A stretch of DNA of 64,000 nucleotides. Source: Macrostomum hystrix. Taxonomy: Eukaryota; Animalia; Platyhelminthes. Under the pieces are notes generated by a model that saw only the letters and a program-made list of their open reading frames with translations, was not told the DNA's origin and ran no database searches. Both the position numbers and the translations under genes were made by a program. This document shows, piece after piece, positions 1-64,000 of this stretch (position 1 is its first letter; every line of letters begins with the position of its first letter). The stretch spans positions 1,612,001-1,676,000 of the forward strand of contig CATNEN010000031.1 in NCBI GenBank assembly GCA_950097015.1, read 5' to 3'.

Positions 1-205
1 TTGTGATTTTATGGCTTTCAGCTTTGCGGGAAATTATGGTGAGATCGTCTGGCAGACACTCCTACGGTCGTTTTTTTTTTATCCGGAATTTAGAAGTGCT
101 TCTTTCATTTTCTCATGTTTAACCTTCTACGTTCTATTTCTTCGACCATATTCTGACGTCAGTTAATTAAATTTTTCCTACTTACTATAAAATAAAATTA
201 CTCAC

Positions 206-1872
206 CTTCGATTCATCGACGTCGCCCTGACGCGGCGCGCTCAACAACCTACTGAGCTCCGAGGTCAGTCGCCGCACCGTCCTCTTCAGCGACTGAATGT
301 CAGAGGCATCAGCGTAGCCCGAGTGACTCCGGCCGCTTTTCGAGCTTCGAGCTGTCGACTGACCAGCTGACACGGTGATGAGGATGGACGCCAGTGGTTT
401 AATGGGGCGCCACTACCAGGAGGGGAGCGCCACTACCAGGACGTGAGCGCCACTACCAGGACGGGAGTGCCACTGCCAGGACGGGAGCGCCACTACCAGG
501 AGGGGAGCTCCACTACCAGGACGGGAGCGCCACTACCAGGACGAGGTCGCCACTACCAGGACGGGAGCGCCACTACCAGGACGGGAGCGCCACTACCAGG
601 ACGGGGGTGCCACTACCAGGACGGGGGGCGCCACTACGAGGACGGGAGCGCCACTACCAGGAGGGGAGTGCCACTGCCAGAACTGGAGCGCCACTACCAG
701 GAGGGGAGCTCCACTACCAGGACGGGAGCGCCACTACCAGAACGGGAGCGCAACTACCAGGACGGGAGCGCCACTACCAGGACGGGAGCGCAACTACCAG
801 GACGGGAGCGCCACTACGAGGACGGGGGTGCCACATAGGTTCGTCAGCCGATTGGAGTGAGGGCTACCCCCTGGCTACGCCCCTGCCGCCTGGCTCAATC
901 TAAAGTAATATCTTTCTTATAGGATTAGTTTCTCTAATTTGCAACTTACTGGCTGCATTAGATTCCTTTACAGTCTCCCTTGCCAACTGGCTGTCGGCGA
1001 CGTCTACGTCGGCCATAAGATTTCCGAGCTGACTCAGGGCGGCGGCGTCGCGTTTGCCGGAGTCCCGTGGCGGCGACCGATCCGACTCAACTGATGCGAT
1101 GGAGAGCCCTTCGTCTTGCTTTACGCTTCGATGCGTTCGCTAGAGAAAAAAGGAAGAAACAAAAAATGTATTATTATTCCCGAGTAGATTAGAAACGAAT
1201 CAACAGAATCGCTCACCTGTTCATCAGAGTCTCTGGTGATGGCAGCTTGGGCTTCATTAAAAACTGAAAAAAGAAAATTAACTTGCAAGGCATCAATAAA
1301 AACCACAAATTTTATCGTCAATCTAGATTACTGAACTGAGCTAATCTCATACAATAAAACGAACTGAATGTACTGGATGTAATTATCAATCTCGTTGTTA
1401 TATACTCACCAACACTCTGAATGACATCTTCCACTGGTAAAGAAACTTCCGTCTTGTTTTCAGATAAACTGGCGCCCTGAATTTCCAGCTCATTGTTCGC
1501 CTTGACCCCGTTTGTCGTTTGAGCGACAGTGGATTTTGGAATTCTTACGGATCTATAAGGATTAGAAATCATAAATATTAATGATTTTGATCTATGCAAT
1601 AAAGTTGTGCAGACAGAGAAGCAAATCATGCTACATATAAAAATAGTCTGCATATGGCACATGCCTGTTTTTATTATCAAATCTTGAATGATCCACAAAT
1701 TCTTCAATCGGCTCGGGTACATCCATAGCATGTTCGGCATTTTTCGTCTCTTGTCCCTCCTGCAAAAACCGACAGTTTATTATTTAAAAAATGAAGAACT
1801 ATAAACTATAAGAACATAAAACTTTATACTCACATTACTTTTTAATGCTGCACGAGAATTTTCCTTTGTCAT
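206..1872 (-). CDS. Orphan Ser/Glu/Asp-rich multi-exon protein with a short predicted coiled coil; 3' partial (continues off the left edge)
   Basis: Phase-consistent exons on - strand: 1834-1872 ([13 protein letters not shown], tentative start), 1665-1759, 1410-1552, 1217-1263, 950-1139, 206-366. Donors are GTGAGT/GTGAGC/GTAAGT plus one GC donor at 1664. No family recognised. Confidence 0.7.
404..834. repeat. Minisatellite, 20-bp unit ACGGGAGCGCCACTACCAGG (intron of orphan gene)
   Basis: About 21 tandem copies read directly. Confidence 0.95.
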
Positions 1873-1879
1873 GCAACTC

Positions 1880-2337
1880 AGTGGGAAAAAGTTAAGCTTC
1901 TGTCTGAACTGAAATGACATTTTTATTGAGAAAATTCGCGATACTTTTTATAGAGGTCAGAATCAAACCCTGAATTCCTGAAATCCAAATTGAAAATCAC
2001 AACGAAAAGGCCTTAGTTGAATTTCAACGCTCACGCATTCAACGGCTAAAGAAACAATATTATCATTGTTTTCTGCTAATTTGATATTTAGAAAATATTT
2101 CACAATTTATATTTTGCTTCTCCTAACATGCAACTTATACTTGTAAATTCTTTATTTCTATATTTGTTAAAGTGAGCTTTAGCGTCATCTACGCGCAACA
2201 ATTCCAAGTTGCGTGATTTTAAACCAGATTCCGTGACCACTAAATTAATCTGACAGCGCCAATATATATATTATATTATATTATATACACTTGTATATTT
2301 CACTACAATAAATCTTCACAATTGCAAAGCAGCTATC
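1880..2337. promoter_or_regulatory. Putative shared (head-to-head) promoter of the orphan gene and VPS4-A
   Basis: Divergent start codons at 1872 (-) and 2338 (+), under 500 bp apart; no motif-level proof. Confidence 0.35.
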
Positions 2338-4826
2338 ATGGCTACGTTGCAAGTAAGTCTAGGAAGTTTATTTTTGTCTTTGTTATATCCACTTTCTCAT
2401 AATCCTAACTGCTATAAATGCTAAATGCTAACGTATAAAGCTAAGCGTGCAGCGCTCTGATTTTTGCGAATTGCTTTTCATAAGCCTTATTCCACGTATG
2501 TAAAAAATGTTATTTTTTCATGTCGGCATTTTTTTGTATTTTGTAGTTAAATATATATACGAGTATATATATCACAATTTTAGCCATAAGTTAAAACCAC
2601 AAGTCCGTGTATTGCACATTAACTTCGAGTGTATTATGAAAGTTTTTCTGTCACCGACACCAATTGTGTTTTCTTCAACACAATGGCTAAGTTTAAAACT
2701 TATTGGTAAATAAATAGCATAGTTTATTTTAACAATTTCATCACAAAAATTGAATTGAATTTAACAATTTTTTTTACTTTTACATGCCGCGATTTTGAGT
2801 GACTGCGAGTGATTGTCCGATGCTTCGAATTTCTGGTTTCATTTGTGTTTCTGTTTTTTAGAATATATAACTTACATTAATGGTCGCTTTTACTTTACGA
2901 GGTTATTTATTCCTGCTGCTGTCCTGATACTGCCAATCATTCTAAAATCACTCTATTGTTTCTCGACTCGATCTATATCACCTATAAAGAGTTCAAATTA
3001 TGCGATAAATTTTTCTCGCTAATTCCAGAAGGCGATTGACATTGTAAGTAAAGCCACAGAGGAGGACCGGGCCAGGAACTATGAAGAGGCGCAGCGTCTG
3101 TACCAGCATGGTGTCGAGTACTTCCTGCATGCCATGAAATACGAAGCACACAATGGAAGATCGAAGGAATTGATTAGGGAGAAGTGCAAAGAATATCTAA
3201 AGCGAGCTGAGGATTTGAAGAAGTATCTGTGTCGGGACAGCAAGAAGCCAGTTCGGGCCGCTTCTGGAGGTTGCCTCGGCAGCAGGAAAACTAATAGCAA
3301 AGAGTCGGAGGATGATGGATGTGAGTCTGAGTCTAAAAAGTTCAAGGACGTGCTCTCGGGCGCCATTGTGATAGAGAAGCCCAACGTGACCTGGAATGAT
3401 GTCGCTGGCCTAGACATGGCCAAGGAAGCATTGAAGGAAACCGTCATTTTGCCAAATAAGTTTCCTCGCATGTTCAGAGGAAAGCGGACTCCTTGGCGCG
3501 GCTTCCTGCTGTATGGACCACCAGGAACGGGTAAATTAAAACCCTTGCCTAATGCCTACAGATTGTTTTGTTGTTTATCAGTACACGATCAGTACCCCAC
3601 AGAAAGTTCCGCATCTATTATAGTTTACTATCTATTATTATACTTTAGAGATTAGTTCAAGTACAGTTTCAAAAAATAATTTCGTTTGCTCTTTCGAAGA
3701 AACTATCTTGCTGACTAAAAACAGCCAATAAAAATGAACCCCTCAGGCAAGAGCTTCCTGGCCAAAGCGGTGGCCACTGAGGCCAACAACTCGACCTTCC
3801 TCAGCGTGTCATCATCTGACCTGGTCTCCAAGTGGCTCGGAGAGTCAGAGAAGCTCGTCAAAAACCTGTTTGAACTGGCCCGCGACAACAAGCCGTCGAT
3901 CATCTTCATTGACGAGATTGACTCGCTGTGCAGCTCTCGCTCCGAGAATGAAAGCGAAAGTGCCAGGCGCATCAAGACGGAGTTTCTGGTACAGATGCAG
4001 GGCGTTGGCAACAACACAGACGGAGTGCTGGTGCTGGCGGCCACCAACATTCCCTGGGTTCTGGACGCTGCTATTCGGCGCCGATTCGAAAAGCGAATCT
4101 ATATCCCCCTGCCGGAGGCGCCAGCCAGGGCCTACATGTTCAAGCTGCATATTGGCGACATGCCGCATGAGCTTACAGAGCGCAACTTTCAGGTGAGACT
4201 GACGTACGAGTACATATTCGACACAGTAGTGATGAAAATACAATTTTTCGTGTCTCTGATAGAATGCCAGCATTATATTTAGACAATAGCCCTTGACAAA
4301 TTGATAAATAAAAATTAGTAATAGTCTGCTGCGGGTGTGGGCACTGACTCGTCATTTTTGCGTCAGCATTGATTCCCAGCGAGCGAGGAGCGAGTTGGCA
4401 ATTATCTCCATAGTACGAGCGTAATTAACTGAAGTGGCTGAAAACGGCAATGGCTTCCCAATCTAACATCAGGACTTGGCCAACCGCACCGTTGGCTACT
4501 CCGGCGCCGACATCTCCATCGTGGTTCGCGACGCTCTGATGATGCCCGTGCGCAAAGTTCAGAGCGCCACCCATTTCAAGCGGGTCTCCGGGCCGTCTCA
4601 GGACGATCCCAGCGTTATTGTGCACGACCTGCTCACACCGTGCAGCCCCGGCGACAGCGGTGCCATCGAGATGTCCTGGACAGACATTGAAGGCGACAAG
4701 CTGCAGGAGCCGGTCATGACCATGCAGGACATCTTGTTCAGCCTGAGTCGCACCAAACCGACAGTTAATGGCGATGATTTGAAGCAGTTGAAGAAATTCA
4801 CCGAAGACTTTGGCCAGGAGGGTTGA
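2338..4826 (+). CDS. VPS4: VPS4 AAA-ATPase, copy A (MIT + AAA + beta domain)
   Basis: Exons 2338-2352 (MATLQ|gtaagt), 3029-3530, 3747-4192, 4473-4826. MIT start KAIDIV, Walker A GPPGTG|KS, Walker B IIFIDEID, pore loop SKWLGESEK, Arg finger IRRRFEKR, C-terminal FTEDFGQEG. Confidence 0.96.
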
Positions 4827-6930
4827 GCACAGGACTTTGAGCTGAGACTGGCCGGAAATTTGCTCGCGTTGTGTGCAGTTTGTCTTTTTATAACCAGTCA
4901 TTTACGGCCGCGAACCACACACCTCCTGATTAAAAATGATTTGCTTTAGACATTTAGGATCCACATTTACAGTCGAAAAAACTCTATAGAAATAATTTTA
5001 AGGGAATGAATTAAATATTGTTAAAAGGCAAAAAAATTACGATTTGCGAGATAAACATCCTTTAAAGCCTCTAGAGATCGTTGGTACATACGCTCGTACA
5101 TGCCGATGTTTACTGAAACTCATTGTCATGATTCGCGACTGTCTTCTGAATACCGCCTTTTTTTATTCCATTTGGCTGTATACAGCATATATTAGTACCA
5201 CAGTGTATACTATCTAGCGCTGAAATTATTTCTTATATATCCAGCTAAAATATATTAGATGTTAAATGTTATTTTACGGACAAAAATCATGGACTTGGAA
5301 TTATATTCCCAGATTTCTTTGCATGACGCTAACTTCTTAATTTTATACGAATCGATAATAACCTTTAATTGAACTTTTAATTTAACCGCTCTAGTTTTCT
5401 TAGGCGCTTTAAACTTTCTTCGTCTCGTTTTTATTTAAAGTCATGCATTGCGTAGTGCCCAATTTCAATCAATTATAGCTTCGGAATTCGAGCCGACAGG
5501 AACGTCTGAAGTTCGAATCTCAGCCTAGGGAACGTAAACAGCTAGCGATATTCATTTTAACGTCATCTGATCAACGTAGGCCGTTTTGTTTCAGGCAAAT
5601 CCTTTATGCAAAATGCAAAAAAATAAATAAATAATTCACACGTTTTGAAACAATTAATTCGAGACTGTGCTTGCTTTGCACATCGGCTCAATTGAACAAT
5701 AAAACAGCATGAAAGTTCTATATTCTGAGCAAAATATGTACGATTGAACTTTAAATACGATGCAGAAAAAAAATTGATTTAACATAAATCCATTAATAAC
5801 ATAAATCATTTAAGGGAAACGATTTTCCAGACTAGCTACTGTTGATGATGGAATTAATGTCAAGGTTCGATTCCGATAAAAAATAATACCAGCTACACAT
5901 GAGCCATAGACTAAAAATTTTGCTTTACATGCTATACACACGCGTACATTTAACTGTAAAATTACCGGAACAGTTGCTAAATTACTAAATTATGCAGGCC
6001 GTTCTGAATTACTAGCCAGTTTACTGCACGTTACTGAAACTAAACTGGTGATTTGTTTGAATCTCAGGACACAGTGTGTCTCTTTGAGCAAGCTACAATT
6101 TGTTTTCAGTTTCTTCAGTTCAGCCATCTGCAAATGAAAACGGTTCCAAGCATTCGCTTATTTTAATAAAGTACAGTATTAATACGTTATCGTCGATATT
6201 TTACTCTCAATTTTGGAAGCAAAATTCGTAAATTTGTTTCTTTTTAGCTGCACAATTCGGCCGAGTTCGTCAATATCATTCATGATGAAGTACCAAGGAC
6301 CACTAGGAGAAAACTTTTATTCTGAGTGGTCCTGGTTCTTTGAAATACTTAAAGGAAAATCCGAGCCAATTCACTTGAACAACAGACATACATGAGCCAA
6401 AATAATCCGTCATTACTCATTTCCCATTTGATTCTTAAAGGCAGGCGTATGAGCCGAATGCACAAGAATCTCATTTCGCACTTTTGCAAGACTTCTGTCA
6501 TTGCTTAGTAACTAGTAGTTTTGAAGTAATCAGGCCCAGGGGGCCAGCTTTAAAATAACTTGAAACTTTAAATTTCTTACATGTTTCAGTTTCTGTCTGA
6601 TACCAACTCTGTCACCTCCGCAATTCCATAATTTAAGTACCTTAGAGGTAACTGCACCTTTAAAGAAAAATTTGTTAGAGACATGCCGCTTATAGTAATA
6701 CACGCGTTTTGGTTTTGTTTTATCGATAAGTGTGAGCGTTTACACTGGCGATAATTCAAGCTATTGTTTCTGACGATTTTTACATTCGTACTAGGAAACT
6801 TTAACTTCTTTTTTGAGTACCTATCCTTCATTTTATATAAGGACCAGCCAATTAATACTTTAGCTGCATAATATACGTACTAGAGCAGTTTGTCCGTAAA
6901 TTCGGGAAACTTCGAAAATTAAAGCCAAAC

Positions 6931-11716
<4,786 letters not shown>

Positions 11717-12823
11717 GCACAGGAGGGTTGAGCACAGGACTTGAGCAGGAGCGATCTGAGCCCGCGCCTTCTAACTTAGGCTTTCCTAGTTATTTTTTCA
11801 TGATCAGACAACCAGATGAAAGAGAATTTGATGAACATGCAGATGACACGTCTGGCAAAATGCGAACTCCAATTGAGACTTCGATTTCACAGTTTTTATT
11901 GCAGAATCAACTCCTTTGCGCTGTCCTATTTTTGTTGATCCCAATCGATTTTCCATATGTCCGATCTGCTCTGCTATTGTTAAGCTATTCTTGTATAACT
12001 GCTTCGTTTGTACAATTGCTCTTTAAGACTGGTAATCTAAACTAACTACTTGTGGGTAGTATGTAGTGCTTCTACAGTTAAGGAATTGTTTAGAAATTTA
12101 TATTTAATGTTAAAACTGTTAACTAATTGAAAATTCTATCTAAGTAACTGTTAATTTTCTTTTACTACAGCGTTAATCTGTACATATATATGCATTGACA
12201 GCCTCCAAGTAAGATATAAATGTTTATTTCCTTGTTTACATTAGTTACCCAGTCTGCGTTGGTATCAGCACAATCCACAGATGTTGCAGCGGCATCTGGT
12301 TATGTAAAATTGTTTTTTTTTCAAACTAATTAGCTCCATCTGCAGCACTTGGCTACGCTAAATTATTCAGAAATATCTGCTGCTCTCACTACTGCATCTC
12401 CGCCTGTGTCTCTTGTCTCAGATACCGTGTTTACTTAGTAGCGAATTGATTACAGCAAAACTAACGGAAGATGAATGTGTGCAGTGTCTCTGTGATTGCT
12501 GCTTGTTTCTGTGTGTCTGCTATTCTAGATTTTTTAGTTCTTGTTATTTATTTGTCCTCAATCCTAATTGTCTGCTTCGGTTGACCGTCGCACTGAAATT
12601 TCTTGTTGCTTAAAAATTCTAAATAAAAAGTTAATTTTGATAGCACTGACCCTTCCTACTTCCGGACCTATTGTTAACAAATACATTCGCGTCAGTGGAA
12701 TGATGCCGTAAAATAATGGGTATTCTATCATTTCTCTGCCTGGCAATATGTTATAATAAATCCCTGCTTTTATTCCGTCATCTGTGTCTGACTCCTTTTA
12801 TTTGATTTATGTCAATGAACACT

Positions 12824-13868
12824 ATCCACAGACCACCCACACTGTCCACTCACCACCCACACTGTCCACTCACCACCCACACTGTCCACTAACCACCCAC
12901 ACTGTCCACTCACCACCCACACTGTCCACTCACCACCCACACTGTCCACTCACCACCCACACTGTCCACTCATCACCCACACTGTCCACTCACCACCCAC
13001 ACTGTCCAATCACCACCCACACTGTCCACTCACCACCCACACGATCCACAGACCCCCACACTGTCCACTCACCACCCACACTGTCCACAGACAACCCACA
13101 CTGTCCAATCACCACCCACACTGTCCACTCACCACCCACACTGTCCACTCACCACCCACACTGTCCACAGACAACCCACACTGTCCAATCACCACCCACA
13201 CTGTCCACTCACCACCCACACTGTCCACTCACCACCCACACTGTCCACTCACCACCCACACTGTCCACTCACCACCCACACTGTCCACTAACCACCCAAA
13301 CTGTCCACTCACCACCCACACTGTCCACTCACCACCCACACTGTCCACTCACCACCCACATTGTCCACTAACCACCCAAACTGTCCACTCACCACCCACA
13401 CTGTCCACTCACCACCCACACTGTCCACTCACCACCCACACTGTCCAATCACCACCCACACTGTCCACTCACCACCCACACTGTCCACTCACCACCCACA
13501 CTGTCCACTCATCACCCACACTGTCCACTCACCACCCACACTGTCCAATCACCACCCACACTGTCCACTCACCACCCACACGATCCACAGACCCCCACAC
13601 TGTCCACTCACCACCCACACTGTCCACAGACAACCCACACTGTCCAATCACCACCCACACTGTCCACTCACCACCCACACTGTCCACTCACCACCCACAC
13701 TGTCCACAGACAACCCACACTGTCCAATCACCACCCACACTGTCCACTCACCACCCACACTGTCCACAGACAACCAACACTGTCCACTAACCACCCACAC
13801 GATCCACAGACCCCCACACTGTACAGAGACCACTTACACTGTCCACAGACAACCCACACTGTCCACTC
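12824..13868. repeat. Minisatellite, 20-bp unit CTGTCCACTCACCACCCACA (between convergent VPS4-B and GPCR)
   Basis: About 50 copies. Confidence 0.95.
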
Positions 13869-14494
13869 CCCATCCGCCGCACATTTTTCACTCGAAATAC
13901 TCGTAATTGTTAGGAGTACTATATGCTTTGGTATTGGAGCGATACCATTGGATTTTGTGTATATTTGATAAGGCAAAATACAGCTGTCTGGGTGCAGGAA
14001 TAAAATAAGGCATTAGATAATCAGGTCAGTGTAAACCAGAACACAAGGTTAAGCAGCTCATTGTGCATGTAAAATAGATTCAAAGTTTAAATTACCACGA
14101 ACCAAAAAGAGCAAATTACTGTAAGAATAAAACCTCAGCCAGTGTGTTTAGCTAGCTAACTTCCAGTTAAATGTTTCCTTATTAGAATGGCAATAACACT
14201 TTTTTCTCAGCTAAAATATCGATTATCGATCAATATAATCGGTAGTTTTAAAAGGCGGAATCCATGTTAATGAAGTCAGATCACCAGATGAAATAGGCGA
14301 TGAAAATGAGCCGAGAAAAAGATTTCTATGTTTGAGAACAGTATTTCCCATTCACACATGTGTGCACTGCGATTTAGAATCTCGATTCATCCCAATCCAT
14401 GTTTTAAATGGGGAAATCAAACGAAACATATTATTCACATTTGTTCTGATTGGCTCAAGCACTCCCAGCCATTGTACACCAGTCAGGGGCCAGC

Positions 14495-17400
14495 TCAGTC
14501 CAGTCGGCAGGTCAGCAGGTTGACCAAGCCAGCCCGGTACTGGCGAGAGAACACGAAGTAGATGACAGGATTAGTGGCACTGGGCAGCAGGTAGAGCAGG
14601 TAGATGGCCACTACTAGGACATCCAGGGACTGATTGAGCGCCGCAATCGCCGGATTAGAAAACAGAATCAGCACGTAGATTGTCTTCGGCAGCTTGCAGA
14701 GGAAGAACAGCAGCACGATGGCTATAAACATCTGCACCGTGCGCTTCCTGGCCTCCGCCGGGTTGCTCTGGCCAGCCGACTTGGCCGAAGATTTCTTCGG
14801 ATTGATCTTCGTGGTCTCGGTGGGCTGCGGCAGTTTGCGGTCCTTCAGATGCTGCTGCTGCTGCTGCTGCTGCTGCAAGTGTGTGAGTCCGGCTGTTCAG
14901 TCCATGGACTGGGGGGACGCCAGACCCACCTTCAATTAACCTAGCTAATTCTAGCACTCAGTTACCTATTTTTTTCAGTGAAGCTGGGAATCGAACCCCG
15001 ACCTTAAAGTAGTGAGTCAGACGCTCTAACCACTAGGCTACAACCCTCGATCACAAGAAAGCTCTCGATTTTTTGTGTCGCTTGTAACGTTGGATAGGTG
15101 CTCAAGTCGATGGAGAAGCGTTTGAGTCGCAGCTAACGAGGGTTTTTTAAAGGACCCTCCTAACCGTTTTTATGTGCATGATGCCTAAGCGAAATGGACA
15201 AAATTGCTAGTTGACGCCATACCTTTTCTGTGATCTCCTGCTGCTTCGCAGCTGGCACCGCCTCCTCAGCGCCGCCCTCAGACGTAGCCTCGCTGGTAAC
15301 AATGGTCGTCGTCGCTTCATCACCACCACCACCGCGGCTTCTACCGCCGCCGTCGTGACCACCGCCAGAGAACTTAATGCCGAACTGGTTGATGCTGCTC
15401 AGCAGGCGGGCGCTCACCCGGCCGTAGGCGAAGGCCATGATGAGGAACGGGATGACGTAGAGCAGGGCGACGCTGACACAGTAATAAATGAAGAAAAAGT
15501 CCTTCAGGCTGCTCGTCACCTGGCACATCCGGGAGACGCTTTCGTAGTTGAAAAAGTACAGGTTGGGCAGCGCGAAGAACACGGCGAACAGCCAGCAGCA
15601 GAGGCTGACCACCACGTACCAATGCTTCTTGCGGTGCTGCCGCTGTGTCAGGGGGTAGAGAATGGCCAAGTAGCGGTCGATGCTGATGATCAGCAGGATG
15701 CAGACGCTGCCGCTTAAGACGGTCACCTGCAGAACCTGCTGAAATTTGCACATGAACTGCCAGGCAGGGTGTGGAGGTGTTGCAGTTTCGATTTCTTTCA
15801 TTACGAAAGTCTAGATAGGTAGATAAATTTACGTAACCCAGTTGGGCGGGCTCTACAGCTAGAGGTAGGTCGCCACATTACCCGAATTTTACTTGGGGCT
15901 ACTTCTCGTAAGTGTCTATCTTAAACACACGAATTGTATCCCTTAAGCTGACGGGGTCAGTGGCAGAGCGGTTAACGCGTTTGTCTCTCTCACCTAGGTT
16001 CCTGGGCTCGAATCCGCGGCGAGGACACTTTAATTTGGGACGCAGAGAAGGCTTGGGGGCTTGTCGTGCAATTTACGCCGTTGAGGGCCAACCTCCAAGG
16101 CACAGTGAGAGTGTACACTGCCTGACGATGAGCAAGTCAGGGCAGATGTACACACCTGTGTGCCTGCGTACAGAATCTGTGTGCTTGTGTGCTCAGGAGT
16201 CAGCGAAACGAAGCAGAATCGCCTGATGACACCAATCGTTTAGTGTCATCAAATGATGTGCCATTGCCCGTAGCCTTGCTGCAATTTTTATTACTATTAT
16301 ATCTTTTAGAATGAAATTCGAACTCTCGACCTTTGAGTCCGAAGTCTCCTCCGAATCACTAACCAATAGGCCACAAGCGCAAGAGCTTAGAAATCATACA
16401 TAAAACGGAAGTACTAATATGTTGGCCAAGACTCACAGGTGCGTTGCTGTAGGCCGCACTGCTGGCCTGCAAGCTGCTCTCCAGGTAGGCTTGCACGCCG
16501 CTGAATACGCCGACACTGAAGTCGGCGACTGCCAGATTGATGATCAGGATGTTCGTGATGGATCGGCGCATTGTCTTGTTGGCCAGAATGACGCTGATCA
16601 CCGTGATGTTTCCTGTGCGGTTTTTCACCATGTTCCAGGGTTTTCTATCCAATTTGGTTTCAACCACAGATACTGAATACCCAATACTAAAAATACTAAA
16701 TACTAAATAAGGGTATTTAGTATCTGTGGTTTCAACAGCTTTCCAATTCTAGATCAAATGTTTGAGGGATTTGAGATCTGCTCACAGGAGGACAGAGGTT
16801 GGCTGACACCAGCTGACGGATCTGGGATCAGGTCACAGGAGGACAGAGGTTGGCTGACACCTGTGACAGAGGTCACAGGAGGACAGAGGTTGGCTGACAC
16901 CAGCTGACGGATCTGGGATCTGCTCACAGGAGGACAGAGGTTGGCTGACACCAGCTGACGGATCTGGGATCAGGTCACAGGAGGACAGAGGTTGGCTGAC
17001 ACCTGTGACAGAGGTCACAGGAGGACAGAGGTTGGCTGACACCAGCTGACGGATCTGGGATCTGCTCACAGGAGGACAGAGGTTGGCTGACACCAGCTGA
17101 CGGATCTGGGATCAGGTCACAGGAGGACAGAGGTTGGCTGACACCAGCTGACGGATCTGGGATCAGGTCACAGGAGGACAGAGGTTGGCTGACACTGGCT
17201 GAAGGATCTGGGATGCCCTGCTAAGTACATGTCAAACACTTTCATAGCTTGTCAACTCACCCAGCATGCAGCTAATGGACAGGAAGCAGTAGATGACAAT
17301 AATGGCAATCTCCCTGGCGCTGTCCATGTTGTAAGCCAAATTATTTCCGCCAGTATAATTGGCATAGGCGTCAGTTTTGGCGCAAGCCTTCACGTAGGCA

Positions 17401-17552
17401 TCCATGGCTGTGACATTGAACCTGAGTTCTGGAATAGACATAGCCTTTAGCTGGCACAGTTGCTCCATCGGCGTGGCATCCGTGGTGGCGCCGTCAGCGG
17501 TGCTGTTGCTGCTGCTTCCACTTCCAAGCACTAACCTCATCAGCTCGTCCAT
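14495..17552 (-). CDS. Class A (rhodopsin-like) neuropeptide GPCR, about 477 aa; orexin/allatotropin- or tachykinin-receptor-like, subfamily unresolved
   Basis: Phase-consistent exons 17261-17552, 16437-16612, 15223-15810, 14495-14872. TM1 GN, TM2 NLAVAD, TM3 SIDRYLAI, TM6 FFLCKLP, TM7 NPVIY; N-terminal N-glycosylation sequons. Confidence 0.9.
14880..15050 (-). mobile_element. SINE family 2, internally shortened copy ending at the GPCR exon-4 acceptor
   Basis: Head gtagcctagtggttagagcgtctgactc...ggttcgattccc and 3' segment gtccccccagtccatggactgaacagccg both match 26287-26500. Confidence 0.75.
15953..16301 (+). mobile_element. tRNA-derived SINE family 1, near full-length copy (GPCR intron 2)
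   Basis: A box TGGCAGAGCGG, B box GGGCTCGAATCC, (ATT)-rich tail; body is homologous to 47040-47402 and 54645-54895. Confidence 0.85.
16665..16728. mobile_element. 64-bp MITE-like hairpin with 8-bp target-site duplication (hAT-like)
   Basis: TIRs cacagatactgaataccc / gggtatttagtatctgtg (17/18 match); flanking direct repeat GTTTCAAC at 16657-16664 and 16729-16736. Confidence 0.75.
16775..17215. repeat. Composite minisatellite, about 51-bp unit with CACAGGAGGACAGAGGTTGGCTGACACC core (GPCR intron 1)
   Basis: Alternating long and short units. Confidence 0.9.
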
Positions 17553-19025
17553 TACTGCAAGCTGACTGTTGGCTGAGCCGATCGGTGGTTAAAAATTACA
17601 ATACATACTTCTAACGGATCTGGTCCGGTGAGAGCTGGATGAATTTGTTTAATTTTGTTTTAAAAAGAGTCACGTGACCCTCCAGCAGTAGCCATCCAAT
17701 CGCGTGTGTAAATCGGTTCTTACTCCCTTACCCTGGCATGCGCAGCCTTCCAGCCCGTGGCCCAGATCTTGGTGTACATTGCAGGAGTGTACATCGGGTC
17801 AGCAAAGCCAGTGAAGCATTTTGAAATGAACGTCAGCGAAGCACTTATCGATTCGCTTGAATTGACCAGCCGCCAAATTTCTATACGATGCTGATATGCA
17901 AATCTAACAATATAATGTCACGATTGAATCGCCAATGTGGGACTGGTCAAATGAATTTCTCTCAACTGTTTCACTGCTTCATTGACGCCTCCACAATAGC
18001 TACACTGATTTTTATCGATGTGTCGACGTCATCATTTTTTAACACTAATCGCCGTTAGTTATAATTCCACTAGAATGCACACGCATTGCAATAAATTAGT
18101 AATTTTTGTTTCACTACATTAGTTATAGCTAATCTGTTCACTGGTCTGTGCTAAAGAAAGAATTCAAATAATATTTAAATTATCAAAATAATAATAGTAG
18201 AATATGTGATTATTTCACTGGTTCTTTAGTGTTGAGCTTTATTAAACAAAATAGTTTTTGTCGCTGGTAATCTATTTTTAATTACGATAACTCCAAAAAA
18301 CTTAAAAACTCATTTTTTATCATATGATCAGAGAACAGTTTGTTTTATTACGGCTACCGTACCGTTATGATCGTGTGTACAAAGTGAATGACCTGCAGCT
18401 TAGATAAAACTATAGACAGTAGTTTAAAAGCCAGAAAGCTGATATAAAAGCTTGTGCACTATGCACCTACCCGTTATAGATGCTCAGCAACAGCGATGAG
18501 TCGGCGCTTTTATAGTTACACAAACAGAGAGCGGAAACCGGGGTTAAACCTTGCATGGTACAAAATACGAGAGGCGAGAAAATTTGATGACAGGATGAAT
18601 GGGTGGTTCAGTCACCATGCAGGGTGTGACGTAATTAAAAAATTATCATGTGACACCATCTGAACTCTTAACATATTCCCAGCCTCGTATCAATTAAGAT
18701 TATGGCGATAAGAGACGCATGTTATGCACAGTTAAAAAGCAAATTTACTAAGCAGGAAATATTAAAAGTTCTTAGATTTTCGATTTAATTTGCGTGTAAA
18801 TAATGTAATTCCTGCTCAACTCTTTAATCAAATTCATATAGTACGAGGCTTTAGTAAGATAGTTTGATCTTCGCTCCAATGCGGCAGCGATATTTCATAT
18901 GGCAAGGCTATTTGATGTTGTCAAAACTGCAGTGCTGTTTTGTTGCTAAGCAACATAAAATGTCAAACGAGCATGAGGTCAAAACGAGGTCTGACATCAC
19001 CATTGTCTGAGTGCGCAGCCCTTTC

Positions 19026-22000
19026 TCACGGCCTGCGGTACTGCCTCCCCGATTCCGCCATAGTGTTGTGCCGGCCTCGCATAGGAATTCGCCTTGTCGG
19101 CGTCGTTGACCCTGTTGATGTTGGTGAATGCGGCACCGATGGTGGGGGAGGCGGCGGCGGCAGTGGCTGCTGGCGACCGGGGCTGGCAGCCAAGGGACTC
19201 GGGGACACCTGGAGTGACTTGCGACGCGGACTTTGTGAGGACGACGCCGCGCCTGACGAGGACGCGCGCGCGCGAGGCTGCGGCATCTGGATGCTCAGGG
19301 GCTGCGACTGGGTGTGCAGAGACGGCGGCCGGCTGCTCTCCGCACCTCCCAGGTCGACTCCTCCGCGTAGAACCCGGTATCGCAGGGCACTGGGGGTAAC
19401 TGGAGGGACGTTGGGTGCAGCTGCACCTCCAACTGCCGCTGATGAGGCTCCGCTTGTCTGCCTGGAGACTCCCGCGCGTTTGAATGACTGCTGCTGCTGA
19501 CCGTGACGACGGAGCATTCGACCGCTCTGCCTGGCCCGGCCGTCGGCTCGAATTGATGTCGCCGAAAGCGGCAAGGCGCGCAACTGCAGCCTGGATTCGC
19601 GCAGAATCATCGCGATGACGGCCGGATGCGGCAGGCCGGTCACCCGCGTATCGTGCACGTGGGTCACCAGGTCGCCGCTGCGCAGGCCGGCTGCGTAAGC
19701 CGCACTGGAAGGCTGTACGCAGACAACGAGGTGGTGCAGGACGAAACGGTTGGTGTCGCCTTGGTAGACCCTGATGGCGCGTATCGTGAAGCCGAAGCCG
19801 CGCGGTCCACGGATTATGGTCAGCAGTGGAGCGGCTGCCTCGGCTGAAGAGGTCTGCGCGGTTGTCTGGGTCCGCGCCGGCAGCTGTTGCGAGCTGGGAC
19901 TGCGCGTCACCGTGACCTCCGTACCACTGGCCAGCGGCGAAACAGCCTGCGACCGCCGCAGACTGGAGGTCCGTCGCATGACTGGCGCCGGCGGGGAGGT
20001 GTCAGCGCGGTTGCGAGCACTTGGCAACGATAGAGCTACCGCAGCTCCGGCGACAGCCGACTGCACTTCATCACCGTAAATCGACGTCGGCCGGACGGGT
20101 AAAGTAGCCTGCATGGGTTGCGTCGAAGGTGGCGGTGTCGAAAGCGGCACAGGCAAAGTCTGAGGCTGTGGTTGCGGCGGCAGAGTTGTAGGAGTGCCAG
20201 ACAGAGTAACAGTTGGCTGCAGCGGCGGTGGCTGCGACAGCGGCTGCGGAGAAGCTGGTCCGGATAGAATAGAAAATCGCGGGCTGCAGCTGCCGAAGCT
20301 CTGAAACAGGGGCGGCTCCTCCGACTCGTCCGTGTCCTCGTCCTCCGAGTTAGACTCGTGGTTGTATCTATCGGAGCGTGGGTCAAAGTAGCTCGTATCC
20401 TCTTCGTGGTCCAGCTGCGGTACAAATTTGGATTTCTCCTTCAACAGGCCGGTCCAGTCGATGCTTTCGAAGAACGCATGTTCTTTGACCTGGAAGTTGA
20501 ATGCAATGAAAATACTGTAATGTAGGCTCAAGCAGTCGTCTGGATAAAACATTTTCCATAAATCAGTCACAATTCCATACAGTTAGAAATTACAATTCTT
20601 GGACTACAAAGGTGGTTATAGCTTCAGAGGTCGGGAGTTCGAAGCAATTTGTGTTCTTGAGCAAGACACAAATCAGCCTGCATATGCTTGATCCATTTGC
20701 ATAGGCTATCAACTAGAGGAGTGTTAGCCGCAACGAATCCCACATGCTTTACCTCATGAGGGCCCTCGGTTCCTAGTCTCAGCATTGGCTGAGTCTCCAG
20801 CAGTCGGCTGATGAGGTCAACAGCTTCAGGCGGCAGCGCACAGTCCTCCTCCTCGGGCCACTCGATGGCTGGCGGCCGGTCGGACACGAGCAGTGTGAAC
20901 AGTTCCTCGGCTGAGTCGGCTGTGAAGGGCACGAAGCCAACCAAGAACTGGTAGAGAATAATTCCGGCGGCCCACCAGTCCACGGGCTTGCCGTAGCCCT
21001 GCTTGAGTATCACCTCGGGGCTGATGTACTCGGGTGTGCCGAAAATCTGGGCATCGCTAAACATGGCGCAGTCATTCAGGCCTGTCACGTACAAACTCGT
21101 GGCCAAAGTCATGAGGCCGATTTTGCTCAGGCCAAAGTCGGTCAGCTTGATGTGGCCCTCGCCGCTGATCAGAAGGTTGGACGGTTTCAAATCCCGGTGC
21201 ACAATGCCGTAGCTGTGGAGGTACTCCAGGGCTAGCACGATTTCGGCGAAGTACATCCGCGCCAGGTCTAGCGGCAGCACCTGGATCTGCTTGAGCAACG
21301 ATGCGCAGTCGCCGCCCTCAACAAACTCCATCACCATGCAGAGGTACTTCTTAGTCTCAAAGGTGCAGAAGAGAGACACAACAAACGGGTTGTCTGCAAA
21401 CGAGAGAATGTCTCTCTCGGCGAAGGCCTGGTCGACCTGGTTGCGCAGTACTAGATGCGTCTTGCGCACTTTCTTCATGGCAAACCGCTGCCGGCTGGCC
21501 TTGTGACGCACCAGGTGGACTGCTCCGTAGGCCCCGTTGGAGATCAGCTTCACCACCTGTTAAGAGCGAGCGAGCGGGGCACCCTGATGTCTTCCGGTTT
21601 TACGGGAATGTTGGTTCAAAAATCAAAAAAAACAAAAAGTTGCAATTTATTCAATCCAAAATCGTCAACAATGACAGCCGACATGATTAGCAAGGAAAAT
21701 TTTGGCTAAATTTGTTATTTTTGCCACCAGTCACCTCGACAAGAATCTTTGAATATCTCGACGATGCCGATGTTTCGTGATTCTAGAAGTTGTCTCATGG
21801 GATAGAGTGGAGAATTTTAGCCCGTTAGAAAATTTCATGGCGATTGGTTGAATATTTTGAGAGATACAGAAAAATGAAAAATGTGGGTATTTGAAATCCC
21901 ATGGTCTTTCTACTGTTAACGGTTTAATTGCATTTTTGCCTTCCTCTGAATCCCCTCTCAACTTCCTGACGTTCCTGGTTGCGGGAAGTCAACGAATTAT

Positions 22001-25000
22001 GATTAAAGTTACCTGGAAGTCATCCTCGCAAGGCTCACGAACTTGCTGACCATCGGCGGCCATCGCAATCGAGTCTGTCATCGAAGACGACGCATGCGAC
22101 GGCGTCCGGTCTACATCAACGTCGCTCAGACTGTCGAGCGGGTCGAGCTTGTTGAGACCCAGCTTAGACACAATGTAGCGCGGTATGTCTGCCAGCAAGT
22201 TCTCAGTCCGGCGCACCTGACCTTCAGCCGCCTCCAGCAGCTGCATAAACTCGGCCGGATCGAATTCCAGACACTCCAGCAGGCGGGCGGTTCGCGATAC
22301 GATCACCAGCAGCTGCCGGCCCCAGGCCAAAACTCGGGGCAGAGCGTCTCGACTTTTCTCCTCGCACTCGTTGGCAAGCTGCTCCACCTTCTGGCCGATC
22401 TCATAGAGGAACGCGCCGGAAAGTTTATTATCCTGCGAGCGCTGAAGACACTCGCGAGCCAGCTTCTGCAGCTGCAGCAGCGAGTAACGCGCGATTGCGT
22501 TGCGCTCGTCACTCTTCTGCGCCTCCAGGTTGTTGCTGAACTCCTCCAGGCGATCAACCATCTGAGCTGTGGCCTTGGGAAAGCGCTCCCTGTAGACGGT
22601 GTTCATTAGCGCAATGCCCTGATGCTGCTCATACCAGCTCATTGGACTGCTGAGGCTGTGCGAGCGAGGCCGGCTGCCATAGCTGCCATAGCCTGAGTTA
22701 TCAGCCTCGGACTGTTGAATATCTGGCTGTTGTCGCGGCTGCTGCTGCTGTTCATTTTGATGCTGCTGCTGCTGCTGTTGGTTTTGCAGGTGCAGATTTT
22801 CCTTGGATGAGCAGTGGCTAGACTCAGGGGTGTTGCTACCGTAGCCGGACGAGGAAGCGGTTGCTGGGAGCGAGACCACGGACCAGCGCCGGCTGGCGTC
22901 ATCATGTTGCTGCTGATTCCAGGTCTCTGCGCGCAAGTGAGGCGGCAGGTGCAAACTAATTGGCGACGGCCCGGCACCGCTGGTTCGCGTCGGACTGCCT
23001 GGAAAATTTAGCAAGATACTCATTAACCTTCGCAGCAGTTCACCCAGCTGTACAACGGGTACCAAAAGCTGTACATTAGACCAAACCAGTACGTGTCGTT
23101 TTTCTATTTTACCCCACTTCTCTGCTTTTAAAACGCACGCGCATGATCAGTTAGTACGTTAATTAACATTTAATCAGTTGTTTATGCAGTTGAAACGAAA
23201 AAACTAAACTATATAATTACTACTCACAGTAGAAGCACATGTCTTAGCTTCCGAGGCAAACAAACCTGTTAGACCTGTCGACTGTCAAATAATAGAGAGA
23301 GAAATAGAATAGAGAGCTTAAAAAATATGCAGCTGAGGTGGATTCTCTACAAACTCATCCCCATCCATCTTCTGTTAGTACTGTACGTGTGCTGATGAAA
23401 GGAATCCGGTTTAAGCTTTGTGGGGCCTGCCCCACCCGACCAGCCCCTTAACCGCCCTCTATCCGCTTTAAAAGCTCGCGTACGAAATTGACGGGCCAGT
23501 GCGAGAAATATTAGACCGTATCTATCAGACCCCGGGTGTACGTTCAGGCGATACGACGCCAAGCCTGGCTATGTACAATGCGCATACCTCTGTCCCCGTA
23601 TGCTCTCTGTGAGCCCAACCCCCAACCCTAAAGGTCCGCGCAGTTTTAAATATGGCGAAGACAAACCGGCAGCCTGCAGGGCAGCGAGGAGAGGAAAGGG
23701 AGAATATTCGCTTTCACATTAAGCCCTTTCTGCCGGCCTGTCACGCAGCGCTGCAAAGCAAATACAGAGCATTGTATTGCTTCAAATATTTAGTTGTGAA
23801 TTACTGACTCGCTTCACAGCTGTATATTAGATCTAACTGGTTATCAACGTCGACTTAGATTTCAACTGACAAGGTAAGACTGATTGACGTGTGAGGCTTT
23901 ATATATATATTTCGATTCGCTTGTAGACGCATGCAGTGTCTATGGCCTAGATAAGAATTATCTTGAAAGTTGATATCTTTAATGATCCCATAATTGATTT
24001 ATTTCGACTGGAAAATTCTCGATTGTATCTCAATTTCCTGCCTTCCTAGACCGGAGGATGAGGCACCTGCTGCTGAGACTAGCCCGGCCATCTACCTACG
24101 GCGTCGGCGCAGTTCTTGCCGCTGCGGCTGCCGCAGTGACGACTTTGGACAGCTCCGAAAATAAGCCTTCTGCTTCTCAAGGTAGCGGCATGAGGCTGCT
24201 ACCAGCTGATGCCATCAACAGTTCATCGTCTGCCGCGTCAGCTGCGGTTGCGTGGGCGCAGTCAGAAACTGCTCTATCGGCGTCCAGTGGTGCAAGCCAG
24301 AAGCCGCTGCCAGCCACGGGTCGAAACTATCGGGAGCGTCGCTTTCTTGACTTTGCCTCCGTTGAATACGACGGCGTGCCGTACATGACGCCGCAGGACT
24401 TTCTGGAGTCGGTGACGCAGGACCGGCCGCGCTACCGGAAGCGTCGCCGGGTCTACTCGGAGACGGAGCTGGCCAAGATCCTCTATAAGACACCGTCGAG
24501 GTGGTGGGCCTCCAACAAGCTGTTTCGCAGCATGGGAGACGAAGGAATCATCTCATACTCGGAGTACCTGTTCCTGCTGTGCATCCTGGCCAAGCCGAAG
24601 ACTGGCTTTGAGATGGCATTCAAGATGATCGACCTGGCCAGAAATCAGCGCGTTGACAAGACCGAGTTCATCATACTCAACAAGATGATGTCTCATCAGG
24701 CTGGCGAGCTGCAGGCCATAGACTATACAGAAGTTTCGCCATTGCAGGACACCACGCTGATGCTGCACTTTTTCGGCCGATCCGGCACTGACAAGCTGGA
24801 CTTTCGCGAGTTCAGTAAGTTTATGTCCAATCTGCAGTGCGAGGTGCTAGAGATAGAGTTCACGGAGTTCTCCAAAGGATTGCAGACCATTTCTGAGACC
24901 GAATTCGCCCAGGTGCTTCTGCGCTACACCAACCTGACCCAGGAGGCTCAGGAGGAACAGCTGCAGCGCGTCAGGGATCGACTAGTTCGCGAGGAGGGCA

Positions 25001-28000
25001 TCCGTTTTGACGACTTTCGTCTGTTCTTCCAGTTCTTGAACAACCTGGATGACTTCTCCACTGCGTTGAAAATGTACTCTCTAGCCGGGCACGCCATCAA
25101 CCAGGAGGAGTTCCAGCGAGCTGTCAAGGCATGCGTTGGCTACACCCTGGCGCCGCACGTGGTGTCCACCGTGTTCTTGCTATTCGACAATGACGACGAT
25201 GGCAGCCTGAGCTTTCACGAATTCATCTGCATCCTGCGCGACCGCCTGCGAGGCCTCAGCTCCAGACCAATCAGCGCCGACACTCAGGTGGAGAAGTTCA
25301 AGAGATGCGTATCGCAGCGGCTTAAGGACTGCGATCAGTGATGCTACAATAGCAAGTTGTGTTTCATGTGAATTTGGCGATTAGGTGCTGGTCTGAAGAA
25401 CGGGAATGCCTCTATTCTGCAATGTGCACCCTGCGCAATGTAGAATTTCGGTTTAATAAAAAACCCTTTTGAAGCCCTCTCAGACATGCAGCTCTCAGGT
25501 AAACGGCACGGGTAACTATACCTTTAGTAGCCTAATATAAAATGCTTCGTCACATGCTTAGTAATTTTTATCTACTAGGATAACAACCATAAGCGAATAG
25601 ATAGTGTCTATGCTGAGGTGTACAGTTAGATTGATGGCTAAACTGGGTGTCTCTAAAATAATATCGATAAGAAAACGTGTGGAAAAAATGTATTTTTAGT
25701 TGCTGCGCAAATCATAAGCAACCCACTGAAACGCTATTTCTTCATGAGCCCTATTTTTGTTAATTGTCGTTCTCTTGTGTTCTGTTCTATCAATTTAATG
25801 CAGTCTGTATGCTCCCCAGTAACATTTTTTTATCCTTTAAAAGCTTAGCTTTCCTTTGTAATTGTTCGCTTTTTCTACCTGTGTTCTTTCTATTGGACTG
25901 AGTCTGACCTGATGAGCTACAGCTATACTTAACTGCATCATAGCCAGCTGAACCTGTCTGTTCTGACAGTTGCACTTTAGGCCGGGCAGTCGACTCTGCT
26001 GCCACTGATTTCGACAGAGAAGGAACAGACATTTCTTTCGGATTTCTAGCTCTTAGTTCCCCCAGCTATTTTCAGCTATCTTGTCAAATGGAAGCTCTGC
26101 GCTACTTTTTAGTTAGACTTGTACTTTTCAGCTGCACTTTACAGCTATGTTTGTACAAGTGCAATACGTATATTAGATAAGTCTACTGTTCGGGGTTTGT
26201 TGGAAATTCATATATTCGTATTTGCGTATCGTTCATTTTTGTTTCATTATTGAATTTCTCGTATGAAAAGCCTAGGAGTATATTAGCGGGTTTGTAGCCT
26301 AGTGATTAGAGCGTCAGACTCACGACTTGAAGGTCGGGGGTTCGATTCCCAACTTTCACTGGCACAATTAAGGCACTTAACTCTACATTGCTTTAGTTTA
26401 CCCCGCTGTTACGAGCGTAAATGGGTACCAGCATTGGCTGGGGGAAATTGAGGGTGGGTGTGTCGTCCCCCCAGTTCACGGACTGAACAGCCGTACGCAG
26501 CCTTCAGATGCGCCGCGCAATGGCTGCGTAATCAATTATTGTTATTATATTAATTAAACAAGTTAATAAAATGTTTCTAAAAGTCTCGTACTTTTATGTA
26601 TTACTAACATCAGTAATGGTCGAAACTTTTCATTTATAGATCCCATTGAGCTTCTATTACAAAAGTATAAGGGATACCTGTTAGATGCCTATTGATCACT
26701 TGAAGCCATCTCCCTCTTAGAACTCACCAAGCTGAGGCGGCTGCAGCTGCAGCTGTTGGCTGCCATGACGACCGTTGCCAGGCACCGGCGAATGCACTCG
26801 GAGACGATTTGACGCTGTCGATGCAGCTCCGCCACTGCCGCTGCTGCTTTGCTCGCGCTGACATACGCGATGCTGCTGCTGCTGCTGCTCACTGATTGGC
26901 CAGTTGCTGTTTCGCCTTGAGGCCAGTGAGCCTGGGTCCCTCTGTAAAGGACGCAACAGTGCTATTGGCTGAAGATAATCACGTGCCTGGGGTTGGGTGG
27001 CTAAGGAGTGTTTTCCCGACAACCCTATCTAAAAATAGCAACAACTCTAAGCCTTCATTGGCCAATCAACGTCTGATAGCCGGTTCGTTGCTGCCTTATT
27101 TTTTTGTTGCGTCATTCTAGCTGTCTTTTGCAATGCTGAATTTAGGTTTAACAGAATTGATAGCACTTAAATTTGCTACTCAACACTGCTATTGCTTTTG
27201 TCGCGCTATGTGGAACAGTGGACATGCAAAACGGAACGGCCCTTGAATTCTATGGCCGAGCGTTTGAATTCACACGAGAAAGTAAGCCATAGACAACTCA
27301 AATTGTCATGCTATGTGGAACGATGAGCCAGAATAGATGCCTATAATTAATATATTTTACTGAACAAAGTTGTCGTCAATATCGCAGCGTTTCGTTTTTT
27401 TCGGCACAAGCTGCACGAATCCTTGGAATTTTGAGTATCACGCGTCGCAAGTCGCTCAGCCAATTTCCACTCCGTGAAGCGGAAAATTCACCAAAACAAA
27501 TCCTGTTTTCGTCAAGTCAATTTGACTTTTTCAACAAGAAACTATGCCTAATTAAAAACATTCTTAGCCTCTTCTGTAGTGTACTTTCCATCGACTCAAT
27601 ATCGATGCCAGGTTTCCTGTCCAGGGGCAGGACCTTATTGAGTAACTTGAGCATGATCGGAATATGGCGTGTCTTCATGTCACTTTCTTGAATCGAAACT
27701 GGGATTTCTAGGAAACACGATACCCTGGCATCTCTGATATTTCTTGCTCTATTTTTAGCACTTAATAATGAATGCGTTTATCGGCTTGTAATTAAAACCT
27801 TCTGCATGCCTGTACCGAGTATCTGCGAGTCTAATATGCACTTTTTTAATTGTCGGCAGGTATAGTTTATTATTCAGCTTAGCTCCAGCCTTCCATCCGG
27901 TTTCTAAGAATCCCAAATTGAGCCTTCTACTAAAAGTTTTCTAAGAATCCAGATTCGTTGCCCTCGATTAGTTTTTTGCCTAATCCTAACTCGTACTCAA

Positions 28001-31000
28001 GGACCAACTTGGAGTAGAAGGACGGGAAACTATGTTTCTTAGAAACAAAAATTGAAGGCTGGTTTCGCGAAAAAATACACTACGGAGATAGGAAATTTTC
28101 ACTTTTTTCAGATTTAAATAGGCACGTTATATCAAAAGAACAGCTTTGTCTCTGCTTCCAACCAAAAGCTGTCACCCGTTCAAATCTTTAAAAAATGAAA
28201 GTTTCTTATCTTCGTATAGCGTACATTTTTTCTCGCGAAAACCAGCCTTCTACGTTTTTTCTAAGAAACGTAGTTTCCCGTCCTTCTACTCCTAGTGGTC
28301 CTAACTCGTACTCTGCCTTTCAAATACAGAATAGCAAAGTTGCTAGAATTAAGTACATAGCCAAGGACTCACTCCCACGGTGGTTAAGTTGGGCGCGGAC
28401 TGACCCTTGGCGCTTCTCTGCAGCCGTACCAGATTGCTGGTGACCGAGTCTGAAAAGCGACGTGGAAACAACAGTGACAGAGGCAGGCTCAGTAGGCCGT
28501 TGGCTGGGCCGATGACATTGTCCCACAGATTCAGCAGCTGCACTGTGCTGTGCTGCATCAATGGCGTAGGCAATGCAATATTATGTGCTGTTTTTCCTCC
28601 AAAGGAGGATTTTCTCTTCTGCATTAAACCACCGCACCGCGCTGGAGAGTCAACAAGCGGTGACCATGCAGCAAGTGGGTGACTGTTTAAGTACTGCAGC
28701 TTCGGGGGCCCGTCTCGAGATAAGATCAGTTGCAATAATTGTTCATGATACGAATTCTGCGAATATTCTTTTTTAAGCACAACTATTCGTTTTAACTGCG
28801 CAAATTCGTTCACATATAGAGATTGTCGAAATGTGGCACAATGTTTCTATACACATTATTTAATAACAGAGCACTGCAGAGGTGTGTCTGTAGATAATTT
28901 GTACATTTCTCTGGAGTTTATATCAGATCTCAAGTCCGTTAGCAATCAAGGCAATGTAACTGCTATTCTTAGGTATAGCCAACCGTGAAACCAATCTACT
29001 TTGCTTACGTTGTGCAGAGAACTCGGCAACATTTGCTGCGGGCAGTCCGGAGTTTGACACAAGCGATGGCGACTCCGATGTGCTTTGAGCGCGACAACTG
29101 CGCACCTCGATTGACAGCGTCCTATGCAGCAGCCAAAGTCCACGGCTGCTGTGAAAGTCCTCCATCGGCTTGCGCAGGCCATGAAGTTGGGACACAGCGC
29201 CATTCTCGGACTGGAGTTGGGATTTGTGGTTGGTGGATGACTAATGGGGTGTTGGGTGACAGATGGGGTGTTGGGTGACAGATGGGGTGTTGGGTGACTG
29301 ATGGGTGTTGGGTGACTGATGGGGTGTTGGGTGACGGATGGGTGTTGGGTGACTGATGGGTGTTGGGTGACAGATGGGGTGTTGGGTGACTGATGGGGTG
29401 TTGGGTGACGGATGGGTGTTGGGTGACGGATGGGGTGTTGGGTGACAGATGGGTGTTGGGTGACTGATGGGGTGTTGGGTGACTGATGGGGTGTTGGGTG
29501 ACAGATGGGGTGTTGGGTGACTGATGGGGTGTTGGGTGACAGATGGGGTGTTGGGTGACTGATGGGTGTTGGGTGACAGATGGGGTGTTGGGTGACTGAT
29601 GGGGTGTTGGGTGACGGATGGGTGTTGGGTGACGGATGGGGTGTTGGGTGACAGATGGGTGTTGGGTGACTGATGGGGTGGTCGGTGACAGAGGGGGTGT
29701 TGGGTGACTGATGAGGTGGCGGGTGACGGATGGGTGTTGGGTGACGGATGGGGTGTTGGGTGACAGATGGGTGTTGGGTGACTGATGGGGTGTTGGGTAA
29801 CTGATGGGGTGTTGGGTGACTGATGGGGTGTTGGGTGACTGATGGGGTGTTGGGTGACTGATGGGGTGTTGGGTGACTGATGGGGTGTTGGGTGACAGAT
29901 GGGGTGTTGGGTGACTGATGGGGTGTTGGGTGACAGATAGGGTGGTGGGTGACGGATGGGGTGGCGGGTGACTGACTGATGTTTTGGTGGGTGACTGATG
30001 GGGTGGTCGGTGACAGAGGGGGTGTTGGGTGACTGATGAGGTGGCGGGTGACGGATGGGTCGGTGGGTGACTGATGGAGTTGTGGGTGAATGCTGGTGTT
30101 GTGGATAATTGTTGGATTGTATAAATGAGCATAGTCAAAAAGTTTTGCACATCTCGCGAAGGGACTGTCGCAACTTATTTACCAATTTATAATTCATTGC
30201 TCTTCTCATACATGGAGAAAAGTTCTTTGTTTCGATTTGTATATGACGACAGTTTTATGTCGGAGCTTCTGCTCATGAGCCAAAGCAGCCTTTGAGCGCT
30301 CCCCAACTGGTCTGAGCTACTGAGCAATTCTGCTAATTGCCAGCCAAGTCTGAGCAAATTAGAGGCGTCGCTCGCATGGTGGGGCTCGATTGAGACAGAC
30401 GTCGGACTCTAAACTTCTCGCTCCAAAAATTCGGGACGAGCTGAGCAAGCTCAAGGGAGCTCAAATCAGCCTTTGAGGCCTGCCTTTTGTGGCCTCAGGT
30501 GAGGCGCCGGTATGGAATGCTGCTAATGGCACTCAGCCGGAGCATTGTGAACGCGGCTGCGACACACAAACTGCCGATGCTATTTCCATTCATTTGTATC
30601 CTTCTCTTTCTGTATTGCCATAAAAAGGATTTGTTTGGCAGCAAAGTTACTTCTCTCTGAACTTCTAGTTGGCTGAGTAAGCATAATCCCGACAAAACAG
30701 AGCATCTGTGGCTAATTATGATTATTGATTGCGGAAGCTGCATATGAAATAATGGTAAACCATCTAGAATGACTATTAACAATTATTTTATAACCTAAAG
30801 AGTTATAAAGAGTCATTGGTCTGGAACTCAGAGAGATTCTGGAAACTCAAGGAAGTTCTAGAAACTCAAAGAAGTCCTAGAAACTCAAGGAAGTTCTAGA
30901 AACTCAAGGAAGTCCTAGAAACTCAAGGAAGTCCTAGAAACTCAAGGAAGTCCTAGAAACTCAAGGAAGTTCTAGAAACTCAAGGAAGTCCTAGAAACTC

Positions 31001-33850
31001 AAGGAAGTCCTAGAAACTCAAGGAAGTTCTAGAAACTCAAGGAAGTTCTAGAAACTCAAGGAAGTTCTAGAAACTCAAGGAAGTCCTAGAAACTCAAGGA
31101 AGTCCTAGAAACTCAAGGAAGTCCTAGAAACTCAAGGAAGTTCTAGAAACTCAAGGAAGTTCTAGAAACTCAAGGAAGTTCTAGAAACTCAAGGAAGTTC
31201 TAGAAACTCAAGTAAGTCCTAGAAACTCAAGGAAGTCCTAGAAACTCAAGGAAGTTCTAGAAACACGAGGATGTTCTAAAAACTTGAGGATGTCCTAGAA
31301 ACTCGAGGATGTTCTAGAAACACAAGGAAGTTCTAAAAACTCGAGGATGTTCTAGAAACTCAAGGATGTTCTAGAAACACGAGGAAGTTCTAAAAACTCG
31401 AGGAAGTCCTAACTACTCGAGGATGTTCTAGAAACACGAGGAAGTTCTAGAAACTCGAGGATGTTCTAGAAACACGAGGAAGTCCTAGAAACTCGAGGAT
31501 GTTCTAGAAACTCAAGGAAGTTCTAAAAACTCAAGGAAGTTCTAAAAACTCGAGGAAGTTCTAGAAACTCAAGGAAGTTCTAAAAACTCAAGGAAGTTCT
31601 AAAAACTCAAGGAAGTTCTAGAAACTCAAGGAAGTCCTAGAAACTCAAGGAAGTTCTAGAAACTCGAGGATGTTCTAGAAACACGAGGAAGTCCTAGAAA
31701 CTCAAGGAAGTCCTAGAAACTCAAGGAAGTTCTAAAAACTCGAGGAAGTTCTAAAAACTCAAGGAAGTTTTAGAAACACAAGGATGTTGTAGAAACACGA
31801 GGAAGTTCTAGAAACTCAAGGAAGTCCTAGAAACTCAAGGAAGTTCTAAAAACTCGAGGAAGTTCTAAAAACTCAAGGAAGTTTTAGAAACACAAGGAAG
31901 TTCTAAAAACTCAAGGAAGTTCTAAAAACTCGAGGAAGTTCTAGAAACTCAAGGAAGTTCTAAAAACTCAAGGAAGTTCTAAAAACTCAAGGAAGTTCTA
32001 GAAACTCAAGGAAGTCCTAGAAACTCAAGGAAGTTCTAGAAACTCGAGGATGTTCTAGAAACACGAGGAAGTTCTAGAAACTCGAGGATGTTCTAGAAAC
32101 ACGAGGAAGTCCTAGAAACTCAAGGAAGTCCTAGAAACTCAAGGAAGTTCTAAAAACTCGAGGATGTTCTAAAAACTTGAGGATGTCCTAGAAACTCGAG
32201 GATGTTCTAGAAACACGAGGAAGTTCTAGAAACTCGAGGATGTTCTAGAAACACGAGGAAGTTATAAAAACTCGAGGATGTTCTAGAAACTCGAGGATGT
32301 TCTAGAAACTCAAGGAATTTCAAGAAAACCTGTTCTTGAAACTTAGGGGTGGTACTGGATTCTTCGGAAAATTTTAATACATGTCAACCAATTTTATAAG
32401 CCAGTCGTTGACAGTTAAGCTTGGCGTCAAATAATCTATATTCACTATTTGCCTAACTGAAACTGCAAATCTCTACCTTATCAATCTCATTCTTAACCTT
32501 CCATTATCCTACAATAGTTTTTCGAGCGTATCAGAAACTAGCACATTAACTGCAGGTTCTAAACCAATGGCCCAAATTATGGCATACACGACTAAAGCCT
32601 ATAGAGACTGAAATCTCTTGTTTATATGCTGGTTAACTGATAGCCATTTCCTGCAGAGTAAGCGCACAAATTAATAAAACTCTGAGAAAATATTGCTAAC
32701 AGAAAGACAGACGCGTGAAAACAGATAATTTTTTCGACAAGGGGCGAACCTGTACTGTCCAAGACGTGACTGACAGTGCTTAGACCACCAACTCGTTAGT
32801 TTCATAAATTTTGGCTAAAGTGTTGTCCGTAAGAATTAATATTATGTCCATTAACATTAGTTTTAACACCATTGAATGTGGCGTCTCATGATACTAATTT
32901 ATATGAAAAATAAGCTTTTATTTTTTCGTATACTTTTGGTACTCGAAGCAACTAAAATTTCCTAATCCTGAGAAATTGTCGATTCAATTAACTCATTCCT
33001 TCACTGATTGGTATAGACACAACATCATATTGACCTTGACTAAACCGCATAGACACACCATCCTACAGATGATCGACCTTGACTAAACCGCATAGACACA
33101 CCATCCTACAAATGATTGACCTTGACTAAACCGCATAGACACACCATCCTACAGATGATTGACCTTGACTAAACCGCATAGACACACCATCCTACAGATG
33201 ATTGACCTTGACTAAACCGCATAGACACACCATCCGATCCTACAGATGATCGACCTTGACTAAACCGCATAGACACACCATCCTACAAATGATTGACCTT
33301 GACTAAACCGCATAGACACACCATCCTACAGATGATTGACCTTGACTAAACCGCATAGACACACCATCCTACAGATGATTGACCTTGACTAAACCGCATA
33401 GACACACCATCCTACAGATGATTGACCTTGACTAAACCGCATAGACACACCATCCGATCCTACAGATGATTGACCTTGACTAAACCGCATAGACACACCA
33501 TCCTACAGATGATTGACCTTGACTAAACCGCATAGACACACCATCCTACAGCTAGATGATTATTGACCTTGACTCAACCTGACACAGGTGAGCTGGACGC
33601 ACTATTGCACAGTCAAAGTGCATCCCATGCCACACTGCAGAGTAAATTCTACCTGAGCTCACCGGATTTCTACTCCGACAGCCCCACGAGCTGCCAGCCG
33701 CGCTGCAGTCCTCGCAGCCGGGTCTTTGCAGCACATTGCTGGCTGCCGCTGCCATGGCTGCCGCCGCAGTCATTGGCGGCTTCGGCTGCCAGCTCAGGCT
33801 CCGCCTAACAGCAGAGCCGCATCGCTCCCTAGTGATGATCAGCTGCTCAG

Positions 33851-33893
<43 letters not shown>

Positions 33894-34001
33894 TTTCTCG
33901 TGTTCGGCACCGCTGCGAGAATTCGCGCAAGAAGTGGACACCGAGCTTGACCGACTGCTCAGGAACACATAGTCCGAGTCCTCAGCAATGGGACTGTCCA
34001 T
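19026..34001 (-). CDS. MAST: MAST-family Ser/Thr kinase (N-terminal MAST region, AGC kinase, AGC C-tail, PDZ), about 1297 aa
   Basis: Phase-consistent exons 33653-34001, 28373-28449, 26728-26941, 22013-22998, 20753-21556, 19026-20489. MAST-type motifs [42 protein letters not shown]; kinase [25 protein letters not shown]; [19 protein letters not shown]. The first exon is less certain than the rest. Confidence 0.92.
23241..23870. promoter_or_regulatory. Putative bidirectional promoter and 5' exon region (MICU on +; candidate short MAST first exon on -)
   Basis: GC-rich island inside a MAST intron; MICU 5'UTR donor AAG|gtaaga at 23874; on -, ATGTGCTTCTACT|gtgagt (23228-23240) is phase-compatible with MAST exon 22998. 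Inference from geometry only. Confidence 0.4.
24058..25341 (+). CDS. MICU3: Mitochondrial calcium uptake protein MICU2/MICU3-like (EF-hand MCU gatekeeper), 427 aa, single coding exon
   Basis: Presequence-like N-terminus; [21 protein letters not shown]; [15 protein letters not shown]; EF-hand [13 protein letters not shown]; C-terminal helix FKRCVSQ with Cys. A 5'UTR intron lies at 23874-24049. MICU2 versus MICU3 not resolvable by eye. Confidence 0.9.
   Translation: MRHLLLRLARPSTYGVGAVLAAAAAAVTTLDSSENKPSASQGSGMRLLPADAINSSSSAASAAVAWAQSETALSASSGASQKPLPATGRNYRERRFLDFASVEYDGVPYMTPQDFLESVTQDRPRYRKRRRVYSETELAKILYKTPSRWWASNKLFRSMGDEGIISYSEYLFLLCILAKPKTGFEMAFKMIDLARNQRVDKTEFIILNKMMSHQAGELQAIDYTEVSPLQDTTLMLHFFGRSGTDKLDFREFSKFMSNLQCEVLEIEFTEFSKGLQTISETEFAQVLLRYTNLTQEAQEEQLQRVRDRLVREEGIRFDDFRLFFQFLNNLDDFSTALKMYSLAGHAINQEEFQRAVKACVGYTLAPHVVSTVFLLFDNDDDGSLSFHEFICILRDRLRGLSSRPISADTQVEKFKRCVSQRLKDCDQ
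26287..26550 (+). mobile_element. tRNA-derived SINE family 2
   Basis: A box TAGCCTAGTGATTAG, B box GGTTCGATTCC, central aaggcacttaactc...taaatgggtacc segment (recalls CORE-type SINE domains; from memory), AT-rich tail; homologous to 14880-15050. Confidence 0.75.
27999..28303. mobile_element. About 305-bp MITE with long TIRs and 10-bp TSD (Mutator-like)
   Basis: ggagtagaaggacgggaaacta.gtttcttagaaa...gaaggctggttt.cgcga at the left end is the reverse complement of the right end; ACTCGTACTC is duplicated at 27989-27998 and 28304-28313. Confidence 0.8.
29240..30080. repeat. G-rich minisatellite, 18-19-bp unit GGGTGACTGATGGGGTGTT (MAST intron)
   Basis: About 45 copies. Confidence 0.95.
30835..32318. 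repeat. Minisatellite, 19-bp unit AGGAAGTTCTAGAAACTCA (MAST intron)
   Basis: About 78 copies with variant blocks. Confidence 0.95.
33030..33550. repeat. Minisatellite, 43-bp unit GATTGACCTTGACTAAACCGCATAGACACACCATCCTACAGAT (MAST intron)
   Basis: About 12 copies. Confidence 0.95.
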
Positions 34002-35149
34002 TCTCCGTGTGGCAGGAGCTAATTCTAACTTAGCCGGATCGCTCCATATTTGCTACGAGTTTCATATTACAGGTGTGCGTAGTAAACCTAAATGAAAATT
34101 TAGACAAAAAAATAATAATTTCTGCAGGTGCTCTGAATTTTTTTCTAGATTTTAAACGGCTGCTTCCAGAGAAGAGGCAGAGAGGGGGTGGGGCGCAAGC
34201 AGGCCGCACAAAACCTAAACAGGTTCTGTTAGCTTATTAGCCGGTCAGCGGTTGGTTAGTCAGTCCAGTGTATATATATAGCGCAGGCCTCAATTAATTT
34301 CTACTTATGCTTCGCATTAAGAGAGATTTTGCGTCGGTGCTTGAGGGGTCCGTGTTTATTATAGAATTTTGCGTTCTGATTGTGCGTGACACACAAGATC
34401 CACCCACCCCACTGCTGTGTGTGCTTTATTTTCATATCCACTCCAAGCAGGTTTAGTAAAGGTAGTGTGCCAGCCAGACACAATATGTGCACTCTCTATG
34501 CCCGACTCTCTTTTTTTTCTCGTCTCTGTAGATTTGGGTACAGAAAAGAAGCGTTTGCTGGAAAAGCATTTCAGATACAAAATAGCCAGCCAACGCGAAC
34601 GCCCCCCTCCAACAAAAAAACTGAAAGAACCTCAACATTGAGCTGAGGGCTTCTCGAGAGCAAGCATTCACTAAGCTCCAGTGTATAGCCTTCTCTTATG
34701 CGAGAACAAATGACTCTTGGGGGGTGGAGAGAAAAATCATGACGAGAAAAAATATAACGATAAGAATCCGCAAAAAAAGTTGTACAGACTAGAATTGACG
34801 TCCTCGTCTGACTGTTTCAAATCCGCAACAAATGACTGCTTTGGGGGTTTTCCATTTGACAGTCATTCAGTATGAATTGAAAGTCACATGGCTGAGTATA
34901 AACAGTGCCGCATGACTCTGTACAAGTTCTGCGTCACGTGACTGCGAACTGTGTGTCATGATACCGTGTGTTTCGTGCTATGTGACTCAGTACTTTCCAT
35001 GTCACGTGACATCGAGCATTCTACGGGTATGTAATGTGTACTGTATCATTATGTAAACATGAGGCATGAGCAGTATAAATTATGTGGCGTGTAATTTACT
35101 GTCCTTTCCGTGTCGAGTAACAGCGTACCTTCTGTGCATTCTCTAAAAT

Positions 35150-35318
35150 TCCGTGTCAAGTGCCTTGATGTACATTCTGTGTCACGTGCCTTGATGTACA
35201 TTCTGTGTCACGTGCCTTGATGTACATTCTGTGTCACGTGCCTTGATGTACATTCTGTGTCACGTGCCTTAATGTACATTCTGTGTCACGTGCTATGATG
35301 TACATTGTGTGTCAAGTG
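35150..35318. repeat. Minisatellite, 26-bp unit TGTGTCACGTGCCTTGATGTACATTC
   Basis: About 6 copies with degenerate flanks. Confidence 0.9.
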
Positions 35319-37643
35319 ACTTTGTACGCTTCTACGAGAGGGTATTCCGCGTCATGTTACGCCAAGCGACTCCTAATTCGATACCACGTGACTTTTGAGT
35401 GTTTAATTATTGAACGCAATATGCGGCGAGATTAGCGTCATGGAAAATCCATAGCACTGCAGTCCATACCATATCCATACCATAGAACTTAACTGTTCGT
35501 TAAGTTCGTTTTATAGAAAATGTTTTTTTCATAAACAGTGCCAGCGGAAAAAAGCTAGCAGAAAACAAGCAGCAGTAAAAGTACATTCCCCGGACGGCAG
35601 ACTCCGTGCGCAATAAAGTGCGACATTTCCAGCCAGCTTTGTTTTGACCAGCCACCAGCCCGTATATTCAATCATTTCGACGCCGAAATACCAGCTTTCT
35701 ACTGTCCTGTCCCGTCCCGCCCAGAAAAATAAGGAGCAGATACAGCGCATGGCAGGAATGAATTCTGGCTTCCCTCCAGATCCTAGAGGTGAGGCGTGTA
35801 CTCATACTCGTAAATCACCTGGTCTAGTGGTCTCGTGCCAGCGTGTGCGGAATAAAAGGTGCATATAGCCCTCTAAAAGCAGACATTGCAATGTTATAAC
35901 AAATTCAGAAATTTCACCTTGCTACACATTCAGTTTTTTTTGTTTTTCATGCAATTTTTAGAGGCGCAGATGACTGTTGCGATTTTCCTAGAAACGAACA
36001 GCTGCGCTTTTGCAGCGGGCTGCTGATTTCAGGCGAAGGAAAAACGTTTATAAATTTATTTCAGATAAGACTGAGAAACTTTCGAAAAAAATCCAATACA
36101 AGACCACCCAATATACACTTGTAATTTAAACAATTGTAGATTTCATCTTAGATTGTATCGGCTTTTTAATTATACTTCATAAACCCTTAATTCGTAGAAA
36201 AAAAAGAGAAAAAAACACGGTCGATTTCAAGTTTATTAAGCCCGCAATTTGTTAGAAAATGAAGAGTAGAGTATTCTTGGTTTAAAAATGTTTAGATTTT
36301 GACTTTTTCTAAGAACGAATACTAACTTTTGATACAAAATATAAATTTATGTAGTCCTGATAAAAAATGGCATCTCAAAATTGATTATTAGCTCACGGTT
36401 TCATCGAAACTACAGGAAAAACTCTCGATAAGCATGTCTGATCAACAGTAGTAATACCACTTGAGGGAGAATCCCCTGACTATTTTTTGTGCTGCATCCG
36501 AACGGAACAACGCAAGCACACGAAACTCAAGAACACGGGCTAACTTTTTGTTGCGCATCTTCTGAAATAAGAACCAAGTCACCAGCTATTCAGACCGTCT
36601 AGATATTCAATAATTCTGGCTAAAGGTCAGATTTTTCCCAATACATCCCTATGCACGATTTTGCACTTCGGCTCAGTGCGGACTTTCCAGCCCTTCAAAA
36701 TTTATCAGCATGTCAACCGAATGTACCTGCATCATCTCTGCCTTCGGCGGTCACCTACCTTTATCTAGACGGACTGCTGGACCTTCAAGGGCTACAACAG
36801 GTGGAACTAGGCCACTATATGGACACCCTGACACGAATTTCTCCGATTTCATTGATTAAGTCTAAATACTAGGCGCAGCTCAACCATGCAGTACACCAAG
36901 TCTGTCAACTAATCAGTCACCACCCAACGCTGTTAGCATTCAGGCGCTGCCAAAAAAATTCAGAAGGGACTTTCCCCAAAAATGGTTTGGTTGTCCTATT
37001 GTTAACCAGCTCTTGATTTCCAAGAATGAAGAACGTGTAGATTTAAGATGTATCAGCTGAAAAATTCCTAAAAATCATTCAAGAACCTATCGATTAAACC
37101 GAATATGAAATTCGATTCAATCGATTATCCAACAGGAAATGTTTATATTTCTAAGAAACTGCTCAAATTCGCAAATTTAGGACTCACGAGGTGTTGATTT
37201 CCTGACTAGCATTGATCAGCGCAATTATCTTGTGCCTTAATGTCATTCAAATTTATAATCTTCTATATTTCCTTGGCCCTCCGCTGCGGTGCCTATAACA
37301 ATACAGTACTTTTTATAGTACTTTTTCAACTTTTTATTGTTTGTGGAGGTTTCGATTATATCGACATGTGACCCGACTTCGATCCACAGACTGTCTCGAG
37401 TGGGATAATAATTAGGCTTCGTCACACTTGGCCGAGAGGGCCAGACGGACCCATGCGGAGCCTTATTCTGCAATTGAATTAACGGCTGTTCCACCGCTAA
37501 TTTATGGTTTCATAAAAATTCCATGCACCACACCAGTCATGGTCATAATTTCATTCCTAATTTTAGAATGTGTTCCAGTCAGCCGATTCAACCTGCAAAA
37601 ATATACTTCGGTCTCGCCTGTATGACCGTCACACCTCATTCTC

Positions 37644-37830
37644 GTACTGTGGTACGGTCGTACTGTGGTACGGTCGTACTGTGGTACTGTCGTACTGTGG
37701 TACGGTCGTACTGTGGTACGGTCGTACTGTGGTACGGTCGTACTGTGGTACGGTCGTACTGTGGTACGGTCGTACTGGGGTCCTGTTGTCGTACTGTCCT
37801 ACTGTAGTGCTTGCTGTCTTACTGTCGTAC
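37644..37830. repeat. Minisatellite, 16-bp unit GTACTGTGGTACGGTC
   Basis: About 8 good copies plus degenerate ones. Confidence 0.9.
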
Positions 37831-37963
37831 CGTAAGTAAGGTCCTACTACCATGCCTCACCAGCCAAATCGCATAACGAAATAAACAAAGCGCTAACGGA
37901 ATCCCAAGCACCATCGCTAGAAAAAATGACTTAGCCAGCATTGCCAGTTTAGCAGTCACTTAC

Positions 37964-38164
37964 CACCGTGCAGCTCCGTGCCCTCGGTAGATCAGCCATC
38001 AGCGGCAGCCTGCAGTTGGCGCGCAGCGTCACGACTCCGCCAGCTGACAGAGGCTCGGAGAGGCAGCCGCTGGTGATGGACCGGATTCGGTGGCAGCGCT
38101 GCTGCCTGCTGACTGGGCTCAGTCTCTGAGCTGCCGCTGATGCTGGTTGTCTCAGTGAATTCAT
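37964..38164 (-). CDS. Candidate further-upstream/alternative first exon of MAST
   Basis: GC-rich ATG-initiated 201-nt ORF segment ending in a strong phase-0 donor (GTG|gtaagt). An in-frame phase-0 acceptor exists at 34052, upstream of the 34001 exon. The linkage is inferred only. Confidence 0.4.
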
Positions 38165-40384
38165 GATGCTTCGATAATTGCGCTTCTCGGACGTCGGAAG
38201 AAGACGCTAGTCTTAAATTGAGTTCGTGCTCAAAGTAAACAGAAATTGACTGATTGCATTCGCAACTCTATTTAATGAAGATAGACAACATATTGATTGA
38301 CGTCTGAGAGAAATGAAGGGGAAAATTTATTCCCCTGCAAGCCGTCCTCAGCCAATGGGAGGAGGCGATGAAATGAGGGGACTTTGTCGGAATTGGTTTG
38401 CAGGGCTCAACTGACGGATTATCTCTACACTCCGGGCAGCGTGCGTTGTTTACAACGAAGTCACGCGAGCCGATCGTCATAGTCGGGTCCGGAAGCCTAA
38501 TAGGGGATAAATTAGTGCCGTCTGTCACCTGCTCGTGTTCGAGGAAATTAAATTTCGACATCTCTTTTGAGTATAGTAGAAATGGTCTTCGTCTGAACTG
38601 CTGGAGGAACTGCGATTTGATTTAAATTGAACATGAGAAAACTGGGATCGGATCTTTAAGCTGTCAACAGAGGATTGCATATAAAATATTCATTTGTACT
38701 TATTTGACCAATCTAAGTCTCGCTCACTCGCTCACAAAACTCATCAGACCCATTATAGTCTGTCACCCGCGGGCCGGAATTCCCGGGCTGTGGCGTCTCC
38801 AGTCAGGAGATTAAGCAAATCCTTCCCGGGGAATTAACAAGATGAGTGTGCTCGGATTTCCTGTCGTATATCAAGGCACTAAGGAGCTCGTTGCTGCCTT
38901 GGTCGCCGGTAATCCTGTTATGGGACTATGGCATAAATAAATATAGGACCCGATCCTAAATTTTTTCAGAGAAAGAGAGAGAGAGACGCAAGGTGTCTGA
39001 GATGTCACCGGGATGGGATATTTTTTACGGTGATTGAGAGTGACAAGACTGTTTAATTAAGAGTGAAAAGACTGTGAGATTAGGAATGACAAGACTGTTG
39101 ATTGAGAGTGACAAGACTGGTTGATTGAGAGTCAAATGATTTTAGGAATGGTGTGTAAATTATTATATATAGTCGTGCTTGATTGCGTGTTTGTGCCTTT
39201 TAGAAATTCTAGATCTGTTCCCAATTACTATTTCATATTGTTTTTTTCTACGAGTAATTGGGCTTTCAGTCTCACAAACAAGGCTAGAAATAGAATCCAC
39301 TCAGGAGAATGTCACGGAAACGAGTTTCATATACGCCTCTGTGCAATTTTTTCTTTAATTTCATCTTACCTGAATATAAAGAAACCATTTAGATAGATTG
39401 GTGACAGTAATCATTTTAACAATCATTCCAATTATGGGCTCGTGTGGTTTTAATGATTGATTGTTAAGTATATCGATGCAGACAGACACTGATAAGGATT
39501 TTATATAATTTAAAGCGACGGGATTAGTATAAACAACTAGCAATTTTTGCCCTCCCCTCCGATGTCAAATTGCGACTTCAATTAGTCAACTATTGAGCTA
39601 ATAAAATGGTTTTCTGAAACAAACATATACGAGAGACGAAATAAATAAATAAAGGAATGAACAAAATAAATTAACCTAGCTCGTACTTGGCTGCTGAACG
39701 AGCATGTGTTTAAAAAGCAAACGATAAGATGTTAGGGAGAGCACATAGAACTGCATTGGTATCCAAGTATTTTGTATTGATTGAGAAGCACATGAGATCG
39801 GGTTGCTTAATGGTGAAATAATTTCTCGAGTCGTTAATATTATAGCTTAGTACACAGGCGGTTGTGTACTGCCTTTCCGAAGAGGCTTAAACTTAAAATA
39901 TTTGTTTATCTGGAATGGGTGAGTTAATTATCTGATAGTGTTTAGCTCCGACATACTACTATAAGTAATATTTTAATAATTGCTTTCACTGGACAGGTGA
40001 ACATTTCCAAGTAGCTTTTTAACACAGGGATTAGGATTGTGTTTCACAGTGCATTGCGGGATGAGATAGAAAGATATATAGAAATGATAGCTAGACCCGT
40101 TTGGTCAGATGTAGAGTTAGTGGCAAAGCCGCTGCAATTACTGCTTAAACGCTGCATACAGCTGCTCAGTCCATGGACTGGAAGAAACTCCAACTGAATT
40201 TCTTTCAATTCCTTATCGCGTTCAAGAACACAATATTTTTTCCTCTTGCATTGAGATTCGAACTCCAGACCTAAGCGGTTAGAAATACAAAGCTCTAAAC
40301 AATGGGTTATAATTTTAGAGTTTGCGTGAAATTTTAACTTTCTCAAGCAATACAAGGCCTCTAATTCTTTTTTGAAGGGCACTG

Positions 40385-40619
40385 GAGCCTTTTCATATTG
40401 CCGATTCCAAAACCAGAATCAGTTCTGAAATTCCAGGAAGTTAAGCAATTACTTTACAGTGCCTTCAAACGAACAAAACACGAACAACTAAGCAGATAAG
40501 GAGATTTCAATTGCGTAAAAAATTACGGAAAAAAACTGAAGTTAAGTAAAAAACGAAAAAAATGTTCCTGGAATTTCAGAAACGATTCTGGTTCTGGAAT
40601 CGGCATTATGAAAAGGCTC
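40385..40619. mobile_element. MITE-like element with about 55-bp TIRs
   Basis: gagccttttcatattgccgattcca.aaccagaatc..ttctgaaattccaggaa is mirrored at 40565-40619; no convincing TSD. Confidence 0.6.
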
Positions 40620-40777
40620 AAGGAGTTTTAGATTCCCGATATTCAGGCGCAATTTGAAAACAAAAAAACACTTTTGAATCGCTTTCATTCGTTTGAGAAA
40701 TTAAACTTATTGGTTTATTTTGCAATTTAGCAAAAATGATAGGTTGCCTCGTGCAAGCAATTTTAGGTAGGTCATTG

Positions 40778-41485
40778 TCAGGCGCCGCTATGCAGCTGAA
40801 AATGCGACACCTCCCGCACGGTAGCGCCGCCCTCCTGCACGCACTCGCACGCGCAGCCCACCTCCACCGCCCTCTCCGCAGTCCGCAACTGCTGGCCGGC
40901 CCATCTCCGTCGGCAGCGGCAGTCGCAGGTCTCACTGTCGGAGCCTCGGCACTGGCACAGCGGACAGCCGTCGCCAGACTCCAGTCTATATCCGAACTTC
41001 GGACAGGCGAGACCGCAGCCGCCAAGCCAGTAGCAGCTGCCGGGAACCCGACGCTCTGCTGGTGTCGTTGGTCGCACTCGGAGCGTATCGGGTGCTGCCG
41101 GAGCAGTCGAATGTCTTTGAGTCTGGCTAGCGATCAGGGCGCTGCGCAGATCATTGGCCAGCTGGCTCAGGTTGAGCACGTCTGGCAGTTCGCTGCCCGA
41201 TGGCGCCACTGGTGTCGGCGTTGACACTTTAGTTTCCTGAGCATTGCTGCTAGCATCGTCGGCACTGGCGCACATGCAATCGGGACAGTTAGCAGTGGCT
41301 GCAGATTGTGAGGCAACCAGCACAGCTGACCTGTCCGAGCCGCAGGCCTCCTTGCAGTTTGATAGATGCCAATGACAGGCGACTTTTGCAGGAGTCGTTG
41401 CTGACGATGGAGTCGGAGTGCAGTGGAGCAGCTGTGGCAGGGACAGCAACAACAGCAAGCTGTCTTTGAGTACTGCAAATTTCAT
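40778..41485 (-). CDS. Secreted Cys-rich protein with antistasin-like motif(s), single exon
   Basis: Signal-peptide-like MKFAVLKDSLLLLLSLPQLLHC; CGLACPKFGYRLESGDGCPLCQC fits the antistasin-type C-x3-C-x2/3-G[FY]...GC-x2-C-x-C spacing; further Cys clusters; GC-rich coding-like composition. Confidence 0.7.
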   Translation of the reverse strand: MKFAVLKDSLLLLLSLPQLLHCTPTPSSATTPAKVACHWHLSNCKEACGSDRSAVLVASQSAATANCPDCMCASADDASSNAQETKVSTPTPVAPSGSELPDVLNLSQLANDLRSALIASQTQRHSTAPAAPDTLRVRPTTPAERRVPGSCYWLGGCGLACPKFGYRLESGDGCPLCQCRGSDSETCDCRCRRRWAGQQLRTAERAVEVGCACECVQEGGATVREVSHFQLHSGA

Positions 41486-42348
41486 CCGAAAGACAAAAAC
41501 CAACAAAAACGTAATGCTTCAATTGTGCAATGATACAAAAATCCGTATTCTTTTTTCGCGCTGAATATGTAGCAAGCGATTAAATTAATTGACATACGCT
41601 CATTGGCTGGCATGCGCTGATTCATATGGTCTGGCTAGCAGTGTTTTGAAGCTGCCATGTACATTGCCTTATTAATGTACATCTAGCCAGATTCTAACCC
41701 AATACTTTTCTACCCCCAAATTAAGTGCGCAGAAAATCTGCAGAATCAGTCGCATCAAATTTTACAATCATTTTTTATTGGTTAGAAATCTAAGCCAATC
41801 AAATTGAAAGTTAAAAAATGAGTTATTGATCACACCTTCCTCCTGTGCTATGAGTGCAATGCGTAACTAAACAAAAATATTATATTAGACGGAATACTTA
41901 TAGAAATAAAAATCGGATATTTCCATTTATTTAGTCGAGCTGTTACTCCTTCACCTCAGGACAATGTCAGAACACAATAATATTAACAAATGGATTATCA
42001 AATAGTTCAGTAAACAAAAGTTATACTACACACTCGAATTAATTGGATAAAAACTGAGATACATAAAAAAGAGACTCACAGCTGCTTGGTGTTAATATAG
42101 GTTGGTGCTAAATCCATAAACAGTAAAAATTCTAATCCGATCGAAATTTATCTTTTGGTTTAAATAATGGATTATTAGAGTGGTTCGCAATTCGATAATA
42201 AACTTTTAGACATATTGCAATATGCGTGAGAAATTTTACTTATAAGAAGGCATTAAAAGCAACACCTTCTAAATCAGAAACAAGATCCAACGGATCAAAT
42301 AGAGTCTTGACGTTGTGCGGTCACGAATGGGCTGGTTGAGGAGACATG

Positions 42349-43456
42349 TCAGCCCATGACCAGTGCCAAGATGCCCATCACACCAGCCGCGATGCCTGAA
42401 CAGCCAGACAGGAAGCCCTTGGTGCTGTTGTAGTGATCTCGCTTGGCAAAGATCTGCACCAGAACTAGGATTCCTGTGCGCGTGATGGATGGGAGCATTG
42501 TGGTAGGTAAACTGAAGGTGTCGATATGTTCACAGAAGATTCTGGCCCTTCAATCATCGCCAGGGCTAAGAAGATTCAGGTCCTTCAATTAAAATCAGGG
42601 CTAAGAAGACTAATGCCCTTCAATAACCCTCAGGGCTAAGAAGATTAAGGCCCTTCAATGGCACTCAGGGCTAAGAAGATTAAGGCCCTTCAATGGCACT
42701 CAGGGCTAAGAAGATTAAGGCCCTTCAATGGCACTCAGGGCTAAGAAGATTAAGGCCCTTCAATGGCACTCAGGGCTAAGAAGATTCAGGCCCTTCAATG
42801 GCACTCAGGGCTAAGAAGATTAAGGCCCTTCAATGGCACTCAGGGCTAAGAAGATTAAGGCCCTTCAATGGCACTCAGGGCTAAGAAGATTAAGGCCCTT
42901 CAATGGCACTCAGGGCTAAGAAGATTCAGGCCCTTCAATGGCACTCAGGGCTAAGAAGATTAAGGCCCTTCAATGGCACTCAGGGCTAAGAAGATTCAGG
43001 CCATTCAATGACACTCAGGGCAAGTTTTCGCCTATTCATTTCCTGTTATGTTTCCTGCAGGAATTTCGAGACTTTTTGGCCAGCAACAAACTGCAGTGCC
43101 GGATCAGATCAAAGGCAAAATTAGTCACATGATCAGGGTTAGGCCACCCGAATTAGTATCCCAGCTAATGCTGGCACTCATTTTAGTTATGCATGTAAGT
43201 TTTTTCTATTCTCACCAGCCAGAATGGAGACCACAACGAACACAATCAAGACAATCTTGTTATTAGCCTCGTCAACAAAGATATAGGCTGTGATGAGCAC
43301 AATGGCTGCAACGTAGAAGAAAAAGCCGAGCACGGCTGTGGCCTGGCCGCCGGCGCCGCCCCAGCCCAGCGAGGTGAACAGCAGCAGGCTGAAGCCGATG
43401 ACGGTGAAGAAGAAGGCCAGTTTCAGCCATTTGTTCTGGCTATCTAGATCTCCCAT
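42349..43456 (-). CDS. Small four-transmembrane protein, 121 aa (MARVEL/claudin-like topology, family unassigned)
   Basis: Exon 43216-43456 (GCT G|gtgaga) and exon 42349-42473 (cacag|GA ATC) are phase 1 consistent. Exon 2 reads ILVLVQIFAKRDHYNSTKGFLSGCSGIAAGVMGILALVMG*. Four hydrophobic segments with very short loops. Confidence 0.8.
42545..43020. repeat. Minisatellite, 35-bp unit CAGGGCTAAGAAGATTAAGGCCCTTCAATGGCACT (intron of 4-TM gene)
   Basis: About 13 copies. Confidence 0.95.
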
Positions 43457-46400
43457 GCTGCGCCTTTATAGCAACAGAGTAAAAAATTATTTCGATTTTC
43501 AAAAAGCCGACAAAAACTTGTTGACAAAACTTGACAAAATGCTTATTAAATAGACAAACCACCCAGCTAATAGACCCGACCTCACTAATACCTTCTCTCC
43601 CTAGTCGAGCCAACGCCCAATGCATGCCTGATTTCTCTGCCCAATGCACGCGCCATTTGGGACAGACCAGTCGGGGGGGGGTGGGATAGAGTTTAGGGAC
43701 GGGATTGAGTCTCCCCTCATAGTCGGAGTTGTCAATGACAACGAAAAGCAAAGCTAGCACAACTACACGGTGAGACGGGGGGGACAGGAAGCCTGGAGCA
43801 GGGGGAGAGACGAAGAATTGAAGCCAACAAGATCGAGAGCGGAGGTCGGGTGCGGCGAAGGCATTCACCTTGCCTTGTGCACCTGGACAGGAAGGACTTG
43901 AGAAACTGCAGCAGGGGGCCGTACGTACAGCAGACAACAAATTCCTCCCCCACACTCGCATGCCCACCTTGCTTCTTTCGTTTTTCTTCACCACTAAATG
44001 CTTCACATATGGAGCTCACATTGAGTTCCACCTGCATGGCGTGACTGACCTACTAACGATCCCCTGTCCATCTTGAGTTAATGCGCATTCCTATACCTTG
44101 CTCTTGTGTAATGTACATTTGCAGCGTGACTGACATTTGTTTACCTTGCGCGGGTGGGTTAATTTGTTTTTTTTCTTCTATAGACCTTTCACGTATTTGC
44201 ATACGCAAAATCTCACACTGAATGACATTTTTCATGCGAGTTAGTTCGTATTTCATAGCAGCAAAAAGTTTGAAAGCAATGCTGGGCACACAATATTTAT
44301 GCAAAGATGCCGCTTGGTTGTTTACACAGCTATGTTCTGGCTACTCAAACAATTTTTTTGCCTTGCAGTTGAGGAGAGAGGTAATTGCATATTTGCGTTT
44401 TTTTCTTTCGCATGCATTCAGAATCTTACGCTTGTGAATATTGAAGTTTTCGCAGTTTGAGTTTTATTAATCATAATTTTGTGAGGTATACATAGCTCGT
44501 AAATTACCTTGCATTGACAAAGACTATGACCAACTTGGTGTGATTTTGTCGACTTTAGTGAGTTTGCAGAACTGAATCCACCAGAAAAAAAGTAATTGTT
44601 AAATTAAGCATTTTCTGTAATCTATGTGAAAACTAGAAAGCGATCATAACAAAAGAAGCCACACAATTTAATTGCTGCTGACTATCTGAGGAATTCTATT
44701 CGGATACATTGTAGTCCGTTTTAGCGGCTGGTGTAAGAGAAAGAGCGAGAAAAAAATACGATTCTGCAGCTTTATTAGACTGACGCAATTATCATGATCA
44801 ATTATCGAGAAAGTGCTGCTGTAAAGGGTGAGTGGGAAAACCACTCAGGGTGGGTTAGCAATTTTTTAATAGTGCTGGATTAGGTGTACTGCATAACCAA
44901 AAACCAATGCAGCTTTCGAGCTTTCAAATGTTGTTTTTAAGCACATTACATCACCAAAGGCGAGCTGACAGGACTCTAATACAACTGCCGAAATTGGCGC
45001 AGTAGTAGTAGTATATTTTTGGCTCTATGCCAATAAGAACGCGAATTTATTTTTTCTAAAGTTTAGCGAAACAAATTCATTATTAATTGATACGAAAGAC
45101 AGTAAAAGGAACGATTGGTTTTAATTAACAAGTATTAGTATTGCAGGAGATAAAAAAAGGTAGGTAAAATCTGAAATGATCTGAATAAAAATACAAAAAT
45201 ATGAGACCAAGAAAAGGATGTGAATGCAGTGACTTCAGGATGTGAATGCAATTTCAAAGTTAAAATTATCTGTACATTATAACAAAAATCAAACCTCCTA
45301 TTACATTGACATGCTACATTCTATAGGAATTGGCAGCCAGAAGATATTTAAAAAATATAGTGAACTGCGAAGCATTCTTTGTAAGGGCAATAATATTGCG
45401 TTAAATTATCGTGCCGCGAATGCCAGTGGGCGGCTTAAAATGCTTAATTGTTCCTTTGTCTCGGCGTCTACTATTTTTACATATTGCTACAGTATATTTT
45501 TGTAGTATTGCAGTGGTATTGCTTTTATTATATTACTTTCAAATGTCTAAATAGTAACTTGTGTGTAGCTATTGTCTCCCCTCGTAGAAGATATGTAGCT
45601 GCTGCTATATCATTAATTTGTCAAATAACATTAATTTAGCTATCAAAAAGCAATTGCAAACTTTAAGCGTTTATTAACTAATTTTCAATTACAAGTTTCA
45701 TCCTGTTAAAGCCGCCATAACTAGCATAAATAAAATAACAATTGCTGGCTATGGGCTATGGTTTGTCCTAGTTTCCTAGTTTTTTATTTATACTGACTGT
45801 AAAAGCCTATATCATTGTGTCTTAATATTTATTTGTGAAGAGAGAGATTATAAAATCTAGTTGAGTTATCATAGTATTCATAGGTTATGTCTGTAGATGG
45901 GCTAAACCATGCTTATCTGTGTCTCTCAACAAAAAGATTTTTTAAGTAGCTTTTTAGGCCCATGCATGTCTAAGAATTTGTACAAACAGTAATATATACA
46001 CATATAGAGACATTATATAAGACAGTTAGCTTGCTAACAACAATTTGATACTAGTTATATTTCATCTTTGTTAAAGTCATACAGTAAAATATTCAAATTT
46101 TATGCCTTCTAAATATGTTATTATTATAATATATATAATAGGCCTATATCTTGATTGTTGCATTTATCTTTTTTACAGTATGTAAGCTAGATTGTTATAC
46201 AACAGCTATAATTGCATTAGAGAGATTTGAGCATGAATAGCTTCAAATTTTTATTTCCTTTAAAATTCTATAAATTAATGCCAATAGTCCCTAAATAGAA
46301 AAAGCCATATCTCTTAAGAAGAAGTACTTATGTTAAAAATACTGAATGATTTATAATTGCTATAAAATCTAATATCACAATATATAATATTTAGGTTTAT

Positions 46401-46721
46401 ATCTTAGGTTTATATCTTATATATTGGATTCATGCTACAGCTATCCATCTCAAAAACAGTGAAGCTATTTGCTTCTGCTAACCTATAGACCATAACCTAA
46501 TAGTTATCAAAGCTACCTTTTTTGTTTTAACAAATTCAACTCGATTAACTTTAAGAGGTTTTGTGCCATGATAAAAGAGAGTTCCTAACTTAAGTTGTTA
46601 TTAGATTTAGAATGTTATTCAAGACTAGCCATCATAGAGCCTCCACTACTGTATGCTTCCTCCATTTGAAACCATGCTGTTTGTGAATTTAGTTAACAAT
46701 TTTCTTGCAGCAAAGCAGCCA

Positions 46722-47827
46722 ATGTCGAATTCTCCTCCGCCACTGAGCCTGCGCCCAAAGAAGGGCATCCTGAAATCTCGCAGTCATCATCACCGACTGT
46801 CGCAGCAGCTTCGTCCGGAGCATCAGCAGCAGCTGCAGATTCGACTTCAACAACAGCAGACTGCCAGTGCTGGTGGCGTTGAGGAGGCCGCGTCTGCACA
46901 AGCTGGTGGAGCAGCAGCTCACAAATTATTTCAGTGGGACGAGATGAACATCCTGGCTACCTATCATCCACCAGGTGCGTTGTTTGGGGTGACTGTCTAT
47001 CAGAGAGGACAGACAGAGTGATAAGGACTAACAACAAGAATAATAATAATTGCAGGAGGGCTGCGGGCAATGGCACATCATTTGGGGACATTAGACCCGC
47101 AGCCAGCGAGGAGGCAATTCTGCCCATTTTGCTGACTCCTGAGCACACGCACACCGATAATGTGCACAGGCACACGCTCACACAGGTGTGTACATCTGCC
47201 CTGACTTTCTCATCGTCAGGCAGTGCACACAGTGTCACAGTGCCTTGGAGGTTGGCTCTCAAGAGCGTAAATTGCACGACAAGCCCCCAAGCCTTCTCTC
47301 CGCGTCTGCGCTCCAAAATTGATGTGGCCTCGCCGCGGAATCGAGCTCAGGGACCTTGCTGCGAGATGGAAACACGTGACACCGCTCTGCCACCCACCCC
47401 CCTACCAGACAAGGACTACGGCCATATGAAGGTAGACGAAGCGCCAACTCCCTACGAATCAGCGCGTCCAACCGACGAGGACGATGAAGACGACGAAGGC
47501 AGCAAAGGCAGCTGCAGCGACCGTCGGGTGCGTCGCGCCAGCTTCGGCGACGCTATCCCAGCCGAAGAGCTGGCCTCTCGACTTCAGGCCGCAAAGTCGT
47601 CTGCCATCGAAGAGGCCACAGCGGCGCCGCCGCTGTCGCCGGTGCACGATCTGGACGCCGACGAGAGCGAACTGACCGCCGAGGAGCGAGAACGTCGCCG
47701 ACATTTCCGGTTGAAGCGGAAGCAGCACTACAATGAGTTTCAGGCCGCTCTGGTTGCTAGGCAACAGAGCCAGGACGAAGAGGATGCTGATGATGTCGGA
47801 GAATCTGTTCGGATGGAGTCTGGATAG
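46722..47827 (+). CDS. PPP1R2: Protein phosphatase 1 inhibitor-2, 223 aa
   Basis: Exons 46722-46974 and 47409-47827 join as HPP|DKDYGHMKVDEAPTPY. Motifs KKGILK, QWDEMNILATYHP, GSK3-site PTPY and KRKQHYNEF. Confidence 0.95.
47040..47402 (-). mobile_element. tRNA-derived SINE family 1, near full-length copy filling the PPP1R2 intron
   Basis: Reverse complement of the 15953-16301 element, including head (TGGCAGAGCGG ... GCTCGATTCCGCGGCGAGG) and (TTA)n tail. Confidence 0.85.
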
Positions 47828-47914
47828 TCAAATTGTTTATTCGATTCTTTGAGTTCTAGGGTGGGCAAACTTTTATGCCAAACTATGAATCCTGGAGACG
47901 ACAGCGGGCCGGAT

Positions 47915-47975
47915 TGACAGGGGAGAGATGGTACAGGGGAGAGATGGTACAGGGGAGAGATGGTACAGGGGAGAA
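47915..47975. repeat. Short tandem repeat, 16-bp unit GGGAGAGATGGTACAG (PPP1R2 3' region)
   Basis: 3-4 copies followed by a purine-rich tract. Confidence 0.8.
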
Positions 47976-49872
47976 ATGAGACGGTAGAGATGAGACAGAA
48001 GAGATTAAACAGAGGACAGATGAGAGACACTGGAGAGTTGAGATTGGGAAGAGACTAGAAAAAGCCAGGGTATCTGGTCCTCTTGATGGAGTGTTAGCCG
48101 GCCCCTTCTTTAATCAGTACCTGGATCCCACAGGTCCTGGCATCCCTGCCTAGGGTTAGAATTACTTTTTAATTCTTACCTGAATCCGGGATCGCAACTA
48201 TTACGCACACTAAAATACTGGGATCCTCATTTTTTACTGTAATCCCTGCTACTAATTATGCGTTTTTTCACTACTAGTTCGCAACTCTGCAATATACTTC
48301 GATGGTTAATGAGATCATATCTTAATCAGTGATCCTCATAGTCGGAATATTTATTCAATTGTCCGAAATTTTCTATTATTATACATACTGCTATTTAGTT
48401 TTAGTTTGCAAAAAACTCCACAATCTGCGCAGCCTTCTCAGCATTGTTAATGTCAATGTGAGCTCATCCAGATATTTAATATTATTAGGCTTCTAGGCTT
48501 GATCAGCAATTCAAATGGAAATCCTGTTTTGCATAATATCAATTATTTTTTCATTTCGAAACGATAATTATTGTTAAAATTACTGCATCAGAGATTCAAG
48601 GTTGTCTCTCAATCATTTCTGTGATTCGAAAATTATACATTGGCGGTTAGGACACTAGACAATGCACATTAGGAATTTACTGAGTACTCATAGACCCTCC
48701 TAGATTGCTCATAAATGCTTCTTCTCATGTACCAAAAATGATATTATACTTATCCTAATGTGCTTAGTTGACAAAGCCGCACCCGTGTTTGCCAACCGGA
48801 ATAGAAATAAAAAAGTGATTTCTCATCAATCATACAAGACTTGTGTGTCAGTTATTTTTTCCGAGTTATAATGAAACGTCCCTGCGTCTGTCCTGAATGC
48901 GGGAATCGTTTGTTTAAAATGAAAAGAAGCAGACTTTATTTTTATATAATAAATTGGATCCAATTTGAGGTAATCGCGGTGCGAACTGTTGTGTTTCAAT
49001 AAAAGTTATATGCAATTTGCAATGGAAAGCAGTTTTTTAGTCTCTAGATTTAGAGACGAGGTTATTAACGATACTTAATTAGTCAGTTTTTTATAAAGCG
49101 ATGCTTTGTGAGTATCAATCATATGTACATTGAATGCAACGGTTTGATATGGGCTGGGCAGGTAATATTTGGAAAACTTAAAGCTACGGATCGATTTTCA
49201 ACATTAGACTAGTTAATAGAATATTGTTAAGCAATGAGTCAATCAATCAATCGATAGTATTTACTAACTGATTGGGAAATTTGTATTAACTATTGTTGAC
49301 AAAGAGTGATTAGAGAAGAAAGACGAGACAGTGACAGCAAAGCGGTTGGACAAGAGGACAGAAAATAAGCGAAATAAAATCACACGCTCAACTGAAAAAA
49401 AAGATGACGAATGGTGAATAATATAGATTTACCGCGCGCGCACAAGTTTAGATTGACATCTCGTGAGTCGCTGCTAGCATATAAAAACAAAGGTAGGTAA
49501 AAAAAATTGTGCAATTAAAACAAAACAACAGAACGCAAAACATTATGTAGCGAAAAGCTGTAGCAAAAATAAAAGTTCAACAATACGAAGCAGATATTAG
49601 TAAAAATATGGGAATATGTACTCGTACAAGACAGTGTGACAAGAATCATATTGTGCCAGTGGAAATTTTATTGCAAGAACACTTCAATACAATGGAATAC
49701 TCGATGCAGCCCAGGGCTAAGGCTAATAAATTTACACATGTTCCTTTGTTGTGTCTATCAGCAGCTAACTGTTGACTTCGTCCGTTTTCGGTTGACAAGA
49801 TACTTGTATTTACCAGAGCTGGCGAACTTTGTCTGAAACAATGTCCTCAACGGAATTATAAACCTGTCTGAC

Positions 49873-50387
49873 ACTGTCTAACAGCTGATCGCATCTGTCT
49901 AACAGCTGATCGCATCTGTCTAACAGCTGATCGCATCTGTCTAACAGCTGATCGCATCTGTCTAACAGCTGATCGCATCTGTCTAACAGCTGATCACATC
50001 TGTCTAACAGCTGATCACATCTGTCCAACAGTTGATCGCATCTGTCTAACAGCTGATCGCATCTGTCTAACAGCTGATCGCATCTGTCTAACAGCTGATC
50101 ACATCTGTCCAACAGTTGATCGCATCTGTCTAACAGCTGATCGCATCTGTCTAACAGCTGATCGCATCTGTCCAACAGTTGATCGCATCTGTCTAACAGC
50201 TGATCGCATCTGTCTAACAGCTGATCGCATCTGTCTAACAGCTGCTCGCATCTGTCCAACAGCTGATCGCATCTGTCTAACAGCTGATGACATCTGTCTA
50301 ACAGCTGATCGCATCTGTCTAACAGCTGATCGCATCTGTCTAACAGCTGATCGCATCTGTCTAACAGCTGATGACATCTGTCTTACA
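49873..50387. repeat. Minisatellite, 21-bp unit CTGTCTAACAGCTGATCGCAT (downstream of Fat stop)
   Basis: About 24 copies, unit length constant. Confidence 0.95.
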
Positions 50388-50759
50388 GGTAGAAAATTTT
50401 GTCCCGCAAGTTCGCCAACTAAGATGGTGTTCTGATGTAAATCTGACGTTAATTAAACAGCAGTCAAATAAAACGCAAATTAAGCTAAAAAACTAAGTTA
50501 GAAAATGCACAAAAGCACACACACAAAAGTACAGATTACTAGGGCATACTAATTATAAACATCCAAAATAATGTGCGATTCAATCAGTTGGAGACACCGC
50601 GGGTTGGACACCATTCGACTGGGAAATTTATCCTACTATTGCCTTGCAGCTTGAAATCTGTATTTATAAACCTACACTACTATGATTAAGTAGCTAGAGT
50701 AGTTTCTGGACTTTTTATTGAAGGCTGCAAGTTCAACAGGGACTAAGAAACACTAACAA

Positions 50760-53700
50760 TCAAGCCAGAGTCTCATTGGGCGGCTGTCGTTTCTCCACCT
50801 GTACCTGTACCGGCGGAGTCTTGTCAGTCACGGTCGCCGCCAACGCTGCCGCGGAAGCTCCAGTTGTCCCAGACGTCGGCAGTGGTGGGCGCTCCTCCAT
50901 GACTGGCGTGGCGCTGCCGCCGGAGCCGATCTCGGTGCTGCCGGAGCCGCCACTGCCGCCGGTCTTCGTTGAGACGGTCGCCGTTCCGCCGGCTCCGCCG
51001 CTGCTGCTGGTGCCGCCGATGCCGCTACCGCCGCGGAATGTGGAAGTGGAGGTTGTCATCTGGTCGGACATGCCGCCGCCAGGCAGCAGGGCAGCCCTGG
51101 AGCTCTCCTCTTCGTCGGCCTCCTCGAGATCTTCGCGCGCTTCGTCAAAGTCGCAGGCGGAGCCGGCGTACTGCGGCAGGTAGGCGCCAGGATTGGCCAG
51201 CAGCATCCTCTGCAGGCTGGGCCGGCGGGGACCCACGCTGCCGCTGTAGCTGCCGCTGCAGTTGCTGCCAGCACCCAGAGACTCCGAGCTGCCCATCATG
51301 GCCATCATCATCATCTGCTGCTGCTGCTGCTGCTGCTGCATCATGCGGCCGCCGTGAACCGGCGTCGGCCGGAGCATCGGCTGCTGCTGCTGATAGTACT
51401 GCTGCTGCTGCTGAAGGTGATGCTGGCAGCGGCTGCTGTGGCTGTGAGCCGGTGATGCGGCCAGACTGGAGGCCTGGCTGGCTCCGGCGAGAGCGGCTGG
51501 AGCGGCGTAGACGCAGTAGGGGCTGTCCGGAATAACGTCTGGCGGGTTGTTCCAGTCGGAGGTGTCCCAGTGATAGCCTGTGTGTGTTTGTGTGTAATAT
51601 CGGTGGTGAATTATGGGTGAACTCGTTGAATAAGATCTCCTCAGTTGATTAGTAACAAATTTGAAATTAATAACAATTTTCGCGAGTCGGACCCCAGAGC
51701 AGACGCACACGCACACAGACGCCAAGCCCTATCTCGAGATACGAACCCGGGACCACTTCATTGGTGGTAAAGAGCCGCATGCTTTTAATTAACTTCATAT
51801 CAATATTAGCTCATGAATAAGATGACATACTACAGAATCGTATTACCATAATACGCTACAAAGAGCTATTATAGATCCGGAAACACACTAGACAGAAGCG
51901 GATAACACAATGAGCCAACGATACGGCCACAGGTCTAGCAGCAACAACGTTGAAAGCAACAAATACACTAGGAAATGTTTGTTACACATTAGTGTTCGAA
52001 GGCAACGTAAAACGGAAACAGCTAAAGCCGACACCGACAGGCAATAAATAATAATAGTATTAATAATACTAATAATTGACATTCTAAATCAAACCTAATT
52101 TTAAAACCGCATGCTTAATGTGTTTTAAAATAAGCTGTTTAATTAATCAGTTTAGTCCTTTTAGCGCGAGTTGCATAAAAAAATATGGAAAGGCGCTAAT
52201 GCTGTTGCATGCGCTTAGTTCTGTTAGTGACAGTAGCTAGCATCGGTTAGTGCAGTAGTATATGCACGCACTAGTCACCAATTAATAGTTAAAAATAAAG
52301 GAGGAAAAGCAGAACCGATAAAACCAACAAAACTTAATATTTACAAACAAATATTTAAATCTTAACAAACATTATTTAAAAATACTTTCAGTTACATAAA
52401 TAATTAAATAAGTTAATGTTAAACTTTCTTTGAAACAAAGCCAGTGTTAGCTTAACTGAGACTGGGCGGGGGGCAGTTTGTTAGTCGCGGTTGGTTGGTT
52501 TGGGTAGAAGGGCTCAAAGCTACCAACCTTGGCGGGAGGCATGGGAGCCGGCGGGTGACACGCTGCCACCAACAACACCAACACCCCCACTGAAGTGTTG
52601 CACCTCTGCAAGTATATATATGTATAATGCACATTGTTTTAAATGAATCTATAAATTAATTGTTCTTCATATGCACAATATCTAAAAAGCTTTAGTAGGG
52701 AGAAGGCATTAGAAATGGTCAGTAATATGTTCAAACTTACTGTTTCTATAAATATTAGACGCGTAGTTTTTTTTATTTTGTATTCGCGCCAAATTTTTTC
52801 TAATTTTAGTTTTTTGTTAACTAAAACTTTTATTATGTTTGGCGCGAAAACAAAAAAGCGGGAAAACTACTGGTAGTAGCTTAAATTGTTGAATATATAA
52901 AAAAACTGCGGAAAAGTAAGAAAATGTTTTTTAGTTTTTTAATGAACTTTTGTATCGAGAAAAAATTAGTAAAGTGGTCTACTTTAAGCAATGTCCAGCA
53001 TGAAATTTACTTTCTAAAAGCCTATAGATAAGATATTGTAATCAGTTGACTGTCTATTATAAAAAAACACACACACAAGTATTGTCGGCAAACAAGAAAT
53101 AAAAGCTTATCAGGAAAGACAGGCGGCATTCGCAGACAGTTTCTAAGAAAGTAAAAAATAAGTCAATAAAGAGTTCCAGTGAATAGTAGTGATTGTTTAA
53201 GACAGAGCTGAGGCGCCAGTTAAATTTTTTGATCGAGCATAAAATAAGAAACAATGGAAACCTAATAAATGATCTGCAGCTAATAGCGTCACACCTGAAA
53301 TCTAAATAATTAATGCAATTAATAATACGCCGCCAGCGAATTTTGCCTAGATGATTAAAACAAAGCAAAGAGTAATTAGCAACATCAGCAGCCAGCTCAC
53401 CCTGCTCGTCGATGATGTCACCCAGAGCGGAGCCGGCGCCCTGTCTTATGTAGAGCCGCTGGCCCCGATTGTGTAAGAAGGCCGGCTGCAGATGATGCTG
53501 ACTGTGATGATGATGCTGCTGCTGCTGCTGGCCGTGATTCGGGCGCCGGCTGATTGTGGCCGTGCAGCTGGGCGTGAGGCAGCGGGTGGGCGTGCCCGCC
53601 GTGTCCGAGTAGAAGCTGAACGGCCTCGGCGGGTGCGGCTTGTCGTAGGCGGCGTAGGAGGCCGCCGCAGCCGCAGCCGCCTCTGGCAGATTGTGCTCGC

Positions 53701-56700
53701 TGCTGTAGCAGTTCGGCACTGAGTGCCGCAGGTCCAGCTGGCGCTGGGGAATCATGCAGGTCTCGCCGCTGGCCAGGGTGACCAGGGCCATGGCCTCGGT
53801 GGGGTCGTGGCCGCCGGAGCAGTGTCGGTAGGTGCCGCTGCCGCTGGTTGAGCCGCCAGATTTTCCAGCCGCTGCGGCGGCGGCAGCTGCAGCTGCGGAC
53901 GACGAGCCGTGCCGATCCTTGGCGTGACGTCGACGAATTTCACCGCCGCCGCCACGCCGTCTGGAGCAGTATGAGACAACGAAGAAGATGGTGAGCGCCA
54001 GCAGCAGGATGATTGAGATGGAGCTGAGGATGGCGACGACTTCGTGGAAGCTGAGGCCCAACAGGGCGGAGCTGCCGCTGTCAACGCCGGGCACGTGGAA
54101 GGTCTCGCAGCTGCGGCCGCTGTAGCCTAACGAACAGTTGCAATAGTAGCTGCCGGGCAGGTTGACGCAGACGCCACGGCCGCCGCAGGGAGACCTGCTG
54201 GCAGCCGAAGACGAGCACTCGTCCACATCCTGGCCGCAGGTCGGTCCCTGGTAGCCGGTGCCGCCGCAGTGGCAGATGGCTCCACTGGGACTCTCTTCGC
54301 ACCTGGCGTTGTTCTCGCACGGATTGACATCGCGGCCGCAGTAGAGGCCGAATTCGCAGCGGGCGCCGGACAGGCCGGCCGGACAATCACAGGTGAAATG
54401 CCGGCCAGATTGGCGGCAGGTGGCGCCGTTGAGGCAGGGCGACTCGGCGCATGGCTCAGTGTTGATCTCGCATTGTCGGCCAATGAAGGGACTGGCGCAT
54501 TGGCACTGATAGCCGCCAGGAGTGTTGCTACAGACGCCGGCGTGTTGGCAGGGCGCCACGGCGCAGGCTGTGCCAAAGTAGGGCTCCGGACAGCCCGCAG
54601 TGACACCGTCGGTGCTGCTGGTTAGTGACACCTGGAAGGTATTTTAATAATAATAATTGCAGGAGGGCTGCGGGCCATGGCGCAGCATTTGGTGAAACTA
54701 GACCCGCAGCCAGCGAAGAGGCCATTCTGCCCACTTCGCTGACTCCTGAGCACAGATCCTGTACGCAGGCACACACTCACACAGGTGTGTACATCTGCCC
54801 TGACTTTCTCATCGTCAGGCAGTGTACACTCTTGCTGTGCCTTGGAGGTTGGCCATCAAGGGCATAAATTACACAAGCCCCCATGCCTTCTCCTCTCTGT
54901 ACCTGAGGCAGGTAGGCTGGCTGCTTCCGCTGCTGCTGCTGCTGCCGTTCGGACACTGGCAACGGCAGGCCGTTTAGCCGCATGTGTCCTAGGCAGCCAA
55001 CGTAGGCGCGTCCGGTTGATAGGCGCTTCTGGGTTGGCGCATCTGACCAGGGAATGGCGCGCAGGGTCGGCTCGATCGAGTCCACAAGAAGCTCCACCGT
55101 CCAGTTCTTCAGCGTCTTCTCTGAGCGGGCAACGCGACTGAATCGGAGATGGGATGGGAAGATTAGACGGGATCTGAGGATAATTAGAGACGGGATCAAA
55201 GGGCAATTAGAGACGGGATCTGAGGATAATTAGAGACCGGATCTGAGGATAAGTATAGACGGGATCAAAGGGCAATTAGAGACGATATCTGAGGATAATT
55301 ATTGGCGGGATCTGAGGATAATTAGAGACGGGATCAGAGGGCAATTAGAGACGGGATCTGAGGATAATTATAGGCGGGATCTGAGGATGATTAGAGACGG
55401 GAGTTGAAGGCTGAAGGAGAAGTACTTCGGCAAAGACTCACCCAGCTGCTTCCCGCATGACCCGAAGCCGCACTCCGTGCCATCGGCCGTCGTTCACAGG
55501 CCGGCGACTGGCTGCCCACGGTCGGGTCTGGACGCGGCCGTTTACCGCCGGGGCCACCTGTAGCGCGCCGTCCCGTCCGAGGCTGAGCACAATGTCTCGC
55601 AGCTGAGGCGCCTCAGGCGTCCAGTGGACAGCGAACACGGGTCCCGGCTGTGTCTGCAGGGTGCGCATGCGGAACTCCAGGTCGACAGCGAAGGACCGTC
55701 CGGCGACGTCGCCTGACGAGGAATCCGCCGTTGTTGCCGTCGACTCATTTAAAGACCAAGCGAGGCCACCAGCTCCTCGGAGGTGGATAACGCTGGCATT
55801 GACGACACAGTCGCCGCTGCCTCTGACGGTATCGTCGGCGCAGCCGGCGCCACCACCGCCAACGCTGGCGCCGGCGTCCTGCTCCAGGCAGATGTAGTGC
55901 CCGGTGGGCAGGTGGTGGCAGCGCTGGTCCGGGCGGCAGTTGCAGGCGGCCTGCTCAAGCATTGGTTGGCAATCGGAATATGTTAGCGAATAGCAATGAG
56001 CACACGCTAAACTACTCAAAGCTATACTCACCAAGCTCATCTGGCAGGTGGGCCCAGCGAACCCGTCTGCGCAGGCGCAGTAAGGCGCCAGCCGCACCCT
56101 TGGCGACAGGAAGCTGGCGTGGGCCGTCACTACGCGCAGATCGCTGCCTGGCAACGGCTCTGGCACCAGGTGGCACCGGCCGCCATTCAGGCAGGGACTG
56201 GCCGGACAGTCGGTCAGGAACGCAGCCGTCCGGCCCAGTTTGGCAGCTAGGTCGTCCAATGGGAGGCGCTGCAGTGCGGCCGGGCTGACGTAGGCACCTG
56301 CGCGAGAGTCGTAGACGGAGAGCAGCACTAGGAGGGGCTCATTGCGCGTCACAGGCTGGTTGGCAGCCCGGCGAATCCGCAACTGCTGCTGCTGCTGAAC
56401 TGTGACAATGTACACATTGTCCACTGGTAGGCCGAGAGCGGACGAAAAGTAATCCACAAGTCTGCAAGATCAAAATATTGGCACTATTAGGGCGAGTAAG
56501 AGGATGTAAGCCCGAGCACCGAGTGGTTGGAGCTTCCGATTCCTGATTGAGACGTTCGGAGTTCGAATCTCAGCCAAGAGAGGAAAACATTTTGTGTCCT
56601 TTAGCAATACGTGGACTCGAAGGCCGCCACTCCCACGCCACACCCACCTGAACTTCTTAAAGCTGGTTGAGCTGAAGCACTAGTGAATTTAAGTTACCCT

Positions 56701-59700
56701 TGGGGCTGAGATTCGAACTCCTGACCTCCAAACTAGTTGAACTACAAGCGGCACTCACTTGGCATCGAGTCTATTGTAAAAGAATGCGTAGGCGCTTTCA
56801 TTGGCAATCCGCAGCACAGCCGCACTGGACACCATCTCGTCAGTGACCAGGTTGACTCTCACTGCAATGTCCTGCTCAGACTCCAGGCCTTTGAATGCGG
56901 CCTTGACTCGCAGCCGGTAGGTGCCGTGAGGCAGGCTCTCCCTGGTCACAATGGAGCCCTCTTTGGTCAGCCGGAACAGGTCGTCGTGAGTCAGGAGGGT
57001 CAGCTGTACATCGGTGGGCCGATGATGCAACAGTTGCACGTTGCCAATGTGCACAGTTGGTTGCAGGCGGTAATAAAAATTAGAAGTCATGTTGACGGCT
57101 AAAATCTTTGGCGGCACTGAGTCTGCCTTCACTGTGCGAATCGTGACCGTGGTGTAGTTGCACCGGATCACATCCGCGCTGTCACACACCTGCGATTGTA
57201 AGCCGTCAAATGTTTGTTAAACTCTTCGAAATCACCGGCAATGAATGCGAATCGTAATGACCAATTTGAAGACTGAATAGAGGGTAATGACCGATTTGAA
57301 GACTGAATAGAGGGTAATGACCAATTTGAAGACTGAATAGAGGGTAATGAACAATTTGAAGACTGAATAGAGGGTAATGACCGATTTGAAGACTGAATAG
57401 AGGGTAATGACCGATTTGAAGACTGAATAGAGGGTAATGACCGATTTGAAGACTGAATAGAGTGTAATGACCGATTTGAAGACTGAATAGAGGGTAATGA
57501 CCGATTTGAAGACTGAATAGAGGGTAATGGCCGATTTGAAGACTGAATAGAGGGTAATGACCGATTTGAAGACTGAATAGAGGGTAATGACCGATTTGAA
57601 GAATGAATAGAGGGTAATGGCCGATTTGAAGACTGAATAGAGGGTAATGACCGATTTGAAGACTGAATAGAGGGTAATGGCCGATTTGAAGACTGAATAG
57701 AGGGTAATGACCGATTTGAAGACTGAATAGAGGACTACTCAAATACTAGATAGACGGAAATGACCAAACAAGGACATGATCAATGGTATGACAAATTAAA
57801 GACATAACCGATCAAACTGAAAATGCAAGGCTGGGAAATGACCCCAGCAAGTACAGGAGGTAGAGCAAACCTGGACTCTGAGCTTCTCAGTTCCCACCAT
57901 GTAGCCGCTACCCGGCTTAGCCCTGATGCGGCCGTTCATGATGCTGTAGCGCGGGTTGCCGTTCACAATGGACCAGCTGAATGGGGCGCCGTTCGGCGGC
58001 GCGTCACAATCCGTGACGCTGATCAAATTGCCATCGGCAGGCAGGAAGCCGCCAGTGTCCTGAGTTAAAAAAATTAGCGACTTGTTGAGACTAAATTCGC
58101 AACATGCTACTCACATTCGCATGTAAGTAAGATGGTAAACATTAAACAACTTTTTTGCAACAGAACAAGGGAAAAGTATAATATCTTAAGAGTACAGTGC
58201 AGATCTAAGGAAACAAAAAAATAAAAAGACAACAACAATAACAAACTATAAGTATCCAGTGCAATTTTTAAAGCAGAACAAGCTGGCTAGTAGATTTGGT
58301 GCAGAAAGCCCAAACTATATATAATGAGTGAAGTAGTTTATACATCTGACAACTATTGGATCAAAGTGCTCAGAGATAAAAATACTGATGCTGCTAGGTG
58401 CAGGAATTTTGTATTAAAAGTCTATATTGTATCTTAAAAATAAACAAGACATAATTGGGAATACATACATTCAAATATATTATCTGATTTAATTTTTGCT
58501 TCAAGTTAACTTTAACGAGCTAAAACTAACGGAAGTTAATAAAAACGGAAACTTTTTACTTCCACCCGTAGAAAGTAGCGCAGGCACCAAACCAAAAAGC
58601 ACTGGCACAACACAAAAATTAATGCATGGTTGAGTTGGCAGTTGCCAATATTTTTCTTACCATGTAGGGCTGCTGGCTGACATTTCCTCTGTCATCAATC
58701 TTAAATAAAAATAAATTGAGAGAAAATGATAGCATTGCAGGAATTTGGCAATTAAGCAGTTCAGATAGTCACTAATTGACACCTGCGATCTGATTTGTTC
58801 CGCTTCCATAGTTACAAACTTCAATTTTTTCATAACAAGGTAAACGGCGGGAGTAGCTAATACTAAGCTGACACAGTCAAATGATTCGTCATCTAATTAG
58901 TCAATACAAGCATTGAGCTTACATAAAAGTTTTTTTTACAGGAAACGCAAGACTAGATAAGGTTAGCTGTTTCTGCGCATGTTTAATCTGGTTTAAAAGT
59001 TTCTGAACAATCTGATAATAGCGCTATTTGTTGCGATAACAAACACACACAAACACACAGACACGCAAGGCTGCCGATGCTATTGAACAGTTCTTATCAC
59101 AATAAATTCTGCTACCAACTCTAGATACACGAGTACACGAGTCGTTTCATTGAGAACACTGGCCCCCGGTGAATGCAAAAATACAATATAAACTATCATT
59201 GTACCTAGCTGTAATAGATAAAATATGTTACAGACTTTCTATCATAAATGGATTAGAATAAAAATTGAAATTTGTTTGTTTTTACCTGTAAATTAACATG
59301 CCTGATGAAGGATCTACCTAATGAAAGATTTACGTAATGAAGGATCTACCTAATGAAGGATCTACCTAATGAAGGATCTACCTAATGAAGGATCAACCTA
59401 ATGAAGGATCTACCTAATGAAGGATCTACCTAATGAAGGATCTACCTAATGAAGGATCTACCTAATGAAGGATCTACCTAATGAAGGATCTATCTAATTC
59501 TATCTAATCTACCTAATGAAGGATCTATCTAATTCTATCTAATCTACCTAATGAAGGATCTATCTAATTCTATTTAATCTACCTAATGAAGGATCTTCCT
59601 AATTAAGGATCTACCTAATGAAGGATCTACCTAATGAAGGATCTACCTAATGAAGGATCTACCTAATGAAGGATCTATCTAATTCTATCTAATCTACCTA

Positions 59701-61508
59701 ATGAAGGATCTATCTAATTCTATTTAATCTACCTAATGAAGGATCTATCTAATTCTATCTAATCTACCTAATGAAGGATCTATCTAATTCTATTTAATCT
59801 ACCTAATGAAGGATCTTCCTAATTAAGGATCTACCTAATGAAGGATCTACCCAATAAAGGATCAACGTAATAGAGGATTAATCTGTCATATTATTAAAAG
59901 GCACACTTGATAAGTACAAACTATTAGCCATATTATAACATATCAAGTAGGATTGTTAGAAAGCCAAAAACTGCTAAACTATTTATTATACGAGCCATTG
60001 TCCAGTGCAAACTGACCTGCAGTATGAAGACATACTCCGGCCTGTCAAACTGCGGCGCACAATCGTTCACATCCAGCACGGTGATTTGCACAGTGGTGCT
60101 AGCTGACAGAGACGGAGAACCGTGATCCCTAGCCATCACTGACAATGTGTATGAGTCGCGAGCCTCTCTATCCGGACTAGTCCGCACAATCAGCCGGCCG
60201 GTATCTCTGTCTAGGGCGAACATTCGGTCCGGATCGCCGTCCAGCACCTCGTAGGTCAGTCGGCTGTTCTCGCCAGAGTCCGCGTCCGTAGCAACCACGT
60301 CTATGCTGAGCCGGGTGCCTGGCGGTTCGTTTTCTTTGACAGAGACTCGAAAACCGTCCGGCGGAAAACGCGGCGGGTTGTCGTTCTCGTCAAGGACTTT
60401 GACTGTGACGACCGCCGTGGCGCTGAGCGGAGGAATGCCCAAATCGAAGGCCTTCACAGTCAGGTAGTAAATCTGCTGGCGTTCGTAATCTAGCGGCGAT
60501 TTCACCCTCAAGGTGCCTGGAGTTGAGGAATGAAAAACGCTTGTGGACCCGGGACTGCGATGTGCAATCAGCTGGGAAAACATGCGGGATTTTTCAAATC
60601 CCATTTCTGCCTGTGTTTTCTGTTCCGTTTGTCCTTAAATGTTTATTATGATTACAGTTCTGTTCGAAATCTGCTAGGGTTAAGGTTTAGCTGAAAAATA
60701 TCAGGAAATTTTCTTTTTGGAAACTTTCATCTATTACACTATCTAACACGTAACTGTGTCTAACTATCTAACACGCAGCTGTGTCTAACTATCTAACATG
60801 CAGCTGTGTCTAACTATCTAACATGCAGCTGTGTCTAACTATCTAACATGCAGCTGTGTCTAACTATCTAACATGCAGTTGTGTCTAACTATCTAACATG
60901 CAGCTGTGTCTAACTATCTAACATGCAGCTGTGTCTAACTATCTTACAAACAGCTGCTAGAATGGGTAGTAGATTAGCATTAGTTGGTGTAGAAATTCAA
61001 GAGAGTGTGGTGGCCTCTCTAGTCCATGGACTAAAACAGCTGTACACAGCCAAGTGGCCCAATTTATTGAACAACAAATTAGAAGTAATCTTGATCTCAA
61101 CACCAATAAAATTCTCACCGTTAGTAGCGGACAAATCGAAATAATTGTCGTGGTCCATCAGCTGATATTGGATGATGGCATTGTTGCCAATGTCCTTGCT
61201 AGTGGCCTGCAGTTGCGTCAGCTCGTAGCCAACAGGCGTGGCCTCCGACAGGCTGAAGTCCATGCTGCTGCGAGCGAACTCAGGCGGATTGTCGTTGACA
61301 TCCATGAGGGTCAGGCTGACAGTCTGGGTGGTGCTCAACGGTTGCAGGCCAGAGTCTCTGGCAATGACCGGTATGCGGTGCACCGGGGTGGTCTCGCGGT
61401 CCAATTTTTGGAAGTCGACGCTGATTATGCCGGACCGGGGATCGATGCGGAAGTAGGCGGCTTCGGGTACGTTCGGCTGGATTGAGTAGACTATGCGCCG
61501 GTTCTCAC
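50760..61508 (-). CDS. FAT1: Fat-like atypical cadherin (FAT1/FAT3/kugelei class), 3' part: cadherin repeats, EGF, laminin-G, EGFs, TM, cytoplasmic tail; 5' partial
   Basis: Phase-consistent exons 61119-61508, 60017-60516, 57871-58059, 56759-57189, 56032-56461, 55442-55950, 54903-55137, 53401-54631, 50760-51577. DxNDNxP cadherin motifs, DVDEC Ca-EGF, a TM segment and the FAT1/3-type cytoplasmic motif GYHWDTSDW. Confidence 0.93.
52528..52605 (-). CDS. Candidate 78-nt symmetric cassette exon in the Fat cytoplasmic tail
   Basis: Acceptor tacttgcag|AG, donor CAAG|gttggt, phase 1-1, open frame EVQHFSGGVGVVGGSVSPAGSHASRQ, GC-rich island inside an AT-rich intron. Confidence 0.55.
54645..54895 (-). 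mobile_element. SINE family 1, 5'-truncated copy filling a Fat intron
   Basis: Long shared stretches with 47040-47300 (e.g. acacaggtgtgtacatctgccctgactttctcatcgtcaggcagtg) and an (ATT)n tail; head absent. Confidence 0.85.
55150..55400. repeat. Minisatellite, about 23-bp unit GGGATCTGAGGATAATTAGAGAC (Fat intron)
   Basis: About 10 variable copies filling most of intron 55138-55441. Confidence 0.9.
56510..56755. mobile_element. Two oppositely oriented tRNA-like SINE head fragments in a Fat intron
   Basis: GGAGTTCGAATCTCAGCC on + (about 56558) and on - (about 56705); a similar B-box fragment lies at about 5505-5530. Confidence 0.55.
57255..57730. repeat. Minisatellite, 30-bp unit GACTGAATAGAGGGTAATGACCGATTTGAA (Fat intron)
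   Basis: About 16 copies. Confidence 0.95.
59305..59860. repeat. Minisatellite, 16-bp unit AATGAAGGATCTACCT with longer ATCTAATTCT-insert variants (Fat intron)
   Basis: Tandem copies read directly. Confidence 0.95.
60745..60945. repeat. Minisatellite, 25-bp unit CTATCTAACATGCAGCTGTGTCTAA (Fat intron)
   Basis: About 8 copies. Confidence 0.93.
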
Positions 61509-61611
61509 CTGAGTGACGGGCATTGGACAGTGAAGTCATGATATTTAACTAAAAATTTTAAATCAAAGCAGCAGAGGACCCTAGCTAACACTTTCAATTC
61601 TGAATAATACA

Positions 61612-61895
61612 GTTTGAGAACACCTGTTAGACTGTTTGAGAACACCTGTTAGACAGTTTGAGAACACCTGTTAGACTGTTTGAGAACACCTGTTAGACAG
61701 TTTGAGAACACCTGTTAGACAGTTTGAGAACACCTGTTAGACAGTTTGAGAACACCTGTTAGACAGTTTGAGAACACCTGTTAGACAGTTTGAGAACACC
61801 TGTTAGACTGTTTGAGAACACCTGTTAGACAGTTTGAGAACACCTGTTAGACTGTTTGAGAACACCTGTTAGACTGTTTGAGAACAAATGTTAGA
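61612..61895. repeat. Minisatellite, 22-bp unit TTTGAGAACACCTGTTAGACAG (Fat intron)
   Basis: About 12 copies. Confidence 0.95.
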
Positions 61896-62714
61896 CTGCT
61901 TCAGAGATTACGTTAGATTTTTCTCGAAATCGTGTTAGATTGAGAAGACCTTAATCACACAAACGTTACTCTAAATACTTGGCGACTAAAAAGTTGAATC
62001 CCAGACAAAACTAATCAGAAATTGATTCATCTGATGAAAACCTTTAAAGCAGAAATTTTTGCCTCGTCAAATATACTAAAAATGCCATATCTAAAGATCA
62101 TATCTCTCATGCATGCGGGCGGATCATTTATTGATAATGATGAATAAAATAATGTTAGATTGATCAATAGAGAGATTGCGTGATCGCTTGAAGTTTTTGA
62201 AGTGGCCAAACTGATGCATCCGCTAAGACTGAAAAACGCGTATTCTAGTTATGTAGCAAGATTTATCAATCACTGCACACAATGGCTGCTGATAATGCAT
62301 TCACTCTATACTTTGTCTAACTTGCTTCGATTTATAATTATACGGATTATCCAGAACCGGAATAGAGAAATCAACTGCCCGCAGAGAAAACTACGGACGC
62401 GATGGTTGCACATGAGTCAGCCTAATAAGCCATGTTTGACTGTGCCTGAAGTAGGTAGGTGAATGTGAGTAGCTGGCTATAGTTTTGTCAATCACTGACA
62501 GAGAAATTCCAAATCACTAATTGGTCATACGGCTTGCCATCTTTGCAACCTGCCTGTCCAGCCTAATTGTAGGAGTGGCGGTCTCAAATTTCTCCCACAG
62601 ATCAGAGGCCTTACATATATGCATTATTATATAAACCAAGGTAATCACAGATGAGATTCTGTGGGATAAAAAACAACTCTGAGAGACTAGTCAAACCAGA
62701 TTATTCGCAACACT

Positions 62715-63700
62715 TTAGATTTCCCAATTAGAATGATAGAACAGATGAGATTTCCCAACTAGAATGATAGAGCAGGTGAGATTTCCCAACTAGAATGATA
62801 GAACAGATGAGATTTCCCTACTAGAATGATAGAGCAGGTGAGATTTCCCAAATAGAATGATAGAACAGATGAGATTTCCCAACTAGAATGATAGAACAGA
62901 TGAGATTTCCCAACTAGAATGATAGAACAGATGAGATTTCCCAACTAGAGTGATAGAACAGATGAGATTTCCCAACTAGAGTGATAGAACAGATGAGATT
63001 TCCCTACTAGAGTGATAGAACAGATGAGATTTCCCTACTAAAATGATAGAACAGATGAGATTTCCCTACTAGAATGATAGAACAGATGAGATTTCCCAAC
63101 TAGAGTGATAGAACAGATGAGATTTCCCAACTAGAGTGATAGAACAGATGAGATTTCCCAACTAGAGTGATAGAACAGATGAGATTTCCCAACTAGAGTG
63201 ATAGAACAGATGAGATTTCCCAACTAAAATGATAGAACAGATGAGATTTCCCTACTAGAATGATAGAACAGATGAGATTTCCCAACTAGAGTGATAGAAC
63301 AGATGAGATTTCCCAACTAGAATGATAGAACAGATGATATTTCCCAACTAGAATGATAGAACAGATGAGATTTCCCAACTAGAGTGATAGAACAGATGAG
63401 ATCTCCCAACTAGAATGATAGAACAGATGAGATTTCCCAACTAGAGTGATAGAACAGATGAGATTTCCCAACTAGAGTGATAGAACAGATGAGATTTCCC
63501 AACTAGAATGATAGAACAGATGAGATTTCCCAACTAGAATGATAGAACAGATGAGATTTCCCAACTAGAATGATAGAACAGATGAGATTTCCCAACTAGA
63601 ATGATAGAACAGATGAGATTTCCCAACTAGAATGATAGAACAGATGAGATTTTCCAACTAGAATGATAGAACAGATGAGATTTCCCAACTAAAGTGATAG
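62715..63700. repeat. Minisatellite, 31-bp unit AGATGAGATTTCCCAACTAGAATGATAGAAC (presumed Fat intron)
   Basis: About 31 copies. Confidence 0.95.
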
Positions 63701-64000
63701 AGAAAATATTTTTGACCTACAGTGAGACAGACTAAGCAGCCAATACTTGACCTGGAGTCTGGTCAAATCCCAATGGAAGATGCGCCATGGTGGGGTCAGA
63801 GTTTCAGAGATAGGGAGAGGGGGTAGAGAAGGCCACTTAAGTCCTGAGCTTTAAGGAGGCCAAATTTTTCTTTGATTATTTTGAGTATCTGCTTCAAGCA
63901 CCAGTGAACAAGGTGTGGCATGGGGGTTTATAGTTTGCTTTTGAGCCCGGGCGTCTAATTCCTTCAGCAGCAAATTGGTCAATAATATGCAAAAAGGGCT

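What the first reader, a model, noticed from the sequence alone, without database searches (positions are those of the whole stretch)
54632..54902. A Fat intron that is, end to end, a 5'-truncated SINE: candidate retroposon-made intron (SINE introner)
Seen: the 271-nt intron between the LamG and EGF exons begins with GT within about 8 nt of where homology to SINE family 1 starts. It ends about 13 nt after the SINE (ATT)n tail. Both junctions read CAG|GT (cctcag|gtaca ... ttccag|gtgtc), and the flanking exons join in frame. Known: insertion into an AG|GT site with target duplication can create a precisely spliced intron; described introners are mostly DNA transposons. Inference: a tRNA-SINE family may be creating introns here. 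Caveat: CAG|GT also occurs at other junctions in this window, so the 5-bp repeat alone is weak evidence.
Basis: partly seen in the sequence, partly recalled or inferred. Interest (0 to 1): 0.78.

Follow-up and report, generated by a model that had tools for sequence, protein, structure and literature searches.

The report
SINE insertion spliced as an intron
In the flatworm Macrostomum hystrix, one short intron of a giant Fat-like cadherin gene consists almost entirely of a truncated SINE, which most likely landed in a coding exon and is now spliced out; this is a known but rarely documented way to gain an intron.

Summary
The 271-nt minus-strand intron (54902..54632) is GT..AG and phase 0. From nt 11 to nt 258-267 it is a 5'-truncated copy (consensus 102-362, 89% identical) of a 362-nt SINE with at least 1,817 candidate copies in the genome. 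That genome is Macrostomum hystrix, not human. Only 8-10 nt at the 5' end and 13 nt at the 3' end are not plainly SINE.

The best reading (about 0.7) is a sense-strand insertion into a coding exon at a CAG|GT site. The duplicated target supplies donor and acceptor, so splicing restores the old reading frame.

Support:
- There is no room for an older intron.
- The 524-codon downstream frame is intact.
- The M. lignano ortholog is colinear across the junction.
- A second case I found (L038) has a perfect 16-bp duplication.

Caveats:
- The duplication here is statistically weak.
Gain versus an overwritten old intron is therefore unproven.
- The "tRNA" and "LamG" labels are only weakly supported.

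The scan had already noted at least seven similar SINE-made introns elsewhere in this genome. This is a new member of a known kind.

The parts
54903..55139 (-). Upstream coding exon (79 aa, end of a weakly LamG-like region), ending ...KQPAYLPQ in phase 0
   Evidence: Frame analysis. tblastn of the M. lignano ortholog P0154 gives 80% identity. Laminin_G_2 scores only 13.5 bits on the preceding exon.
54901..54914 (-). Left copy of the proposed target-site duplication, TACCTGCCTCAG|GT: the last 12 exon nt plus the GT of the donor
   Evidence: Read from the sequence. Similarity to the right copy is 11 of 12 with one 2-nt gap, which is not significant against nulls.
54632..54902 (-). The 271-nt intron, GTACAG...TTCCAG
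   Evidence: The junction is colinear with four M. lignano protein models.
54893..54900 (-). 8 nt (ACAGAGAG) of uncertain origin: filler added at insertion, or a decayed piece of SINE consensus about 94-101
   Evidence: Alignment to the consensus. BLAST homology starts only at intron nt 11.
54658..54892 (-). SINE body, consensus positions about 102-348, in the same orientation as the gene; the A/B-box head is missing
   Evidence: 88.9% identity to the consensus, 16 mismatches, 2 indels.
54642..54657 (-). SINE tail (ATT)4 followed by AAA; probable source of the branch point (inferred)
   Evidence: Sequence. The tail is shared by all family copies.
54630..54641 (-). Right copy of the proposed duplication, TACCTTCCAG|GT: the pyrimidine tract and acceptor AG plus the first 2 exon nt
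53402..54631 (-). Downstream coding exon: four EGF domains, a hydrophobic membrane-span-like segment and a cytoplasmic tail; the frame is open for 524 codons
   Evidence: Pfam EGF at 82 bits. ORF list. 86% identity to P0154 over 427 aa.
47039..47401 (-). Second copy of the same SINE family (full length), antisense inside the 434-nt PPP1R2 intron at 46975-47408
15953..16303 (+). Third, more diverged full-length copy of the family (78% identical to the intron), with no obvious coding context

Best explanation
A SINE RNA was copied into the chromosome by a LINE enzyme (target-primed reverse transcription). It went in on the sense strand, inside a coding exon of a Fat-like cadherin gene of Macrostomum hystrix. 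The insertion site read ...TACCTGCCTCAG|GTGTCACT.... The copy was cut short at its 5' end, at about consensus position 94-102.

The usual 10-16 bp target duplication put one CAG|GT on each side of the insert. The spliceosome uses the upstream copy as donor. It uses the downstream copy, now TACCTTCCAG, as pyrimidine tract and acceptor. The AT-rich SINE tail probably supplies the branch point. Splicing therefore removes exactly the insert plus one copy of the duplication and restores the original reading frame (...YLPQ|VSLTSS...).

Shown here: the SINE identity and its extent, the frame logic, the conserved downstream exon, and that this family makes such introns elsewhere in the genome. Inferred: the exon was uninterrupted before the insertion, the intron is actually spliced, and where the branch point lies.
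For: 1. The intron is SINE from nt 11 (possibly nt 3) to the tail. Only 8-10 nt and 13 nt are not SINE, and these sit where the duplication should be.
2. Family copies carry 10-16 bp duplications directly after the tail. Here 11 of 12 positions match, with one 2-nt gap, at exactly those places.
3. The other six introns of this gene in the window are about 300-1,900 nt and the species mean is 692 nt (PMC10468722). An old intron would have left sequence behind.
4. 5'-truncated copies are common in the family, for example L027 at position 93 and L004 at position 64.
5. The SINE copy has 6.5% substitutions and 2 indels in about 250 nt. The downstream frame nevertheless stays open for 524 codons and is 86% identical to M. 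lignano, so it is still expressed, which requires splicing.
6. Four M. lignano protein models read straight across the junction, NLPR|VSLTSG.
7. Independent case L038: a full-length antisense copy with a perfect 16-bp duplication CTCGCCAG|GTACTGTT. In-frame open frames of 77 and 338 codons flank it, and the second one carries a WS_DGAT domain.
Against: The duplication is imperfect. Once both sites are required to be CAGGT, it is no better than 7-36% of random pairs. CAG|GT at both ends occurs in 2 of 7 introns of this gene. No RNA evidence and no ortholog or allele without the intron could be examined, and there is no paralog in the genome to compare. The donor GTACAG is not close to the GTGAGT-type donors of neighbouring introns, although GTTTGC and GTTGGT also occur.
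Confidence: 0.7

Rival explanations
1. An older intron already stood at this codon boundary. The SINE landed inside it, and later deletions removed the SINE head and nearly all of the original intron, leaving a SINE-filled intron.
For: Most SINE copies sit in non-coding DNA or in ordinary introns. L016, for example, lies in a roughly 500-nt intron with non-SINE flanks. The PPP1R2 intron in this window keeps about 63 nt of non-SINE sequence. The repeat at the two junctions is no stronger than ordinary splice-site similarity.
Against: It needs an insertion within 13 nt of the acceptor, which would move the old branch point about 250-360 nt away. It also needs deletions that stop flush with both SINE ends, while the SINE body itself took only two small indels. 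Other introns of the gene are 300-1,900 nt. The same family demonstrably makes introns by exon insertion (L038).
Confidence: 0.22
2. The insertion is not spliced. The gene is broken here, or ends here, and the downstream EGF, membrane-span and tail exon is a dead remnant.
For: No RNA data were available. An unspliced read stops after 41 codons.
Against: The downstream frame is open for 524 codons and 86% identical to M. lignano, and two further conserved exons follow. The SINE of the same age has 6.5% substitutions and 2 indels per roughly 250 nt. A dead 1.2-kb exon would be expected to carry several frameshifts.
Confidence: 0.04
3. The family is a specialised introner that prefers or depends on AG|GT sites and spreads mainly as introns.
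For: CAGGT or ACCTG occurs in the duplications of 6 + 6 full-length copies, against 3 and 2 for two permuted control words. The scan noted at least seven similar introns.
Against: The excess is small (12 against 5). Of the 11 family copies among those 12 hits, only L038 plainly lies within coding sequence. Duplications of other copies show no common motif. Most of the 29 sampled copies have AT-rich, non-coding flanks.
Confidence: 0.1

Closest known systems
Introners: transposons that create introns on insertion (Micromonas, Aureococcus, dinoflagellates, fungi, tunicates; surveys in 10.1101/2022.06.06.494994 and PMC12130899)
   Same: The intron is a copy of a multi-copy mobile element. The splice sites come from the target duplication plus the element ends. 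Removal restores the reading frame. Non-LTR retrotransposon-derived introners are on record, at about 5% of classified families.
   Different: Most described families are DNA transposons (about 82%). Here the element is an ordinary abundant SINE, and most of its copies are not introns. The main text of PMC12130899 mentions no flatworm, and no supplementary files were held for it. Specialisation for AG|GT sites is not shown.
Single introns of transposon or retroposon origin, reported case by case (reviewed in PMC11282704; from my own memory, a retroposon-derived intron in a rice catalase gene, not checked here)
   Same: A one-off exon insertion that is tolerated because it is spliced out.
   Different: In this genome it recurs with the same family (L038, and the scan's earlier notes), so it is more than a singular event.
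Ordinary SINE insertion into an existing intron
   Same: Same element, same insertion mechanism, same duplication.
   Different: Such introns keep their own flanking sequence, as in L016 and PPP1R2. Here none is left.

Membership tests
SINE (non-autonomous, LINE-mobilised retroposon) | Short element present in many dispersed copies | tested here: met
   A 362-nt consensus and at least 1,817 candidate copies across many contigs.
SINE (non-autonomous, LINE-mobilised retroposon) | Simple-repeat 3' tail and variable target-site duplications of about 10-16 bp | tested here: met
   (TTA)n tail in all copies. Clear 10-16 bp duplications in L002, L006, L007, L012, L019, L020, L023, L028, L029 and others.
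SINE (non-autonomous, LINE-mobilised retroposon) | Head derived from a tRNA, with pol III A and B boxes | tested here: inconclusive
   The consensus shows A-box-like (TGGCAGAGCGG) and B-box-like (GTTCGATTCC) motifs. ARAGORN finds no tRNA in six full copies, and Rfam finds nothing at E up to 1.
Transposon-made intron (introner-type gain) | The intron is homologous to a mobile element over nearly its whole length | tested here: met
   Intron nt 11-258/267 of 271.
Transposon-made intron (introner-type gain) | A target-site duplication spans both splice sites, so that splicing restores the empty site | tested here: inconclusive
   CAG|GT on both sides and 11 of 12 matches with a 2-nt gap in the expected places, but p is about 0.07-0.36 against nulls. 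By contrast, L038 has a perfect 16 of 16.
Transposon-made intron (introner-type gain) | The intron is absent at the same site in orthologs or other alleles | not testable with these tools
No eukaryote DNA other than this genome was reachable, and there is no paralog in the genome. Only ortholog proteins were seen, and they are colinear.
Transposon-made intron (introner-type gain) | Splicing shown by RNA | not testable with these tools
   No RNA data. Indirect support only: an intact, conserved 524-codon downstream frame.
Transposon-made intron (introner-type gain) | Several introns made by the same family in one genome | tested here: met
   L038 found and checked here. The scan's notes list at least seven more; I did not check those.
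Fat-like cadherin | Many cadherin repeats followed by LamG and EGF modules, one membrane span and a cytoplasmic tail | tested here: inconclusive
   Cadherin at 120 and 72 bits and EGF at 82 bits are met. LamG scores only 13.5 bits. The membrane span was seen by eye only. One source names the M. lignano ortholog 'Cadherin-related tumor suppressor'. The N-terminal part of the gene lies outside the window.

The most novel reading that the evidence does not exclude
This SINE family, together with its unknown LINE partner, is a recurrent maker of introns in Macrostomum hystrix. It would then have produced dozens of new, precisely spliced introns in coding exons of a gene-dense bilaterian genome. 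That would be a retroposon-type introner system in a flatworm, with gains datable by SINE divergence and testable against M. lignano and M. cliftonense.
Probability: 0.4. Interest if true: 0.7.

Novelty: new member of a known kind. Interest (0 to 1): 0.45.

Why it matters
How new spliceosomal introns arise in animals is still documented by few clean cases, and most known intron-making elements are DNA transposons in protists and fungi. This flatworm has a contiguous assembly and two sequenced congeners. If an ordinary SINE repeatedly becomes an intron there, intron gain could be studied directly: which target sites allow immediate splicing, how the duplicated site and the tail are reshaped into an acceptor, and how fast it happens. 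This locus alone adds one more probable case.

Tried and rejected
- **Ortholog DNA.** The look-up of encoding contigs for the M. lignano ortholog was closed, so the intron-presence test could not be done.
- **Unspliced fragments from relatives.** A protein word search with the downstream exon, aimed at ORF fragments that might span the junction, found none. A region search with P0154 returned only M. lignano models and unrelated EGF proteins, and no M. hystrix model.
- **Paralog in the genome.** There is none.
- **Significance of the extended duplication.** It is not significant once CAGGT is required at both sites. I therefore do not use it as main evidence.
- **tRNA identity of the head.** Neither ARAGORN nor Rfam confirms it.
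- **Enrichment of CAGGT or ACCTG in duplications of full-length copies.** 12 hits against 5 for controls, too few to conclude.
- **Coding-flank screen of 29 sampled copies.** No further intron-filling copy was found.
- **Supplements of PMC12130899.** None are held.

Full report
**Where and what.** The window is contig C31:1,612,001-1,676,000 of a 220,453,370-bp assembly in 42 contigs. Those figures are exactly those published for Macrostomum hystrix (PMC10468722, Table 1). It is a free-living flatworm and not human. The gene lies on the minus strand. It encodes cadherin repeats (120 and 72 bits), four EGF domains (82 bits), a hydrophobic segment and a cytoplasmic tail. Its closest relatives are four M. 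lignano models at 91% identity, one of which a source names 'Cadherin-related tumor suppressor'. The 'LamG' label is weak: Laminin_G_2 scores 13.5 bits against a cut-off of 22.9.

**Check of the observation.**
- The intron runs from 54902 to 54632. It is 271 nt long, starts GTACAG and ends TTCCAG.
- The upstream exon ends in phase 0 with ...AYLPQ and the next exon starts VSLTSS....
- The 271 nt change the frame by one, and an unspliced read stops after 41 codons.
- All four M. lignano models read ...NLPR|VSLTSG... with no gap at the junction, which supports the predicted splice sites.
- BLAST finds two further copies of the intron's sequence in the window (47039-47298 minus strand, 16045-16305 plus strand). 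It finds at least 1,817 candidates genome-wide, and the best 40 are 86-89% identical over intron nt 11 to 256-267.

**The element.** A consensus from 29 copies is 362 nt long. It has three parts:
- a head with A-box-like and B-box-like motifs;
- a body that includes a TG-rich stretch;
- a (TTA)n tail.

Full copies carry clear 10-16 bp target duplications of unrelated sequence, the mark of LINE-driven retroposition. ARAGORN and Rfam do not recognise the head as a tRNA, so 'tRNA-SINE' remains a resemblance.

The intron copy aligns to consensus 102-362 at 88.9%, with 16 mismatches and 2 indels. It lies in the same orientation as the gene and has no head. Other 5'-truncated copies exist, for example L027 from position 93 and L004 from position 64. 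The copy is somewhat older than the best-matching copies, which are 92-97.5% identical to the consensus. That sample is biased towards copies close to the consensus.

**What is left over.**
- Between the donor GT and the first BLAST-detectable SINE base lie 8 nt, which may themselves be decayed SINE.
- After the tail come AAA and then TACCTTCCAG.
- The last 12 exon nt plus GT read TACCTGCCTCAG|GT, and the end of the intron plus the next exon reads TACCTTCCAG|GT. That is 11 matches of 12 with one 2-nt gap, at exactly the two places where a 14-bp duplication of this family should lie.

I tested this similarity against random pairs of CAGGT sites and pyrimidine-rich acceptor-like sites. It is not significant, with p about 0.07-0.36 depending on the null. 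In addition, 2 of the 7 introns of this gene in the window have CAG|GT at both ends.

**Why exon insertion is still the best reading.**
- The gene's other introns in the window are about 300-1,900 nt and the species mean is 692 nt.
- If an old intron had received the SINE, the insertion would have to lie within 13 nt of the acceptor, which cuts the acceptor off from its branch point. Later deletions would also have to end flush with both ends of the SINE, while the SINE body took only two small indels.
- Exon insertion needs only one event plus immediate splicing at the duplicated CAG|GT.
- The downstream frame is open for 524 codons, is 86% identical to M. lignano, and is followed by further conserved exons. 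It therefore stayed under selection after the insertion, which requires that the 271 nt are removed.

**Does this family really do this?**
- I searched the genome for full-length copies whose two flanks both carry CAGGT (sense) or ACCTG (antisense). This gave 6 and 6 hits, against 3 and 2 for two permuted control words. The excess is small and not convincing.
- One hit is decisive as proof of principle: L038 (contig C3:15,384,892-15,385,264). It is a full-length antisense copy with a perfect 16-bp duplication CTCGCCAG|GTACTGTT.
  - The intron consists of nothing but the SINE and one copy of the duplication.
  - The flanking frames of 77 and 338 codons join in frame.
  - The empty site reads as continuous codons.
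  - The downstream frame carries a WS_DGAT catalytic domain (28.1 bits, cut-off 23.6) and has no start codon of its own near its beginning.
- Most sampled copies lie in AT-rich non-coding DNA or in ordinary introns such as L016. The family is therefore a normal SINE that is sometimes spliced out, not a specialised introner.

**Earlier notes of the scan.** The notebook of this scan lists at least seven other SINE-made introns in this genome and a SINE-filled PPP1R2 intron in this window. I did not verify those, except that I read the PPP1R2 intron and confirmed the species lead from the published assembly statistics. They are leads and not evidence, but they agree with L038.

**Comparison with the literature.** Transposon-made introns are well described. 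In the largest survey about 82% of classified families are DNA transposons and about 5% are non-LTR retrotransposons, and its main text mentions no flatworm (PMC12130899). Single retroposon-derived introns are mentioned in reviews (PMC11282704). This locus is a new member of a known kind.

**Limits.**
- No RNA data were available.

**Confidence.**
- Exon insertion that made a new intron: 0.70.
- Old intron overwritten by the SINE: 0.22.
- Not spliced, or a broken gene: 0.04.
- Something else: the small remainder.
- Whether the family is a specialised introner is a separate question about the family, which I rate at 0.10.

Noticed in passing
L038:1503-1870 (minus strand) = G000:C3:15384892-15385264: A full-length antisense copy of the same SINE family with a perfect 16-bp target duplication CTCGCCAG|GTACTGTT. 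It sits inside a continuous reading frame (77 + 338 codons, WS_DGAT domain downstream). This is a clean SINE-made intron with no other sequence in it.
   Followed up: yes
window 46975-47408 (plus-strand gene): The PPP1R2-like gene's intron, between ...ILATYHPP and DKDYGHMK..., is 434 nt, of which about 363 nt are a full-length antisense SINE. A possible duplication (CAGACA..AAGGACTA against CAGACAAGGACTA) spans the acceptor, but about 63 nt of non-SINE sequence remain at the 5' end. Its origin is less clear than for the Fat intron.
   Followed up: partly
window 55164-55402 and 57254-57733: Two neighbouring introns of the same gene are filled with minisatellites: period 23/69 with 10.3 copies, and period 30 with 16 copies at 96% match. 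The second creates a spurious 178-codon open frame.
   Followed up: partly
window 49874-50388: A 21-bp minisatellite with 24.5 copies at 94% match lies just downstream of the cadherin gene's last exon. It gives long spurious open frames on the minus strand.
   Followed up: no
L003:1501-1787 and L017:1501-1787: Two copies start at consensus position 74 behind a different, shorter head-like sequence (…GGCAGAGCGGTTAACA). They are followed by a second partial copy, which suggests a subfamily or a tandem dimer rather than simple truncation.
   Followed up: no
P0001 against P0154 (M. lignano): The M. lignano gene copies differ in the length of the glutamine run just before the junction (4 against 8 Q). 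This is consistent with the duplicated genome of that species.
   Followed up: no
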